Source: a virus (lineage: Duplodnaviria > Caudoviricetes). Taken from it: DNA of 57,875 nucleotides. Below are positions 1-57,875 of the stretch, piece after piece. Position 1 is the stretch's first letter. Each line of letters opens with the position of its first letter. A program made the translations under genes and the position numbers. The notes beneath the pieces are model-generated. The model was not told the origin of the DNA, ran no database searches, and worked only from the letters and a program-made list of their open reading frames with translations. The stretch covers positions 1 through 57,875 of IMG/VR virus record IMGVR_UViG_3300008459_000051. One strand, written 5' to 3'.

Positions 1-149
1 CTGTCGCAAGGCGGCAGGTACTAGGCGTCGTCAGCATAGGGCTGGCGATACGAGCGGGGCGGGCCAGCATGACAACCTTTAGATGCGGTTTGGACTGGGG
101 TGTCGCGAAGAGTGTTGGCCCGCCCTTCTCGGTATAAAGGAGCAGATCA

Positions 150-425
150 ATGAGCGGGTACATCGTGGACCGGGTACAGGTACGAGATCCTGAGAACCAT
201 ACATGGCTGGGCATCGAGTCGGATCACTCCGACATGGATGGAGATGCCGCCTATGAAGTCAGCATGGGTGACATGGACGGCAGCATTCCCTATCTGATGC
301 ACCTTCGCCCCTCTCAGCTGGCCGACCTTGGCATCAAGCTGCTGGAGCTGGTGCATGGAGCTGGCAATATCCGCGTGACCGTGCAGCGTGCCGGCCTTCC
401 TGTGACGGAGACCATCAAGCTATGA
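150..425 (+). CDS. hypothetical phage protein
   Basis: 91 aa ORF with AAGGAG RBS; stop overlaps next start (ATGA). Confidence 0.7.
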   Translation: MSGYIVDRVQVRDPENHTWLGIESDHSDMDGDAAYEVSMGDMDGSIPYLMHLRPSQLADLGIKLLELVHGAGNIRVTVQRAGLPVTETIKL

Positions 426-541
426 CCTCGATTCAGGCGGCGTTCAACATCCCGCGAGACATCATGCTGATGCTGGTGGGGTTCGTGATAGGCTACGGAG
501 CAGCTGCTCTGACCTACACCATCAACCACATGGACGACTGA
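422..541 (+). CDS. small membrane protein (39 aa)
   Basis: Not in ORF track; reads MTSIQAAFNIPRDIMLMLVGFVIGYGAAALTYTINHMDD with one hydrophobic segment; ATGA and TGATG coupling on both sides. Confidence 0.6.
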   Translation: MTSIQAAFNIPRDIMLMLVGFVIGYGAAALTYTINHMDD

Positions 542-732
542 TGGCCACGCGCAAGAAGCCTTGTCAGATACCTGAGTGCGAACTTCTGACAGGAGGCCAC
601 TCGGGCTATTGCGTGGAACACCATGCAGCAGCCAAGAAGTGTGTCCTTGAGGGCTGCGAGAACTCGGTGGCTGGGTGGTCCCGCTCTGGATGCTGCTCTG
701 AGCATCGAGCGTTTGGGCGCACTCACCGCTAA
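541..732 (+). CDS. small Cys/His-rich protein with two putative zinc-binding repeats
   Basis: CQIPEC...YCVEH and CVLEGC...CCSEH; translationally coupled to upstream ORF. Confidence 0.65.
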   Translation: MATRKKPCQIPECELLTGGHSGYCVEHHAAAKKCVLEGCENSVAGWSRSGCCSEHRAFGRTHR

Positions 733-777
733 TCCTTCGGGCGGCACCCGACTTCCGCTAGGGGCTGCACCGAATCT

Positions 778-815
778 GATGCCCTCCCGGCCAATCCGTG
801 GAGGGCATCTCTTTT
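778..815 (+). terminator. putative intrinsic terminator
   Basis: GATGCCCTCC / GGAGGGCATC 10-bp inverted repeat followed by TCTTTT. Confidence 0.55.
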
Positions 816-824
816 GGGACTCAC

Positions 825-1001
825 ATGAACAACTGCTCTCTTTGCGACTGCCCGCTACTTACGCTCAAGGACGAGAAGCCTCGGCTGCGCTGCGCCCGAT
901 GTGCGCCAGCCTATTGGGAGATGTCTCCTCCGAGGGCCAAGAAGCTGGCTGATGCGTGGCTCGAAAGAACCAGGGAAAACTGCCGAGCTGGCACTAGATA
1001 G
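825..1001 (+). CDS. small zinc-ribbon-like hypothetical protein
   Basis: CSLC...CARC pairs; ATG at 825 preferred over GTG at 798. Confidence 0.5.
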   Translation: MNNCSLCDCPLLTLKDEKPRLRCARCAPAYWEMSPPRAKKLADAWLERTRENCRAGTR

Positions 1002-1016
1002 CAGGCAGGAGGTTGC

Positions 1017-1241
1017 ATGTACGCACCGAGCAAAGAGGCTATCCGCAAGGCAGAGCAAGAGCGTCATGAGGCTCTGTATAAGGTCGGCACTTGGCACCGC
1101 GTTGATCGTGGAGCCGTGGTCAAGGTGGAATCCATCACCGGCGGCGGCTGCTGGATGAGCTATCCCTACGGCGGGCGGACTTGGTATTCATTTGAGATCT
1201 TGGACATCCTCACCATCAAGGAGGCAGCCCGTGCAAAGTGA
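1017..1241 (+). CDS. hypothetical protein
   Basis: AGGAGG RBS, 74 aa. Confidence 0.65.
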   Translation: MYAPSKEAIRKAEQERHEALYKVGTWHRVDRGAVVKVESITGGGCWMSYPYGGRTWYSFEILDILTIKEAARAK

Positions 1242-1275
1242 GTCGCGTGCGTTAGGTTGTGGGGCTGGAGGATCT

Positions 1276-1491
1276 ATGCAGCGAACGATTGCACACCCTT
1301 GGATCTGGCACTGCCCAACCGCGCCTGAGCCTCAATATGCCGTCATGCGCTGGAAGGGCGGCAGCCTTTATGCTGGCCCGGTTGAGTCAGCGATAGCCTT
1401 TCCCCCTGAGCTTGTGGATGGCTCCTCCATGCTGGTCTGCTCGCGGGCTGAAGCCATGCGCCATGCCATGATGAGCAAGGTTTCATCGTAA
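1276..1491 (+). CDS. hypothetical protein
   Basis: GGAGG RBS before ATG 1276 within track ORF 1192..1491. Confidence 0.55.
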   Translation: MQRTIAHPWIWHCPTAPEPQYAVMRWKGGSLYAGPVESAIAFPPELVDGSSMLVCSRAEAMRHAMMSKVSS

Positions 1492-1542
1492 TCAATAAAA
1501 CACTCTGCGTAATAGCGCATGCCAACTGCAATTGGAGGTCAA

Positions 1543-2946
1543 GTGTCGACATACGAAGAATTTGTTTCCCAAAAACTGTTAGTCGTACCGGCAGCAGGTT
1601 TAGAGCGTGTTCCCAAGCTGGCAAAGCACCTGTTTCCTTTTCAGAGAGACATTGTGCGTTGGGCACTCAAGCGTGGCAGAGCTGCTATCTTTGCCGATTG
1701 CGGCATGGGCAAAAGCGCAATGCAACTTGAATGGGCTCACCAGCTCCATAAGCACACGGGCGGCGATGTTCTCATCCTGGCGCCTTTGGCGGTTGCTACT
1801 CAGACTGTGCGCGAAGGCATCAAGTTTGGCGTGCCGTGTAAGTATGCGCGGCATGGTCAAGATGTCGGCAAAGGCATCACTGTTGCGAACTACGAGATGC
1901 TGCATGCCTTTGACGCATCTCGTTTTGTTGGCGTAGTGCTTGACGAGTCCAGCATCATCAAGGCGTATGATGGTAAGACGCGCACGCAGATAATTGAAGC
2001 ATTTAAGCATACTCCGTATCGGTTGGCATGTACCGCTACGCCTGCCCCGAACGATCATGTGGAACTTGGAAATCACACAGAGTTTTTGGGCGTCATGTCG
2101 CGCACCGAGATGCTGGCTACGTTTTTTTGCCATGACGGAGGAGATACACAATCATGGAGGCTGAAGGGCCATGCCGAGGAAGAGTTCTGGCGATGGGTGT
2201 GCTCTTGGGCTGCGATGATCCGAAAGCCGTCCGATCTTGGCTACTCCGACGACTCGTTTACGCTTCCGCCGCTTGTCATGCATCAGCACGTTGTCAAGGT
2301 TGACCAGGCAGGTGCAAGAGCTGCGGGCCTGCTGTTTGTTACTGACGCCAAAACGCTTCAGGAGCAACGTGCCGCACGACGAGCTAGCCTCACGGATCGC
2401 GTATCCAAGTGCGCCAGTCTTATCAACAACAGCGACGACCAGTGGCTTGTGTGGTGCGAGCTGAACGATGAAGGAGATGCGCTTACCTACGCAATCAACG
2501 GCGCAACACAGATCAAGGGCTCCGACACACCAGAAGAAAAAGAAGCCCGCATGTTGGCGTTTTCAGATGGAGGCATTCGGGTGCTTGTTACCAAGCCGTC
2601 CATAGCTGGATTCGGCATAAACTGGCAGCACTGTGCAAACGTGGCTTTTGTGGGCGTTTCCCATTCCTACGAGCAGACTTATCAAGCCATCCGTCGATGC
2701 TGGCGGTTTGGCCAGCCCAGATCGGTCAATGTGCATGTCATCAGCGCGGAGACAGAAGGCGCAGTAACAACCAACCTGCAACGCAAGGAGCGAGATGCAC
2801 AGCGTATGGCTGATGCGATGGCAGAGCACATGCGCGACATTCAACAAGAGCAGATTACTGGAACCGCACGACAGTCGCTTGCCTATGAACCTCAGACGCA
2901 GATGATCGTCCCTCAATGGTGTGCCTCGCACACGTCGGAGTACTAA
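1543..2946 (+). CDS. SNF2-family (superfamily 2) helicase/ATPase
   Basis: Motif I ADCGMGKS, motif II LDES, motif III TATP, motif VI QAIRRCWRFGQ; GTG at 1543 follows GGAGG. Confidence 0.9.
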   Translation: MSTYEEFVSQKLLVVPAAGLERVPKLAKHLFPFQRDIVRWALKRGRAAIFADCGMGKSAMQLEWAHQLHKHTGGDVLILAPLAVATQTVREGIKFGVPCKYARHGQDVGKGITVANYEMLHAFDASRFVGVVLDESSIIKAYDGKTRTQIIEAFKHTPYRLACTATPAPNDHVELGNHTEFLGVMSRTEMLATFFCHDGGDTQSWRLKGHAEEEFWRWVCSWAAMIRKPSDLGYSDDSFTLPPLVMHQHVVKVDQAGARAAGLLFVTDAKTLQEQRAARRASLTDRVSKCASLINNSDDQWLVWCELNDEGDALTYAINGATQIKGSDTPEEKEARMLAFSDGGIRVLVTKPSIAGFGINWQHCANVAFVGVSHSYEQTYQAIRRCWRFGQPRSVNVHVISAETEGAVTTNLQRKERDAQRMADAMAEHMRDIQQEQITGTARQSLAYEPQTQMIVPQWCASHTSEY

Positions 2947-2947
2947 G

Positions 2948-3883
2948 ATGAAGGTTATCAACCAGCACGTCACTGACAACTTTGCGGTGTACCATGCGGA
3001 TTGTGTTGACGTGATCCGCACGATGCCGGACAACTCGCTTGACTTCTCAGTGTTCTCTCCTCCGTTTGCCAGCCTGTATACCTATAGCAACAGCCCGCGT
3101 GACATGGGGAACGTCCGCGACCATGCGGAGTTCTACGCGCACTTCAAGTTTTTGATTGGCGAGCTGTTGCGTGCGACGGTTCCTGGGCGGTTGGTATCGT
3201 TCCACTGCATGAACTTGCCGACAAGCAAGGCCCGCGATGGGTTTATTGGCATCACCGACTTTCGCGGCGAGCTGATCCGCATGTTCGTTGATGCAGGCTG
3301 GATCTTCCACTCCGAGGTCTGCATCTGGAAAGATCCTGTGACTGCCATGCAGCGGACAAAGGCGCTGGGCTTGCTGCACAAGCAGATCAAGAAGGATTCT
3401 TGCATGTCGCGGCAGGGCATCCCAGACTATCTTGTCACCATGCGTAAGCCCGGCGACAACCCCAAGCCTGTGACTAACACCAACGAGACATTCCCGGTGC
3501 AGCTGTGGCAGAAGTACGCTAGTCCCGTTTGGATGGACATTAATCCGTCTGACACGCTTCAGTATCGCAGTGCGCGAGAGGACAAGGATGAGCGGCATAT
3601 CTGTCCGTTGCAGCTAGAGGTCATTCGTCGTGCGCTCAAGCTCTGGTCGCGCCCTGGAGATACTGTGTTCTCTCCGTTCACAGGCATCGGGTCAGAGGGC
3701 TATGTGGCACTGCAAGAAGGCCGCAAGTTTGTCGGCGCCGAGCTAAAGGCGTCGTATTTTAAGCAGGCGTGTGCAAACTTGAGTAATGCGGTCTCACAAA
3801 AGGCGGGCATGCTGCCGATGTTTGCGGGCATGGAAAACACACCATCATCGACGGAAGATTTTGATGTTGAGTCCGATGAATGA
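2948..3883 (+). CDS. DNA N4-cytosine/N6-adenine methyltransferase (beta class)
   Basis: Catalytic SPPF near N-terminus; HICP and SAM-binding SPFTGIGS near C-terminus. Confidence 0.9.
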   Translation: MKVINQHVTDNFAVYHADCVDVIRTMPDNSLDFSVFSPPFASLYTYSNSPRDMGNVRDHAEFYAHFKFLIGELLRATVPGRLVSFHCMNLPTSKARDGFIGITDFRGELIRMFVDAGWIFHSEVCIWKDPVTAMQRTKALGLLHKQIKKDSCMSRQGIPDYLVTMRKPGDNPKPVTNTNETFPVQLWQKYASPVWMDINPSDTLQYRSAREDKDERHICPLQLEVIRRALKLWSRPGDTVFSPFTGIGSEGYVALQEGRKFVGAELKASYFKQACANLSNAVSQKAGMLPMFAGMENTPSSTEDFDVESDE

Positions 3884-4554
3884 CCTCCCATCGCAAGAAG
3901 AATCGACTCGGAGCGTATGCAGGGCTGGATCTTTCGTTAGCAGGCACGGGCGGGGTCATGTTGGACGGGCGCGGAGAGCTTGTCTCTGTGCTGGCCTTCT
4001 GCACTTCCAAGCGGGAGGTCGAGAAGGCCCAGGAGCCCCACCAGCTGGTGCTGTCGCCCCCAGTCAAGCAGGGGGATCCAAAGTCCATGTGGAAGCGCAC
4101 AGTCTTTGTGGCTGCCACCATTCGCGCATGGATGCAGGCCCATGCGGAGCCTGGATGCCTTGTCGGCATTGAGGATCACGCCTTCGGAGCCAGGGGGACC
4201 AGCATTTATCAGCTGGGCCACCTGCACGGCATGGTTCGACGGGATCTACAGGAGGCTGACAAGCACTGGCTCCTGATTGCTCCCACGGAGCTCAAGTCTG
4301 CTGTCACCGGCAAGGGCAATGCGGACAAGAACGCCATGATGAAGGTGCCGACCCCTAAGCTGGACCAGAAGGCGTTTGGTGCCTCGACCCGCAACAACGT
4401 GGTGGACGCTTACTGGCTGGCAAGGTGCGCTCACGCATGGGGAGAGCTTCACAGGGGCGGCATTCGCATGGGCGATCTGCCCGAGTCTATGAGCAAGGTC
4501 ATGCAACCCCACGCTAAGAAGCCAGGGCTGCTCAAGAGGGAGGTGCTGCCGTGA
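3880..4554 (+). CDS. RuvC-like Holliday junction resolvase
   Basis: GLDLSLAGTG, IED, PTELKSAVTGKGNADK and DAY motifs. Confidence 0.85.
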   Translation: MTSHRKKNRLGAYAGLDLSLAGTGGVMLDGRGELVSVLAFCTSKREVEKAQEPHQLVLSPPVKQGDPKSMWKRTVFVAATIRAWMQAHAEPGCLVGIEDHAFGARGTSIYQLGHLHGMVRRDLQEADKHWLLIAPTELKSAVTGKGNADKNAMMKVPTPKLDQKAFGASTRNNVVDAYWLARCAHAWGELHRGGIRMGDLPESMSKVMQPHAKKPGLLKREVLP

Positions 4555-4934
4555 TCGATGAAACCTCAGTAACAGTTCAACTGGATAACGCCCGGACAGC
4601 CTATCGCCATCTTGTGCGGATGGTGTGTGCTGCTGGGGCCGGCGACCGTATCACCTTGACGGGGCAAGATGATGGGCCGTTGGGATGGGTAGGTTTGGTA
4701 ACTGCCGTGGAGTATGCGCTCTCCAAGCATGCAGCAGAGGCAAAACACTGGAAGGATGAAGCCGCCAATCTCAAAGAAGATCTCCGCAAGGCCAAGACTG
4801 CGGCGTATGAGTTGCAATCCCGCAACAATAAGCTGCGCGACAACGCATCTTTGGATGAGGTGTTGGATAGCATCATTAGCAAGAAGGTGCGCCAAGCCTT
4901 TGCGGCTGCTGCCGAGGATCCCAATGCCGATTGA
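4551..4934 (+). CDS. hypothetical protein with coiled-coil segment
   Basis: GGAGG RBS, GTGA overlap, charged helical stretch. Confidence 0.65.
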   Translation: MIDETSVTVQLDNARTAYRHLVRMVCAAGAGDRITLTGQDDGPLGWVGLVTAVEYALSKHAAEAKHWKDEAANLKEDLRKAKTAAYELQSRNNKLRDNASLDEVLDSIISKKVRQAFAAAAEDPNAD

Positions 4935-4949
4935 TGCAGAGGTGCTGCC

Positions 4950-5977
4950 TTGACCTTGACCATAGGAAGCCTCTTCGCCGGCATTGGCGGGTTTGACCTT
5001 GGCTTTGAGATGGCAGGGTTTAAAACTGTCTGGCAGTGCGAGATCGACAAGGCAGCGCAGGGAGTGCTACGTCGGCACTTCCCTGAGGCCAAGCTGCATA
5101 GCGATGTGCGCGAGGTTGGGGCGCATAACCTAGAGCCGGTGGACGTGGTGACCTTTGGGAGTCCTTGCGTCGACTTGAGCCTGGCGGGCCAGCGTGCAGG
5201 ATTGGCTGGTGAGAGGAGTGGTTTGTTCCATGAAGCAACTAGGATTATTCGGGAGCTCCGTGAACGCTACGGAAAGCCTGACTTCGCCATCTGGGAAAAC
5301 GTCACGGGGGCGTTCAGCAGCAACCAAGGCGAGGACTTCGCTACAGTCATCAGGACGCTGGCTGACATCGGGGCGCTGGACATCGGATGGCGAGTTCTGG
5401 ACAGCAGCGGCTTCAACGTACCCCAACGACGCCAGCGAGTGTTCGTTGTTGCAGATTTTACAGGACGCCGTGCCAGTGAAGTTCTGGCTCTCACCGAAGG
5501 CATGTGCGGGCATTCTGCGAAGGGCCGACAAGCGGGGAAAACCAATAGTGCAGCCACTTCGGCAGGCGCTGGAAACGAACGCCTCCTTACCGGAGCCGTT
5601 ACCTCTAAGTGGTACAAGGGGGGGGGCCGAGTGGCGATGAGTGCTACAACTTGGTGCCAGCGTATGTGCCACAACAATCAGCCTGCTTGCAGACCACCTG
5701 CAATGACTATTCCCGAGCCGATGGATTCTGTGCCCTAGTTTTTGCAGGCTCCCGACTCATGGTGCGCCGCCTGACGCTGATTGAGACATCCCGCCTGCAA
5801 GCGTTCCCTGATGAGTGGAACACGCATGGGGTGAATGAGACGGGGGAGCTGTTTCCTCAATCAGACTCAGCCCGTTACCGCCAGCTTGGCAATGCCGTAA
5901 CAGTCAACGTAGCCGAATGGATAGCCAGGCGGCTTGCTGCTACCATGCAGCCTTCAAAGGAGACACCCAATGGCTGA
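4950..5977 (+). CDS. DNA cytosine-C5 methyltransferase, frameshifted at G9 tract (5618-5626)
   Basis: FAGIGG (I), GSPC (IV), ENV (VI), QRRQR (VIII) in ORF 4950..5738; RRLT..E..RLQAFPD (IX) and YRQLGNAV (X) in -1 frame ORF 5609..5977. Confidence 0.9.
5230..5640 (+). CDS. nested alternative-frame protein, M.EcoHK31I beta-polypeptide-like
   Basis: AGGAG upstream of ATG 5230; SLLQILQDAVPVKFWLSPKACAGILRRADKRGK resembles the out-of-frame subunit (recalled similarity). Confidence 0.65.
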   Translation: MKQLGLFGSSVNATESLTSPSGKTSRGRSAATKARTSLQSSGRWLTSGRWTSDGEFWTAAASTYPNDASECSLLQILQDAVPVKFWLSPKACAGILRRADKRGKPIVQPLRQALETNASLPEPLPLSGTRGGAEWR

Positions 5978-6284
5978 GAACCCCAAGCCCCCTGCCACTG
6001 TCCGCAACATCGCCAAGAATGCACTAGAGCGCCGAGCCGAGCATGGACGTGGAGGCACCGAGGTGGGTGTAGCTCGCGCCCGTGACCTTGCAGCAGGCAA
6101 GGGCATTCCCCTTGAGACCCTCAAGAGGATGAAGAGCTTCTTCGCCCGCCATTCCGTTGATCCCAAGGAGGACAAGACCTCCGCAGCCTCCATCGCATGG
6201 GGGCTCTGGGGTGGAACAGCTGGCCAGAAGTGGGCCAACGCTCAGGTCAACAAGATTGAGCGGGCCAAAGACAAGAAGAAGTAA
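5970..6284 (+). CDS. conserved basic phage protein of unknown function
   Basis: AAGGAG RBS; GGTEVGVARARDL...RMKSFFARH...AWGLWGG pattern recalled from other phage proteins. Confidence 0.75.
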   Translation: MAENPKPPATVRNIAKNALERRAEHGRGGTEVGVARARDLAAGKGIPLETLKRMKSFFARHSVDPKEDKTSAASIAWGLWGGTAGQKWANAQVNKIERAKDKKK

Positions 6285-6292
6285 CTATCTCG

Positions 6293-6368
6293 GCCCACAT
6301 AGCTCAGTTGGTAGAGCCGCTGCCTTGTAAACAGCAGGTCGCCCGTTCGATTCGGGCTGTGGGCTCCA
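6293..6368 (+). tRNA. trnT: tRNA-Thr(TGT)
   Basis: 76-nt cloverleaf: GCCCACA/TGTGGGC acceptor, AGCTCAGTTGGTAGAGC D arm, anticodon TGT, GTTCGA T loop, encoded CCA. Confidence 0.95.
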
Positions 6369-6413
6369 GACAACACCTCGGTGAGTAGCCAAGGCCCGAC
6401 GCCCTTCAGGTTC

Positions 6414-7343
6414 CTACTTGGAGGGCGTTTCCTCTTTTCGAGCCCCATAGAACTTGCCGTTCCAGACTGCCTGCCCATGCTGGAAGGTGATGGGATAGAT
6501 GTGCGGCCTGCCGGCCTCAGTCAGATAAACCACAGCGATCTGATGCACCCACCCCGCCTGCGCTCCATGCAGCCAGCCGGGGGAGAGCGTGCGCCCACAT
6601 CCCATGCCTACTGCCGTCGCATAGCCCCCCACCGTGGGCCTCGTATAGACCTGCGGCTTGTGGGTGTGCCCGTAGATCACCGTGCGCCCTGGACGGCCAT
6701 AGACATCCGCCATCTTGCCCCCATGGTACTTGCTGGGGCGCTCGCGGAGATCCTGATGCCCATGCGTCAGGTCCAGATCCCCCCGATGGATCGGCTGCTT
6801 GTGCTCAGGCACCCACTCCGCATCCACCGCCTTCATGTCCAGCCCTGTCTCGTAGGAGAGGCTGTCCTTGAGCGACGGCGCCTTGGCCATGATGAACCGA
6901 GTCAGCCGGCTCTCATGGTTGCCTTCCAAGTAGGTGATCTTGCAATCGTCCCCGACCAGCTCACGGAGCTCCTTCAGGGCCATCTTGCCGGCCTCAAAGT
7001 CCTCCGTTAGCTTCTCAAGATCACCGCCACCGTGCTGGGAGACTGATGCCATCTCAAGGAAGTCACCGAGCAGCACCAGCTCCGTCGGCTGGATGGCGGG
7101 GATCATCTCCTTGATGGTGGACCACACTGCTCGATCATGCTCTGGGAAGTGCATGTCCGAGAGGACCAACAGGCACTTGATGAACCCGTTGCGCCGATGG
7201 GCCTTGTCTACAACCCTCGACCGAGCACGAATGCAGGGGCGGCACGAATTACGGAAGCCGTCTGGCATCCTCTTGTCTGTCTTGAAGTTGACAGCATCAA
7301 GAGGTTTGGACTGTCCGCACTTTTTACAAGTCTTTTGCTCCAT
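6414..7343 (-). CDS. calcineurin-like metallophosphoesterase with N-terminal zinc finger
   Basis: SDMH, GD, GNHE, HGH, GHTH motifs; N-terminal CKKC...CRPC; start coupled to upstream stop (TGATG). Confidence 0.88.
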   Translation of the reverse strand: MEQKTCKKCGQSKPLDAVNFKTDKRMPDGFRNSCRPCIRARSRVVDKAHRRNGFIKCLLVLSDMHFPEHDRAVWSTIKEMIPAIQPTELVLLGDFLEMASVSQHGGGDLEKLTEDFEAGKMALKELRELVGDDCKITYLEGNHESRLTRFIMAKAPSLKDSLSYETGLDMKAVDAEWVPEHKQPIHRGDLDLTHGHQDLRERPSKYHGGKMADVYGRPGRTVIYGHTHKPQVYTRPTVGGYATAVGMGCGRTLSPGWLHGAQAGWVHQIAVVYLTEAGRPHIYPITFQHGQAVWNGKFYGARKEETPSK

Positions 7344-7804
7344 CACGGGAGCACCAGTACCACACCTACGCCTACACTTGCAGCACCAATCGAACCAACA
7401 CCCCAACGCACAGGTTCAGGAAGCGGCAGAACCAGTGCTGTTGCCAGCGCCAAGGTGCCGAGCACCCCGCCGACATAGCCAAGCACAGGCCAGAACGGAT
7501 CTCTAGGAGGATGTGGCACCAGCACCGGACAAGCCAAGGGCCACTTGCCCATCTCACTGCGGCACACACCCAAGTCCGTCTGAGCTTGCTTGAGTTGGAG
7601 CTTGAGGATCTCCCTCTCGCCCTCGCACTTGACCAGCTCAGTCACCAGCAGGTCGATGTCCTCTGCTGGGCAGTTCATTCGATCCGCAGGGATCGGATAG
7701 CAGCCCTGCCTAGGGAGTGGGGGCTGAAGGGCTGCCCGAGCAGGAAGCGGAAGAAGGGCCGCGCAGGCGGCAGATAGTGCGATTCGCTTTAGTTGCGGGA
7801 TCAC
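7343..7804 (-). CDS. exported/membrane protein, possibly spanin-like
   Basis: Signal-peptide-like N-terminus, coiled coil, hydrophobic C-terminus; overlaps 7710..8039. Confidence 0.5.
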   Translation of the reverse strand: MIPQLKRIALSAACAALLPLPARAALQPPLPRQGCYPIPADRMNCPAEDIDLLVTELVKCEGEREILKLQLKQAQTDLGVCRSEMGKWPLACPVLVPHPPRDPFWPVLGYVGGVLGTLALATALVLPLPEPVRWGVGSIGAASVGVGVVLVLP

Positions 7805-8039
7805 CTGTCATCTCCTCGACCATGCGGTGCTCGATGAGAGCGATCTCTTGTTCCATCGCGCTCCGGTGCTGTGCGGCTGACTCTTTCAACCGGGCCAACT
7901 CCACTTCCAACTGGGCGCGGAGTTCTCGGCGCGCTTCTTCCACTACTCGCCGCTTGGCCCAACCCCAAGCTCCAAGGGTAAGCCACACCAGCAGTAATAC
8001 GCACACCAGCACCCATCCCAACTGCTTCAGCTTTTCCAT
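7710..8039 (-). CDS. i-spanin-like membrane-anchored coiled-coil protein
   Basis: N-terminal TM helix then charged helix; overlapping downstream gene as in Rz/Rz1-type pairs. Confidence 0.5.
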   Translation of the reverse strand: MEKLKQLGWVLVCVLLLVWLTLGAWGWAKRRVVEEARRELRAQLEVELARLKESAAQHRSAMEQEIALIEHRMVEEMTGDPATKANRTICRLRGPSSASCSGSPSAPTP

Positions 8040-8275
8040 CAGCCCGCTGCCGGCTTCTCTTCTGCCTTCACTTCCTTCAGCAGTCGAGCCAGCTGGATCG
8101 CCTTGTCCAGGTTGATCGCGCCGACGTTCAGCACCGAGGCGGTGCCTGCCAGCATGGGCGACACAGCAACGCCCTCTGCCTGACGGCTGCGGATGATGTG
8201 GTTGGCAAACGAGGCCAGAGCCGACAGCACAGGAATCAGCCCGCCAAGGATCTGAAGCACATGGTCAAAGGTCAT
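8039..8275 (-). CDS. holin-like small membrane protein
   Basis: GAGGA RBS before ATG 8275; hydrophobic helices, charged C-terminus, lysis-type context. Confidence 0.45.
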   Translation of the reverse strand: MTFDHVLQILGGLIPVLSALASFANHIIRSRQAEGVAVSPMLAGTASVLNVGAINLDKAIQLARLLKEVKAEEKPAAG

Positions 8276-8317
8276 AGCGTTCCTCACAGTAAACTCGCCC
8301 AAGTACACAGTTGCCAC

Positions 8318-8599
8318 TTACGACTCCGCAAGCACCTGAACCTGCACGGCAGAGCCCGCAGTTCGCAGCCAGATCTTGGTAATGAACTGCCACTGCCAAT
8401 CCTGAACGCTGGAAGGGCTCAGGACGTTATCTAGAGCAGCTCCCGCATCCGAAACCCCGTCGAACGAGATGTAGGCCACATCGGCTTCATCCATGTTGCA
8501 GAAGCGGATGCGCTTGGCCTGCGGGAAGGGCAGAACGATGTCAGGGGCGGTGCTGTAGCTCGTCGCTGAGACGGTCAGCACCTGCGAATAGGTTGCCAT
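8318..8599 (-). CDS. hypothetical beta-rich protein
   Basis: 93 aa, AAGGAG RBS, TAATG coupling. Confidence 0.65.
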   Translation of the reverse strand: MATYSQVLTVSATSYSTAPDIVLPFPQAKRIRFCNMDEADVAYISFDGVSDAGAALDNVLSPSSVQDWQWQFITKIWLRTAGSAVQVQVLAES

Positions 8600-8943
8600 T
8601 AGGTATGCTCCTTGTGGTCACGCTGCTCCAGCAGGGTGACACGGACATTGATCGCCTGCATGTCCGCATCGAACTTGTCCAGCCGGCGCTCAATCTTGTT
8701 GCTCATCGTATCGATTCGGGAACTCAACACCCCGATCTTCTCTACTATCCCGTCCAACTTGGCGTCGAGGTGATCGCGACTCATCTTCATCACAGCCTCT
8801 CGACCCGCCTCGCTCTTCAGTGCCGCCAGCGCAGTTTCCTCAACCCACTGGCGCCCTTTGATGAGCGCAGCTACCATCGAGATCAGCCAGGTGACGACCC
8901 CCACCACAGCCAGAAGTTGTGCGTCTGTTGTCACTGCCGGCAT
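8599..8943 (-). CDS. TM plus coiled-coil protein (holin/XhlA-like architecture)
   Basis: N-terminal TM segment, heptad C-terminus ending RVTLLE. Confidence 0.55.
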   Translation of the reverse strand: MPAVTTDAQLLAVVGVVTWLISMVAALIKGRQWVEETALAALKSEAGREAVMKMSRDHLDAKLDGIVEKIGVLSSRIDTMSNKIERRLDKFDADMQAINVRVTLLEQRDHKEHT

Positions 8944-8996
8944 CGGTCTAACCCCTCGAAAACACACGTCCTGCTATTGGGTTTACCACGGTTCAA

Positions 8997-9392
8997 CTAA
9001 ACCAAAGGCATCAGCCGGAACGGTGATGCAGGGATCAAAACGTTCACATCTGAACCGTTTGTCAGCTTGATGTCGTAGACGTAACGGCCCCATGCCGAGT
9101 CGCGCATGGCGGTCGATGCCCAGGTAAACACTGCTGTCCCGGCCCCGAGCATGGGGGTCCATGTCCCGGAGAGCTGGGCCAGCGCAGGGAGATCCTCTGG
9201 CTTCTGCTTGATGGTCAGCGTGAGGGTGCCGACGGGGGTGACGGGAACACCGCTTCTGGTCACAGCCCGAAGGACCAGTTGGGCGGTAGTTCCCTTGGTG
9301 ATAGCCAACTCCACCCGAGGGTTCTCAGGCACGCTGGGATCAATGGGCTTGGTGCCGTCCTCTAGGACGCCGATCAGGTGGATGACTGCCAT
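8997..9392 (-). CDS. putative virion protein (BppU-like Ig fold)
   Basis: Beta-rich with GRYVYDIKL motif; follows fibre gene. Confidence 0.5.
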   Translation of the reverse strand: MAVIHLIGVLEDGTKPIDPSVPENPRVELAITKGTTAQLVLRAVTRSGVPVTPVGTLTLTIKQKPEDLPALAQLSGTWTPMLGAGTAVFTWASTAMRDSAWGRYVYDIKLTNGSDVNVLIPASPFRLMPLV

Positions 9393-9394
9393 GT

Positions 9395-11800
9395 TTAGCC
9401 TCGGAATCCAACCTCTGTCCAATACAGGGCATTGGAAGAGTCCTTCATGTATTGAAGCTCCAGCACGCCGTACTGCGGAATTACGCGGGAGTTTGCACCC
9501 AGCTTGAGCTTGGTGCCAGCCACATGCGGATCTGAGTTGAACGTCACCGTCGCCGCATGGCCGTTCACGATGACAACTCGCGTCCCTTCTGGAACTCCGA
9601 CAGTCTCAATTGACGGCACCGACTGCTGATTTACGGCGCCAATCGCCGGGATCACTCGGATGTTAGGGGATGAAACCGGAATGGTTTCGCCCGTAATGGT
9701 TCCAGAAGTCGCAAAGCTGTAGGTCGAGGGCGACAGCACAAGCCGTGTTGTCACGGTGCCGTTATCGCCAATGACGACGCTACCCTTGACGGTCGTAACC
9801 TGGCTGGTCCCGCCGATGGTCGTTGCGCCGCGAATAACATTGACCGAAGTAGTCTCGCCAAGCGTTGTGTCGCCTTTGATGGTGTTTTCTTTGCCGGTTG
9901 AGCCAATGAACACATCGCTGGCCGCAGGCCCGTTCGTAACGCCGGAATAGCCAATGTAGACCTGTCCCGACGTGCCTGCGCCCGCACCACCGCCGATGTA
10001 CACATTGCCGTTTGCGCCTACGCTTGATCCACCCGCCAGCTTGACATGCTGCCCGACTGCCGCGCTGCCACCTGCGATCAACTCGATGTTGCTCTTCTTG
10101 TTCACATCAGAGTTGCCGCCGTACATCGTAATAACGCCACCGGCAGATGAAGATGTGCCCGTTCCCGCCGTAAGTACGATGTTGCCGCCCTGTCCATTGA
10201 GCGTGGTGTTGTTGCCTGCCGTGATGGTGACTGCGCCGCCATCTGCTCCCGCACTGTTCTGGGTCGAGTTGCCTGCCGTGATGCTGATGGCACCTGCTTG
10301 GCCAGCATTTCCGCCGTTACCGGCCAGCAGCGCAACGCTACCGCCAGACATGCCGGCAGTAGCGCCATTCTGCCCTTGCAGCGTGGCAGATCCAGCGGAG
10401 AGAGAAGCTATGGTGCCAATACCGCCACCAAGGAGCAGTTTGCCACCAGGAGCCAGCGCACCAGTGCCGCCTGTGATGACAACATCGCCACCCAGCGTGT
10501 TTGAGTTGGTGTTGAATCCACCCGTGATGTTAACAGCGCCGCCAGCTGTTCCAGCAGTCGAGGATTGAGAAGTTCCTCCCTCAAGATAAAGCGCGCCTCC
10601 TGCCAATGTTTGACTGCGGCCCGCTCGAAATATCGCGGACGCCCCAACTGTATTTGCGCTAGTGCCTACGAACAGATTGAGCTCGCCAGCCGTAAGCCCG
10701 TCACCACTATAAATCTGAACAGTGCCGCCATCGCCAGCAGAAGATGCCCCAGCAAAAAGCTCGACACCGCCGCCAATCCCGCTCGCAAACGTAGTGTTGC
10801 CAGCGGTCAGTTGGATGGTCGTGCCATTTGCGCTTGTGCTGCCATCGGCAGCGAAGTTTACGTTAGTAAAGCCGCCATAAGGTGCGAGCTTAATCTCATT
10901 GGCGCTATCTGCTGCCAGCCCCGACGGGTTGGGATAGGTGCTGCTCGGATAGCCAAGCACACCACCTGCCGGCCCCACAGGAGCGCCCGAGGCGCCGCCC
11001 AAGCCAGAGATCCACAGGTCGTAAGTAGTGCCCCCCATCGCATGGGCAATCGTCCCGATCTGCCTGCTGTTAGTGCCCGGTGTAAGAGACAGCGCACCCG
11101 TGTCATCCACATAGACAGGATCGCCATCTAACCCGCCAGCGGCCAAGGTGACGCCTGAGATCGGACCCAGCGACATCACCCGAACGAGGTCTCCCAGCGA
11201 GGCGTTGGCTGCGCCAGCTACCGTCTCCAAGTAGACGCCCAACGTCCCGTAGAGGTGGTTCATATTGTTGGCGTAGGCCACCTCAAAGGACGGCACCGTG
11301 CGCTGCTGTGCCGGCAGCACGCCGATCTCGGTGGCGTCGGAGATGTGAACCACCTGAAGCGGGGTCAGAGGCTCCCCTGCCTTGCCGACGAGGATGCCGT
11401 TGTCCGTGAAGCGGGTGACCCTCTGAAGGATCTCGGACACAGCTGCGTTCGACCAGCCATTGTTGGAGTCGACCTCGATGGTCTCCCCTGCTGCCGGAAT
11501 GCGCGAGCGGGTCTCAAGCTCCAGAACTGATGCCACCACCTGATCGGTGGCCTCTCCTGCAAGCCCCGTGTTCACCACCAAGCGGATCAGGTAGCTGCCC
11601 TCCTTGGTCGGAGTGAACGCTGCTGTCGAAGCGGTGGGAGTGGCGAGTACGACTGGCGTGCCGGCAGGCTGGGAGAGGATCGTCCACTGCCAAGTGGTTA
11701 CGCCCGTGTTGTCGTTGTTGGAGAGGCTGACAAACGTATTGAGCGGCAGATCAGTATTGCTGCCGGGAGTGCTGTTGATCTGGATCTGTGCAGTTGCCAT
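9395..11800 (-). CDS. tail fibre/spike-like protein with Gly-rich repeats
   Basis: PKD-like N-terminus (WQWTILSQPAG...GSYLIRLVV); many GGxVxIxAG repeats; follows baseplate genes. Confidence 0.7.
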   Translation of the reverse strand: MATAQIQINSTPGSNTDLPLNTFVSLSNNDNTGVTTWQWTILSQPAGTPVVLATPTASTAAFTPTKEGSYLIRLVVNTGLAGEATDQVVASVLELETRSRIPAAGETIEVDSNNGWSNAAVSEILQRVTRFTDNGILVGKAGEPLTPLQVVHISDATEIGVLPAQQRTVPSFEVAYANNMNHLYGTLGVYLETVAGAANASLGDLVRVMSLGPISGVTLAAGGLDGDPVYVDDTGALSLTPGTNSRQIGTIAHAMGGTTYDLWISGLGGASGAPVGPAGGVLGYPSSTYPNPSGLAADSANEIKLAPYGGFTNVNFAADGSTSANGTTIQLTAGNTTFASGIGGGVELFAGASSAGDGGTVQIYSGDGLTAGELNLFVGTSANTVGASAIFRAGRSQTLAGGALYLEGGTSQSSTAGTAGGAVNITGGFNTNSNTLGGDVVITGGTGALAPGGKLLLGGGIGTIASLSAGSATLQGQNGATAGMSGGSVALLAGNGGNAGQAGAISITAGNSTQNSAGADGGAVTITAGNNTTLNGQGGNIVLTAGTGTSSSAGGVITMYGGNSDVNKKSNIELIAGGSAAVGQHVKLAGGSSVGANGNVYIGGGAGAGTSGQVYIGYSGVTNGPAASDVFIGSTGKENTIKGDTTLGETTSVNVIRGATTIGGTSQVTTVKGSVVIGDNGTVTTRLVLSPSTYSFATSGTITGETIPVSSPNIRVIPAIGAVNQQSVPSIETVGVPEGTRVVIVNGHAATVTFNSDPHVAGTKLKLGANSRVIPQYGVLELQYMKDSSNALYWTEVGFRG

Positions 11801-11812
11801 GGAACTCTCCGG

Positions 11813-13093
11813 TTAGACCGCAACCTTGACAAGAAAGCTGACATCTGCCGTCTGAACGGCTGGTCCAGTAGAGGTGAATCGAGACGGATCCGTTGCATAG
11901 ATGACGACAGGATCCGGTCCAAGGGTGGAGTCAGAATAGGCGTAGCCCACGCTAAACTGGATCTGATGCACGGTCTGCCCGACTGCCGCGAGAATCTGAG
12001 GGGATGTCAAAGATGCGTTTGCAAGCAGCGACTTCCCAGCAGCAGTCAATGAGGCGTTGCGGGTTCGCAGCTGAGTGGCCACAAGCATCGGCGCGCCATA
12101 AGTAGTGTACGAACCACCTGACAAAACCGACAACGGAGCATAAGGCGTAAAGAACGCCGTTATGTCGGTAATCGTAGGCGGGCCGAGAATCGTCAGCAGG
12201 TACTGGTTCTGAAATCCGTTAGACGTATCTTTGGAGACCGTGCATCGGATGCCAGCCGGTGCCTTGATGCGAACATTGCTGAGTTGCTGAGTTGTGGAGC
12301 TATAAGAGTCCGCACCCCCGATTGTAAAGCTGCCAGTAATGTCAATCTGAGCTTGAGGTGTGAGGCGGGGGCGCCAATCCGCAATAAGCCCCGAGTTAAC
12401 AAACGTCGCATTGGGGCCAACATTGATCACAGCGATGGCCACATAGCCTGAGTCCGTGCTGGGGATTGGCGCATTCAAGAAGTCTGCATCTGTGCTGTAT
12501 GCAACCAGAACGCCGCTGCGATAGACAATGCTGGCCGTGGGCGCAGTGAGGCTGCCTGCCGGAATGTACTGGACCGCATCGTTGACTAGGTCAAACGTCA
12601 TGGTCTTGTTGATAGTCTGAGGCGTGAACACCCCCGAGGCCGTGCTGTAGACATCCGAAAGTGTGGCATCCGTCAGAGCCCGGTTGTAGCGGACTTCAAT
12701 CAGATCCCGGCGGCAGAAGCCTGTTAACGGCTGATTGGGCACCGTCACTACATGGCTGCCTGAGAGCAGCAGCGGCTTGTAGTAGGACAGGTCGTTCAGC
12801 CCAACAACGCCACCAACCGCAGAGGTTGTATCGTTCGTCGCCTGAAAGCCAATGCCTTGAGCAATCGTCACGTCCATGCTGGCAGGGCTGGTCGGCTCCA
12901 CCACAAAGCCGCGACCAACAAACCCCGTCTGAGCCGTGGCCGTAACGACATCTGCCCCATCCGACATGGCATAGGCGCGAAACAGGTAGTCGCGCAGGTC
13001 ACGATGCAACTCCGACTGAGCTGCGTTGATGTCGCTGGACTTGGGGCGCTCCAGCGGGTTGATGATCGTCGTATCGAAGGGCTGGTTAGCCAT
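11813..13093 (-). CDS. tail/baseplate-proximal fibre protein
   Basis: 426 aa, beta-rich, RRDLI motif; position after wedge genes. Confidence 0.6.
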   Translation of the reverse strand: MANQPFDTTIINPLERPKSSDINAAQSELHRDLRDYLFRAYAMSDGADVVTATAQTGFVGRGFVVEPTSPASMDVTIAQGIGFQATNDTTSAVGGVVGLNDLSYYKPLLLSGSHVVTVPNQPLTGFCRRDLIEVRYNRALTDATLSDVYSTASGVFTPQTINKTMTFDLVNDAVQYIPAGSLTAPTASIVYRSGVLVAYSTDADFLNAPIPSTDSGYVAIAVINVGPNATFVNSGLIADWRPRLTPQAQIDITGSFTIGGADSYSSTTQQLSNVRIKAPAGIRCTVSKDTSNGFQNQYLLTILGPPTITDITAFFTPYAPLSVLSGGSYTTYGAPMLVATQLRTRNASLTAAGKSLLANASLTSPQILAAVGQTVHQIQFSVGYAYSDSTLGPDPVVIYATDPSRFTSTGPAVQTADVSFLVKVAV

Positions 13094-13107
13094 ACAGGAA
13101 CGCTCCG

Positions 13108-14160
13108 TTAGTCGAGGATGTAGTTGATGGTGATGCCGGCAGGACGTGAACTCTCAAGGTTCTGCGCCATGCCAGCATAGGTGGGGAACAGAAGCGACAG
13201 GTTGGGCAAGCCGACATAGAACGCACCCCGATCTGAGACATCCCCATACCACCGATTGGCCAACTGGTCAGGGACGTAGGGCTGGTCCAGATCCCACACG
13301 AAGATGTTGCCGTTAAACGCAGGCACCACCACGTTCAGCGCAGCTTGGGTCAGCGTCAGATTGATCGGGAAGTCCCATGCCGTCATCAGACGGAGATCCC
13401 AGATCTCCCGGTAGATGTATTCCTGCCCTGCCGCATGGACCAAAGCCCCAATGGACTCATCAATGATCCGCCGCATGGCCGCAGGCGTAACCGTATCGGG
13501 CAGGGTCATCATGCGGCTGCGGTAGGCTGCATCTGTCTCCCCAACAGTGCGGGGCAGTCCTCGATCATAGCCAAGGCCATCCAGCATGGGCGCAGAGCCG
13601 CCGGTCATGGGCGTGGCTTGGCGCACCTTCAGGCTGGCGTCGAAATAGACAGGTGCTGAAACCAGCGGCGTGACCACCACAGAGACAGGACCAGGGACCA
13701 GCTCCCCTCCCGCCGAGGTGAACGGCCCCGGCTGGTCATACAGCCAGCCCCGAACCAGCGCCTGCACTCCCACCGAGTAGGGGCCAACATCCGTTCCAGA
13801 GGTAAACGAAACAGGTGCCAAGGTGGCGTAGAGATAGCCATCTGCCGTGCCAACAATGGTACCTGCCTCCACCGTAATGGCAGAGCCAAGAGTCGAGTCG
13901 CGGTACAGCTCGACGGTGCCGGTGGAGTAGCTGCCCCCAGTTGCGCTGCGGATGTACTGGCCCGTGCCGACATGGGCAATAGCCTGCGACACCCGCGCAG
14001 TCATCATCGCCACAGCTTGCAGGAACTCGTATCCCGGCCCCGGATCTTTGATCGGTGCCAGATAGTGCTGCGGCAGGATGCGATCAAAGAGCGCCAGCAT
14101 CTCCGCTTGAGAGAAGCTGGGCAGATCAGGCAGCGGCGATGATGCGGACGAGTAGCCCAT
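13108..14160 (-). CDS. baseplate wedge protein
   Basis: LDGLGYDRGLPRTVGETDAAYRSR and terminal RPAGI motifs. Confidence 0.7.
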   Translation of the reverse strand: MGYSSASSPLPDLPSFSQAEMLALFDRILPQHYLAPIKDPGPGYEFLQAVAMMTARVSQAIAHVGTGQYIRSATGGSYSTGTVELYRDSTLGSAITVEAGTIVGTADGYLYATLAPVSFTSGTDVGPYSVGVQALVRGWLYDQPGPFTSAGGELVPGPVSVVVTPLVSAPVYFDASLKVRQATPMTGGSAPMLDGLGYDRGLPRTVGETDAAYRSRMMTLPDTVTPAAMRRIIDESIGALVHAAGQEYIYREIWDLRLMTAWDFPINLTLTQAALNVVVPAFNGNIFVWDLDQPYVPDQLANRWYGDVSDRGAFYVGLPNLSLLFPTYAGMAQNLESSRPAGITINYILD

Positions 14161-14163
14161 GCT

Positions 14164-15396
14164 TTAGCCCCACTGCACCGCGTCAGGGTTGGTGTAGTTG
14201 CCGATGGGCGTTCCGGGGTTGCTGCTGGACGCCTGCACGATGGCGAGGTTGGCGCGCAGCACTTCCAGAGGCGAAGTGACCACCGTGCCCGAGGGCGAAA
14301 CAATCGTCTGCCTGACGTTAGCAGCCTGATCCGCCGTCGAGGGAAGCACCAGCCCCGACACACCTTGCAGTGCTTGAAAGAGCGCCAGCGGCGTCAGGTC
14401 ATCCCCAGGGTTCAGGTTGTTGATGACGTTGACACAAGCTGCCCGAGCGTTGACGGCCACCTGGTCGATGTTCACGCCTGCGTTGAATGACAGGGAGAGC
14501 TGCACCGGCTGGAGGATCACCTTGGCGACCTGCACCTGCACGAAGATCCCCGCAGGGCGGTAATCCTCCAAGGCGTTAAACACAGTCTGCGCCAGCACTG
14601 CTGACTGCGCCTCATAGGCGGGAGGATTCACGCCCAGATCCGCTAGCGTGTCCGTGTACTGATCTGCGATGACCAGATAGACCAGCTTGTTGCCGCGCCC
14701 TTGGCTGTCGAGTGCTTCATAAGCAGAAGCGCGAACAACCCCCGGCACCGTCAAGGCGCCCTGCACCAAGGCAGCCAAGGTGCCGCGCCTTGCCGTCGTA
14801 AAGAAGGCCCGACCACGCTCGCGGAAGTCCGTGTCGCTCTCTCGATCAGATGCGCCAAAGGTGGCAATCGGATTGGTGGCTGACAGGTTGGCCGGCGCAC
14901 CGGGAATGGTGCTCTCGATGTTGGTGATCGTGCCGATGGCTGCCTGCTGATCCGCTCCAGCCAGAAGGCTCCTCACCCCAACAAAGACTGGACCCGTCCC
15001 GCCAGCAAGAAACGTCTCGTTCTGCACCGTGGCAAAGCGGGTGCCTGCCGAGGTGGAGAGGATGGTGCCAACCGGGATGGTGAACGGTGAAGGGTTGGTA
15101 GACGCCGTGGTGAACTGCACGCTGCCCGTAGCGGCTGCTGCCACCTTGCGGGTCAGGCCGTAACGATCAGCCAGCAGGCGGTCCAGAGCCTCTCCAGTGG
15201 CGCTGTCGAGGTAGAGCCCCGCAGTCACATTGGAGAGCTGGCCCATCACCTCATCAGCGGCTGCCGTGGCAGCTGCAACAAGGATGTTGGCGTCGGAGCC
15301 GTCACGATCAATGGCCCCACGGGTCAGCTGTGGATTGCGTGCCAGAGCCTCGTTGCGGGCCGTGCGAAACAGAGTCGAAAAGCTAGGAAAGTCCAC
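14164..15396 (-). CDS. baseplate J-like protein
   Basis: ATGEALD...YGLTRK, IPVGT, ESDTDFRER, VPGV motifs. Confidence 0.9.
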   Translation of the reverse strand: MDFPSFSTLFRTARNEALARNPQLTRGAIDRDGSDANILVAAATAAADEVMGQLSNVTAGLYLDSATGEALDRLLADRYGLTRKVAAAATGSVQFTTASTNPSPFTIPVGTILSTSAGTRFATVQNETFLAGGTGPVFVGVRSLLAGADQQAAIGTITNIESTIPGAPANLSATNPIATFGASDRESDTDFRERGRAFFTTARRGTLAALVQGALTVPGVVRASAYEALDSQGRGNKLVYLVIADQYTDTLADLGVNPPAYEAQSAVLAQTVFNALEDYRPAGIFVQVQVAKVILQPVQLSLSFNAGVNIDQVAVNARAACVNVINNLNPGDDLTPLALFQALQGVSGLVLPSTADQAANVRQTIVSPSGTVVTSPLEVLRANLAIVQASSSNPGTPIGNYTNPDAVQWG

Positions 15397-15404
15397 CGCT
15401 CACC

Positions 15405-16235
15405 TCACAGCTGGACGACGCCCGTAGGCACCGCCATCGCAACCGCAACCTGCTGTCCCGTGGTTCGCATCCGAACCTTCACGCCGATATTCAGCGTTCC
15501 AGCGGACGCAGCATACGACAAGCTGGCTTTAACTTCCGCGACTTCTGGCTCTTCTGCCACCTGCATCTCAATAGCCTTTGCCAGCTTGCGAAGATCCACC
15601 ACCGGCAGCGGCTCCTTCTCTCTCAGACCCACTCCGTACTTGGGCAGATGGAAGAAGTCGCCAGGCTTACTTACCACACGACGAATAATCAGCTTCTGGA
15701 GCAGCTCCGGTCCTGACTGCGTGACGTAATCGCCAGCAGAGGAGATCTGAAGCGTGCCGCCAACGTAGTCCTGAATGGCCGTCGGCTTGTTCGCCAGATC
15801 CGACAGGGCATAACCAGAAGCTGCCGTCCGAGTGTCATGCGTGGCGTCATTGGAGGCATAAGCCCCCTTGAACGTGGCGGACAGCGCAGGAAACGGCACG
15901 CTGTTGGAGTCCAGCAGGGTGCTGGTTGCCAACTGCATGTCCACCAGAGCCGATGCAAAACTCTGGAGGGTCAGGATGTTGTAGGTGAAGGCGTCGACCA
16001 TCTCGACCGCGATGGGCGTCAGCACCCGTCCCGTCGAGACAACCGTGATGCTCCACGTCGAGGGGTTCAGAGCATCCCCTGCGCCAGTGGATGCCAAGTG
16101 CAGCGGCTCCACAGACAGCACCACCTGCACCACGCGATCACTCACCGCAACGACGCGGGTGAACTCCATGGGAGGCGGCGGGGTTGCGTAGCCGTAAAGC
16201 CCTGTGCCGTAGGGCGCTATGCCGTAGCCACTCAC
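15405..16235 (-). CDS. baseplate protein with C-terminal gp25/W-like domain
   Basis: KPGDFFHLPKYGVGL...EEPEV; synteny between spike and J. Confidence 0.7.
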   Translation of the reverse strand: MSGYGIAPYGTGLYGYATPPPPMEFTRVVAVSDRVVQVVLSVEPLHLASTGAGDALNPSTWSITVVSTGRVLTPIAVEMVDAFTYNILTLQSFASALVDMQLATSTLLDSNSVPFPALSATFKGAYASNDATHDTRTAASGYALSDLANKPTAIQDYVGGTLQISSAGDYVTQSGPELLQKLIIRRVVSKPGDFFHLPKYGVGLREKEPLPVVDLRKLAKAIEMQVAEEPEVAEVKASLSYAASAGTLNIGVKVRMRTTGQQVAVAMAVPTGVVQL

Positions 16236-16933
16236 GATGCCACCACCTTGTCTGAAGCTGCGTCGATCTTGCCGGAAAGCTGGAGAGGGCCACCCAGCGC
16301 CGTCGCTGTTGTGCCGCCAACAAGCGTCAGCGCAACGCTTTGCGGGATGCCACCGGAAGGCGTGTAAGTGAATGTCACTAGCGGGCCAACGGCAGTGATT
16401 CCGAATGTCCCGTTCGCAGTGGTGTCATCCAGCCGAGCCACTCCCTTGGTGGCGCTCTCGCTCCCCAACTTCACCTTGCCGTCCTCGGCAGCGATCACCA
16501 CGTTGCCGGCCCCCTGCACGTTCAAGCGCAGGTTCTTGCCTGACTCAACGACAAGGGTCACGTCCTCGGGGTTATCTGCCACAGCCTGCGGAGGAGGATC
16601 TGCCGGCGACCACAGTCGCTGAGAGATCACCAGCCCCTGATCGGGATCACCTGAAGGGGCCAGCACCAGCACCTCATCATCAGCGTGCAGGGGCATGTAG
16701 AGGCCGAACCCGTTGCCAGCATAGGCAGCGCCCACCCGTGCCGTCTCTTGATCCCCAGAGGGCAGCAGCGTCACGTCCACCAGCACGTCCTGCTGTCCGT
16801 TTCGCATCTCCACATAGGGCTCGCTGGTCAGCACGCCATAGGAGATCCAGATGCGCGGATCAATCCCTGGGCGGCTGAGAGCGTTCGCCATGCGGGCCAT
16901 ATCGAACCCGGTTGTCACCCTTGAGCGCAGCAT
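16232..16933 (-). CDS. baseplate central spike (gpV-like)
   Basis: YAGNGFGLYMPL..DDEVLV..PSGDP OB-fold pattern, VARLDD. Confidence 0.75.
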   Translation of the reverse strand: MLRSRVTTGFDMARMANALSRPGIDPRIWISYGVLTSEPYVEMRNGQQDVLVDVTLLPSGDQETARVGAAYAGNGFGLYMPLHADDEVLVLAPSGDPDQGLVISQRLWSPADPPPQAVADNPEDVTLVVESGKNLRLNVQGAGNVVIAAEDGKVKLGSESATKGVARLDDTTANGTFGITAVGPLVTFTYTPSGGIPQSVALTLVGGTTATALGGPLQLSGKIDAASDKVVAS

Positions 16934-16935
16934 GG

Positions 16936-18822
16936 TTACTTCCTCGGCCTTGTGGAGGACACCACGTTCTTGATCCGCTGCTGCTGAGTTGCCAGCGGCG
17001 TCGGGCGGGTCACCCCGTTGCGGACCTCGACGTAGTTGTGGAAGTCAAACGCCACTGAGATGCCTGATCCAATGTCCCAATCCAGCTTCACGTTGTTCAC
17101 GCGAAACGTGTTCTGGATCTGAAGCAGATAGCCTCGACGGGTGGCCACCACGATGCGGGCCAAGTTCACATCTCCCATGCGCTGGGCAACTGCTTGGATC
17201 TCCTCTTCCAGAGACAGCTGATTCTGCTGCACCAAAGGAGCCACAGCAGGAGCACGAGCGGACAAGGGTCGCGCCTCAAACGCCAAGGTCATGCCGTCGC
17301 CAGGGCGAAGGCCCAGAAGGTCAGGATCTTCATTGCCAGCGCCAAAGGATGCCAGCGAACGGGTCTTGACCTTGCCCCCCATCTCGCCGCGCATGATCTC
17401 CTCGTACAGCTCCTCTGCAATAGCCTGAAGCTCCCGCTGATCCGTGATGCCCTTGACCTCAATAGTCAGCACCTCCTGATCGCCCTTCTTGCCCTTGGGC
17501 GGAAGGCCGGATCGAGCAGCCGCTTTGTTGTCCTTGGAGATCGCCTGAGTCAGATCAAAAGGCTCTGCCATTCCCGGCAGCTTGAAGTGCGGCTGGCGAT
17601 CCGTGGAGATTGCTTGCAGGAGGCGCCCAGAGCCTCGGGCGGTGCTGGAGGGGTTATAGGAGATCGCCCTCACCGCTCGCGGGGTGATGCCCGTGTACTT
17701 CCGCTCCAGCGTCATCTCTTCAATGCTGCGACCATAGACCAGCCTCCGAACGTTGATCGGCTTGGCCTCTCCAATGTCCCGAGGGCCATCATTAAACGGC
17801 GACGGGATGTACTGACTGTTCGACTCTGAGGGCAGGCGCTGCTGATCGTAAAGGGTGCGCGCAGGGCGAATATAGATACTGGGCATCAGTTGCGCGAGAG
17901 GCGGCGGACCTTTTCCGCTACCGCCCGTACCAGCCCGACGATCCGGCATGATCGCAAAGTAGGGAACCGCATGGACCAGATAGCAGTAGCGGGTCACAAG
18001 ATCCCAGAAGTTCAGCTTGCTGATGTCAGCACCAGGAGATGCCTTCACATTCTTGCCATTCGCCCCTCGACGCACCCGAGGGCGCTTCAAGACCAACTCA
18101 TCCAAGTTGTCGAGGCTGGGAATCACGCCATTCGGCCACTCGTAGTCCGCAGCGGGATAGGCTTGAATGCCTCCACGCCAAGGCAAGCAATCAATGATCT
18201 GCTGCACCACCTCATGGATAGGGCGCTTGAGATCTATGCCAGCCACCAGCTCCGGGGTGATCGGGGTGTTCAGGAACAGGCCGGTCATGTCGCGGCCTTC
18301 TATGGTCACCTCGCTGCCCCGTGCCGTGTGCGAAACATGCCAGCTATCCACCATGCCCTGAAGGACAAGGTTGCCCGGCTTTCGCAGGTTCCGTGTGAGC
18401 ATGCTGGTGCGCTCACCATTCGGGGGCTTGACCTGCGTGACTCCATCAGCCCAAGTGTTGGCCTCGATGGAGTCCATGTAGATCTCGACGCCCACCGAAC
18501 GGACAATGCGCGGATCTATCGGCAGATCCTTGTAGTCGAAGGTCAAGTTGAACTTGCCCGCCTGTCGATAAGCAGGGATCTCCACACTGGCCTTCTTCGG
18601 CACCCGTCCCGTGTAACCAACCCCGCTCTCGGTCTGCATGCCGCCAAGGATCTGCGCCACTGGCGAGGGGAGCGCCCCTACGAAGGTCTGATCGACTAGC
18701 GTGTTGACGTTGAAGTCCTGAATCCCCTGCTGCGTGAGAGTCAACGTCTCATCGAACCTGATGCGAAGGTTCACCACGCAGGAGGGGTAGTAGGTAGCTC
18801 CAAGCGGCACGCCAGTCGCCAT
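16936..18822 (-). CDS. baseplate hub protein (gpD/gp44-like)
   Basis: VTIEGRDMTGLF and LRPGD motifs; synteny. Confidence 0.7.
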   Translation of the reverse strand: MATGVPLGATYYPSCVVNLRIRFDETLTLTQQGIQDFNVNTLVDQTFVGALPSPVAQILGGMQTESGVGYTGRVPKKASVEIPAYRQAGKFNLTFDYKDLPIDPRIVRSVGVEIYMDSIEANTWADGVTQVKPPNGERTSMLTRNLRKPGNLVLQGMVDSWHVSHTARGSEVTIEGRDMTGLFLNTPITPELVAGIDLKRPIHEVVQQIIDCLPWRGGIQAYPAADYEWPNGVIPSLDNLDELVLKRPRVRRGANGKNVKASPGADISKLNFWDLVTRYCYLVHAVPYFAIMPDRRAGTGGSGKGPPPLAQLMPSIYIRPARTLYDQQRLPSESNSQYIPSPFNDGPRDIGEAKPINVRRLVYGRSIEEMTLERKYTGITPRAVRAISYNPSSTARGSGRLLQAISTDRQPHFKLPGMAEPFDLTQAISKDNKAAARSGLPPKGKKGDQEVLTIEVKGITDQRELQAIAEELYEEIMRGEMGGKVKTRSLASFGAGNEDPDLLGLRPGDGMTLAFEARPLSARAPAVAPLVQQNQLSLEEEIQAVAQRMGDVNLARIVVATRRGYLLQIQNTFRVNNVKLDWDIGSGISVAFDFHNYVEVRNGVTRPTPLATQQQRIKNVVSSTRPRK

Positions 18823-20009
18823 CAGTAGCTCCTGCTGGAAGCAAAGCCTGCCGGCCCGCCGTTGTTGCCCTGCTTAGGCACCCACACAAGATCACCAGCA
18901 TTCAGCTTGGAGGAAGCGAACCCGTTGAACTGCATGAGCTGCTGCCAGTTGTCCGGGGTGCCGTAGTAGCGGGTCGAGACATCGCGCAGGTCCATGTTCT
19001 GCGATGCCACAAAGGACGCCGAAAGCTCCTGCTGAAGCTGCTGCTCCAAGGCGTAGCGGGTCAAGGCGTTGTTGTAGCGCACGCTCTGGACTGCGTTGTT
19101 GAAGGACCGCTGCACGCTGTTGCCGGCGATCTGGATGCCCATGGGCGCATCATCCTGCATGCCCCACGCCCCGAACTCCACGCAGTCCGCCAAGGAGCGA
19201 TCTACAGCCGTGCCAAGAGTCTGAGAGGCAGAGACAACCAACCCACTGGCCGAGGCCGCTATTCGCCGCGCAGCGTCAAAGGGAGCCTGCGCGTAGGTCG
19301 CCACAGAGGATGTCGCGTTGTAGATGACTTCGGCAGCGCGAGTAGTTCCTTCATCAAACGCAGTTACGGACTGCAATAAGGTATTGCTAAACGTCAAACT
19401 CGCTTCTTGGAGCAGCTCAAACGCGGTGGCTGTGGCTGTGGAAACATTCTGAGCTTGTTGCAGCGCCTGCACCGCCTGATCTGCCAAGTTGGGGGCGTTC
19501 TGCTGGGCCGTAGGAACCACAGCCTCATTCTGAGAGAGGACCGAGAAGTCCATCTCCCATTCGCAGTCATGCACGTTGTTCCAGTGCTGCGTAAAGCTGG
19601 TGATGTGCCCAACCCGCTGCAACCCAGCCCAAGAGAGGGTGATCCTCCTGCCCATTCGGCGCATGTCGTCGACACGCTGCACAAGATCAGATACCGAGGC
19701 GATTGCCGCCGATGTGGTCAAGGTGCTCTGTATGGCTGCTCGCAACTGAGTAACTTCGGCCCCAATAAAGCGGGCCGCACCAGTGCCCTGAATGAACCGA
19801 TCCTTCCAGTAGCCACGAAGGGTAATCACACCCTCCTCTGGCCCAAGCATCTGAACCGTGGCCTCGGGATTGCCTGGATACCAAGTGAACTCGGCCCGCT
19901 GCTTTCCTGAGATGGTCAAGGGGCGATAAGGCAGCGCCCTCTCGCGCAACTCCAAGGTTACGCCCCCCTCTTCGATCAGCGAGAATGTAGATGCCTCTGA
20001 TTCAGCCAT
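18822..20009 (-). CDS. tail tube initiator with C-terminal LysM/gpX-like domain
   Basis: DLRDVSTRYYGTPDNWQQLMQFNG...LNAGDLVWVP; follows tape measure. Confidence 0.7.
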   Translation of the reverse strand: MAESEASTFSLIEEGGVTLELRERALPYRPLTISGKQRAEFTWYPGNPEATVQMLGPEEGVITLRGYWKDRFIQGTGAARFIGAEVTQLRAAIQSTLTTSAAIASVSDLVQRVDDMRRMGRRITLSWAGLQRVGHITSFTQHWNNVHDCEWEMDFSVLSQNEAVVPTAQQNAPNLADQAVQALQQAQNVSTATATAFELLQEASLTFSNTLLQSVTAFDEGTTRAAEVIYNATSSVATYAQAPFDAARRIAASASGLVVSASQTLGTAVDRSLADCVEFGAWGMQDDAPMGIQIAGNSVQRSFNNAVQSVRYNNALTRYALEQQLQQELSASFVASQNMDLRDVSTRYYGTPDNWQQLMQFNGFASSKLNAGDLVWVPKQGNNGGPAGFASSRSY

Positions 20010-20021
20010 GACACTCTTTCG

Positions 20022-21863
20022 CTAGGGGGCAAACGTCGGAGTCATCTGCGACTGCATCTTCATCTCGCCCACACGGGCCAGATCCGTTGCGAACGCCACT
20101 GCTATCCGGTCAGGATCAAACCCTTCCGCAAAGGCTTGGTTGATGTCGAACCGGCTGTAGCGGAAGTCTTGGTAAACACTGCTGCGGTCTTTAGGCGCAC
20201 CCTCTCGCTTAGGAAGGCCACCTTCCGCCAAGATCTCTGGCTTGGTTTGTTTGCGCCACATCTCGCGAGCAAACGCGCCCTGTTCCATCAACCAGTTGAG
20301 TGGGCTGAACCCAAGCAGATCCTTACCTGCGCCCATCATAGATTTAGAAAATTGCTCTAGCCCAGGTATGGACGCCATCTTGGTGCCCACCCAGTTCATA
20401 AACTGCTGAGACTTTTCAAACAGCAGCTTAAACGCAATGACCACGCCGACAACAAGATTGCCTGCGCCTTCAGAGATCGCGTCCATGGCGTTCTTTATCA
20501 TTGGCATATCTAGGATCTTGGTCAGCTCGGTTGCCGCTATCTTCTGCGATTCAAAGAACTTGGCACCCTCCACGACAAACATCATGTCCCAAGCAGACTT
20601 GAGCGTGCCGAAAACAGAAACAGCATCACGCGCAGTTGCCGGGAGTGCGGCGCCGGCTTTGTTAACAGCCTCCATAGCAAGCCGCAGCCTGTCTGCCGAA
20701 GTTAACAACTTAGGGTCGCTCCACTGTCGCGACGTATAACCAGTAAACTGCTCCAAGAACTTATACATTGACGTAGTGGTACGAACATGCCCCTCAAGCA
20801 TCTCGACCATCTGTGTTGCCGCTACTCCTGGCGCTTTCCCTAGGTTGATGGCCAATGCAGAATACTTTGAGATGAAGTCAACAAACTGCTTCATGTCCTT
20901 CTGTCCGCCTGACAAGGCAGAAGGAAGTGTGCGCGAAAACACATCGATGTAGTCCTTGGCTTCACCCGGCAGTTTGGCGGCCAGTTCCACCATCTGTCCC
21001 ATCAACTTGCGGGAAAGATCTTCGGCTTTTGAATAGCTAGATTCAACGCCGCGAGTGAAAATAGAGCCGGCAATAGCTGCGGTTTGCTGCTCATACTGAG
21101 CGCCAAGGTCTGCAACCTTGCTGAAGAACCCAGTGGCCGCATTACGCGCCATGTCTAGGCCAGCCGTTACCAGATTGGCTGTGACTCCAGCGCCGACCAA
21201 AGTTCCAAAAATGCCGCTTTTTTTAGATTCGCGCTGTTCCTTCTCTTGTGCATTCTGCTTTTCTCGCTCAACACGACGAGTCTCCCGAATGGCGGCATCT
21301 GCCAACCGATGCTCAAGCGCAGTACGTTGAAGGGCCAAGCGCTCGGCGTGCATCCGCTCTCTTGCCATTGACGCTTCCTTGAAGCGTTCAGCGCGGGCGG
21401 TTTCACGAACAGCTGCGTCGGCTGCTCGGATTTGGGCGTTCTTATGCTTCTGCTCTGCAAGAATGGCAGAAGCGGAGGCCTTCTGAGCTGCTACAAGCTC
21501 TTCTTGGCGTGCCTTTTGTTGTGCTAACGCGGACTTCTCAGCGCCCTTAACAACCTCAAGCTGCGCTCGGTTTGCTGATCTTTGCTGCTCTAATGCGGAA
21601 GCATCAGCAGCCCGTTGCGTCTGAAGTAAAGAGCGCTCAACAGCTTTCTGAGCAGAGACGGCGGATTGTGCGCTCTCACTTGCAGCAGCCCCAATGCCGC
21701 CGCCGCCTCTGCCGCCTGCCGCTTTTCGCAATTTCTCAAGAGCCTGAGCTGCGTCGTGGGCATTAACTTCAATGCTGACAAGCTGCTCATTGACCTTTGA
21801 CAACCCAGGACTGAGGTTGTCCTTTAGCTCAAGGAACGTAGAAATTGTGACTTGATCGGCCAT
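20022..21863 (-). CDS. tape measure protein
   Basis: 613 aa helical Ala-rich; LELKDNLS N-terminus; follows chaperones. Confidence 0.75.
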   Translation of the reverse strand: MADQVTISTFLELKDNLSPGLSKVNEQLVSIEVNAHDAAQALEKLRKAAGGRGGGGIGAAASESAQSAVSAQKAVERSLLQTQRAADASALEQQRSANRAQLEVVKGAEKSALAQQKARQEELVAAQKASASAILAEQKHKNAQIRAADAAVRETARAERFKEASMARERMHAERLALQRTALEHRLADAAIRETRRVEREKQNAQEKEQRESKKSGIFGTLVGAGVTANLVTAGLDMARNAATGFFSKVADLGAQYEQQTAAIAGSIFTRGVESSYSKAEDLSRKLMGQMVELAAKLPGEAKDYIDVFSRTLPSALSGGQKDMKQFVDFISKYSALAINLGKAPGVAATQMVEMLEGHVRTTTSMYKFLEQFTGYTSRQWSDPKLLTSADRLRLAMEAVNKAGAALPATARDAVSVFGTLKSAWDMMFVVEGAKFFESQKIAATELTKILDMPMIKNAMDAISEGAGNLVVGVVIAFKLLFEKSQQFMNWVGTKMASIPGLEQFSKSMMGAGKDLLGFSPLNWLMEQGAFAREMWRKQTKPEILAEGGLPKREGAPKDRSSVYQDFRYSRFDINQAFAEGFDPDRIAVAFATDLARVGEMKMQSQMTPTFAP

Positions 21864-21874
21864 GTCTTGGTTCC

Positions 21875-22084
21875 TTAGCCCATGTCATGGGAAAACTTAC
21901 CTGCGTCGTTTTCCTCACTGACAATCTTTGCCACACTTCGGGCCAGCCGATCTAGCTCCCTTAAAGTCAGCCGCTTCAATTCACTGATCGGCTGGTTGCC
22001 ATAGCGGCCAACGTAGGCGATCTGATTCCAGATGCGGGACTCAACAGCCTCTGAGCGCTCATAGGCAGTCCCGATGTCACTCAC
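21875..22084 (-). CDS. tail assembly chaperone, downstream (-1 frame) part
   Basis: Frame stays open back to the T TTT TTC slippery site of the upstream chaperone. Confidence 0.7.
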   Translation of the reverse strand: MSDIGTAYERSEAVESRIWNQIAYVGRYGNQPISELKRLTLRELDRLARSVAKIVSEENDAGKFSHDMG

Positions 22085-22125
22085 ACGAACTCCTAGAGTG
22101 TATCGGGACTGCCGTTTTGAGTTGC

Positions 22126-22494
22126 TTAGACGCTGGACGTGCGCGAGGCGAAAAAATCCTCCACCTCGTCATCGTTTGCCAGGTTCAGCTTCACCCAAGC
22201 AGATGCCACAAGCGTGCGGACCTTGGGGTGCATTGAGGTCCAAGCAGCATCAACAGAGCCATCGCCAATGCGAACGGTCTCCCCGTTGATCTCCACGATA
22301 GACTGCTTGGCCATCTCCTGAGCCCGCTTGTCCGGTGCGCCCTTGCACCGAGCCTCTGCCTTCAGCTCCTCTTCAGCCGTGATCTCCACCATTCCGATGG
22401 AGCGAACCTCGCCAGGGACGCTGGCAGGCACGTTGAAGCGATGCACCACACGATCCTGCTGACCCAGACCCAACTTCTGCTCAAATGCGTTCAT
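22126..22494 (-). CDS. tail assembly chaperone
   Basis: Between tube and tape measure; ends EDFF encoded over a T6 run. Confidence 0.75.
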   Translation of the reverse strand: MNAFEQKLGLGQQDRVVHRFNVPASVPGEVRSIGMVEITAEEELKAEARCKGAPDKRAQEMAKQSIVEINGETVRIGDGSVDAAWTSMHPKVRTLVASAWVKLNLANDDEVEDFFASRTSSV

Positions 22495-22533
22495 GTTTGT
22501 TCCCCTGCGGATTGAGGATGGTTGACTTGCCTA

Positions 22534-22965
22534 CTAGCCAATGCGCTTGAAGTCCGAGCAGCTGCCCGAGATCTTGAAGGATGCGTAGTCAGAGCGGCTG
22601 CCGACGTTGAACGGCAGGTCCGCAAAGAACACATCCTTCAGCACGATGCGCGGGCGCTGCCCATTCGGGTACTGAAGCGTGGCTATGATGTTGATGACCG
22701 TTCCCGGCGTGCGGCGCTGGGCTCGATCCTTCACGGCCTCAAGGAATGCGAACACTCCCTCATCCTCGGTGTGAACTTCCAGCTCAACACCGCAGCCCTT
22801 GAAAATCTCGTCGAAACGGTTAGTGGTCTCGCCCAGATAGCCCTCTTCCACCTTGTCGAAGTTGGGCGTGATGCTGAAGTTCTTGACATCGGTCAGCGAG
22901 ATTTGCTGAGCGCCGTTAACCAGCACTGCCACAAAAATCTCCTGCCCCTTTAAACGCTGCGCCAT
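22534..22965 (-). CDS. tail tube protein
   Basis: 143 aa beta-rich, GGAG RBS, directly upstream of chaperones and tape measure. Confidence 0.75.
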   Translation of the reverse strand: MAQRLKGQEIFVAVLVNGAQQISLTDVKNFSITPNFDKVEEGYLGETTNRFDEIFKGCGVELEVHTEDEGVFAFLEAVKDRAQRRTPGTVINIIATLQYPNGQRPRIVLKDVFFADLPFNVGSRSDYASFKISGSCSDFKRIG

Positions 22966-22976
22966 GACGAATCTCC

Positions 22977-23017
22977 ATAAAGCAAAAGCGCGCAGAGCCT
23001 CTCGGCATCCTGCGCGC
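22977..23017 (-). terminator. terminator-like hairpin upstream of tube gene
   Basis: Minus strand GCGCGCAG-GAT-GCC-GAGA-GGC-T-CTGCGCGC followed by TTTTGCTTTAT. Confidence 0.5.
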
Positions 23018-23239
23018 CCTATCCGTTCGCCCCGTGCGAACGTGTAGCGTGCGCCCTATTCGGGCATGGGGGCAAAGTACCCTTAGATAGCCCTCGGGTC
23101 AAGGGAGACAAGCGCACCGGAGGGCCGGCACGGGCAGGAAGGGGGTGCTGGAGGGAAGGGATGCACCAGCCCGCACTAGGCGAGAGGGGAGCGGCTTGGC
23201 TCGGGTGCGCTTGTCTATCTCCAGTCTAGTGCAACTCGC

Positions 23240-23431
23240 TTACTTTTTCCCCTTCTTTGCCTTCCCGTACTTCCTCATGGTCTTCTCGTCTTGGCGCTTG
23301 TACTCAGGCAGCTTCTTGAGCTTGCTCTTCGGAGTCTCTGCCACGAACTTCTCGGCAGTACCTTCCGGCACCTCTCCGCGCTTCTGGGCTGCGAAGAGAA
23401 ATCTCATCTGAGCCTTCGACTTTAACGGCAC
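23240..23431 (-). CDS. small Lys-rich phage protein
   Basis: AGGAG RBS; MPLKSKAQMRFLFA...ETPK..KLPE pattern recalled from other phages. Confidence 0.7.
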   Translation of the reverse strand: MPLKSKAQMRFLFAAQKRGEVPEGTAEKFVAETPKSKLKKLPEYKRQDEKTMRKYGKAKKGKK

Positions 23432-23440
23432 TTGGCGCTC

Positions 23441-23653
23441 CTACTGAATGGTGCTGGTCTCGTGGCCAAAGCACACGGCATCCAGCACAATGAAGCCATG
23501 CTCCCTCAAGAGCGGCGCATCGCATGATGCACACACCGGCTTGGGCTGGCAAAGGCAGTCACGCTCATCCACCTCATCCCAACGGTGCGTGTCCACGCCC
23601 CCGTTGTGAGCCCAGATGATCGTCTCGTTCTTATGGCAAGCAGCGCAACGCAT
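23441..23653 (-). CDS. small Cys-rich hypothetical protein
   Basis: CAAC, CLC, CASC; AGGA RBS. Confidence 0.5.
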   Translation of the reverse strand: MRCAACHKNETIIWAHNGGVDTHRWDEVDERDCLCQPKPVCASCDAPLLREHGFIVLDAVCFGHETSTIQ

Positions 23654-23720
23654 GGGCGCATCCTAGTGCCAAAAAGATTAAGAGGCCACACGGGGTTAGC
23701 GTGTAGCCTCTTTACTCTAT

Positions 23721-23794
23721 TGGTGGAGCGAGCGGGATTTGAACCCGCAAAACCGCCGTGCAAGGGCAGCAGTTTACCGTTAGCTTATCGCCCC
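23721..23794 (-). tRNA. trnA: tRNA-Ala(TGC)
   Basis: 74-nt cloverleaf GGGGCGA/TCGCTCC with G3.U70 Ala identity pair, anticodon TGC, GTTCAA T loop, A73-CCA. Confidence 0.92.
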
Positions 23795-23811
23795 AAGTTG
23801 TCCAAATGCTT

Positions 23812-24525
23812 CTACCCCACTCCCACTTCCGGCGCAATAGAAGAAGCGACGTAGGCCAAGGTGCGCTCTGTCTTAGGGTCCACCTCTCCCGTGGCCGGCA
23901 GCTTCCATGCTCTCTGGAAGGCCATGATGGACTGCTGGGAGCGGGGGCCGATCTTGCCATCTACCTCGCCTGAGTAGAGCTTCAGGAAGGCAAGGCACTC
24001 CTGGACTTCCTTCTCATCGAGCTTCAGCTCAGGGCCGTAGATGGCTTGGATGCGAGCATCTGCTGCTGCGCTGGTGTTGGTGCTCTTGGGGCTGTACTGA
24101 GCGATGAGTGCAGGCCCTTCTGAGCCAAGGTAGTTGTAGTGCCAGTCCTCGGAGCCCCGCTTGTTGTCCTTCCTGTGGCAGTACCAGCCGAACCCGCGCA
24201 TGAAGGCATCCATGGTGATCTTGTCACCTCGGAAGGCGGGGAGCATGGCATCCACAGCCGCATCTATGGCGATGCCGTAGTTATGGAGGCTGAATCCGGG
24301 CGGCTGGACACCACTCTTCTCTTGCATGGCCTGCAAGGACTGCTCGGCGGTGCGGAACATGTCGCTGACACGGATGCGCTGCCCAAGGGCAGTCTCGGCT
24401 GCATGGAAGGCTGCGGCTGCATCTGGGTGCAGGCGGGCCATTCGCATGGGAAGCATGTCCTTCTGAGCGCCATAGATGCCCAGAACTGAGGGCAGGGTGG
24501 TCAGCTTGAGTGTGAGGCGTGCCAT
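23812..24525 (-). CDS. endolysin: M15 (VanY-like) peptidase plus peptidoglycan-binding domain
   Basis: SDMFR, PPGFSLHNYGIAID, EDWH; C-terminal VDGKIGPRSQ..IMAFQ...LPATG.VD..T; GGAGG RBS. Confidence 0.88.
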   Translation of the reverse strand: MARLTLKLTTLPSVLGIYGAQKDMLPMRMARLHPDAAAAFHAAETALGQRIRVSDMFRTAEQSLQAMQEKSGVQPPGFSLHNYGIAIDAAVDAMLPAFRGDKITMDAFMRGFGWYCHRKDNKRGSEDWHYNYLGSEGPALIAQYSPKSTNTSAAADARIQAIYGPELKLDEKEVQECLAFLKLYSGEVDGKIGPRSQQSIMAFQRAWKLPATGEVDPKTERTLAYVASSIAPEVGVG

Positions 24526-24580
24526 AAAGTCCTCCAAGAGCGATCCGCGCAACATTCTTGCGCGAAGGGGAAGATAAACC

Positions 24581-24619
24581 AAAAGAAGGAGGGCCACCCG
24601 GCGTCCCGAGTGACCCTCC
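24581..24619 (-). terminator. intrinsic terminator after coiled-coil fibre gene
   Basis: GGAGGGTCACTCGG-GACG-CCGGGTGGCCCTCC-TTCTTTT on minus strand. Confidence 0.75.
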
Positions 24620-24687
24620 CTGCCTGCTCCTTCTAGCCGGTTCCGCTGCCGTCTAGGGTGTTCAGGCAACCCTTGCCGAAGGCAGAA

Positions 24688-26580
24688 CTACGCCTTCAGT
24701 GCTGCCGGCAGCATGTGGACCTTCAGCTTGCTGCCGTGCTTGAAGCCGACCGGAACGGCCCACTTGCCGCTCGGAACGTCTGCGTACTTGGCGAACACGC
24801 CAGCGGCGCTTCCCAGGTACACGCGCTCGTCATCAGCAAAGGCGTTCAGCGCGCCCGAGGCGACTGCCGAGAGGCCAGCCATCACGACGCGAGCATTGCT
24901 GCCGCTCTTGGCATCAACGCAGCCGAAGGCGCCAGCGGCGTCCCAGGTTGCGGCTGCGCCAGCGGAGTCAACGAAGCAGCCAACGGTCGCTGCCGAGGCC
25001 ATGGTCTCGGCCAGCGAGGAGTGCGCGTGCTTGGCACCTGCGTCCACGAACTCGCCACCAACGAGGTCGCCGTCAACCTTCAGGTTGCCGCTGCCGTCGA
25101 TGGAGAGGTCCGGGCCGGTGGTGCGGAAGCTCAGGCTGTCGCCGTCAACGAACACCGGCTTGGCTGCCACGACCTTCGCGGAGACTGCGGTGCCGATCTT
25201 CTGCACGCCTGCGCCGAACGAGAGGTTCTCAGCGCGGCTGAAGATCACGAACTCCAGAGCTGCCGAGCCAACCGCTGCGGTGCCTGCGTTCGCGCAAACG
25301 AACGAGGTGCCGGGGGCTGCGCCAGCTGCCGAGGTGCTCTCGACGTAGACGTAGGAGCCTGCTGCATCAGCAGCCGCTGCCATGTCCGCAGCGCGAGCGA
25401 ACGCGCCACCAGCCTGAACAACGTAGATACCGCAGTCAACGTGAGCCGCGCCGTAGACCAGGACGCGGGCGCCAGCTGCGAGACCCTGTGCTGCCGAGAA
25501 GGCAACTGCATCTGCCGGCAGGGTCTGTGCGCCCTGAACGCGGTCGAATGCGTAGTCAACCGAGGTCTTGAAGGACAGACCCTGAACGCGAGCGTCAGCG
25601 TAGTCCTTGGCCTCCTGAAGGTTGGCAGCCTCTGCTGCCGTTGCACGGGAGACCTCATCAGCGAGGTCAGCCGCGATTGCAGCCTCTGCTGCCTCTGCAC
25701 GGGTGATCTCTGCCGTCAGGTCGCTGGTCAGCTGCGACTCAGCGGACTGTGCGCGGCTCTGCTCGGCTGCGATTGCAGCGGCGTTTGCGGCCTCTGCTGC
25801 GCGTGCGGTTGCTGCCTCTGCTGCGAGGTTTGCAGTCAGGGTGGCCTCTGCGCCCTCGGCCCGTGCCTGCTCTGCGCTGATGGCTGCGTTCGCTGCGTTG
25901 ATCGCGGCGATGCGTGCAGCCTGCTCGGCACCTTCTGCTGCCGTGGCGCGTGCGATCTCTGCGTTGAGCGATGCCGTCAGGGCGTCGTCAGCAGCGATGC
26001 GTGCGGCCTCTTCAGCGGACAGGTCCGCCGTCAGGCTGTTGATTGCGCTCTGGAGCGCCGCGTTGCTGGCGTTCTGGAGTGCATCAATCGACGCCTGGAG
26101 GGCTGCGTCTGCGTTCTGGCGAGCAGTGGCCTCAGAGCCCTCTGCTGCGATTGCACGGGCGATCTCTGCATCGAGGTCGCTGCGGAGAGCCGCATCGCCT
26201 GCGATACGAGCTGCCTGCTCGGTCGAGATCGCGGCCTGACGGTCGCTGATCTCGGTGTCGATACGCCCACCGAGAGCCGTGTCGGCTGCGGTGCGTGCGT
26301 TGGTCTCTGCCGTCAGCGATGCGCTGATCGCTGCATCAGCCGCAACGCGAGCCGCAGTCTCAGCGGTCAGGCTGTCGCCCAGAGCCGCCTCGGCCTGCGT
26401 TGCGCGTGCTGCCTCTGCATTGATGAGGTCGGTCATGTCACCGACTGCACCATCCAGCTGCCCCTTGTTGACTGCGTCCAGCGTCTGAACGCCGTTCGCA
26501 ACCTGGATGGTGTCGTTCGCGGTCTGCTCGATCAGCTGACCGTCCGCATCCAGAAAGAGAAACTTCTTTGCGTTTGCCAC
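24688..26580 (-). CDS. long Ala-rich coiled-coil fibre protein
   Basis: DAVNKGQL neck-like motif, AExARAxAAE repeats, AKDYAD, cement-like C-terminus; GTG start after AAGGAG. Confidence 0.8.
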   Translation of the reverse strand: MANAKKFLFLDADGQLIEQTANDTIQVANGVQTLDAVNKGQLDGAVGDMTDLINAEAARATQAEAALGDSLTAETAARVAADAAISASLTAETNARTAADTALGGRIDTEISDRQAAISTEQAARIAGDAALRSDLDAEIARAIAAEGSEATARQNADAALQASIDALQNASNAALQSAINSLTADLSAEEAARIAADDALTASLNAEIARATAAEGAEQAARIAAINAANAAISAEQARAEGAEATLTANLAAEAATARAAEAANAAAIAAEQSRAQSAESQLTSDLTAEITRAEAAEAAIAADLADEVSRATAAEAANLQEAKDYADARVQGLSFKTSVDYAFDRVQGAQTLPADAVAFSAAQGLAAGARVLVYGAAHVDCGIYVVQAGGAFARAADMAAAADAAGSYVYVESTSAAGAAPGTSFVCANAGTAAVGSAALEFVIFSRAENLSFGAGVQKIGTAVSAKVVAAKPVFVDGDSLSFRTTGPDLSIDGSGNLKVDGDLVGGEFVDAGAKHAHSSLAETMASAATVGCFVDSAGAAATWDAAGAFGCVDAKSGSNARVVMAGLSAVASGALNAFADDERVYLGSAAGVFAKYADVPSGKWAVPVGFKHGSKLKVHMLPAALKA

Positions 26581-26655
26581 TTGCCACTCCTTGCGGGGCA
26601 CCCCATGTGCCCCAGCTGGCTGGCCGAATGCCAGCCGGTCTTTTCTGCTTGCGGA

Positions 26656-26961
26656 TTAGCAGTCAGTTGCGCCCGAGAACTCGGGCAAAGTCTTGAGCCA
26701 TGCGTAGGCTGCGGGGTAGATGTCTCCCGTCAGCGAGGCCGTCTCGGTTCCATACTCAAAGAGCTTGACCGGCGCATCGCCGCGCTCCCGTGCAGCCGCG
26801 TCCTCGTACCACGCAACCAGCGGGTAGGTGGTCTGCGTGTCGACGCGAATGAACAGGATACGCGCATAGGCTTCCGGATAAACCACATCGGGAAGCGCCA
26901 CCTCGTCCGGGGATTCCGGGATGCGGTTGGGCGGAATGGTGAGCGAAACCTGAAGTGCCAT
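26656..26961 (-). CDS. small fibre-associated/assembly protein
   Basis: MALQ...AYAWLKTLPEFSGATDC; GGAGG RBS; follows large adhesin-like gene. Confidence 0.65.
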   Translation of the reverse strand: MALQVSLTIPPNRIPESPDEVALPDVVYPEAYARILFIRVDTQTTYPLVAWYEDAAARERGDAPVKLFEYGTETASLTGDIYPAAYAWLKTLPEFSGATDC

Positions 26962-26965
26962 GGGA

Positions 26966-29900
26966 TTAGCCTCCGATGCGGATGCGGCTGTTGGCCGCGA
27001 AGGTGAGAGAGGGATAGGTATGCCGCCCAAGCTGAGCCGAGCCGCCAGAACCCGCGCGCGTCTGGATCTTGGCTCCGGCGCTGACAGACACGCCGCCCGT
27101 GCCGGTCACCTTGGCGCCGGATGCCCAAGTTGCGATGGACAGAACAAGCGTGCCACCCGTAACCGTGGTGCCGCCCGTGTAGGAGTTGCTGGTGTTGGTA
27201 AGAACCCATCTACCAGCGTCAGCCTTATTGACCGTAATGGTGCCTGCGCCCGATCCGTTGGCAGCGATAAGGAAGCTAACCGTATTGTCCGCCGTCCCTA
27301 TACCGCCAAACTGGTAGGTGCGCGTCTGGCCTGCGTTAGTGTTAGCGCTAATAAAGGCAGTTGAATGAGTTACCGCTGCTGAGCCAGAAGACTCAAATCG
27401 CGCCACAAGACCCGTACCAGTTCCAGAGATGGTGATAACCCGAGAGACGTTCTTTGCAACTGATCCCGTAAACCGCAAACCACCTGCATTGGCTGCTGTG
27501 GCATTGCCTGCTACTGAACAAGTACCCGAACTCAAGGCACTAGTAGTGCGGTAGCCAAGAGTTCCTGCGCTAACCGTAAGTGCGCTCAAGGTCATGTCTT
27601 CTGCGGCTGAATACGCCAAGTCTGCGAAGCCCGCGCCATCCTTGGTGACTGCGTTAGATGCCCCTAGGTTCAAGCGTGGCGTAATGCCGATATCGCCCGA
27701 TCCGCCAAGCACAAGCGGAGCGCCAAAGATTGCAGTCGCAGAGGACAGCGTCAAGGTTCCGGCATCTGAGTTAATGCGCGGAGTGCCGGACAGCTGAATC
27801 GCGCCTGAGTAGGTGTTGTTGCCTGCGATGTTACGCAGGCCCCCCGTATTCGGAGCAGCCGTGGTGCCCGAGCTGGAAAGTGTCAGCGCCTTAGCCGGAA
27901 GCCCTGTGAGGTTGCCCGAGGTGCCGTCCAGTTCAAGCGCCGTGAGAGTCGGAACAGTGATGCCGAAGGAGGATCCCTGGCCGATGGAGTCGTTGTTGGT
28001 CAGCCGCAGGATGCTGTTTGCCGTCGAGATCGCGATGGCTGCGGCTGCACTGGTGAAGGTGTTGGTGCCCGACAGCGTGGCCCGTGCGCCACCGTTGACT
28101 GCGATAGTGCCTGCGTCAGAGATCGTACCGCTGTAGGTGCGCGCATCGTTGCGCCCAAAGGCCAAGGTTGCGCCAGAGGCAACGACTGCGTTGGATGCGT
28201 CGTTATTGCCGAGCGTACCGGTAGCACCAGCATTGCCGATACGCAGGGTGCCGTTGGAGATCGTGTAGGTACCCGTATTGGTATTAGTGCCGGTCAGAGC
28301 AAGAGTGCCCGACTCGATCTTTTCAATAGCGCCATCAGGGGTGTTGGCTGCCAACGCAACAGTGTACGTTGGCGCAACCGCGCCTGCGCCGCCTCCAGTA
28401 AAAGTCAATGTCGGAGGCGTCGTATACCCAACGCCAGGACACGTTACAATAATGTCAGTAATTGTACTGGTCGTGATGTCATAAACACAGCGCGCCGTAG
28501 CTCCGGAACCGCCACCTCCAGAGAAGTAAACTACAGGGGCTCCGATGTAGTTAGTGCCGCCGCCTGTAATTGCAACAGAACTCACGCCAGAACCGGTAGC
28601 CGCTTCAATAGCTGCGCCAAGAACTCCAGTTGCAACCGCGCCGCCAGAGATCCTATTTCCTGCGCCATACAACCGCACAGGAAAGTTCAACAAAAACGGG
28701 CTCGTAATTCCGAGCACGCCACCCTGCAAGTTAATAGCACGAGATGCGGCAGTCGTAGTAATCGTAGCGGAGCTAAAGTTGATTCGCCCTGCCGATAGAA
28801 TATTAATTGCGTGAGTTGCGTTTGTATTAATGGTAGGCAAAATTAGACTGCCGGCGTTGTAGGTGCTGCCGTCGACAGTTAGCACCGCAATAGAGGACGC
28901 GGTGGTAGTAGCGGAGGACCAGCCAAGCCGAAGCGCACCTGACGTTAAGGTACTACCGGTGCCAATAAAGTTTATGATTGTATTAGCACCGTTACCACGA
29001 GCTAGGAGAAGTGAGCCTAGTGCCATCGTAAGTGTGCTGGAATCGCCAAAATCTACAACACCTTGCCCGAAAAATGCCCAACCAGACTGCCCGTTACTAG
29101 CGGTACTGACGGTGCCCGCTGTGTTTTTGTGGTAGATGTACTGAGAGGCTGAAACTAGGCCTGTATACCCCCAACCCAAAGCCTGCAAGTTGCCCGAAGA
29201 TGTAATATCGCTGCCGTATATCGTGCCGCCAGTTTGATAAATAGCCGTGCTGGCAGCGGCATTGTCAGAAGCGTAAAAGTTTACATTTCCTACGGTTTGA
29301 ATAGTACCGGACGAAAGATACAGCTTTGTTGTTCCCGCAGCAGATCCAATACCAAGATTATTAGTGTTTCCTGTAATACTGCCGCCAAGCACGTTTACTG
29401 TGCCGAGCAGGGTTGAACTTGTACCGGATACTGTAGCCGTTGTGCTGACGGTGCTTCCAAGCGCAGAGGAGATCGTTGCAAAATTGCCCGACAAGGTTGC
29501 ATTGCCCGTAGCACTAACGCTCACAGTATTCGTGGCGCCAGCTGCGCCGGCAACTGTAGCAGTACCCGCCACGGTAATGGTTGACGCACCACCGACCGTA
29601 AAGTTGTTGCCTGTCGAACCGGCGCTGATCGTAACTGGTTTTCTGATGGCGCCTGCGCCGGTGAGCGTAGCGCCGCTCGCTACCGTAATAGCGCCGGTTG
29701 CGCCCGTCTGCGCTGCCGTGACGTTGAGCGTAGCACCCGCGTTTACAGCCCACGCGCCCGTGTTTGCACCGGCCCCAGAGAACGTCACCGTACCAGGCGC
29801 GCTAATCGTAATCGCGCCCGCCCCGCCGATAGCCGAGGAAACCGTTTGCCCTGCCGTGGGGAACACCACTGTTCCCGCTGAATGCGTCAGGGTCGAAACG

Positions 29901-30496
29901 GAGATGGTGCTGTTGGTCAGCGTCAGGGTACCGGTGCCGGTAACCTTGCTAAACGTACCCGCGCCCGTGATCGAACCGTCGATCTGATAGGCATTGGAGC
30001 GGTTCACTGAGGCGGTAGCGCCCGTACCCACAACGATGTTGTTGGCTGCTGCGCCAAAGTCACCAGTTGTGCCGTTAGCGCCTGAAGTCAGCGTGCCGCC
30101 AGTAACAGTGACCGTTCCGGTGACCGTATTGGTGCCAGTCAGCGTCAGCGCCTGAGCACCCAACTTTGTGAACCCGTTGGTTCCGGCCAAGGGTGCCGAG
30201 ATCGTAGATGCGGCGTTGTCGACAGTGAGCGTCGGGACGCTTGCCCCGTTATCCAATGTCAAAATTGCGCCACCAGAGGTGGCAAGGACCCAGCCAAAAA
30301 AAGAAGAAGTTGGATCTGCCAGCGTTACAGTGCCGACGGTCCGTGATGTAGTGTCCAGCGTTACCGTGCGCGCAGCTGTAATGTTGTTTGTAAAGTCAGC
30401 CGCGGCACTTGCGCCATCCGCGATAACGCTACTGGCCCAGTTGGTTGCCAGCGACCAGTTGCCATTTGCGTCTACTGCCCATGTACCAGAAGCCAT
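26966..30496 (-). CDS. adhesin-like protein with autotransporter-associated beta-strand repeats
   Basis: FTKLGAQALTLTGTNTVTG, KIESGTLALTGTNTNTGTYTISNGTL, NSYTGGTTVTGGTL; no beta-barrel recognised. Confidence 0.8.
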   Translation of the reverse strand: MASGTWAVDANGNWSLATNWASSVIADGASAAADFTNNITAARTVTLDTTSRTVGTVTLADPTSSFFGWVLATSGGAILTLDNGASVPTLTVDNAASTISAPLAGTNGFTKLGAQALTLTGTNTVTGTVTVTGGTLTSGANGTTGDFGAAANNIVVGTGATASVNRSNAYQIDGSITGAGTFSKVTGTGTLTLTNSTISVSTLTHSAGTVVFPTAGQTVSSAIGGAGAITISAPGTVTFSGAGANTGAWAVNAGATLNVTAAQTGATGAITVASGATLTGAGAIRKPVTISAGSTGNNFTVGGASTITVAGTATVAGAAGATNTVSVSATGNATLSGNFATISSALGSTVSTTATVSGTSSTLLGTVNVLGGSITGNTNNLGIGSAAGTTKLYLSSGTIQTVGNVNFYASDNAAASTAIYQTGGTIYGSDITSSGNLQALGWGYTGLVSASQYIYHKNTAGTVSTASNGQSGWAFFGQGVVDFGDSSTLTMALGSLLLARGNGANTIINFIGTGSTLTSGALRLGWSSATTTASSIAVLTVDGSTYNAGSLILPTINTNATHAINILSAGRINFSSATITTTAASRAINLQGGVLGITSPFLLNFPVRLYGAGNRISGGAVATGVLGAAIEAATGSGVSSVAITGGGTNYIGAPVVYFSGGGGSGATARCVYDITTSTITDIIVTCPGVGYTTPPTLTFTGGGAGAVAPTYTVALAANTPDGAIEKIESGTLALTGTNTNTGTYTISNGTLRIGNAGATGTLGNNDASNAVVASGATLAFGRNDARTYSGTISDAGTIAVNGGARATLSGTNTFTSAAAAIAISTANSILRLTNNDSIGQGSSFGITVPTLTALELDGTSGNLTGLPAKALTLSSSGTTAAPNTGGLRNIAGNNTYSGAIQLSGTPRINSDAGTLTLSSATAIFGAPLVLGGSGDIGITPRLNLGASNAVTKDGAGFADLAYSAAEDMTLSALTVSAGTLGYRTTSALSSGTCSVAGNATAANAGGLRFTGSVAKNVSRVITISGTGTGLVARFESSGSAAVTHSTAFISANTNAGQTRTYQFGGIGTADNTVSFLIAANGSGAGTITVNKADAGRWVLTNTSNSYTGGTTVTGGTLVLSIATWASGAKVTGTGGVSVSAGAKIQTRAGSGGSAQLGRHTYPSLTFAANSRIRIGG

Positions 30497-30509
30497 CGCG
30501 GAGTCTCCC

Positions 30510-30782
30510 TTAGCTCAACGTCATGGTGATGGAGGTTCCCGTGTCAGCAAAGACAGCCGACGAGAACGCAGTCCCGGTCAGATCAGCTTGCAGATAGCTG
30601 AAGTTGCCCACCAATGACCCATAGGTAAAGATCGTGTAAACCCCAGCCCCCGTAAACACGGAGGGATCAACCTCGATGATGGTCGGGTTGCCCAGCGTCA
30701 GGGTGCCCGTCACAGCTTGGGTGCCAGTCCCTGCGGCAATAGCTGCCGCAGGGGCGTACCTCTGAACGAATACAAGCGGCAT
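30510..30782 (-). CDS. small beta-rich protein
   Basis: 90 aa, GVYTIFTYGSLVGNF; coupled to upstream gene. Confidence 0.65.
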   Translation of the reverse strand: MPLVFVQRYAPAAAIAAGTGTQAVTGTLTLGNPTIIEVDPSVFTGAGVYTIFTYGSLVGNFSYLQADLTGTAFSSAVFADTGTSITMTLS

Positions 30783-32038
30783 TACGCCTCCACGGCGGAA
30801 ATCGTGAAGTAGTTATCGGTGCCTGCGCCGGTCACAACTGCGCTGATGACCTGTCCAGCAGTCACGCTCTTCGGGTAGGTGATGTCAGCCCCGGCCACCT
30901 GGATCTTGACCGTGGCCCCGCCGCCCTGGTTCAGCGCCGTCAGGGTCAGCGCCTTGGGGGCGTAGAACTTCATGGTGGTGGCGTTGACAGCCAGCGATCC
31001 AGAAGCAAACGAGGCGATGTCGTATGCCTTGGTCGGCGTGTTGGTCAGATCCGTATAGCTGCCGCTGAAGGTCGAGAACGAAAGCAGCGGGAGGTCGCGC
31101 AGATCGTTGTACGAGCCCGAGCTGGCCACAGTCGCGAGCGAAGGCTTGCCGCTCAGGTCGGCATACGCTCCCGTGGTGGCAACCGCCGTCAGCGAGGGCT
31201 TGCCTGACAGGTCAGCGTAAGCGCCCGAAGTAGCCACAGCCGCCAGTGCGGGAGTGTTGGCAAGATCTGCGTACTCACCGCTGGAGGCGACCGTCGACAG
31301 CGAAGGCTTCCCACTGAGATCCGTATAGCTGCCCGAGGTAGCGACCGTTGCAAGAACCGGCTTACCGCTCAGGTCGGTGTAGCTTCCAGAAGTAGCGACC
31401 GTTGCCAGCCCATCCAGCTTGCTCTTGTCAGCAGCCGACATGAAACCAGCAGCCATCGTGGTTGCTGCGCTGTGCAGCGATCCGCCAGCTTGGCTACCGT
31501 GAGCGTGCTGATGGTCGACGCGGGCATAAGCAGACTGCACGCCTGCTGCTGCCGAGGAGCTGATGTCCGTAGCTGCGGTGTTGCCAGCAGCCGGGATAGA
31601 AGGCTTGCCGATCAGGTCGGCGTAGTCGCCCGAGGTCGCAATCGTGGCGAGGACCGGAACAACCGGAATCGAAGGCTTGCTGGTGAGGTCAGCGTAGCTG
31701 CCCGAGGTCGCCACCGTTGCAAAGGTCGGCTTGCCGGTCACAGAGGCCCAAGAGACAGGCCCGCCACCACCACCGCCACCGCCGAGGGCTGCTGCCACAT
31801 CCGCAACAAGCGCAACGCCTGCCGCGTTCATGTCCACAGAGCCGAGCGCCTCATCCGTCGAGATCGCAGCCACGGACCACTTGCCGTCCATGAGATCAAA
31901 GCCGCCAAGGGCAGCAACAACCACAGAGGACTCGTCCGCGACGATCCAGCCGTAACCAGGCTGCACGGCGCCGCCACCGTAGCCTGCCGGCAGGGTCTGT
32001 GCAGTTGCGCTGGTGTTCCAGATCAGTGTGCGTGCCAC
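30782..32038 (-). CDS. fibre protein with LATVATSGSYxDLxGKP repeats
   Basis: About 9 copies of a ~18-aa repeat; GFMSAADKSKLDG fibre motif. Confidence 0.8.
   Translation of the reverse strand: MARTLIWNTSATAQTLPAGYGGGAVQPGYGWIVADESSVVVAALGGFDLMDGKWSVAAISTDEALGSVDMNAAGVALVADVAAALGGGGGGGGPVSWASVTGKPTFATVATSGSYADLTSKPSIPVVPVLATIATSGDYADLIGKPSIPAAGNTAATDISSSAAAGVQSAYARVDHQHAHGSQAGGSLHSAATTMAAGFMSAADKSKLDGLATVATSGSYTDLSGKPVLATVATSGSYTDLSGKPSLSTVASSGEYADLANTPALAAVATSGAYADLSGKPSLTAVATTGAYADLSGKPSLATVASSGSYNDLRDLPLLSFSTFSGSYTDLTNTPTKAYDIASFASGSLAVNATTMKFYAPKALTLTALNQGGGATVKIQVAGADITYPKSVTAGQVISAVVTGAGTDNYFTISAVEA
31035..31410 (-). repeat. tandem ~54-nt coding repeat (7 copies)
   Basis: Consecutive repeat units in translation; boundaries approximate. 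Confidence 0.75.
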
Positions 32039-32041
32039 GGT

Positions 32042-32434
32042 CTACTCCTGAATGGCGATCTCGCCGGTATCTGGATCAATCGCCACGCCAGCCATCGAGC
32101 GGCCCAGCGTGCCTTCAATCCGCTTCTTTGCCAGAAGCGCCCGCGTCTCTGCCTTTTCGGCCAGAGATTGCGCGGTCGCCTGCTTCTTTTCCAAGGCCAG
32201 CACACGGCCCTTGGGGTCAATAGCCAGCAGGACATAGAGCTTGCTGATGCGGGCGACTTCTGCCTCGGCCTCTGCTGCCCTCTTCTCCTGCTGCGCCAGT
32301 CGCATCTCCCAAAGGTCGTGCAGCTTCACATGAGTCGGAGGCGCAGGAGCGTCAACGCCCTCAACAACAGGCGCAACCGTCACCGGCTCCGGTGCGGTCT
32401 TGCGAGTCCTGCGTGTCTTCGGCGCTGCGCCCAC
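32042..32434 (-). CDS. hypothetical coiled-coil protein
   Basis: GTG start after AAGGAGG; helical charged core. Confidence 0.6.
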   Translation of the reverse strand: MGAAPKTRRTRKTAPEPVTVAPVVEGVDAPAPPTHVKLHDLWEMRLAQQEKRAAEAEAEVARISKLYVLLAIDPKGRVLALEKKQATAQSLAEKAETRALLAKKRIEGTLGRSMAGVAIDPDTGEIAIQE

Positions 32435-32537
32435 TGTCCGCCCTCCTTCGGCTTGCCGGGGGCGGATTCCCAGCGAGCCAGTCAAAGTTACCACGGCTTT
32501 TCTGTAGCGCCTAATCGACGCTCAAAAACACTAGAAT

Positions 32538-33329
32538 TTAAGCCCGTTTGACCATCTGCCCTGTGATCGACAGCGATATGTCCGAGCTATTCAAGGCGAC
32601 TCCCAGAATCTGAAAAGCTGCTGGGAGGGTTATGCCCGCAGGGTCGGTTACAGGCAAGCCAGCGTCACCAACAAACACGGGAGCGCCTGGAATCAAGCCG
32701 GTTGCAGCACTTGCCACGATACCGCCAGTGCGAACTCGCACGGTCCCGTTGTTGTAGGCCAGCACGATGCCGAGCGCAGGCATGCGAGAAGAGTCCTGCG
32801 GAGTGGCCTTCACAGCCTTTCCGTTGGGCAGGACATGCACAAGCATCCGAGGAGTCAGCACCTCATCCGTGGCAAAGGTCTGCTCTGTATCGGTAGCAGA
32901 AGCGCCACCGCCATCTCCGATAGAGAACACCTCGGCCTGCTGCGCGAGGTCGATGACCTCCTGCTCGATCAGGATGGTCTGCTGGGTAGGGTGCTTGACT
33001 GTGCCGGCCACATCTAGGGGCTGCGCCAAGTACCCTCTAGCTCCCATGCACTCTGACGGGGACACAGGAGCGGCTGCGCTGCTCCACTCCATCTCGACGG
33101 AGACTTGCCGGCTGGAGGCTGACAGCAGCCCCGTGACGATGTAGCGACTGACGGTCCCTGGGGCGCTAGGGCTTAGTCTATGGTCGAGGAAGATCACATC
33201 TCCCCGAGCCACCATCCAGCCGTCGTTGGCCTCCAATGGATCATCCACGCTGGCCGTGACCGTCCATTCCCCGCTTGCAACGGGGGTCACCGCTGTTGGC
33301 ACAAAACCGAGGATCACGGGCCGGTCCAT
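32538..33329 (-). CDS. virion protein with C-terminal cement (DUF2190-like) domain
   Basis: ALGIV...TVRVRTGGIV...LIPGAPVFVGDAG. Confidence 0.6.
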   Translation of the reverse strand: MDRPVILGFVPTAVTPVASGEWTVTASVDDPLEANDGWMVARGDVIFLDHRLSPSAPGTVSRYIVTGLLSASSRQVSVEMEWSSAAAPVSPSECMGARGYLAQPLDVAGTVKHPTQQTILIEQEVIDLAQQAEVFSIGDGGGASATDTEQTFATDEVLTPRMLVHVLPNGKAVKATPQDSSRMPALGIVLAYNNGTVRVRTGGIVASAATGLIPGAPVFVGDAGLPVTDPAGITLPAAFQILGVALNSSDISLSITGQMVKRA

Positions 33330-33342
33330 CGACTGCTCCTGC

Positions 33343-34257
33343 CTAGAACTGCACCATCAGCGATTGCGCCTTGTTGAACCGGCGGTCACTTACTGAATTT
33401 GATTCTGCCGAGAAAAATCCGGTCGCCACGATGCGGATCTTCGGGTACGTCGCCGCCGGGTCCAGCTGCCCAACCACGCCGTAGGTCGTTGGAACGGCTC
33501 CAGCAGCATCTGCGACGGACACCGTGACCGTATCCGTAGGCGAGTTTGTAGGCGGAAACTGCAAGACGCTGGGCCGCACAAATTGGTGGGCATGTTTGGC
33601 CCCTTGTGGGTTATCCATCGTCAGGACAATCCGAGGCTGAGTTTCACGCTTGGTGTAGGTAAAGAGCGTGATGGACTGAACGGCTACACCCGCAGGGTTG
33701 GACAGATTCACTGCGAATGTCCCCAGCGAGCCCTCAACTGACGATGCTGCCTTGACAGCAGCGAGTTGGTCGATCTGAGCAACAGAGCCCGCATTGGCCT
33801 GCACCGTGACGTACCAGATCCCCGTTGAGACATCTCCAAGCTCAAAGTACCGCTCCCCTGTGTACCGCTTGGGGATGGCATCAATGAGTGCGCGAAGAGT
33901 CAGGTCCGTTACATCGACATAGCCCTTGGTAGCCGCATCCGTATCAACCGTCGGAGGGGCGATGCGGCGAATGCGAACGCCATTCACCTCAAGATCTGCG
34001 GTGGAGCGGGCTAGAGCCTGCCCGATCTTGCGCGCAGCGGCGGTCTTGGTGTTATTCCCAGGGCGTGCGCCATCTGAGACTTGGGTGACGGTAAAGATGT
34101 TGGTGAGCGGATTGACCTTTTGATTGTCAAAAAGCGCAGCCACTACATCGTTAGCCGACTCATCAATGACCACGCCTTCACCGGCAGACAATGTGCCGGT
34201 GTAAGGCAGTGGTAGTGTGGCTGGTGCCTGTGAGTTATTGCGAATGAGCGTCTTCAA
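33343..34257 (-). CDS. fibre-family protein, paralog of the 34332..39185 N-terminus
   Basis: Shared RNN..P.TLP.PYTG start and DAATKGYVD motif. Confidence 0.7.
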   Translation of the reverse strand: MKTLIRNNSQAPATLPLPYTGTLSAGEGVVIDESANDVVAALFDNQKVNPLTNIFTVTQVSDGARPGNNTKTAAARKIGQALARSTADLEVNGVRIRRIAPPTVDTDAATKGYVDVTDLTLRALIDAIPKRYTGERYFELGDVSTGIWYVTVQANAGSVAQIDQLAAVKAASSVEGSLGTFAVNLSNPAGVAVQSITLFTYTKRETQPRIVLTMDNPQGAKHAHQFVRPSVLQFPPTNSPTDTVTVSVADAAGAVPTTYGVVGQLDPAATYPKIRIVATGFFSAESNSVSDRRFNKAQSLMVQF

Positions 34258-34331
34258 GCGCGCCTCTTAGTGCTAGGCACGCCACGGTGTGCGGACGCAC
34301 CGTGCCCAGCCGCTACATATTCTCACCCGCC

Positions 34332-37300
34332 TTATGCCACGGAGCCGCTAAGGGTCCAATAGATGTCGGCCAGAGTGGCATCCTGCGATGCCGGTGCAAC
34401 CACCGTCAGAATGTCCCCTATCGACACGCTGGCGTTTGCCACGGCGCTGATCGTCGCCACCGTACCGGATGCCGCGAAGGTTGCGGTCAGCACCTGACCG
34501 ACGTTGCGGTAGACCGTGAACACTGAGGAACCAGTTGCCGCCGTGTTCGCCGTGAAGACGTGAGCGGTGCTGGTCGCGGACAGAGTGAATGCCCGAGTCG
34601 CCTTGAAGTAGAACACCGTGGCGCCTGCATCCGGCTTTGCTGCCACCATGCCAGCCACATCGTAGGGGATGGCAGCGCGAGGAGAGCTGGCCCAAGTCGT
34701 TCCGTTGCTGGTCAGGATGTTGCCGGCGGTGCTGGGAGCAACCGTCTGAACTGCGCTGGTTGCGTTGCCGAGCAGAACTGCGTTTGCGGTCAGGCTGGTG
34801 GCGCCCGTGCCGCCGTTGCCAACCGCCACCGTGCCCGTCAGCGAGATATTGGGGCTGGCGCCCCCGGAAGATGCCAAGGGCGCAGATGCAGTCACCGCTT
34901 GAATAACACCGGAACCACCAACCGCGCGCTCGACCCAAAATCCGCCCGTGTACACAAGGTCAATCGACTGCCACTGGCTCAGGGGGCGCTGCGTGACACC
35001 GCCGAGCTGAACCTTAGAGCCAACCAGCGTGCCATCATCTTGCAGCGTAACAATGTTAGCTGATTCGTTGACGATGGTAAGGCGCGTGCCGTCCGACAGA
35101 CCGGCAATAGCAATGGTCGGCGTGGAAGTCAGAACAGTCGTGCCTGCCGGCGACGAAGTGATCCGAATAACCGGCGTCGTTGCCGTAAAGGCATACGAGA
35201 CACCGGTAACGGTAACTGCCGTAGCCGTGCCGACGTCGCGGCCCGCAATAGTCACATCGCTGCTGGCTGCGCCGATAGACGTTGACCAGGCAGGCGCGGA
35301 CGTGCCACCAGCACTACGAAGGATCTGGCCAGCGGTGCCGTTGGCAAGCAGCGCATAAGTGCCGCTGGAGGTGCCATAAAACACCTGCCCACCAGTGGGC
35401 GTCGTGCTGCTGCCCGTACCGCCATTTGCAATCGGCAGAATACCGCTGACGTAGTTGGAGCCGCCCGCCAGATTGACTGCGCCATAGGAAAGAGCGCCGG
35501 CGCCCGAAACGTACAGCGTGTTGCCCGTGGTCAGCGCGCCGCCAGCCGGAACCGTCGATCCGTTGATCTTGCTCACAGTGGGGTTGGGGAAGTTGCCGCT
35601 CAGGTCACCGCTGGCCGCTCCAGTAGGAACTGCCGTATTGGTGCCCCACTCAGGAGCGCCACTTGAGCCAACCTTCAGAACCTGATCAAGCGTGCCTGCT
35701 GCCGTGAAGACATACTTGCTGCCGTCTCCATAAGCCACGCCATTGGCCGTCGGAACCGCAGTCCCGTTGGTGCCGCCGTTGGCAATAGGCAGCAGCTGCG
35801 TCCAAACAGGCGCGCCCACTCCGCCGCTGGTCAGGATGTAGCCCGAGGTACCTGCTGCCGAGAAGGCATAAGCCGTTCCCGTGCCGTAGGCCACCGCGCC
35901 AGCCGTGGGGGTTGCCGTGGCATTGGTGCCGCCGTTAGCGATGGGCAGCGAGCCACTGACATCCGAGCCGAGTGCGACAGCCCCGAAGGTCGGAGCGCCC
36001 GAGGCGTTGCCGTGCAGCACCGTCGAGCTAGTGCCAAGCGATCCCAGCGTAGAGGGGGCGCTTCCAGCACCGCCTCCCAGCATCAGAGCATTAGCCGTCA
36101 GCGCCGCCGACGATGCCATGGTGCTGCTGCTGTTGAAGTAGGGCAGCCCGCCAGAGGTGCCGCTGCTCAGTCCAGTACCGCCGTTGCCAACAGGAAGCTG
36201 CCCGCTGACATCCGACCCAAGTGCAACCGCTCCGAAGGAGGGGGTCGCGCCACCATGCAGAACAGTTGAGGTGGTGCCGCCTGCCAGCTTGCTGACTGCG
36301 ATGGCTGCGTTGGAGGCCACATCGGCATTGACGATCAGCGAGGCAGGAGCCTGCACCACGCCATCAACAACCTTCACCAAGCCCGTGCCGCCAGGAGCGC
36401 CAAGCGTGGTGTGAACATGCGACGGAGTGTTGCCGTTGAAGTAACCGGTAACCGTGCGAGCGCCAGCCGTGGTCCGCGTGATCTCCAAGCGGATCACGAT
36501 ACGGTCAGTTGCAGTCAGCACGGCCTGCTGGATGTAGACAGATGCCGTGAACAGCGCAGGGAATGCGCTGGCGGTGCTGATGTCCACATCATCCGAAGGC
36601 GACGAGGAAAGCTCCGACAGCGTGGTGCCGTCCCACTTGAACACGCGAGCGCGGAAGTAGGTGCTGTTGGGACCGCTGCTCATCATGTAGGCAGCGATGT
36701 CCCAGTTTCCAGGCGGGATGGTCGTCGCGCCGGGAAGGTTCAGATCAGTGACGAACTCGGCCAGCGTGGCGTAGCTGCTCTGGGGTGCAGTCACTGCGCC
36801 CGTATTGACCTGAGCACCCGTGTTGTAGGCCAGATCAAGCTGCTTGCCGCCCACTGCCGGCAGAGGCGCCGCACCAGCAGTCGTGTAGTTCATGTAGTAG
36901 GTGAGGCCGCCGCCTCCACCGCCGCCTCCACCGCCAGAGCTGATCGTGGCAGGCGCCCATGCGGAACCGGACCAAGCGTAGACCTGTCCCGCCGTAGGAG
37001 CGGTGGAGTCGACTGCGCGGCCTTGGATCTTGGCAACCGTAGCTGCTGCCGTGGTGCCCGAGACATCCCCGCCCATCGTCTGCGCGGCCTGATTGCCTGC
37101 CGGCAGAGTCCCGGTCACACCCGAACCCGCGAGGCTGAGTGCGCCGAATGCAGGGGTTCCTGCGCCCGCAGAGATCAGGGGCTGGCCCGAAGTGCCAACT
37201 GTCGTGTACGCCTGCGTGGTGCCGTTACCGTAAGCCACAGAGCCGGCAGGAGGCGTCGTAGCGATGCCCGTGCCGCCCTTGCCCACCGGCAGCGTACCGG

Positions 37301-39185
37301 TGACCTGAGCGCCCGAAAGCGTGAGAGCCGCAGCCGTCACGTTCTTGGAGGCATCAAGCTGGAGAGGCAGCGATGCCGTCAGCATCGGCAGGTTCACCGT
37401 GCCAAGCGTCTCGGTCAGCGGAGACAGCGTGACGGTGCCTGCAATCTTGGAGTTGGTAGTCGCCTGGAAGCTCAGGAAGTCATACACCACTGCCGCAGGC
37501 GCGATTCCGTTGATAGCGTAAACCGCTGCGGAAGTGTCAACTACCGTGAAAGTCGTGTACGTCAAGAACGCTGCCGCTCCTGCCGTGTTGTTGACAGTAA
37601 CGCCATGCGAGGTGTCCAGCGCACCGCTGTAGTTGGTCGTAATGCCTGAGTTAGAGGCAATCAGCTTGACGCCAGCCGATGCGCCCGTCGCATAGATGCC
37701 CGACCCTGCCGTTCGCGTATCGACCAAGCAGCGATCAATCCAGAGAGTCGCATCGTTGGCGACCACAACACCGTTTCCGGCGCTGCCGAGCGTAACGCCG
37801 CTGTTGTGCAGGAGCTGCGTATTGCCAAATCGAGCATCACCTCGATCAAGCTGCACGATGGCAGGGCCAGTCGTCTCGGTCGCCATGGTGCAGTCATTGG
37901 CAATAAGGCGCGGGCGCTGGACGTTAGTAGCATCACATGCGAAGGCGTTAGCCGTAGCCGCTGCGTTTATCGTGTAGAGATAGCAGTCATTGAAGATCAG
38001 CGAGTACAGCCCTGAGCCGGTTGCCTTGACTGCCGGCGCAGTGCTGCTGCTCTGAATGAACATCCCAGCGATGCCGACAAGGTGCGTGTACTTGGAGACC
38101 GCCGTAAACGGATTGACCGTAATCGCCCCAATGATCTTGGTGGCGAACATTTCGGCGCGGTGCCCCTGGCCTTGAATCAGGGTGTTGTAGCGCGTGAGCG
38201 TGATGTTGCCCGTGAACGAACCGGGGCCAACATCAATCATCACCATCTCGCCGCCCGTGTAGGCAAGCGCAGCCGTGTCATGGGCCTTCTGGATGGTGGC
38301 GTAAGGAGCAGAGATCGAGCCGTTGCCCGTGGTGTCGTTACCGTCGACAGCCACATAGTAGGTCTGGGCAACCTGCGTTGCCGCATCAACGAAGGCAGTC
38401 AGCCCGTTGCTGGCGATGTCAGTCAGCGCACCCGAGAGCTTGCTGGTGGCGATAGCCGCCGTCGCAGAGACCTCGGTGTCGGTGATGGCCGAGGCCGCGA
38501 TGGTCGGGTTGGGGTAGGTTCCCGCGAGCGAACCACCAGCCGATCCCGAGGGAATGCTGGAGGCGTCATCCCACTCAGGAAGCCCACCAGCACCAACAGT
38601 CAGAACCTGGCCAGCCGTGCCAGCGGCAGTTTCGGCATAGGCAGCGCCCGTGTCGTAGATCACCGCGCCAGCCGTAGCGGGCGCAGGATTCAACCGAACA
38701 TCATTACCTTCCGTGACCTTGCCAGAAGCATCTCCAAAGTCAACGGACAGCGTGCCGCTCAGGGTGATCGGACCACCCGTCAGACCCGTTCCCGAGTTGA
38801 CCTGCGTGACCGTACCAGATCCACCACCGCCGCCACCGCCATGGGTGTCGACGTAATACTTGGTGGCCACATCCTGAAGATCAATCGGATCAGCGGCGTT
38901 GATGATCCGCTGGCCGTTCATGTCAAGAGGGCCGCTCAGGCTTGCCAGAGCCTCCGCAATGGCCGATGCCGCCTCCGCACGGTCATGGCCATCGCTGGGC
39001 TGGGAGTCAGGAACCTGCGTGACGTTCACAAATCCCGACAGCTCTGGGATGATGCCAAGTGCCGCGATCACAACATGCGGCGGATCGTTCAGAACGACCG
39101 CATCACCAGGAGCCACGATGCCCGTATACGGCGGGGGCAGCGTGATGGGCGACTGGCAGTTATTGCGAAACAGGGACTTGGCCAT
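34332..39185 (-). CDS. large fibre protein (1617 aa)
   Basis: DVATKYYVD, YYVAVDGNDTTGNGSISAPYATIQKA beta-helix start, repeated LPxxNGGT fibre motifs, poly-Gly hinges. Confidence 0.85.
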   Translation of the reverse strand: MAKSLFRNNCQSPITLPPPYTGIVAPGDAVVLNDPPHVVIAALGIIPELSGFVNVTQVPDSQPSDGHDRAEAASAIAEALASLSGPLDMNGQRIINAADPIDLQDVATKYYVDTHGGGGGGGSGTVTQVNSGTGLTGGPITLSGTLSVDFGDASGKVTEGNDVRLNPAPATAGAVIYDTGAAYAETAAGTAGQVLTVGAGGLPEWDDASSIPSGSAGGSLAGTYPNPTIAASAITDTEVSATAAIATSKLSGALTDIASNGLTAFVDAATQVAQTYYVAVDGNDTTGNGSISAPYATIQKAHDTAALAYTGGEMVMIDVGPGSFTGNITLTRYNTLIQGQGHRAEMFATKIIGAITVNPFTAVSKYTHLVGIAGMFIQSSSTAPAVKATGSGLYSLIFNDCYLYTINAAATANAFACDATNVQRPRLIANDCTMATETTGPAIVQLDRGDARFGNTQLLHNSGVTLGSAGNGVVVANDATLWIDRCLVDTRTAGSGIYATGASAGVKLIASNSGITTNYSGALDTSHGVTVNNTAGAAAFLTYTTFTVVDTSAAVYAINGIAPAAVVYDFLSFQATTNSKIAGTVTLSPLTETLGTVNLPMLTASLPLQLDASKNVTAAALTLSGAQVTGTLPVGKGGTGIATTPPAGSVAYGNGTTQAYTTVGTSGQPLISAGAGTPAFGALSLAGSGVTGTLPAGNQAAQTMGGDVSGTTAAATVAKIQGRAVDSTAPTAGQVYAWSGSAWAPATISSGGGGGGGGGGLTYYMNYTTAGAAPLPAVGGKQLDLAYNTGAQVNTGAVTAPQSSYATLAEFVTDLNLPGATTIPPGNWDIAAYMMSSGPNSTYFRARVFKWDGTTLSELSSSPSDDVDISTASAFPALFTASVYIQQAVLTATDRIVIRLEITRTTAGARTVTGYFNGNTPSHVHTTLGAPGGTGLVKVVDGVVQAPASLIVNADVASNAAIAVSKLAGGTTSTVLHGGATPSFGAVALGSDVSGQLPVGNGGTGLSSGTSGGLPYFNSSSTMASSAALTANALMLGGGAGSAPSTLGSLGTSSTVLHGNASGAPTFGAVALGSDVSGSLPIANGGTNATATPTAGAVAYGTGTAYAFSAAGTSGYILTSGGVGAPVWTQLLPIANGGTNGTAVPTANGVAYGDGSKYVFTAAGTLDQVLKVGSSGAPEWGTNTAVPTGAASGDLSGNFPNPTVSKINGSTVPAGGALTTGNTLYVSGAGALSYGAVNLAGGSNYVSGILPIANGGTGSSTTPTGGQVFYGTSSGTYALLANGTAGQILRSAGGTSAPAWSTSIGAASSDVTIAGRDVGTATAVTVTGVSYAFTATTPVIRITSSPAGTTVLTSTPTIAIAGLSDGTRLTIVNESANIVTLQDDGTLVGSKVQLGGVTQRPLSQWQSIDLVYTGGFWVERAVGGSGVIQAVTASAPLASSGGASPNISLTGTVAVGNGGTGATSLTANAVLLGNATSAVQTVAPSTAGNILTSNGTTWASSPRAAIPYDVAGMVAAKPDAGATVFYFKATRAFTLSATSTAHVFTANTAATGSSVFTVYRNVGQVLTATFAASGTVATISAVANASVSIGDILTVVAPASQDATLADIYWTLSGSVA

Positions 39186-39229
39186 CGTAGTGAGCCTCTA
39201 GAATCAGCGGAGGATTGATACAGTCGAGA

Positions 39230-41179
39230 TTAGGCAGCCGTCACAGTCACGGTCGGGCCAACCTCGGCCTGGAGGACGATGTCATCTGCCGTGGCGAGCA
39301 TGCGGACCTTGACGATGACCACATAGATACCCTGAGCGTTCAGTTCCGGGGTATTCCCGCTCCGGGTGTCGATGCTGTAATCCTCGATGCGCTGGGCCGA
39401 AGGGTTGGTCGAGGAAAGCAGCGTCTCAAGGTACGCCACCGTCTCCGCATCAATGGAGTCCTTCAGCTGGCTCGACAGGGGCAGCTTGCTGAACTTCTCG
39501 TAGATCGCTGCCAGAGAGTCCTGCACCTCATCAGCCATCCGGCGGCGGTTAATGTTCCGCTGACCAGTGGTGGTCGAGGAGGTGATGCCCGACTGGAACA
39601 CCTTGCCTGCGGTACGGTCAAAGCGGATTGCCGCCACGCCGTACTGCTTGAACAGGATGTAGTCGGTCATCGTGAAGGCAGGCAGGTTGCCACGCTGGAA
39701 GTCCAGCACTCGCGCAAGGCAGGACGGGACCGGATCAGCTGCCTGACCGGGGTTCCGCTCGGCAGCCAGGTTCGACAGGATCGACGCCATGAAGATGTCG
39801 GCGCGCTGATCGATGATGCCGTCGGTGGTGTACCCGCCAGTGGCCGTCTTGATGCTGATGTTCTGCGCCTCATTCAGCTGGGTGCGAACTGCCGGCCAGC
39901 AGTAGATCACGCGCTCGTCGCGGGTTGCGCCGACGCCGGGAGCCGCATCACCCAGAATGGTGGGCTCCGAAACGGTGGTGACTGCGGGAGCAATCACTGC
40001 CATGCGGCCCCGGCCCTGTGCGGAGGCCGACAGGACGTGCTGCTTGAGGTAGCCACGGATCGCGGTCGAGGTGCGGGCTGCAACCATCACCGAGACATCG
40101 CGCATCGGAGCCGCGTCAGCCAGCATGGCGTCAATCGCCGTGGCGTACAGCGTCTCAATGCTGCCCGAGGTGACTGCGTTGGGCGCCTGCACTGCGCTGT
40201 AGCTCAGGCCGCTGGTCGGGTTGAATGCCATGTGAAGCCCGCTCAGAGGGCTCCATGCGGTAGCGGTGCCTGCGGCAGCTGCAACCAGCGGGGCAAACGG
40301 GGCAGTGCCCGAGGCGATAGCCTGCACAAGGTTCCGAGCCGGGATCAGGTAGCCTGCATCCTGCGAGAACGTGTGCGCTGCGCCCGTGTCGAAGGCGGCT
40401 GCCGGATGAATGCGCCAAGGCAGGCTGGAGGTAGAGGTCCAAGAGAGCGCCGAGCCGTCCAGAGCCTCAACGTCAATTGAAGTGGGCGAGCTAACTGCCA
40501 CAATGCGATAGGTGCCGGGGCTGCCCGAGCCGCCGATGGTGCCGAGAACAAGGGCATCGCCAACCTGAACGCCGCGATTGACGAAGTCGCCCGTGGCGCT
40601 CGTAAAGGTGCCGGTCGTGGTGGCGTAAACGCCATGCGATCCGTCGGTTCCGAAGGCGATCTGGCCTGCTGCTGTGAAAGTGGCAGCAGCCGCCAGCTTC
40701 ACGCGATCCGTGCCGCTCTTGAACTCGGTGCCGGCTGCAACCGTAGCTGCCTGCATCGGAACGATGGGCATAGCTGCTGCGGTGTTGGTGGGCAGCTCAC
40801 GATAGAGCCGCACGCCCTTGGATGACGCGAGGTTGATCGGGCAGACAATAAGGCGGCTGAAGGGCTTGCCGGCAATCATGGCGTAGCCGTTGCCGTCATC
40901 GCCTCCGAAGTCGCCCAAAGTGGCGTCAAAGCTGCCGACCTTGTTCACCATGTCGGTCGAGGAGATGATCTCCACCGGCTGGCACTTGGTGGTCACGTTG
41001 CCTGAGCCGTCAACGGACACGGCATAGGTCATGTCCGAGAACTCACCCACAACGCCAACAACGCCCGTACTGACACCTTCAATGGGGCCGGGGGTCGGCA
41101 GGTCAACAATGACCACGCCTTCGATCTGCGAGATAACAGCCGCGCTGGGCTGGCTGGTGAAGCGGCGAACAAATGCCAT
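39230..41179 (-). CDS. tail sheath protein
   Basis: IEGVSTGVVGVVGEF N-terminus, NINRRRMADEV C-terminal domain; 649 aa. Confidence 0.88.
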   Translation of the reverse strand: MAFVRRFTSQPSAAVISQIEGVVIVDLPTPGPIEGVSTGVVGVVGEFSDMTYAVSVDGSGNVTTKCQPVEIISSTDMVNKVGSFDATLGDFGGDDGNGYAMIAGKPFSRLIVCPINLASSKGVRLYRELPTNTAAAMPIVPMQAATVAAGTEFKSGTDRVKLAAAATFTAAGQIAFGTDGSHGVYATTTGTFTSATGDFVNRGVQVGDALVLGTIGGSGSPGTYRIVAVSSPTSIDVEALDGSALSWTSTSSLPWRIHPAAAFDTGAAHTFSQDAGYLIPARNLVQAIASGTAPFAPLVAAAAGTATAWSPLSGLHMAFNPTSGLSYSAVQAPNAVTSGSIETLYATAIDAMLADAAPMRDVSVMVAARTSTAIRGYLKQHVLSASAQGRGRMAVIAPAVTTVSEPTILGDAAPGVGATRDERVIYCWPAVRTQLNEAQNISIKTATGGYTTDGIIDQRADIFMASILSNLAAERNPGQAADPVPSCLARVLDFQRGNLPAFTMTDYILFKQYGVAAIRFDRTAGKVFQSGITSSTTTGQRNINRRRMADEVQDSLAAIYEKFSKLPLSSQLKDSIDAETVAYLETLLSSTNPSAQRIEDYSIDTRSGNTPELNAQGIYVVIVKVRMLATADDIVLQAEVGPTVTVTAA

Positions 41180-41191
41180 GGCGAAAGCCTC

Positions 41192-41911
41192 CTAGATGCT
41201 GGAAGGGATTACCACGTCTTGACCGATTGCGTCTAACCGGACGCGAGGGTAAGCCGTGGGGAACGAAAGAGTGCGGTAGGCCGTGATGGTTCCCCGCACA
41301 GTAAAGAGTGCGCGGCGGTACTTCGCCATCGCATCATCGCTGCTGTCAACATACTGGCTGCCCATCAACTCGTAGACTGCCGTAGCCGAGTGATAGAAGG
41401 GCAGAATCAGGCGCATCCCGTACATCCACTCGACGGGATTGAGCGCCTCCTCGACCATGGCCACGAGGTAGGAACGCTCCTTGGGGTCAGTGGCCCAGAC
41501 TTCCAGCGTCAGCTCCTGGCTGAACTCCGAGAAGGCCACCAGTCGCAAATCGTTGTCCAGCGTCTTGACGATAGACGGGACAAGGCTCCGGTCGTAGATG
41601 CCCGCATTCGCCCCAACGGCTGCGGCAGGGTAGGTGACCTGATTCTCAGGCTCTGCCCATGTCGTGTACGTCGTGAGCTGGAGCTTCCTGCCGCCGATCT
41701 CAATGCTCTGCTGGCCAATGTACTCAGCCAGCCCTCGAGCCATGGCGGTGTGCGTATCCGTCTCGCGGTAGCCCGTCAGCTGGTTGGCCGTATTCGGGTC
41801 ACGCACCAGCGTCGAGAGCGGGCGCGCCCCTGGCTTCAGCTGCACGCTATTGCGCGGAGGCTGAAGCGGGGCAGGAGCGGCAGCACCGCATGTCGGGCAG
41901 CATACGCTCAT
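41192..41911 (-). CDS. tail terminator/neck protein
   Basis: Synteny before sheath; YPAAAV and LTLEVWA strands. Confidence 0.6.
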   Translation of the reverse strand: MSVCCPTCGAAAPAPLQPPRNSVQLKPGARPLSTLVRDPNTANQLTGYRETDTHTAMARGLAEYIGQQSIEIGGRKLQLTTYTTWAEPENQVTYPAAAVGANAGIYDRSLVPSIVKTLDNDLRLVAFSEFSQELTLEVWATDPKERSYLVAMVEEALNPVEWMYGMRLILPFYHSATAVYELMGSQYVDSSDDAMAKYRRALFTVRGTITAYRTLSFPTAYPRVRLDAIGQDVVIPSSI

Positions 41912-42441
41912 GGAATCGCCAGTTTCTGGGCAGCGCGGCTTAATGCCTTGCCCATGGAGCCTTCCATAGCGTCAAGGAAGTCTTGTGTCGTGTTTTTACC
42001 GTGCAGAACGCCACGGGGGCGAAGTCCGCGCTTGGCAATCGCTCTAGCTATTGGCCAGGCGATCTTGCGTGCAGCTGCATAGGGCAGATTGAGCTTCTTG
42101 ACTGCCCAAAGCGCAATCGCGTCAACCGGAGGTGCGCGTCCCGGCTTGCGTCCGTAGTCGATGTACGGCGCATAGGCTCTAGTGTTACCCACTAGCACGC
42201 CTTTATTGCCGTTCAGCGTAGCGCGCTTGACCTGCCAAGCCTTCAAGTAGTTGCCGTAGTTGACGGCGCCGATGCCCCCATTAGGGCTTGCCGGAGGCGC
42301 ATTCCTAGTAGAAGACGTGACTATGACTTTTGCCCGAGTAACTACCTCGGTCAACCCGATGGGGGTCTCACGCCGCGTCAACACACCGTACTTCCGAAAG
42401 ACGCCCGCCAGCTTGTTGAATGGCACCGTAAGAGTTGCCAT
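41908..42441 (-). CDS. HK97 gp10-like tail completion protein
   Basis: VGNTRAYAPYIDYGRKPG, IARAIAKRG. Confidence 0.75.
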   Translation of the reverse strand: MATLTVPFNKLAGVFRKYGVLTRRETPIGLTEVVTRAKVIVTSSTRNAPPASPNGGIGAVNYGNYLKAWQVKRATLNGNKGVLVGNTRAYAPYIDYGRKPGRAPPVDAIALWAVKKLNLPYAAARKIAWPIARAIAKRGLRPRGVLHGKNTTQDFLDAMEGSMGKALSRAAQKLAIP

Positions 42442-42989
42442 TAGGGCGGACTCCCATCGTTCCGGCGGTCGCTATGCGAACGCTGGAGCGTGACGCGCCA
42501 CTGAAACCCGCTGGCATTATAGGTCGGCACGCTGGATGCGTAGAAGCGGCGTCGGGGCGCTCCATCGCTGACTGTGCCGGGGGTCGGAAACACGACCTCA
42601 AAGTAATACTGAACGTCAGGGTCCAGCGGGTTGCCATCTGAGTCGTTGCCAGTCAGGAAGCCTTCGGCGTATCGACCTGAGATCTCCGTGACTTGGCAAG
42701 CACCGATCTCGTCCAATCCCACAGGCTGCACGATGCGAGTCACGCCATCCAGCCCAAGAATCAAAGGGGTCGGTAGGATCGGCTCGTCAAAGACGACAAA
42801 CTCCTGGCCAACTCCGCGCTCGCCTCCGGTCCACTTGGTTCGCACCATGTGGACCTCATACGGACGCAGGCCGAACCGAGTGGCAAGGTCCCGTAGGCCA
42901 TCCACAGTAGAGATCAGCCTGCGCGCAAGAGTGCGCGACAGGTCCAGCCCGTTCAGCGTCGTATACCGAGGCGGGCTGCATGCGCTCAT
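42441..42989 (-). CDS. head closure/stopper-like protein
   Basis: Synteny and size only. Confidence 0.5.
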   Translation of the reverse strand: MSACSPPRYTTLNGLDLSRTLARRLISTVDGLRDLATRFGLRPYEVHMVRTKWTGGERGVGQEFVVFDEPILPTPLILGLDGVTRIVQPVGLDEIGACQVTEISGRYAEGFLTGNDSDGNPLDPDVQYYFEVVFPTPGTVSDGAPRRRFYASSVPTYNASGFQWRVTLQRSHSDRRNDGSPP

Positions 42990-42993
42990 GCAG

Positions 42994-43401
42994 TTACTCC
43001 ATCACCGGGATGGACCCTGCGAAGGCAGTACCCTGCCGATGAAAGCGCAAGCTGTAGCCATAGAGCGGCACGCCAAGGAGGTCTGCCAGCCTGTTGGCCC
43101 AGCGGCGGTATTCCTCTTCCAGTGCTGCCGTCTCATCGGGCCGCATGGTCAGGTTGTCCACGCTCTTGGCAGCCATTCGGTCCTGAGCATCGACCAGTCG
43201 GCACTCAATGCCGTCCAAGATGCCCAAGATGGAGCGCAGCTTGTCCTCCGCAGCCGGGAGGATCAGGTTCATAGCCGACTCAAGCAGGAACAGCGTCTGG
43301 AGCGGCTTGACCATGCCGTAGGACAAAGCAGCCGCACTCTGAACCGATGGGTACCCGGTGTGGTATCGCGTGCGCTGTTTTTCCTCGATGGTCAATGCCA
43401 C
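42994..43401 (-). CDS. head-tail adaptor-like protein
   Basis: Helical 135 aa shortly after capsid gene. Confidence 0.55.
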   Translation of the reverse strand: MALTIEEKQRTRYHTGYPSVQSAAALSYGMVKPLQTLFLLESAMNLILPAAEDKLRSILGILDGIECRLVDAQDRMAAKSVDNLTMRPDETAALEEEYRRWANRLADLLGVPLYGYSLRFHRQGTAFAGSIPVME

Positions 43402-43414
43402 GGCACACCTCTGC

Positions 43415-43720
43415 TTAGATCAGGGGCTCCAAGTACACGCCCTGCTCCAGAATACGCCGAACGCCCTCATGGCCATAGGAGCCGATGGAGACGATGGTGC
43501 CAGCCGGCAGCGTGGTGATCTGCCCAAACAGGCTCACGCGGCAGTCCTCAACCACGACCCACTTGGACGGGAGCACAACAGCGGCCTCTTCTTGCTCTTC
43601 CACGCTGCTAGGAAGCACCTCGGCCTCAACCAGCTGCGCCTCTTCGGGAGCGGCGAACTCTTCCACAGCCTCAATGGCTGCGGGGGCGTCCTGCTCAACC
43701 TCTTTGCGCTTGCGTGCCAT
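43415..43720 (-). CDS. hypothetical acidic protein
   Basis: 101 aa, AAGGA RBS. Confidence 0.7.
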   Translation of the reverse strand: MARKRKEVEQDAPAAIEAVEEFAAPEEAQLVEAEVLPSSVEEQEEAAVVLPSKWVVVEDCRVSLFGQITTLPAGTIVSIGSYGHEGVRRILEQGVYLEPLI

Positions 43721-43730
43721 GCTAAATCCT

Positions 43731-44152
43731 TAGCCCCTCTCAGGGGAAAAGCGGCGCGGGGCTGGTCATACAAGGGCGCTCAATTAACCAGGGTAGCTGA
43801 CCCCGTGACAGTAGTAGAGCTCCCAACAGACCAGCCCCGCAGACAAAGCTGATAGGACGGACGACGAGCCATAAAGGCGAGCGAGTCCTATCACCGCAGG
43901 GTGGGGCGATCCATGACGCAACAGCGTCAGGAGTTGCCCCGAAAGCCAGGCAGCAAAGGCCCGGCACAAACCGGCTGCATACAAAGGCCCACCACAGGTG
44001 AGCAGCAAGCCGGCATTCGGCCAAGGTGGCTCCCGAAGGAGCCGCACATAAACCCACATCGCGGGTGGCCGAAGCTGTGTTCCTATGAACCTGAGAGGCG
44101 CCCGCTTGTGGTTCAGGCAGGGCGCCTCTCAGTCTATCCGATCAAGGGGCTA
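43731..44152 (+). ncRNA. candidate structured non-coding RNA
   Basis: Consecutive stems of 8-13 bp with A-rich linkers; non-canonical pairs are G.U on + strand. Confidence 0.5.
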
Positions 44153-45559
44153 CTCGCCGCCCATCACAACCACGAACCGCTTAAAGCGTGCAGCGTCACC
44201 CGTGGTGGCGTCCGTGCGAACCGGCCAGTCACCGATGAACTTCCAGCTGGTCGAAACCAGATCCTGGAGGCGGTTCAGGGGCGAACGGAGGATCAGCTGG
44301 ATGCGGTCGGTGAAGACCTCAATGCTGTTGTTCGTCACGCGGGGCTCGCCAACCTTGCCGGTGATGCCAGCGTCGGTCATCAGGCCCGACAGATCCTGGT
44401 GGTACTCGTAGATACCGCCCTGACCGGTGAACAGTGCGCGGTGAACCTTGACGCCGGCAGTGGTGCCGTCGTTGTAGAGCTCGCCTGCGAACGGATCGTC
44501 CTGCGTGAAGGTGGCCGTGTCGCCGCCCTCGACGGTCTCGGGAACCGGGCACTCCGAGTTACGGAAGAACACGGTGTTGAGCAGCTCGCCCAGCGCAAAC
44601 TGACGGTACATGTAGTAGTCAGGCAGCGAGGTGAGCAGCTGGCGCCATTCCTGATCCGCGAACACCTGAGCCTGCGAGGTCGGGTCAAGGTGGCAGTGGA
44701 AGCGACCGTCAGCGTGTTCCGGCACGTTCTGCTGCCAGAAGCGAGCAACGGCAGCGCGAATGTCCGACAGCTTCAGGATGTCGTTGGAGCCGATGTCGTC
44801 AACGCTGTTGCCGCCACCGACGCGCACGACGTAGGAGCGGTCTGCGCTGTAGACGTAGCCACGATCCAGCACGGTCACTGCGCCACCCGTCAGGGTGATG
44901 GTGCCGGGGCCGGTCTCGTCGCCAGCAACGTCAGGCGAGAAACCGACAACCGAACGCACAACCGGAGCTGCGAGGCCGCTGTCGTAGATGGTCACGAGCA
45001 GGGGGTTGTTGGTCGAGACGTAGTCGAAACGAACCGGCGAGCCAGTTGCGAGATCCGGGCGGCGTGCGCGGGTGAAGCCGTTGAGGCGCTTCACGCGCAG
45101 GGTGGTCACGGCAGCCTGGTTGCCATCGGCAACGGTCCAGCCCGACTCAGCCGCGTTGTACATGCGGTCACGAACGATACGGTTCATGGCCTGACCGGCG
45201 CTCATACCCAGCTGGTGGGCGTTACGCAGGAACAGGTTGGCAATAGCCGTGATGCTCGTCGGCATGTGGGTGTCGATGCTGTCAGCGTACTGCTGAAGCG
45301 TCGCGGTCCACTGCTCGGCAGCGTAGGTCGAAGGAGCCGGATCAGATCCCGGCTGGAGCGGGCGCATCTTCGGGCGAACAAGGCCCGTGCCCGTGAAGAC
45401 CATGCTGTCACCGATGTTGGCAGGCCACACCTGGGGGGTCGCCTCGCCACGGAACAGCAGCCGGGGGAACAGAGCGTCGTGGAACGCACGCTCAAGGATG
45501 TTTTCCTGCACAAGCGCCCGGATCTCGGGCGTCTGGAGGATCGTGGAAAAATCTGCCAT
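44150..45559 (-). CDS. major capsid protein
   Basis: 469 aa, after scaffold, strong codon bias, LQQYADSID E-loop-like segment. Confidence 0.85.
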   Translation of the reverse strand: MADFSTILQTPEIRALVQENILERAFHDALFPRLLFRGEATPQVWPANIGDSMVFTGTGLVRPKMRPLQPGSDPAPSTYAAEQWTATLQQYADSIDTHMPTSITAIANLFLRNAHQLGMSAGQAMNRIVRDRMYNAAESGWTVADGNQAAVTTLRVKRLNGFTRARRPDLATGSPVRFDYVSTNNPLLVTIYDSGLAAPVVRSVVGFSPDVAGDETGPGTITLTGGAVTVLDRGYVYSADRSYVVRVGGGNSVDDIGSNDILKLSDIRAAVARFWQQNVPEHADGRFHCHLDPTSQAQVFADQEWRQLLTSLPDYYMYRQFALGELLNTVFFRNSECPVPETVEGGDTATFTQDDPFAGELYNDGTTAGVKVHRALFTGQGGIYEYHQDLSGLMTDAGITGKVGEPRVTNNSIEVFTDRIQLILRSPLNRLQDLVSTSWKFIGDWPVRTDATTGDAARFKRFVVVMGGE

Positions 45560-45613
45560 CAGTCATCTCCGTTCAAGTTGGGCGCATCATGCAGCCAACC
45601 GCGTTTTCAGTCA

Positions 45614-46468
45614 CTAGATGGTCGGGGCGAATCCCCGCGACCGCATCAACTTCTGGAACTCTTCCTGGCTCATGCTGCGAGCATCCATTCGACCCGCTGC
45701 GCCCTGAGCCGCCTGCACGCTGCCAGCCTTGGGAGCGGATGGGGCCGCGCCAACGCCAGTACCAGTGGTGGCAGGCACCACAAGCTCACCGAAGAGGTAC
45801 GGGTGCGACTGCCGAAGACCACCAAAGAACTTGGTCTCGTCAAACGACGCCAGTGCCTTCTCGTCCTTGCCTTCAAGTTCCCGCTGGATCAGCCGCAGGG
45901 CGTAGTCCACGTCCTTGACACCATTGGAGACTGCCGTTTCGCGCAGTGCGAACTCAGCTTCCTTGGCCTCAAGAGTACGCTGGAGCTTACGGCGCTGTGC
46001 CTGTTCAGCTGCGAACTGCTTTGCCAGCTTCTCCCGCTCACGCTGGAGTCGCTGCATCTGCTTGGCTGCATCGTTCTGAGCCTGCGGCTGTGCAGCGGTT
46101 TGCACCTCTTCATCCGCATAGAACTCAGGCTCTGCTGCCTTCTGCACCGGAGCTGCCTTGGCCGGCGCAGGCTTGGCCGTGTTGGCCTTAGCTGCCGCCA
46201 TGGCTGCGATGGCGTCATCAATGCTCGAAAAACCAGCGGCCTTGAACTTGGCCTCCAGCTCCGTCACTGCTTCACGCTTACCGCGCTGCCGCTGCTCTTC
46301 CTTCAGCTTGCCAATGGCGTGCTGGGGAAGGATGACGTTCTTGCCGCCCGCAATAGTGGGCAGTCCCGGTTCTGCTGCTGCCTCGATGGCTGGAGCCTCG
46401 ACGACAGGAGTCACTTCCGCCACGGGGGCGTCAGTAACCGGATTCAACTGATTGTTCTCTTCCTGCAT
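45614..46468 (-). CDS. capsid scaffolding protein
   Basis: Coiled coil, DVDYAL, HPYLF, MSQEEF; AAGGAG RBS. Confidence 0.8.
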   Translation of the reverse strand: MQEENNQLNPVTDAPVAEVTPVVEAPAIEAAAEPGLPTIAGGKNVILPQHAIGKLKEEQRQRGKREAVTELEAKFKAAGFSSIDDAIAAMAAAKANTAKPAPAKAAPVQKAAEPEFYADEEVQTAAQPQAQNDAAKQMQRLQREREKLAKQFAAEQAQRRKLQRTLEAKEAEFALRETAVSNGVKDVDYALRLIQRELEGKDEKALASFDETKFFGGLRQSHPYLFGELVVPATTGTGVGAAPSAPKAGSVQAAQGAAGRMDARSMSQEEFQKLMRSRGFAPTI

Positions 46469-46620
46469 ACCGCTCTCCTTCTCTCGCCTTTCCGACTATT
46501 CACCGCCGTCGTAAGCGTGGTGACGGTCGAAGTGCGAGCTTCTGCTGGGAATGACTAAACGGGCCGTGTCCCGCTAGTCGGTGAACTGCAAAACGCACAC
46601 GGGCGGAAACGAGGTAGTGC

Positions 46621-46986
46621 TTAGATGGACGGCCAAGCAGTCGCCATGTCCACTGCCGGGCGCGGCATGTAGGACACGACTGCGCCGGTCACGTTGCCCT
46701 CAAAGGTCAGGGTCGCGCCGTCAGCCGACAGGGTGGCGACGGTAGCAGAAGCCGAACCACCTGCGTCGGTGATCATGCGGGGGCCAGAAGCCGCAGCGCC
46801 TGCGGTCACGCGAGCGCCAAAGACTGCCAGTGCCGGCGGGTCCAGAACGATGGTGGTAGCCGCAGTCTGCGCCACGGTGACCGTCTTGGGGTCCAGCATG
46901 GTGCCCAGGTCGATCTTGGCGAGCACGTCAGCAAGCGTGTTGGGGTTAGCGCGGTTAAGCGCGCTCTTCAGAGTCTCAGCTGCCAT
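46621..46986 (-). CDS. putative head decoration/structural protein
   Basis: Small Ala/Thr beta-rich protein in head module. Confidence 0.55.
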   Translation of the reverse strand: MAAETLKSALNRANPNTLADVLAKIDLGTMLDPKTVTVAQTAATTIVLDPPALAVFGARVTAGAAASGPRMITDAGGSASATVATLSADGATLTFEGNVTGAVVSYMPRPAVDMATAWPSI

Positions 46987-47006
46987 TGTTATTGCTCCAA
47001 AAAGTC

Positions 47007-47387
47007 CTAAGCCTTCTGGCCAAGGAAGTATTTGACCACAGTCTGCACAGCGGGAACCCGCTCCACTTCAATGGCCGTGATGTCTACGCTGGAGGAGACC
47101 AGCGCAAGGAAAGAGTCCACCGGGACTGCCTGAGTGGCGCCGTCGGCAGACGTGATGGTGACAGTGATCTTCCCGCCCACCGACTTGACGATCAGCGCAT
47201 TGACGCCAGTCAGCCCACCGAAAGGCAGGCTGATCGGGCCATCGCTGTTCAGCGTGAGCTGCGATGCCAGCTCAGTAGCCAGCATCAGCTTCTCATCAAG
47301 AGGAGCGGTGATCAGCGGATCAGCAGAAGGCGACCCCGAGGACGGAGTCGCCGTGTAGCTGCCCGATATGGCAAACAGATCTGACAC
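47007..47387 (-). CDS. putative structural protein
   Basis: 126 aa beta-rich, head module. Confidence 0.55.
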   Translation of the reverse strand: MSDLFAISGSYTATPSSGSPSADPLITAPLDEKLMLATELASQLTLNSDGPISLPFGGLTGVNALIVKSVGGKITVTITSADGATQAVPVDSFLALVSSSVDITAIEVERVPAVQTVVKYFLGQKA

Positions 47388-47588
47388 TTACCGTCCGCCT
47401 GCCGAGTTGCTCTTGATGACGAAGGGAGCCGGAGCCGGAGCCATCGGCAGCTGTGCCGTGGGGAGCTTGGCCTCAGTCGCAATCGAGGGCATCTGGTCAG
47501 CGTACTTGCCGGCGCGGGCGTCATAGACGTTGACCGCTTCCGGGGCGCCAGCAGAGGTGCCGGCTGCGATTTCGGTATTCATACCCAT
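47388..47588 (-). CDS. micro-protein 4 of PF-motif array
   Basis: AGGAG RBS; paralog of 47599..47778. Confidence 0.75.
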   Translation of the reverse strand: MGMNTEIAAGTSAGAPEAVNVYDARAGKYADQMPSIATEAKLPTAQLPMAPAPAPFVIKSNSAGGR

Positions 47589-47598
47589 AGTGAAACTC

Positions 47599-47778
47599 CT
47601 ACTTGCCGGCCTTCAGGTTGGCGAAGGGCGAAGGGGTGCCAGGGAGCGCCATGGTGGGCGCGCCGATGGTCTGATGACACGTTGCGTCGTAATACTTTCC
47701 TGCCTTGGCGTCATAGACGTTGACTGCCTCGGGAGCAGCCGGGGAGACGCTGGCAGCAATCTCGGTGTTCTGGGCCAT
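47599..47778 (-). CDS. micro-protein 3 of PF-motif array (59 aa, absent from ORF track)
   Basis: AGGAGG RBS; MAQNTEIAASVSPAAPEAVNVYDAKAGKYYDATCHQTIGAPTMALPGTPSPFANLKAGK. Confidence 0.75.
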   Translation of the reverse strand: MAQNTEIAASVSPAAPEAVNVYDAKAGKYYDATCHQTIGAPTMALPGTPSPFANLKAGK

Positions 47779-47788
47779 GATGGGCCTC

Positions 47789-48028
47789 CTACTTCTTCAG
47801 ATTGGCAAACGGGGTCGAGGTGTTGAGCGGCCCGCCCGAGGTCGAGATCTGGGGCGGCAGCTCCTGGTAATGCCCCGAGGTGGTCACGCCCGAAACCATG
47901 GGCACGCCAGCTGCGGAGTCATAGCCAACAACGCCAGCAAAGCCTTCACGGCTTGCGCCCTTCTCAAGAGCGATCTTGCGGCTGGAGCGCAGGGTGCCGG
48001 GTGAGGGCGGGGGAGTGTATGCAGCCAT
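47789..48028 (-). CDS. micro-protein 2 of PF-motif array
   Basis: GAGG RBS before ATG 48028; YDSAAG; ends PFANLKK. Confidence 0.7.
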   Translation of the reverse strand: MAAYTPPPSPGTLRSSRKIALEKGASREGFAGVVGYDSAAGVPMVSGVTTSGHYQELPPQISTSGGPLNTSTPFANLKK

Positions 48029-48036
48029 GTGGGCCT

Positions 48037-48261
48037 CTACTTCTTCAGGACGAAGGGAGCGCCGGGGCTGGTGAGAGCCTTGGGCGCAAAGTCCTTGATG
48101 TTGGTCATGCTCAGATCGCCGGCCTGCGAACGCTCCGGGGATTCCGGCGGAAGCGCGTACCACTTGGCCGATCCGTGAAAGTCAGCCTCGCGGTGCATAA
48201 CACCGGGCCGAACTTCAATCGGCTTGTCGAGCGGGTATGTCATTGCAACGGTGCGCGCCAT
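48037..48261 (-). CDS. micro-protein 1 of PF-motif array
   Basis: GGAGG RBS; ends PFVLKK. Confidence 0.7.
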   Translation of the reverse strand: MARTVAMTYPLDKPIEVRPGVMHREADFHGSAKWYALPPESPERSQAGDLSMTNIKDFAPKALTSPGAPFVLKK

Positions 48262-48304
48262 GGTTCCTCCACCATCCCTGTACTAGGGGATTCCGTCAAG
48301 TATG

Positions 48305-48748
48305 CTAGGACAGACGAGCCGCCCAGTACAGGAACGGGACCACGCTGGCGTCGTTCTCAATGGCGCCAGACTCTTCCAGCTCCTCCACCAGATCGTGCAG
48401 CTGGTCAGGGTCCATCTCGGCCATGTGCGACTTGATGCCGTCGACAAGCTCCTGCGGCATCTCAGCCAGCGCAGCTTGAATTTCCTGCTTGGCATCTTCC
48501 GGCAGCTCTTGGTCGATCACAGACAGGAAGACCTTGCTTGCGGCCTCTTGGAGAGCCCCAGCGTTCTCAAAGAGCATCTTCAGGAAGCCTTCATAGTCGC
48601 CAGTGGCGCCGGCCTCCTCCATCTCCTCGCCCGCCTCCTCCAGATAGTCGTCCCCGCCTTCGGTTTCGTCATCCGGCGAGGCGATGTCGTTGTCTTCCTC
48701 AGTCTGAGCCATGTAGGACTTGAGGATCTGCGGGTTCAGTCGCGCCAT
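48305..48748 (-). CDS. highly acidic helical protein
   Basis: GGAG RBS before ATG 48748; very Asp/Glu-rich. Confidence 0.7.
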   Translation of the reverse strand: MARLNPQILKSYMAQTEEDNDIASPDDETEGGDDYLEEAGEEMEEAGATGDYEGFLKMLFENAGALQEAASKVFLSVIDQELPEDAKQEIQAALAEMPQELVDGIKSHMAEMDPDQLHDLVEELEESGAIENDASVVPFLYWAARLS

Positions 48749-48797
48749 GTCTAAGTCTCCGATACGGTCAACAGGCGGCACAATACGCCGGAATGGC

Positions 48798-49784
48798 TTA
48801 TTCTGTCACGTCCCCAACTGTTTGAACTCCGTGAGGCCGGCTGGCTGTAATCGGCACACGGGCAGAACCGTTCCATTCCCAGCCTGGAATGCCCCACTGT
48901 GGGCGCCAAGGCATGGTCACGCTGCGGTCATTAGGCCGATTGGGGCTCTGAGTCCATGTCTGCCCCCACCATGAGGGGTGGCACCTCGGATCGGGCGGCA
49001 TCGTGAACACGTTTTGGGGCTTGGCCACCTGACCGTGCAGCACGATGGAGTCTTTGCCCACTCGGCTGTCGAGCGGCTGGCCTGTCATGTCATCGACAAG
49101 CTCAGTCCAGCGTTTGTAAAGATCCGTTACACCATCGGATGCCATGTCGACTGCATCCGTGTGTCCGAAGTTGAAGGCAGCAGCCAAAGAGGTGCGAACG
49201 GCCCGTGCGCTCCTCCACCAATCGGACTCGATCACGTCCTGAACTCTGGTGATCGCTTCTACGGGCTCTTCCTTGGCCGCTACGGCCACCGTGAGGGCTT
49301 CCTCGATACGAGCCACCAAGTTGGTGCCCGAACGCGCCATGGCCCGCCTATTGGCCTCGCGCAGGGCATCCGTCCGCTTGTCGATCAAACCGTTGAAGGT
49401 GGCGACCTCAAGGAGCGGCAAGGTGATGCTCCCCCCAACGAACCGACGCTCTGACTTGGTGATGGTCCGATCAACCTGGCGAATGCCCTCGGCCTGAGCC
49501 TCTCGGCTGATCGGCTCAAGGTTGGCGGCAAGGTCGGCTGCGAGCTTGGCTTGAGCCTCCCGAACCTTCGTCATCAGCTGGCGCAACTGAAAAATGTTTA
49601 GCGGCTCAACCTTCCGCTCGGCGCGCACCATCTGGAACAGCGTAGCCACCAGCTGGTCCTGACCTTGGTCGTAGAGGCGCTTCAGAACCGCGACGCCTCG
49701 TTTGTCCAAAAGCCGGTCCAGAGCAGCGCGGTGCAGCTTCGTCTCAATCAGGAACTCTTTAGCTGCATCTACCTTGGGCGCCAT
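48798..49784 (-). CDS. head morphogenesis protein (Mu gpF/SPP1 gp7-like)
   Basis: KRW...DSRV...LHGQV...F...PNRPNDRS C-terminal motif. Confidence 0.8.
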   Translation of the reverse strand: MAPKVDAAKEFLIETKLHRAALDRLLDKRGVAVLKRLYDQGQDQLVATLFQMVRAERKVEPLNIFQLRQLMTKVREAQAKLAADLAANLEPISREAQAEGIRQVDRTITKSERRFVGGSITLPLLEVATFNGLIDKRTDALREANRRAMARSGTNLVARIEEALTVAVAAKEEPVEAITRVQDVIESDWWRSARAVRTSLAAAFNFGHTDAVDMASDGVTDLYKRWTELVDDMTGQPLDSRVGKDSIVLHGQVAKPQNVFTMPPDPRCHPSWWGQTWTQSPNRPNDRSVTMPWRPQWGIPGWEWNGSARVPITASRPHGVQTVGDVTE

Positions 49785-49898
49785 AAACGGCTCCTGAGCG
49801 CGTTAGAGGTGTCGGGATGGGTACAGACTGCGGCGAGGTGGCGGTCGGCGCTTGGCGGGCCGTTTACGGCCAAGCAAACGCCATTCGCCAAGCGCCCG

Positions 49899-49984
49899 CG
49901 CTTTAGGCTGGAGTGGATGGGGCGCAACCTCTTCCTGTCCAGACCAACTCAGTCCCCGCTTTCGCTTTAGGCTGGAGTGGATGG
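49899..49984. repeat. 22-bp direct repeat x2
   Basis: CGCTTTAGGCTGGAGTGGATGG at 49899-49920 and 49963-49984. Confidence 0.9.
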
Positions 49985-50052
49985 ACCCTAGAGACCCTCC
50001 CCTTCAGCCTTCTTTACCAACTGAACGCAACCGCGATAGCGGTTGCATCTTT

Positions 50053-50243
50053 GAGGAGAGAGCGTAGCTCTCTCTGAGAAGATATCTTCTGGGTACTTAT
50101 AGGTGATGCCACTTGATTATTGCTCCACCCAGCCTCTTCTCTAGACTTCTTGTGCGGCTTCGTCAAGAAGCCGCAATACGAGGAGAGAGCGTAGCTCTCT
50201 CTGAGTATTTCTTCTGGGTACTTATAGGTGATGCCACTTGATT
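50053..50243. repeat. ~65-bp direct repeat x2 with internal palindrome
   Basis: GAGGAGAGAGCGTAGCTCTCTCTGAG-N5/7-CTTCTGGGTACTTATAGGTGATGCCACTTGATT at 50053-50118 and 50180-50243. Confidence 0.9.
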
Positions 50244-50356
50244 TTCCGCCCCTGTTTTTAAGGGGTTTTCGCATCACTGCCCTGACCTCAACTCCAGACC
50301 ACCTTGATGCTCTACCAGTCCAGCCAAAGCCGCACTACCTGTCCGGCGCAACTTGA

Positions 50357-50740
50357 TTATTCTGGAGCCTCTGTCCCCTCCTGCCGAGCCTGCTCATGGA
50401 TGGAGTCATGGCAGCGATGGCAGATGGTGGCGAGGTTCTTAGGGTCCGTTCGACCAGCTACCTGATGCAGCTTGCGGAGGTAGGGGGAGGCCAAGATGTC
50501 AGCCTTGTGGTGGATGGTCAGATCCTGAGTGCCCCCGCACTTGTGGCAGTGCCAGCCATCTCGGCGGAACACGCCCAGCACGATGGAGGGAGGCAGCCCG
50601 CCCTTGCCCTGTGAGTGCAGGGTGGCGCCATGCTCCTTGGCCTCGATCTGGATGCGATCAAGTGCCTTGGCATCGCTGCTGGGCATCGGCTTCTCTGGCT
50701 TGCGCCGGAAGCTCATGTAGCGGGCTGCCTGCTCTCCCAT
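50357..50740 (-). CDS. HNH endonuclease
   Basis: RRDGWHCHKCG, LTIHH, NLATICHRCHDSIH. Confidence 0.85.
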   Translation of the reverse strand: MGEQAARYMSFRRKPEKPMPSSDAKALDRIQIEAKEHGATLHSQGKGGLPPSIVLGVFRRDGWHCHKCGGTQDLTIHHKADILASPYLRKLHQVAGRTDPKNLATICHRCHDSIHEQARQEGTEAPE

Positions 50741-50743
50741 GAC

Positions 50744-51205
50744 CTAATCTCCGTACCCGACGCTGATCTTGTCCTTCTTGCCGTCATCAATCTCGACCAC
50801 AGCCCAGCTCGGAGCGCCCTTGGCGGCTGCCAGTCGAGCCTCCACCCGGCAGTTCTCGCAGTAAACGACATCGCTGGCCTTGATGTAGTCCTTGCCCTCG
50901 GTGTCGCCGCTGTGCTCCTTGAACCGCACGGTCGGCAGCTTGCCCGACTCATCCGGGTTGGCTGCCATCACCATCGCCACGAAGTTGGGAGCCCGCTTCA
51001 GCAGCTCATCCAAGGGCATGAACACCTTGATGCGCCCCGCGCCAGGAGCTCCACACTGGCAGCGGCGTCCAATCCCCCACTTGCGATGGGCCTCCTCGGG
51101 TGTCATCTTCCCGCCCATGAACTTCTGGCGGTGGATCACCTTGTCCTTGGCCGGCGGCGCTGGAGCCGTATCGTAAGGGGACAGGATCAGCTTGGACTCA
51201 CTCAT
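50744..51205 (-). CDS. hypothetical protein with Cys pairs
   Basis: CQC and CENC; coupled start. Confidence 0.65.
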   Translation of the reverse strand: MSESKLILSPYDTAPAPPAKDKVIHRQKFMGGKMTPEEAHRKWGIGRRCQCGAPGAGRIKVFMPLDELLKRAPNFVAMVMAANPDESGKLPTVRFKEHSGDTEGKDYIKASDVVYCENCRVEARLAAAKGAPSWAVVEIDDGKKDKISVGYGD

Positions 51206-51666
51206 CAGCTCTCCGAAGGTGCCTGCGGAGGGGCACCGTAAATGGTCATCAGGTCGGTCCAGCCATGGGCGCCAAACCCGAACTCTACCGAGCGGTCATC
51301 TATGAACAGGTCTGCCATGGGCTTTCCCTGCATCCCGTCATCGACGGCATCGAACACGCCGGGCAGCTCGGTAGCACAAAAGTTCAGCATCTGGTGGTAC
51401 CGAGCCCAATGAAGCTCTCGACCATGAGCCCATGCCGCCTCATGGGGCCGGCGCACTCCAGCCCGCACCAGAGGATCCCACTCAGGCGTGAACAGTAACG
51501 CTCTGTTCGCCCTAGCACTGTAAAGAAGTATTACATGCCCTGCCTGCTTCAGGCTTTCCAGCCCTTCCTTGGCGTGGGGCATGAACTGCAAGGGAGTGGT
51601 GGTGTCTGCGAAGGGTCGATCCTTCCGCACCACCACCCCGTCAAAGTCAACTGCTATGAACATCAT
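51205..51666 (-). CDS. HAD-superfamily hydrolase
   Basis: IAVDFDG, YSAR, KPMADLFIDDR. Confidence 0.8.
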   Translation of the reverse strand: MMFIAVDFDGVVVRKDRPFADTTTPLQFMPHAKEGLESLKQAGHVILLYSARANRALLFTPEWDPLVRAGVRRPHEAAWAHGRELHWARYHQMLNFCATELPGVFDAVDDGMQGKPMADLFIDDRSVEFGFGAHGWTDLMTIYGAPPQAPSES

Positions 51667-53318
51667 CCCTCCGACTTCGAGGGCGCCTTGGGAATGTTCA
51701 TGGTAGGCGAGTTTGGCTGCATCAGATTCAGCGTCATCGCGTCCTGCTGATCCAGCTGGGCCTGCTGCTCCGACTTGATCGTTTCAGCCATGGTCGTGGC
51801 ATCTTCGACAAGGAAGAACGGTGCCGAGAAGGCCACCGCGTGTTCCTGGTCCAGCACCCCGCCCGACTTGGCCATGACCGCTGCCTGAGTAGCCTGGATA
51901 GCCTCCTCCAGCGTCGGCTGGAAGTACGGCCCCCAGTTCAGGTTCAGCTGCCCACCATCACCCAAGCGCCGTGCCGCCTGCTCAACCACACCTTCAGCAC
52001 TTCTTCGCACCTTGGCCGGCATCTTGACGACCTGCCGCAGAATGGCGCCCTCGACAGCCTTCGGTGTCTCAAGGATACGAATGGCCGCAACCATCATCTC
52101 CAGCAGGGGCTTCACCAGCCGCTCGCCGTACTGCTCGCGCAGGATGTCCGCCTTGGCCAGCATGGAGGAGTAGAGGCGCTCCACCTCAGTTGCCGTCCGC
52201 CCATGCACGTTCGCATGGTCCAGAACGCACTGGGCGACCTCCAGAGCCATCTTCCGAAGCTCCTGCGCCATGTCCAGCGCCTGCTTCAGACCAGCCCCGC
52301 TGATCTCCATGTAGTCAGCAGAAGAGCCCTGCGGCAGCTTCAGAGCGTTCCGATTGCCCTTCTTGACGCTGTCCAGCTCTGCATCCGTGATGATCTTCAG
52401 GGTCGGGTCGCAGGAAGCAATGATCCCGATGTTCGCCTGAGAGAGCAGCGCGTCGATCTGATCGCAGATGTCATCAACGCCCAAGCAGTCAGGATCGCCG
52501 TCGATGTCGTCCTGCACCGGCATGTTCTGAGCCCACACCACAGGGCAGAACCCAAACCCGTGCTCGACCTCCCGCTCAACCTGCCACTCAGGCTCCTCAT
52601 CAGAGACAGGGCAGGCCACGAACAGCACATCCCGCTCGCGGTCAATCACTCGGCGGTACCAATAGGGGCGCTGAATCCATGCCCCCGTCTCCGGGTCACG
52701 CTCATCCACCGGAAACATGTACCGCTTCTCGATAGAGGCCAGCTTCAGCGCATGCCGATCCTCAAAGGTCGGAATGCACCAGCGGGGATCATGCACCTCA
52801 ACCACCGGCTTGCCATCCACGAACTGGAAGCCCACAGCCACGGTTCCCATGGACCCGCCATAGGTCCGCGCCATGATCATCGAGGGCCACAGCCGGCTCA
52901 CTTCAGCCAAGGTCCGAACGTAGTCCTCAGTTGCCGGATCTCCCTCCACCCGAAGGATCGGGTGCTTCCGGTCGCTGAACAGCAGCCCCGTAAAGCGGTC
53001 CACAATCACCTTGCGGAGATGGTAGGGAGTGCTGGGCCTTCGGAACTTCACAGGAAAGGTCGCACCTGCATCGTAGTAGCCAGGGGGCAGGAAGCCCGCC
53101 GAGGCAATCGCCTCCGCGTCAATCCCTTCCGCTCGCTCTGTTCCGTCCCAGTCGATCTTGCGGGCGCTGTACTGAGAGCCCCGATAGATCGACCAGAGCC
53201 GGTTCAGCTCCTGCTGCCGAGGACTCATCCCCAGCCGCGCCACCTTGTCCATCATGCCGCCAGCCAGCCCCGCCTGGAGCTGCCTCGCCTTAGCCATGTC
53301 GGGTCGAATGTTAGACAC
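51663..53318 (-). CDS. portal protein
   Basis: IVDRFTGLLF, HGFGFCPVV motif, ~550 aa after terL; GTG after GAGGAG. Confidence 0.85.
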   Translation of the reverse strand: MSNIRPDMAKARQLQAGLAGGMMDKVARLGMSPRQQELNRLWSIYRGSQYSARKIDWDGTERAEGIDAEAIASAGFLPPGYYDAGATFPVKFRRPSTPYHLRKVIVDRFTGLLFSDRKHPILRVEGDPATEDYVRTLAEVSRLWPSMIMARTYGGSMGTVAVGFQFVDGKPVVEVHDPRWCIPTFEDRHALKLASIEKRYMFPVDERDPETGAWIQRPYWYRRVIDRERDVLFVACPVSDEEPEWQVEREVEHGFGFCPVVWAQNMPVQDDIDGDPDCLGVDDICDQIDALLSQANIGIIASCDPTLKIITDAELDSVKKGNRNALKLPQGSSADYMEISGAGLKQALDMAQELRKMALEVAQCVLDHANVHGRTATEVERLYSSMLAKADILREQYGERLVKPLLEMMVAAIRILETPKAVEGAILRQVVKMPAKVRRSAEGVVEQAARRLGDGGQLNLNWGPYFQPTLEEAIQATQAAVMAKSGGVLDQEHAVAFSAPFFLVEDATTMAETIKSEQQAQLDQQDAMTLNLMQPNSPTMNIPKAPSKSEG

Positions 53319-53568
53319 TGAACGGCTCCTCAAGTGACATCAGCACCAGCGCCTGCTCCAAAGCAGCAATCGCCAACTGCACAGCCTTACGCGCTTCCGG
53401 CAATGCCGGCGGTCGACAGAGCACCAGCCCAGCCACAGCCCCTCGACAAGCCACTTCAGCACTCTCAATGCTGGCAGCAGCAAGACGAATTGGGTCAGCC
53501 TTGTAGGGCTCTTTGGCCTTTTGCGCCTGATCGTGGTCAATGGCTTCTTGCAATGTTGCTTCATCCAT
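53311..53568 (-). CDS. hypothetical protein
   Basis: ATG 53568 within track ORF; fills operon gap. Confidence 0.5.
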   Translation of the reverse strand: MDEATLQEAIDHDQAQKAKEPYKADPIRLAAASIESAEVACRGAVAGLVLCRPPALPEARKAVQLAIAALEQALVLMSLEEPFSV

Positions 53569-53578
53569 GGCGCGCACC

Positions 53579-53839
53579 TTACCCTCTCCTGCCGTTTCCT
53601 GCGATGGAATGAGACATTCCACCCAAGGCAGAGCGGCTGGACCCAGGGGCCGCCACCATGGCCGCGCAAGGATCGCACAGCCCAACCCGCTGTTCCTTCT
53701 TCTGGCCTCGATCTCCGTACCCTACCGTGGCAACACCCCAACGCCGCGCCTCGCGGCTGGAGCATCTGTCACAGGCATAACGGAACGGGCCTTCCTCGGT
53801 AGGCGCGGTCAGATACACTTCCTTCGACGGACGGGGCAT
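53579..53839 (-). CDS. hypothetical zinc-binding protein
   Basis: CDRC...CDPC; AGGA RBS. Confidence 0.5.
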   Translation of the reverse strand: MPRPSKEVYLTAPTEEGPFRYACDRCSSREARRWGVATVGYGDRGQKKEQRVGLCDPCAAMVAAPGSSRSALGGMSHSIAGNGRRG

Positions 53840-53853
53840 TGATCTTCCTATCT

Positions 53854-55353
53854 CTATCGCCGCATTGTCGGGATGTACCCGGTCTCTGCGCGAATGTTTC
53901 CTTGGCGTGCGGCCTCTCTTGCCATCCAGAGAGACATCAACCGGTCGCCTGTGTGCGACTTGGGGTTGTAGTACAGCATTTCATTGATAAGCGCCTCCAC
54001 CTCATGGTGGGTTCGCCCATCCCTATTGGGAATGATCCACTTGCCCGTTGCCATCTCAGCAGCCAGAGACTCGACGCCGAACTCGGGGTGCACCTTGTTT
54101 CGCCCCGTCGTAAACGGGCGAACTGGCACTGACTGCGCCCTCTCCCGCATGAACTGCAAGATGAAGTCCTGGGCGGCGTTGTTCTCCACGAAGAAGATGC
54201 CCTGATACCGATGGTACAGCTGCTGGATGCGCTCAATGATCTGAGGGCCAGCCAGCTTGGCACTCTCAATGTTGATCAGCTCTCGATCCCCATTGGGGTG
54301 GACCATGATGGTCGTGAAGGCAGTCAAGTCAGCCGAGGCGTGCTGCTGCACAGCCAAGTCGACTCCGGTGTAGATCGAGCAGCCAGGAGGAGGAGCCACC
54401 AAGGCATGATGGAGCTGCCTTCCGTTTCCTCTCTGCAAGGCCAGATCAATCCACTCCCTCTTGAACCGGGCCTCCGCGTCATCCCTTGCCTTGCACAACA
54501 TCTGCCGAGCGAACTCGACCGGTCCAAGCTCCTCCCTCTTCTGAGAGATGCGCTCCAAGGACCAGCGACCGGGCCATGAGGTCTGCCCACTCTCGTTCAG
54601 GACAGGGAACCTCACCGTGTGCCAGTAGCTGTTCCTCTCCAGCCGGTGCAGGAAGTCATCTCGGTGATAGGCGTTTCCCACGCAGATCACCCGCGAGTGC
54701 TCCGTCAAGCGGCCAAACAGGGTGCTATGCACCCAGTCCCACAGGTCATCTCTCAGCCCAGGGGTTCTTGCGTTCTCGTAGTCCAGAAGGTCGTCCAAGA
54801 TCAGCAAGTCAATACGCGCACCGACGATGGAGCCATGGACGCCCGTTGCCTGAACCGAGGGGTCTTTCGGATTCCCCTTCCGCTTCACAGTCAGCTGCGT
54901 GTTGGTCCATGGCCCCGTGTGCGCCTGCTTGAGCTCAGGAAAGACCTCCTTCAGCTCATCGCTCTTCTCTAGGTAGCCGGCAATCGACCTCACGATCTTC
55001 GTCGCCTGCCCCACGGTGTTCGACACGATCACACATCGAGTGTTGGGGTTGCGCCCAAGCTCAAACAAAACACGCCCAATTGAGAGGTTAGCCGTTTTGG
55101 CACTCTCTACATGAGCGATGATATTTAACCGGGGGTGTAGGTCCACCAGCTTATGCCACTCACGATGCATGGGCGCCATTCGTACTGGATCACCTGTATG
55201 CTCATCCTTCAGCACATAGGCATTGAACGCAGCCCCATTGGTCCGCGCCAACTCAGCTAGCCGCTTCTTGGCCAATGTCGCCGCAACGGACCCCTCCAAC
55301 GACAGGAACCCCGGCTTTGGCACCTTGGTCAGTACAGCAGCTGCACCTTTCAT
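53854..55353 (-). CDS. terL: terminase large subunit
   Basis: Walker A-like HVESAKT, Walker B GARIDLLILDD, HRDD, nuclease GVDLA, VENNAAQ, HTGDRLM. Confidence 0.92.
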   Translation of the reverse strand: MKGAAAVLTKVPKPGFLSLEGSVAATLAKKRLAELARTNGAAFNAYVLKDEHTGDPVRMAPMHREWHKLVDLHPRLNIIAHVESAKTANLSIGRVLFELGRNPNTRCVIVSNTVGQATKIVRSIAGYLEKSDELKEVFPELKQAHTGPWTNTQLTVKRKGNPKDPSVQATGVHGSIVGARIDLLILDDLLDYENARTPGLRDDLWDWVHSTLFGRLTEHSRVICVGNAYHRDDFLHRLERNSYWHTVRFPVLNESGQTSWPGRWSLERISQKREELGPVEFARQMLCKARDDAEARFKREWIDLALQRGNGRQLHHALVAPPPGCSIYTGVDLAVQQHASADLTAFTTIMVHPNGDRELINIESAKLAGPQIIERIQQLYHRYQGIFFVENNAAQDFILQFMRERAQSVPVRPFTTGRNKVHPEFGVESLAAEMATGKWIIPNRDGRTHHEVEALINEMLYYNPKSHTGDRLMSLWMAREAARQGNIRAETGYIPTMRR

Positions 55354-56084
55354 TCAGTCTCCTCTCCCCCACCCTTGAGCACACTCAACTGGGGGCCAGC
55401 TTCCAATGTCGCAGCAGCTTCCTGCGCCGCCTCTGCCAACTCAGCCGCCAACCGCGCAGCCTCTGCCGCATCCACCGGCTCCACAGCACTCGCCTGCACA
55501 TTGATCACTGCCTGCTGCAAGTCCGCACTCCGCGCCCTCTGCACCTCTGTCACCTTCGCACCCTGCTGCGTAGCGGCATAGGTCGTCAAGGCTATCTGCT
55601 TCCCCAACAAAGACAACCGCTCCAATGTCTTCAGCGCCTCCGATGAACTCATCTCATCCACCCCCTCCACAACCTTCGCCACCAAGGCCGGCGCCAAGTC
55701 CATCAACCCCCTCACCACCTTCTGCAACTGATGGCACTCAGCCAATGCCGAGGTCGCTGTCACAGATGCCGCCCTCAAATACTGACTCGTCCTCTCGTAC
55801 TCATCCAACGCTTCCTTCCTCACATCCCCACGAAGCGCCGCCGCAAATGCCTCCGTCTCCGTCCGAATAGCAAGCTCCCTCGTCCTCCTAAGAGCCTGCT
55901 CCTCCTGCATCTCACTCTCTATCAACGCCTGAATCGCCTTCCGCTTCAACCGAGGCCACCCCTCCCTCCACGCCTTCCTCGACGTGCTCATGTCCACGCC
56001 CACCGTCCTCGACGCATGACGCAGATTCCCGGGCTTCTCTCGGAACGCTTCCACCAGCTTCCAATACCTACCTTCATCCAACAT
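55350..56084 (-). CDS. terS: terminase small subunit (putative)
   Basis: N-terminal HTH-like segment, helical, ATGA overlap with terL. Confidence 0.7.
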   Translation of the reverse strand: MLDEGRYWKLVEAFREKPGNLRHASRTVGVDMSTSRKAWREGWPRLKRKAIQALIESEMQEEQALRRTRELAIRTETEAFAAALRGDVRKEALDEYERTSQYLRAASVTATSALAECHQLQKVVRGLMDLAPALVAKVVEGVDEMSSSEALKTLERLSLLGKQIALTTYAATQQGAKVTEVQRARSADLQQAVINVQASAVEPVDAAEAARLAAELAEAAQEAAATLEAGPQLSVLKGGGEETE

Positions 56085-56280
56085 GTTTTCACCTTACCCA
56101 CAAAAAGGCCCATTGTCACACAGCAGCACCTTTTCAACAGTACCCGTTTTCCCCCACTTAACCCACACTTTCCTTTTTACAACACCTGTTTTACCCCAAA
56201 ATTTTAAAAAATTTTCCCGGTATTGAAGGGGTGGGGGGGACTGGAGGCACCCCCCCCCTCGTTTGGGGGGTAGGGGGGGT

Positions 56281-56308
56281 ACTTTACATAATGCACATTA
56301 TCGGAAGC
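56281..56308 (-). other. dif-like XerC/XerD recombination site
   Basis: Minus strand GCTTCCGATAA-TGTGCA-TTATGTAAAGT fits the 11-6-11 dif architecture. Confidence 0.8.
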
Positions 56309-56649
56309 GCTCCTGCCGGTGGACTACAGACCGACACCTATATACTGTCGCACTGGCGACCGGGCAGGACCGACCACTAGCAGGCGAGGGCTGCTGGTTG
56401 ACTAGGCGCGCCCGGGTGCGCCCGGGTGCATCACCGGCCCCGTTCAAACCCTCCCGACCGCTGTGGGAATAGGTTGGAGTCTGAAGGGAAAACTTACTGG
56501 GGAATGAGGCGCAACCAGCCTAAAATAAGGCAAATCGGCCTAGGAGGGAAAAACGCGCGGGAGGTATCTGTTCCTTGGCCCTAGGCTTCCAGCTCTTCGG
56601 CGCTGGTAGTATCTACTGGCGTTCGCAGGGTCTCTCTGGTCTCTCTGGC

Positions 56650-56732
56650 CGGTCTCTCTCTGTCCCTTGCTGGCATCCCTTCGGAGTGTCGTCCCTTCCC
56701 TTGCCTTCGGTCTCTCTCTGTCCCTTGCTGGC
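56650..56732. repeat. 25-bp direct repeat x2 in CT-rich tract
   Basis: CGGTCTCTCTCTGTCCCTTGCTGGC at 56650-56674 and 56708-56732. Confidence 0.85.
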
Positions 56733-57272
56733 GCTTACCAGGTACAACCATCTAGTCGGCGCGGCTAACGCCTTGCCTATCTCTCTCCGGTCACTAGCTG
56801 GCTCTAGCCTCTAGCTCTTCGGTCTCCATTCCCTTCCCTTGCTTGTCTCTCTCTCTCTCTGTCTTCGGTCTCTGTCTCTCTGTCTGTCTCTCCGGTTGCT
56901 CTACTAGGTGCGACAGCTATTCGAGCGGAGTCTATGCGTCGGGGCGGGAAGGCGAGGAGGGCAAGGGGCGGCTTGCGCCCTCACTCGCGAGACCGCTGCC
57001 CTACTAGAGCTAGTGGCTTGACCGCTTGTTCTGGCCTTGCCTCCACCGCCTGTAGTGGTGCGGCTCTTTTTGGTGGGGCTGCAAGGGGTGCGGCTTCCAG
57101 GCGCTTGACCTCTATGGGTTGCGGTGCGCTGGCTTGTTTTGCCCCTCTAGCTACTAGGGGTTGTGGTTGCTCTTCGCGGCGAGGGGTCGCGGCCCTTCGG
57201 ACCCTAGTGCGGCGCAAGTCTTTTTTCCCTTTCACGAAAGCCTATAAAACAAGGCACTTCGCAACAATCGAC

Positions 57273-57524
57273 ATGGCGACCATACAGGAGATGTTGACAA
57301 GTGACGATGTGGGTTGTAGAGTACGAAACATCAACAACGCGCCCTACGGCGCAAAGGAGAGACCCGTGTACCGAGCCACCTACCAGGGAGAGACCATCAA
57401 GATTCAGGCCCCCAGCATTATGGCCGCCTTTGATGTGGCGGTTCGTCAGTTCGGCGTGACTAAGGAGAATCGGCACCACGTGAGCGTCCTGCCGATCGAC
57501 AGTGCTGACCGCGTTATCCGCTAA
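57273..57524 (+). CDS. hypothetical early protein
   Basis: 3' part of track ORF 56934..57524 looks coding; start uncertain. Confidence 0.55.
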   Translation: MATIQEMLTSDDVGCRVRNINNAPYGAKERPVYRATYQGETIKIQAPSIMAAFDVAVRQFGVTKENRHHVSVLPIDSADRVIR

Positions 57525-57556
57525 CCCCTAACCCCGCACACTCTAGGAGAGACACC

Positions 57557-57637
57557 ATGATCGATCGCACCGAAATCGCTGGTTTCCTGTTTTGTGTCGC
57601 CACCGTTGTCGGCTTGTTCGTTCTCGCCACGCGATAA
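57557..57637 (+). CDS. 26-aa single-TM peptide
   Basis: AGGAG RBS; MIDRTEIAGFLFCVATVVGLFVLATR. Confidence 0.5.
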   Translation: MIDRTEIAGFLFCVATVVGLFVLATR

Positions 57638-57673
57638 CCCCTTCCGCGCCCTATGGCGCAACGGAGCAAGCCC

Positions 57674-57875
57674 ATGCGAAAGATGGTTGTTTTGTTTGAT
57701 GGTTCGTTTGAGTCGGTCTTTGAAGACGAAAACAAGGTTATGGCGATCACTGAAAGCGACTATGACGACCTGGTAGACGGCAACATCAAAATTGCGGATT
57801 TGCCGCACGCTCGGACGGTGGGGCTTGCTGAAATGATCGAATGTTGGAACGCCCACAACCCAGACCGCCGCCTAG
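57674..57875 (+). CDS. hypothetical acidic protein, partial (runs off window)
   Basis: GGAG RBS; MRKMVVLFDGSFESVFEDENK... open to the end. Confidence 0.55.
   Translation, partial: MRKMVVLFDGSFESVFEDENKVMAITESDYDDLVDGNIKIADLPHARTVGLAEMIECWNAHNPDRRL

Follow-up and report, generated by a model that had tools for sequence, protein, structure and literature searches.

In the window, i.e. the whole stretch of 57,875 nucleotides that was analysed, the gene for the major capsid protein and the late gene that follows it lie on the minus strand and are separated by 429 non-coding nt (43721-44149, hereafter the element). The unusually long gap that a first-pass annotation of this DNA had pointed out behind the capsid gene, between ORFs 44150-45559 (-) and 43415-43720 (-), is thus borne out. 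The major capsid protein has 102 relatives in IMG/VR. Homologues of the 101-aa product of the next gene are present in relatives, and this product has no match in PHROG or Pfam. A DNA search of 43400-44500 against GenBank phages gave no match. Since GC-rich DNA yields long antisense ORFs, a greedy list of gene-free gaps across the window was unreliable. The features of the locus, from 5' to 3' on the late-gene strand and with predicted pairings, are as follows.

44150..45559, minus strand: major capsid gene, 469 aa, PHROG phrog_1357 (major head protein), E 4.3e-13
44150-44152, minus strand: capsid stop codon TAG, adjoining the 5' side of the element
44091..44132, minus strand: post-stop hairpin, perfect 13-bp stem (44120-44132 with 44091-44103), an exact inverted repeat
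44017..44072, minus strand: branched 5' domain, closing helix 44067-44072 with 44017-44022
44052-44066, minus strand: inner hairpin of the branched domain, ACCCGC-GAU-GUGGGU
44028-44043, minus strand: C(UUCG)G hairpin of the branched domain
43987..44003, minus strand: hairpin GCUCACC-UGU-GGUGGGC, then CUUUGUAUG; conserved U.G pair
43903..43940, minus strand: island hairpin GGGGC-AAC-UCC-UGACGC-UGUU-GCGUCA-UGG-AUC-GCCCC; inner stem covaries
43893..43897, minus strand: 5' strand of P0, GCGGU, a long-range helix with its partner at 43751-43755
43851..43892, minus strand: core hairpin GAUAGGAC...GUCCUAUC, inner part GCC-UUUAU-GGC; window's clade only, nearly invariant
43756..43840, minus strand: rod of three stacked helices, about 100 nt, described by covariance models R1 and R2
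43829-43840 with 43756-43767, minus strand: basal 12-bp stem of the rod
43817-43824 with 43774-43781, minus strand: middle 8-bp stem of the rod
43797..43811, minus strand: pseudoknot at the rod apex, CUG 43809-43811 (5' internal loop) with CAG 43797-43799 (apical loop)
43789-43805, minus strand: apical hairpin of the rod, with a conserved GGUUAAU 3' of it
43747..43755, minus strand: 3' strand of P0, GCCGC (43751-43755), then UUUU (43747-43750); terminator-like end
43734-43746, minus strand: small hairpin CCCC-UGAGA-GGGG, from the sequence
43727-43731, minus strand: ribosome-binding site of the next gene, AAGGA
43718-43720, minus strand: ATG of the next gene
43415..43720, minus strand: next late gene, 101 aa, N-terminus MARKRKE..., from the ORF list

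Folding of 43721-44149 gave -214.7 kcal/mol for the minus strand (z -7.26) and -213.1 kcal/mol for the plus strand (z -8.80), and none of 100 shuffles was as good in either case. All six stems that the first-pass annotation had named were found in the sequence at their places. Compensatory changes preserve four of them in relatives: the 12-bp and 13-bp stems, TGATAGGAC and the GGGGC..GCCCC hairpin. The GGCUCC/GGAGCC hairpin has other hairpins in its place in the relatives, and the CCGG-CACAAA-CCGG hairpin exists in the window, yet is not chosen by the consensus folds. The helix TAGCCCCT/AGGGGCTA, which had been proposed to close the whole unit, was rejected because it is not conserved: it has a mismatch in L002 and no complementarity in L004, L005, L007 and L077. 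The TAG within this proposed helix is the capsid stop codon.

The fold is kept by eight related records, with 20 to 22 pairs altered on both sides. In these eight sequences, the 69 pairs of 10 helices are 98.4% paired and 20 of the pairs show changes on both sides, a number that none of 500 shuffles equalled and that compares with 0-4 in slid controls. Upon inclusion of P0, the pseudoknot and one further hairpin, 22 of 83 pairs are altered on both sides. The element as a whole is 46% invariant, comparable to the adjacent small genes.

The element is non-coding. No reading frame is open in every homologue, L088 and L089 having at least three stops in each frame; the variable columns show no codon periodicity, with a split of 41/41/37 by codon phase, and indels of 1-2 nt, which shift the frame, occur in the alignment. 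On these grounds the protein-coding reading was rejected. The window has open frames of 91-105 codons, but the frames of 110-150 codons found in this slot in 25 distant relatives are mutually dissimilar, save for one close pair. Watson-Crick covariation by itself would fit RNA and single-stranded DNA alike, but strand-asymmetric G.U wobbles and an enrichment of UUCG loops indicate RNA. Accordingly, we hold it to be extremely unlikely that the region is either a decayed or unrecognised protein gene or an element acting at the DNA level, i.e. a single-stranded DNA fold serving packaging, replication or recombination.

In the 5' half of the element, sequence and length vary widely among the relatives. 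All seven aligned relatives have a hairpin at the post-stop site, with a different sequence and with pairs 103-108/154-159 altered on both sides; in the window, no U-run stands behind this hairpin. In the branched 5' domain, five of the six pairs of helix 1 are altered on both sides, and on the minus strand the sequences have G-C, G.U or A-U at columns 16/22, a pair of the inner hairpin. The hairpin at 43987-44003 (columns 76-82/86-92) is 100% paired, its pair 78/90 being U.G in five sequences and C-G in three, and it was marked as terminator-like on the minus strand by the terminator scan.

The island hairpin is the window's form of a family-wide motif, GCAAACCC...GGAACCGC. Its pattern, GCAA(A)CCC...GGA(A)CCGC, takes the form GCAACUCC...GGAUCGC in the window, 61 nt before the rod. 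The motif was recovered by regular expression in 20 of 26 family members including the window, and L077 carries the literal consensus. When the consensus pattern was searched in IMG/VR, it was present in 40 contigs; in 39 of them, a capsid homologue precedes it by 172-862 nt on the same strand. The core hairpin motif was found in 6 IMG/VR contigs and in one contig each of a metagenome and a genome. Seven of the eight outer pairs of this hairpin are invariant and one is altered on both sides, and all six inner pairs are invariant. The 60-nt stretch in which it falls is the best conserved of the element, with 88% of positions invariant; the idea that it is exceptionally conserved was rejected, since this value equals that of the best capsid segments.

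The rod is paired in 94.9% of cells across 26 family members, and 25 of its 26 pairs are altered on both sides. Its covariation score, computed on the alignment of the 26 members fitted to the model, is 0.921 compared to 0.199 in shuffles. At its apex, the middle pair of the pseudoknot is U-A in four and C-G in four of the eight close relatives. At least three Watson-Crick pairs can be formed there in 25 of 25 family members, whereas 2000 shuffles gave 13.1 on average and 21 at most, and the pair types comprise CUG/CAG, CCG/CGG, CCC/GGG, CGC/GCG and CGG/CCG.

P0 (GCGGU/GCCGC) would stack on the rod and is followed by UUUU. It does not vary in the eight close relatives, all of which have a U.G pair, while family-wide its two strands change in concert and keep their relative positions (GGCAGC/GCUGCC, GUAGUG/UGCUAC, GGUGGC/GCCACC and GAUGGC/GCCGUC). 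With a search anchored behind the island and with G.U allowed, a P0 of at least 5 bp was found in 15 of 20 family members; in the per-locus control of this family-wide test, control windows often match its length. Since P0 is invariant in the clade and controls often match it in length, its support consists of positional consistency and covariation, with no statistic attached. When the 3' tail was searched for a strict Watson-Crick partner, the candidates were scattered, with no consistent P0 site. In the tail sequences, a run of at least four U within 14 nt 3' of the rod can be read in 16 of 26 family members. The short U-run of the window (4 nt) and its absence from the other 10 members speak against reading this end as a terminator, as does the helix itself, which closes a three-way junction unlike a textbook terminator stem. 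The small hairpin at 43734-43746 is kept with changed letters, as CCUCA/UGAGG in L007 and CCCU/AGGG in L077.

The same modules are found in many related phages. Against R2, a model built from L005, L007 and L077, which are close relatives of the window, together with ten distant relatives, the window's own sequence being left out, the window rod (43747-43844, minus strand) scored 77.2 bits (E 8.3e-14), as a single copy in the window. With a rod model from the window's clade, the post-capsid rod was the best match in 10 of 13 distant loci. Of 76 sources searched with the widened rod model, 28 gave a match, and every match lay 3' of the capsid gene and shared its strand. In the long elements, the 3' strand of P0 and the U-run sit immediately upstream of the ribosome-binding site. 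Relatives with short gaps (n = 8, 77-98 nt) have at this site, as we read them, a single GC-rich hairpin, a T-run and a ribosome-binding site. Judged by these comparisons, the element is a member of an undescribed family of putative RNAs at the same post-capsid site in many related uncultured phages. The description as an undescribed phage RNA therefore stands in so far as the element is real, conserved, non-coding and without an Rfam family; it is not a one-off, as many relatives carry the same modules.

Membership of an Rfam family was called when the gathering threshold of the family was reached (Rfam 15). The best match in the element, to anti-hemB, scored 14.7 bits where 49.5 are required (E 2.2), and in a scan of 43300-44600 by E-value no model reached even E = 0.1 on the element, GOLLD, ROOL, Mu-gpT-DE, riboswitches and self-cleaving ribozymes included. 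The covariance-model searches also agree with the earlier impression that signatures of tmRNA, RNase P, SRP and introns are absent. No match at gathering score was obtained in 16 related loci, and the whole window gave two tRNAs and nothing else. In the literature we found no described post-capsid RNA of this type; the supplementary tables of PMC10690425, which lay outside the search, may list the family. That study reports, in its available text, 8495 candidate structured RNAs in IMG/VR, of which 1241 overlap predicted Rho-independent terminators. These candidates share their data source (IMG/VR) with the present element and are the same kind of object, but the available text mentions candidates upstream of a major capsid gene and none downstream of one, where the present element lies.

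We then considered the strand of the putative RNA. The first-pass annotation had read the element as an antisense non-coding RNA made from the plus strand, opposite to the late genes, with A-rich linkers and with wobbles that are G.U on the plus strand. The A-rich linkers are indeed present: unpaired bases on the plus strand comprise 82 A and 27 U (82 U and 27 A on the minus strand), and since structured RNAs are usually A-rich at unpaired bases, this favours the plus strand. The folding energy is equally low on that strand (z -8.8), and certain helix extensions pair better there, with G.U on the plus strand only, e.g. GGGGCGAU/GUUGCCCC; such G.U pairs occur at columns 145/172 and 146/171, and at 149/169 in L007 and L077. 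The claim about the wobbles was not upheld, as the helices common to both strands give seven G.U pairs on the minus strand and one on the plus strand. In the rods of the 26 family members, 25 wobbles are G.U on the minus strand versus 9 that would be A.C (19 versus 4 for internal pairs). The U.G pair of P0, present in all eight close relatives, points to the minus strand as well. The consensus fold is weaker on the plus strand, with -123.3 kcal/mol versus -137.5 kcal/mol on the minus strand. Across 43 non-redundant post-capsid regions, 39 of 163 hairpins with four-base loops have a UUCG loop on the minus strand and none on the other, compared to 15 versus 3 in the other 268 kb of the same loci.

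In addition, a simple scan of 43300-44600 gave no sigma-70-like promoter site on either strand, sigma-70 being perhaps not the promoter type of the host. The plus-strand end of the element has no U-run, the terminator scan gave no terminator-like site inside the element on the plus strand, and a U-run followed by a ribosome-binding site makes sense on the minus strand alone. Early strand tests, based on RNAalifold pairs only, were ambiguous (13 versus 13 shared pairs in six sequences; 16 versus 24 in the union of robust pairs), and the strand call relies on the later, wider tests. Wobbles, consensus energy, UUCG loops and the U-run before the ribosome-binding site together favour the late-gene (minus) strand as that of the functional RNA, a preference that is visible only with family-level evidence, and leave the antisense reading a very slim chance.

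On the minus strand, the element would serve both as a long 3'-UTR for the capsid mRNA and as leader to the gene that follows. The reading that we favour, and to which we give about an even chance, is that it works as a leaky terminator in elaborate form that also protects the 3' end, and that it thereby fixes how much capsid is made relative to downstream products. The modules would follow one another from 5' to 3' as the post-stop hairpin, the variable hairpins, the island, P0, the U-run and the ribosome-binding site of the next gene, with P0 enclosing the clade-specific core hairpin and the rod of about 100 nt with its small H-type pseudoknot cap. The element would then be the elaborate form of the plain hairpin-plus-U-run terminator of the short-gap relatives. 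Some polymerases would stop at P0/rod and the U-run, and the dense array of hairpins may protect the 3' end of the capsid message against degradation. As a result, far more capsid than downstream head-completion and tail proteins could be made out of one late operon.

For leaky intrinsic termination after a phage major capsid gene, the textbook case is T-phi of T7, which follows gene 10. Like T-phi, the element is placed immediately 3' of its major capsid gene within a long late operon, and it has a predicted helix with a U-run after it; essential late genes lie beyond, so that read-through would be needed. The short-gap relatives have just such a plain hairpin and T-run. Unlike T-phi, it is an array of about 430 nt with a long-range closing helix, a pseudoknotted rod and an island, and its U-run is 4 nt. 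Mu-gpT-DE RNA is a small motif 3' of Mu-like major head subunit genes in proteobacterial Mu-like phages, with no known function. The present element likewise is a conserved RNA structure found consistently just 3' of a phage major head gene, but its capsid family is phrog_1357 and no Rfam model matches it.

To our knowledge, large structured RNAs with solid covariation that lie outside Rfam are rare. The element offers a clear anatomy (island, long-range helix, pseudoknotted rod and U-run) and a fixed genomic address, and a single phage lineage from freshwater and other environmental samples provides a graded natural series from a plain terminator hairpin to arrays of 600 nt. With this anatomy, address and series of variants, it constitutes a ready system for asking how one operon yields a large excess of capsid over the other late proteins, and how simple terminators become ornate RNA domains.

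A rival reading is that of a sensing attenuator, either riboswitch-like or protein-dependent, in which binding of a ligand, or of a phage or host protein, to the island, rod and pseudoknot would decide on termination at P0 and the U-run and thereby time the expression of about 35 kb of downstream late genes. The arrangement, in which a conserved folded domain precedes a helix and a U-run and the next gene's ribosome-binding site comes last, is consistent with such a device, as is the conservation of pseudoknot and internal-loop nucleotides. The next-gene product starts with an Arg/Lys-rich stretch (MARKRKE, MGRRRKE or MARRRKD), which might, speculatively, be an RNA-binding arm. Nevertheless, no known aptamer was matched by Rfam in the element and 16 related loci, and 10 of 26 members have a weak U-run or none; we consider this reading improbable.

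A simple hairpin would be enough for protection or attenuation, and the island, the pseudoknot and the near-invariant core, which exceed the needs of 3'-end protection, therefore suggest a more specific partner or activity. It is a tentative possibility that the element gives rise to a stable 3'-UTR-derived non-coding RNA, cut or terminated from the capsid message, that acts in trans and might bind a phage or host protein via the island and the pseudoknot, or assemble into an RNA particle. A high copy number would be expected from its position, as the gene in front of it is the late gene with the strongest expression, and its length of 430-600 nt is in the size class of GOLLD and ROOL as described in the available part of 10.1101/2024.12.08.627333. 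The 5' half, highly variable in sequence and length, argues against an action in trans, as do the short-gap relatives, which manage without the element, and the lack of a match to any large RNA of Rfam.

Compared with GOLLD and ROOL, as far as the available part of 10.1101/2024.12.08.627333 describes them, the element is likewise a multi-helix, pseudoknotted phage non-coding RNA of more than 400 nt from lake and environmental samples. It differs in having no Rfam sequence or structure match, in being fixed between two late genes on the same strand, in its terminator-like end and in its poorly conserved 5' half. We regard as rather doubtful the further proposal that the element represents a new class of ornate phage RNAs of 400-600 nt, in which the tail of the capsid message would be produced in bulk and freed as a stable particle with a function in trans. 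Late in infection, the island and the pseudoknotted rod would then recognise a particular partner, of the phage or of the host, or self-assemble, and the terminator-like end would be a 3' boundary only. Should the RNA prove to act in trans, the few large phage RNAs without known function would gain a new member.

RNA libraries give a weak hint of RNA from the element, which counts both for the leaky-terminator reading and for an RNA acting in trans. Two metatranscriptome libraries from two studies hold one contig each inside the element, at 43801-43951 and 43896-44057; these contigs are unstranded and carry no level, and DNA carry-over is possible. In the metatranscriptome runs X19 and X20, the contigs lie inside the element alone within a 2.8-kb stretch, the missing cover of the flanks carrying no weight. 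In the runs X10 and X18, labelled 'METAGENOMIC RNA-Seq' and probably DNA, the capsid gene and the element are both covered.

The window record (57,875 nt, completeness estimate in IMG/VR 65%) carries nearly all of its long ORFs on the - strand from ~6 kb to 56 kb, and the head module of this strand surrounds the element.

Head module around the element
51663-53333, - strand: portal, SPP1-type, weak profile match
45614-46468, - strand: scaffold, weak profile match
44150-45559, - strand: major capsid gene (profile phrog_1357, E 4.3e-13)
429 nt between the capsid gene and the 101-aa ORF: gap holding the element
43415-43720, - strand: 101-aa ORF without family, directly after the element
42994-43401, - strand: 135-aa ORF without family

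The gap is structured, as the first-pass annotation had noticed. Its fold energy is -213.1 kcal/mol (z -8.80) for + strand RNA and -214.7 kcal/mol (z -7.26) for - strand RNA, values that 0 of 100 dinucleotide shuffles equal on either strand. Every stem listed for it was recovered in the window sequence; the outer closure proposed, TAGCCCCT/AGGGGCTA, is not conserved, and the TAG within it is the capsid stop codon. A protein-coding reading was ruled out, as each reading frame has stops in one homologue or another, the variable columns split 41/41/37 by codon phase and the element alignment contains indels of 1 and 2 nt, so that no conserved ORF runs across it. On the + strand, opposite the capsid and scaffold genes, an open frame of 885 codons (43901-46558) is a by-product of GC-rich DNA, not a gene; ORF length by itself is therefore unreliable in this genome.

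Anatomy of the element, 5' to 3' along the - strand
44150-44152, - strand: capsid stop codon
44091-44132, - strand: post-stop hairpin, 13 bp
44017-44072, - strand: branched domain
43987-44003, - strand: hairpin with U-rich tail
43903-43940, - strand: island
43893-43897, - strand: 5' strand of the long-range helix P0, GCGGU
43851-43892, - strand: core hairpin, clade-specific
43756-43840, - strand: rod
43751-43755, - strand: 3' strand of P0, GCCGC
43747-43750, - strand: UUUU
43734-43746, - strand: small hairpin
43727-43731, - strand: ribosome-binding site AAGGA
43718-43720, - strand: ATG of the next gene

The best 80 of 102 IMG/VR relatives of the capsid protein were taken, and 5 of these 80 loci hold an element detectable by sequence (L002, L004, L005, L007 and L077; 73-98% identity); pattern scans gave three further sequences, L087 (IMG/VR), L088 (a metagenome contig) and L089 (a genome-bin contig). 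The L087 element is identical to that of L077, and the distinct element sequences number 8. Their alignment, A4, covers the conserved 3' 357 nt, with helices each independently predicted in at least 6 of the 8 sequences, and holds 69 pairs in 10 helices with 98.4% of cells paired. Covariation is present: both sides change at 20 of the 69 pairs, a number reached by 0 of 500 shuffles, with slid controls giving 0-4. Three extra helices bring the alignment to 83 pairs with double changes in 22. Exceptional conservation of the core hairpin was rejected, the best capsid segments being equally conserved.

In 70 loci the positions of the capsid end and of the 135-aa homologue could both be assigned; they are at least 640 nt apart in 53 of these and closer in 17. 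The frames of 54-204 codons behind the capsid gene in 25 long post-capsid regions are mutually dissimilar, one close pair excepted, and judged by their sequences these regions are non-coding. They fold as hairpin arrays and have in common a near-invariant 30-nt island, GCAAACCCUGGC-loop-GCCAUGGAACCGC, enclosed by a covarying outer stem. The island of the window (43903-43940) reads GCAACUCC...GGAUCGC, and that of L077 is the literal consensus. The island pattern, scanned against all of IMG/VR, matched 40 contigs. For 39 of these, a capsid homologue (43-79% identity) precedes the island on the same strand at a distance of 172-862 nt (median 246); the capsid search of the 40th returned no match.

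A covariance model of the window clade's terminal rod (R1; 43747-43844), run unfiltered on 13 distant loci, had the rod as top match in 10 (E 3.3e-5 to 0.64), on the capsid strand and directly upstream of the next gene; L011, L020 and L040 gave no such match. The widened model R2, which adds distant relatives and omits the window's own sequence, matched a rod in 28 of 76 sources (E <=0.0031), 10 of them outside the training set and all behind the capsid gene on the capsid strand. In 26 rods, 94.9% of cells are paired and 25 of 26 pairs are double-changed. The rod is also present in 8 of 19 loci tested from the island scan, taken as new contigs by their names. These comparisons place the element in a new family, with rod and island behind capsid genes; it is no orphan. 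In four relatives where R2 did not detect the rod (L050, L057, L060 and L065), the rod apex is seemingly different: a UUCGUCU loop pairs with GGACG/AGACG downstream of it, ahead of UUAAU, which seemingly puts the pseudoknot on the 3' side, not the 5' side.

At the window's own rod apex, a small H-type pseudoknot is predicted between CUG (43809-43811) and CAG (43797-43799), whose middle pair within the clade is U-A four times and C-G four times. At least 3 Watson-Crick pseudoknot pairs form in 25/25 family rods (2000 shuffles: mean 13.1, maximum 21), a count omitting L041, from whose aligned rod the apex is absent. Five pair sets occur; those of L080 (CGG/CCG) and L081 (CCG/CGG) are clean swaps of each other. 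P0 is invariant within the window clade; across the family its strands covary and keep fixed relative positions, one 8-14 nt beyond the island and the other 0-2 nt beyond the rod, with at least 5 bp in 15 of 20 members. Because the controls at single loci frequently did not exceed chance, its support is position and covariation.

The RNA is very probably that of the late-gene (-) strand, as far as sequence can tell. Early strand tests on a small alignment were ambiguous; the later ones point to the - strand. The consensus fold has -137.5 kcal/mol there vs -123.3 kcal/mol on the + strand. The + strand wobbles of the first-pass annotation did not hold: where a helix is predicted for both strands, 7 of the exceptions are G.U on the - strand and 1 on the + strand. 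The hairpin 44052-44066 shows a stepwise series G-C, G.U, A-U on the - strand, and P0 there has a U.G pair in 8/8 sequences. Across 26 family rods, in an alignment fitted to the - strand model, G.U on the - strand outnumbers A.C by 25 to 9 (internal pairs, 19 to 4). Among 163 hairpins with four-base loops in 24.5 kb of post-capsid sequence from 43 non-redundant relatives, the loop is UUCG on the capsid strand in 39 and on the opposite strand in 0; the other 268 kb of the same loci give 15 vs 3. The window has its own C(UUCG)G hairpin (44028-44043, - strand). Against this strand stand the linkers, correctly described as A-rich on the + strand and thus U-rich here (82 U vs 27 A), and a few helix extensions that pair on the + strand only. 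Of the "novel antisense RNA" first proposed, "novel RNA" stands, the suggested Rfam check having matched no Rfam 15 family to the element, while "antisense" is not upheld, since consensus fold, wobbles, the P0 U.G and UUCG loops favour the - strand.

Eight short-gap relatives (capsid stop to next start 77-98 nt) have one GC-rich hairpin, a T-run and a ribosome-binding site, which we read as a plain intrinsic terminator. The post-stop hairpin of the long elements lacks a U-run; here the run comes after P0, at the opposite end, immediately ahead of the ribosome-binding site, with at least 4 U in 16 of 26 family members by inspection. Given both layouts, we put at about even the chance that the element is a leaky terminator in elaborated form that also protects the 3' end. 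The capsid message would gain a long nuclease-resistant tail, and only part of transcription would pass into ~35 kb of downstream late genes. Expression is hinted at only by two short, unstranded contigs that fall within the element, one in each of two metatranscriptome libraries (two studies), and DNA carry-over is possible. Since the conserved island, pseudoknot and core exceed the needs of simple protection, the element might instead be a released trans-acting RNA, which we consider rather unlikely, or a sensing attenuator, which we regard as improbable.

The element resembles the post-capsid terminator in its putative mode of working, GOLLD and ROOL in size and ornateness, and the Mu-gpT-DE motif by position; it does not belong to any of them, and its new family has a putative function only. 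No description of such a post-capsid element turned up in the literature searched, and the full listing of PMC10690425, in which structured RNAs were predicted in bulk for IMG/VR, may include it. Across the whole window, Rfam returned two tRNAs and nothing else.

The 101-aa protein (43415-43720) matches no family in Pfam or PHROG. Its N-terminus is Arg/Lys-rich (MARKRKE; homologues MGRRRKE, MARRRKD), with an acidic stretch next to it; in many distant relatives a MAKK..DPLE-like motif stands at the start instead. L089, from a genome bin titled uncultured Acidimicrobiaceae, is a 17.8-kb contig of a metagenome-assembled genome, which carries a capsid gene (89% identity) together with the full element. 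The contig is a prophage or else phage DNA binned together with its host, which makes it at best a weak hint of an actinobacterial host. At L087:291-1524 (IMG/VR contig 3300008261_000086) the capsid homologue is split (query residues 1-263 and 320-470) with slightly overlapping DNA ranges, which points to a gene with a deletion or frameshift, or else to misassembly. Upstream of the head module, 49899-50243 holds two direct-repeat sets: a 26-nt unit with a palindrome (GAGGAGAGAGCGTAGCTCTCTCTGAG; 2 copies, spacing 127 nt), adjoined by a 49-nt repeat of 90% identity, and a 22-nt unit (2 copies, spacing 64 nt). The repeat-bearing stretch may be a regulatory or promoter region; 49785-50614 (830 nt) has a fold z of -3.2 on the - strand.
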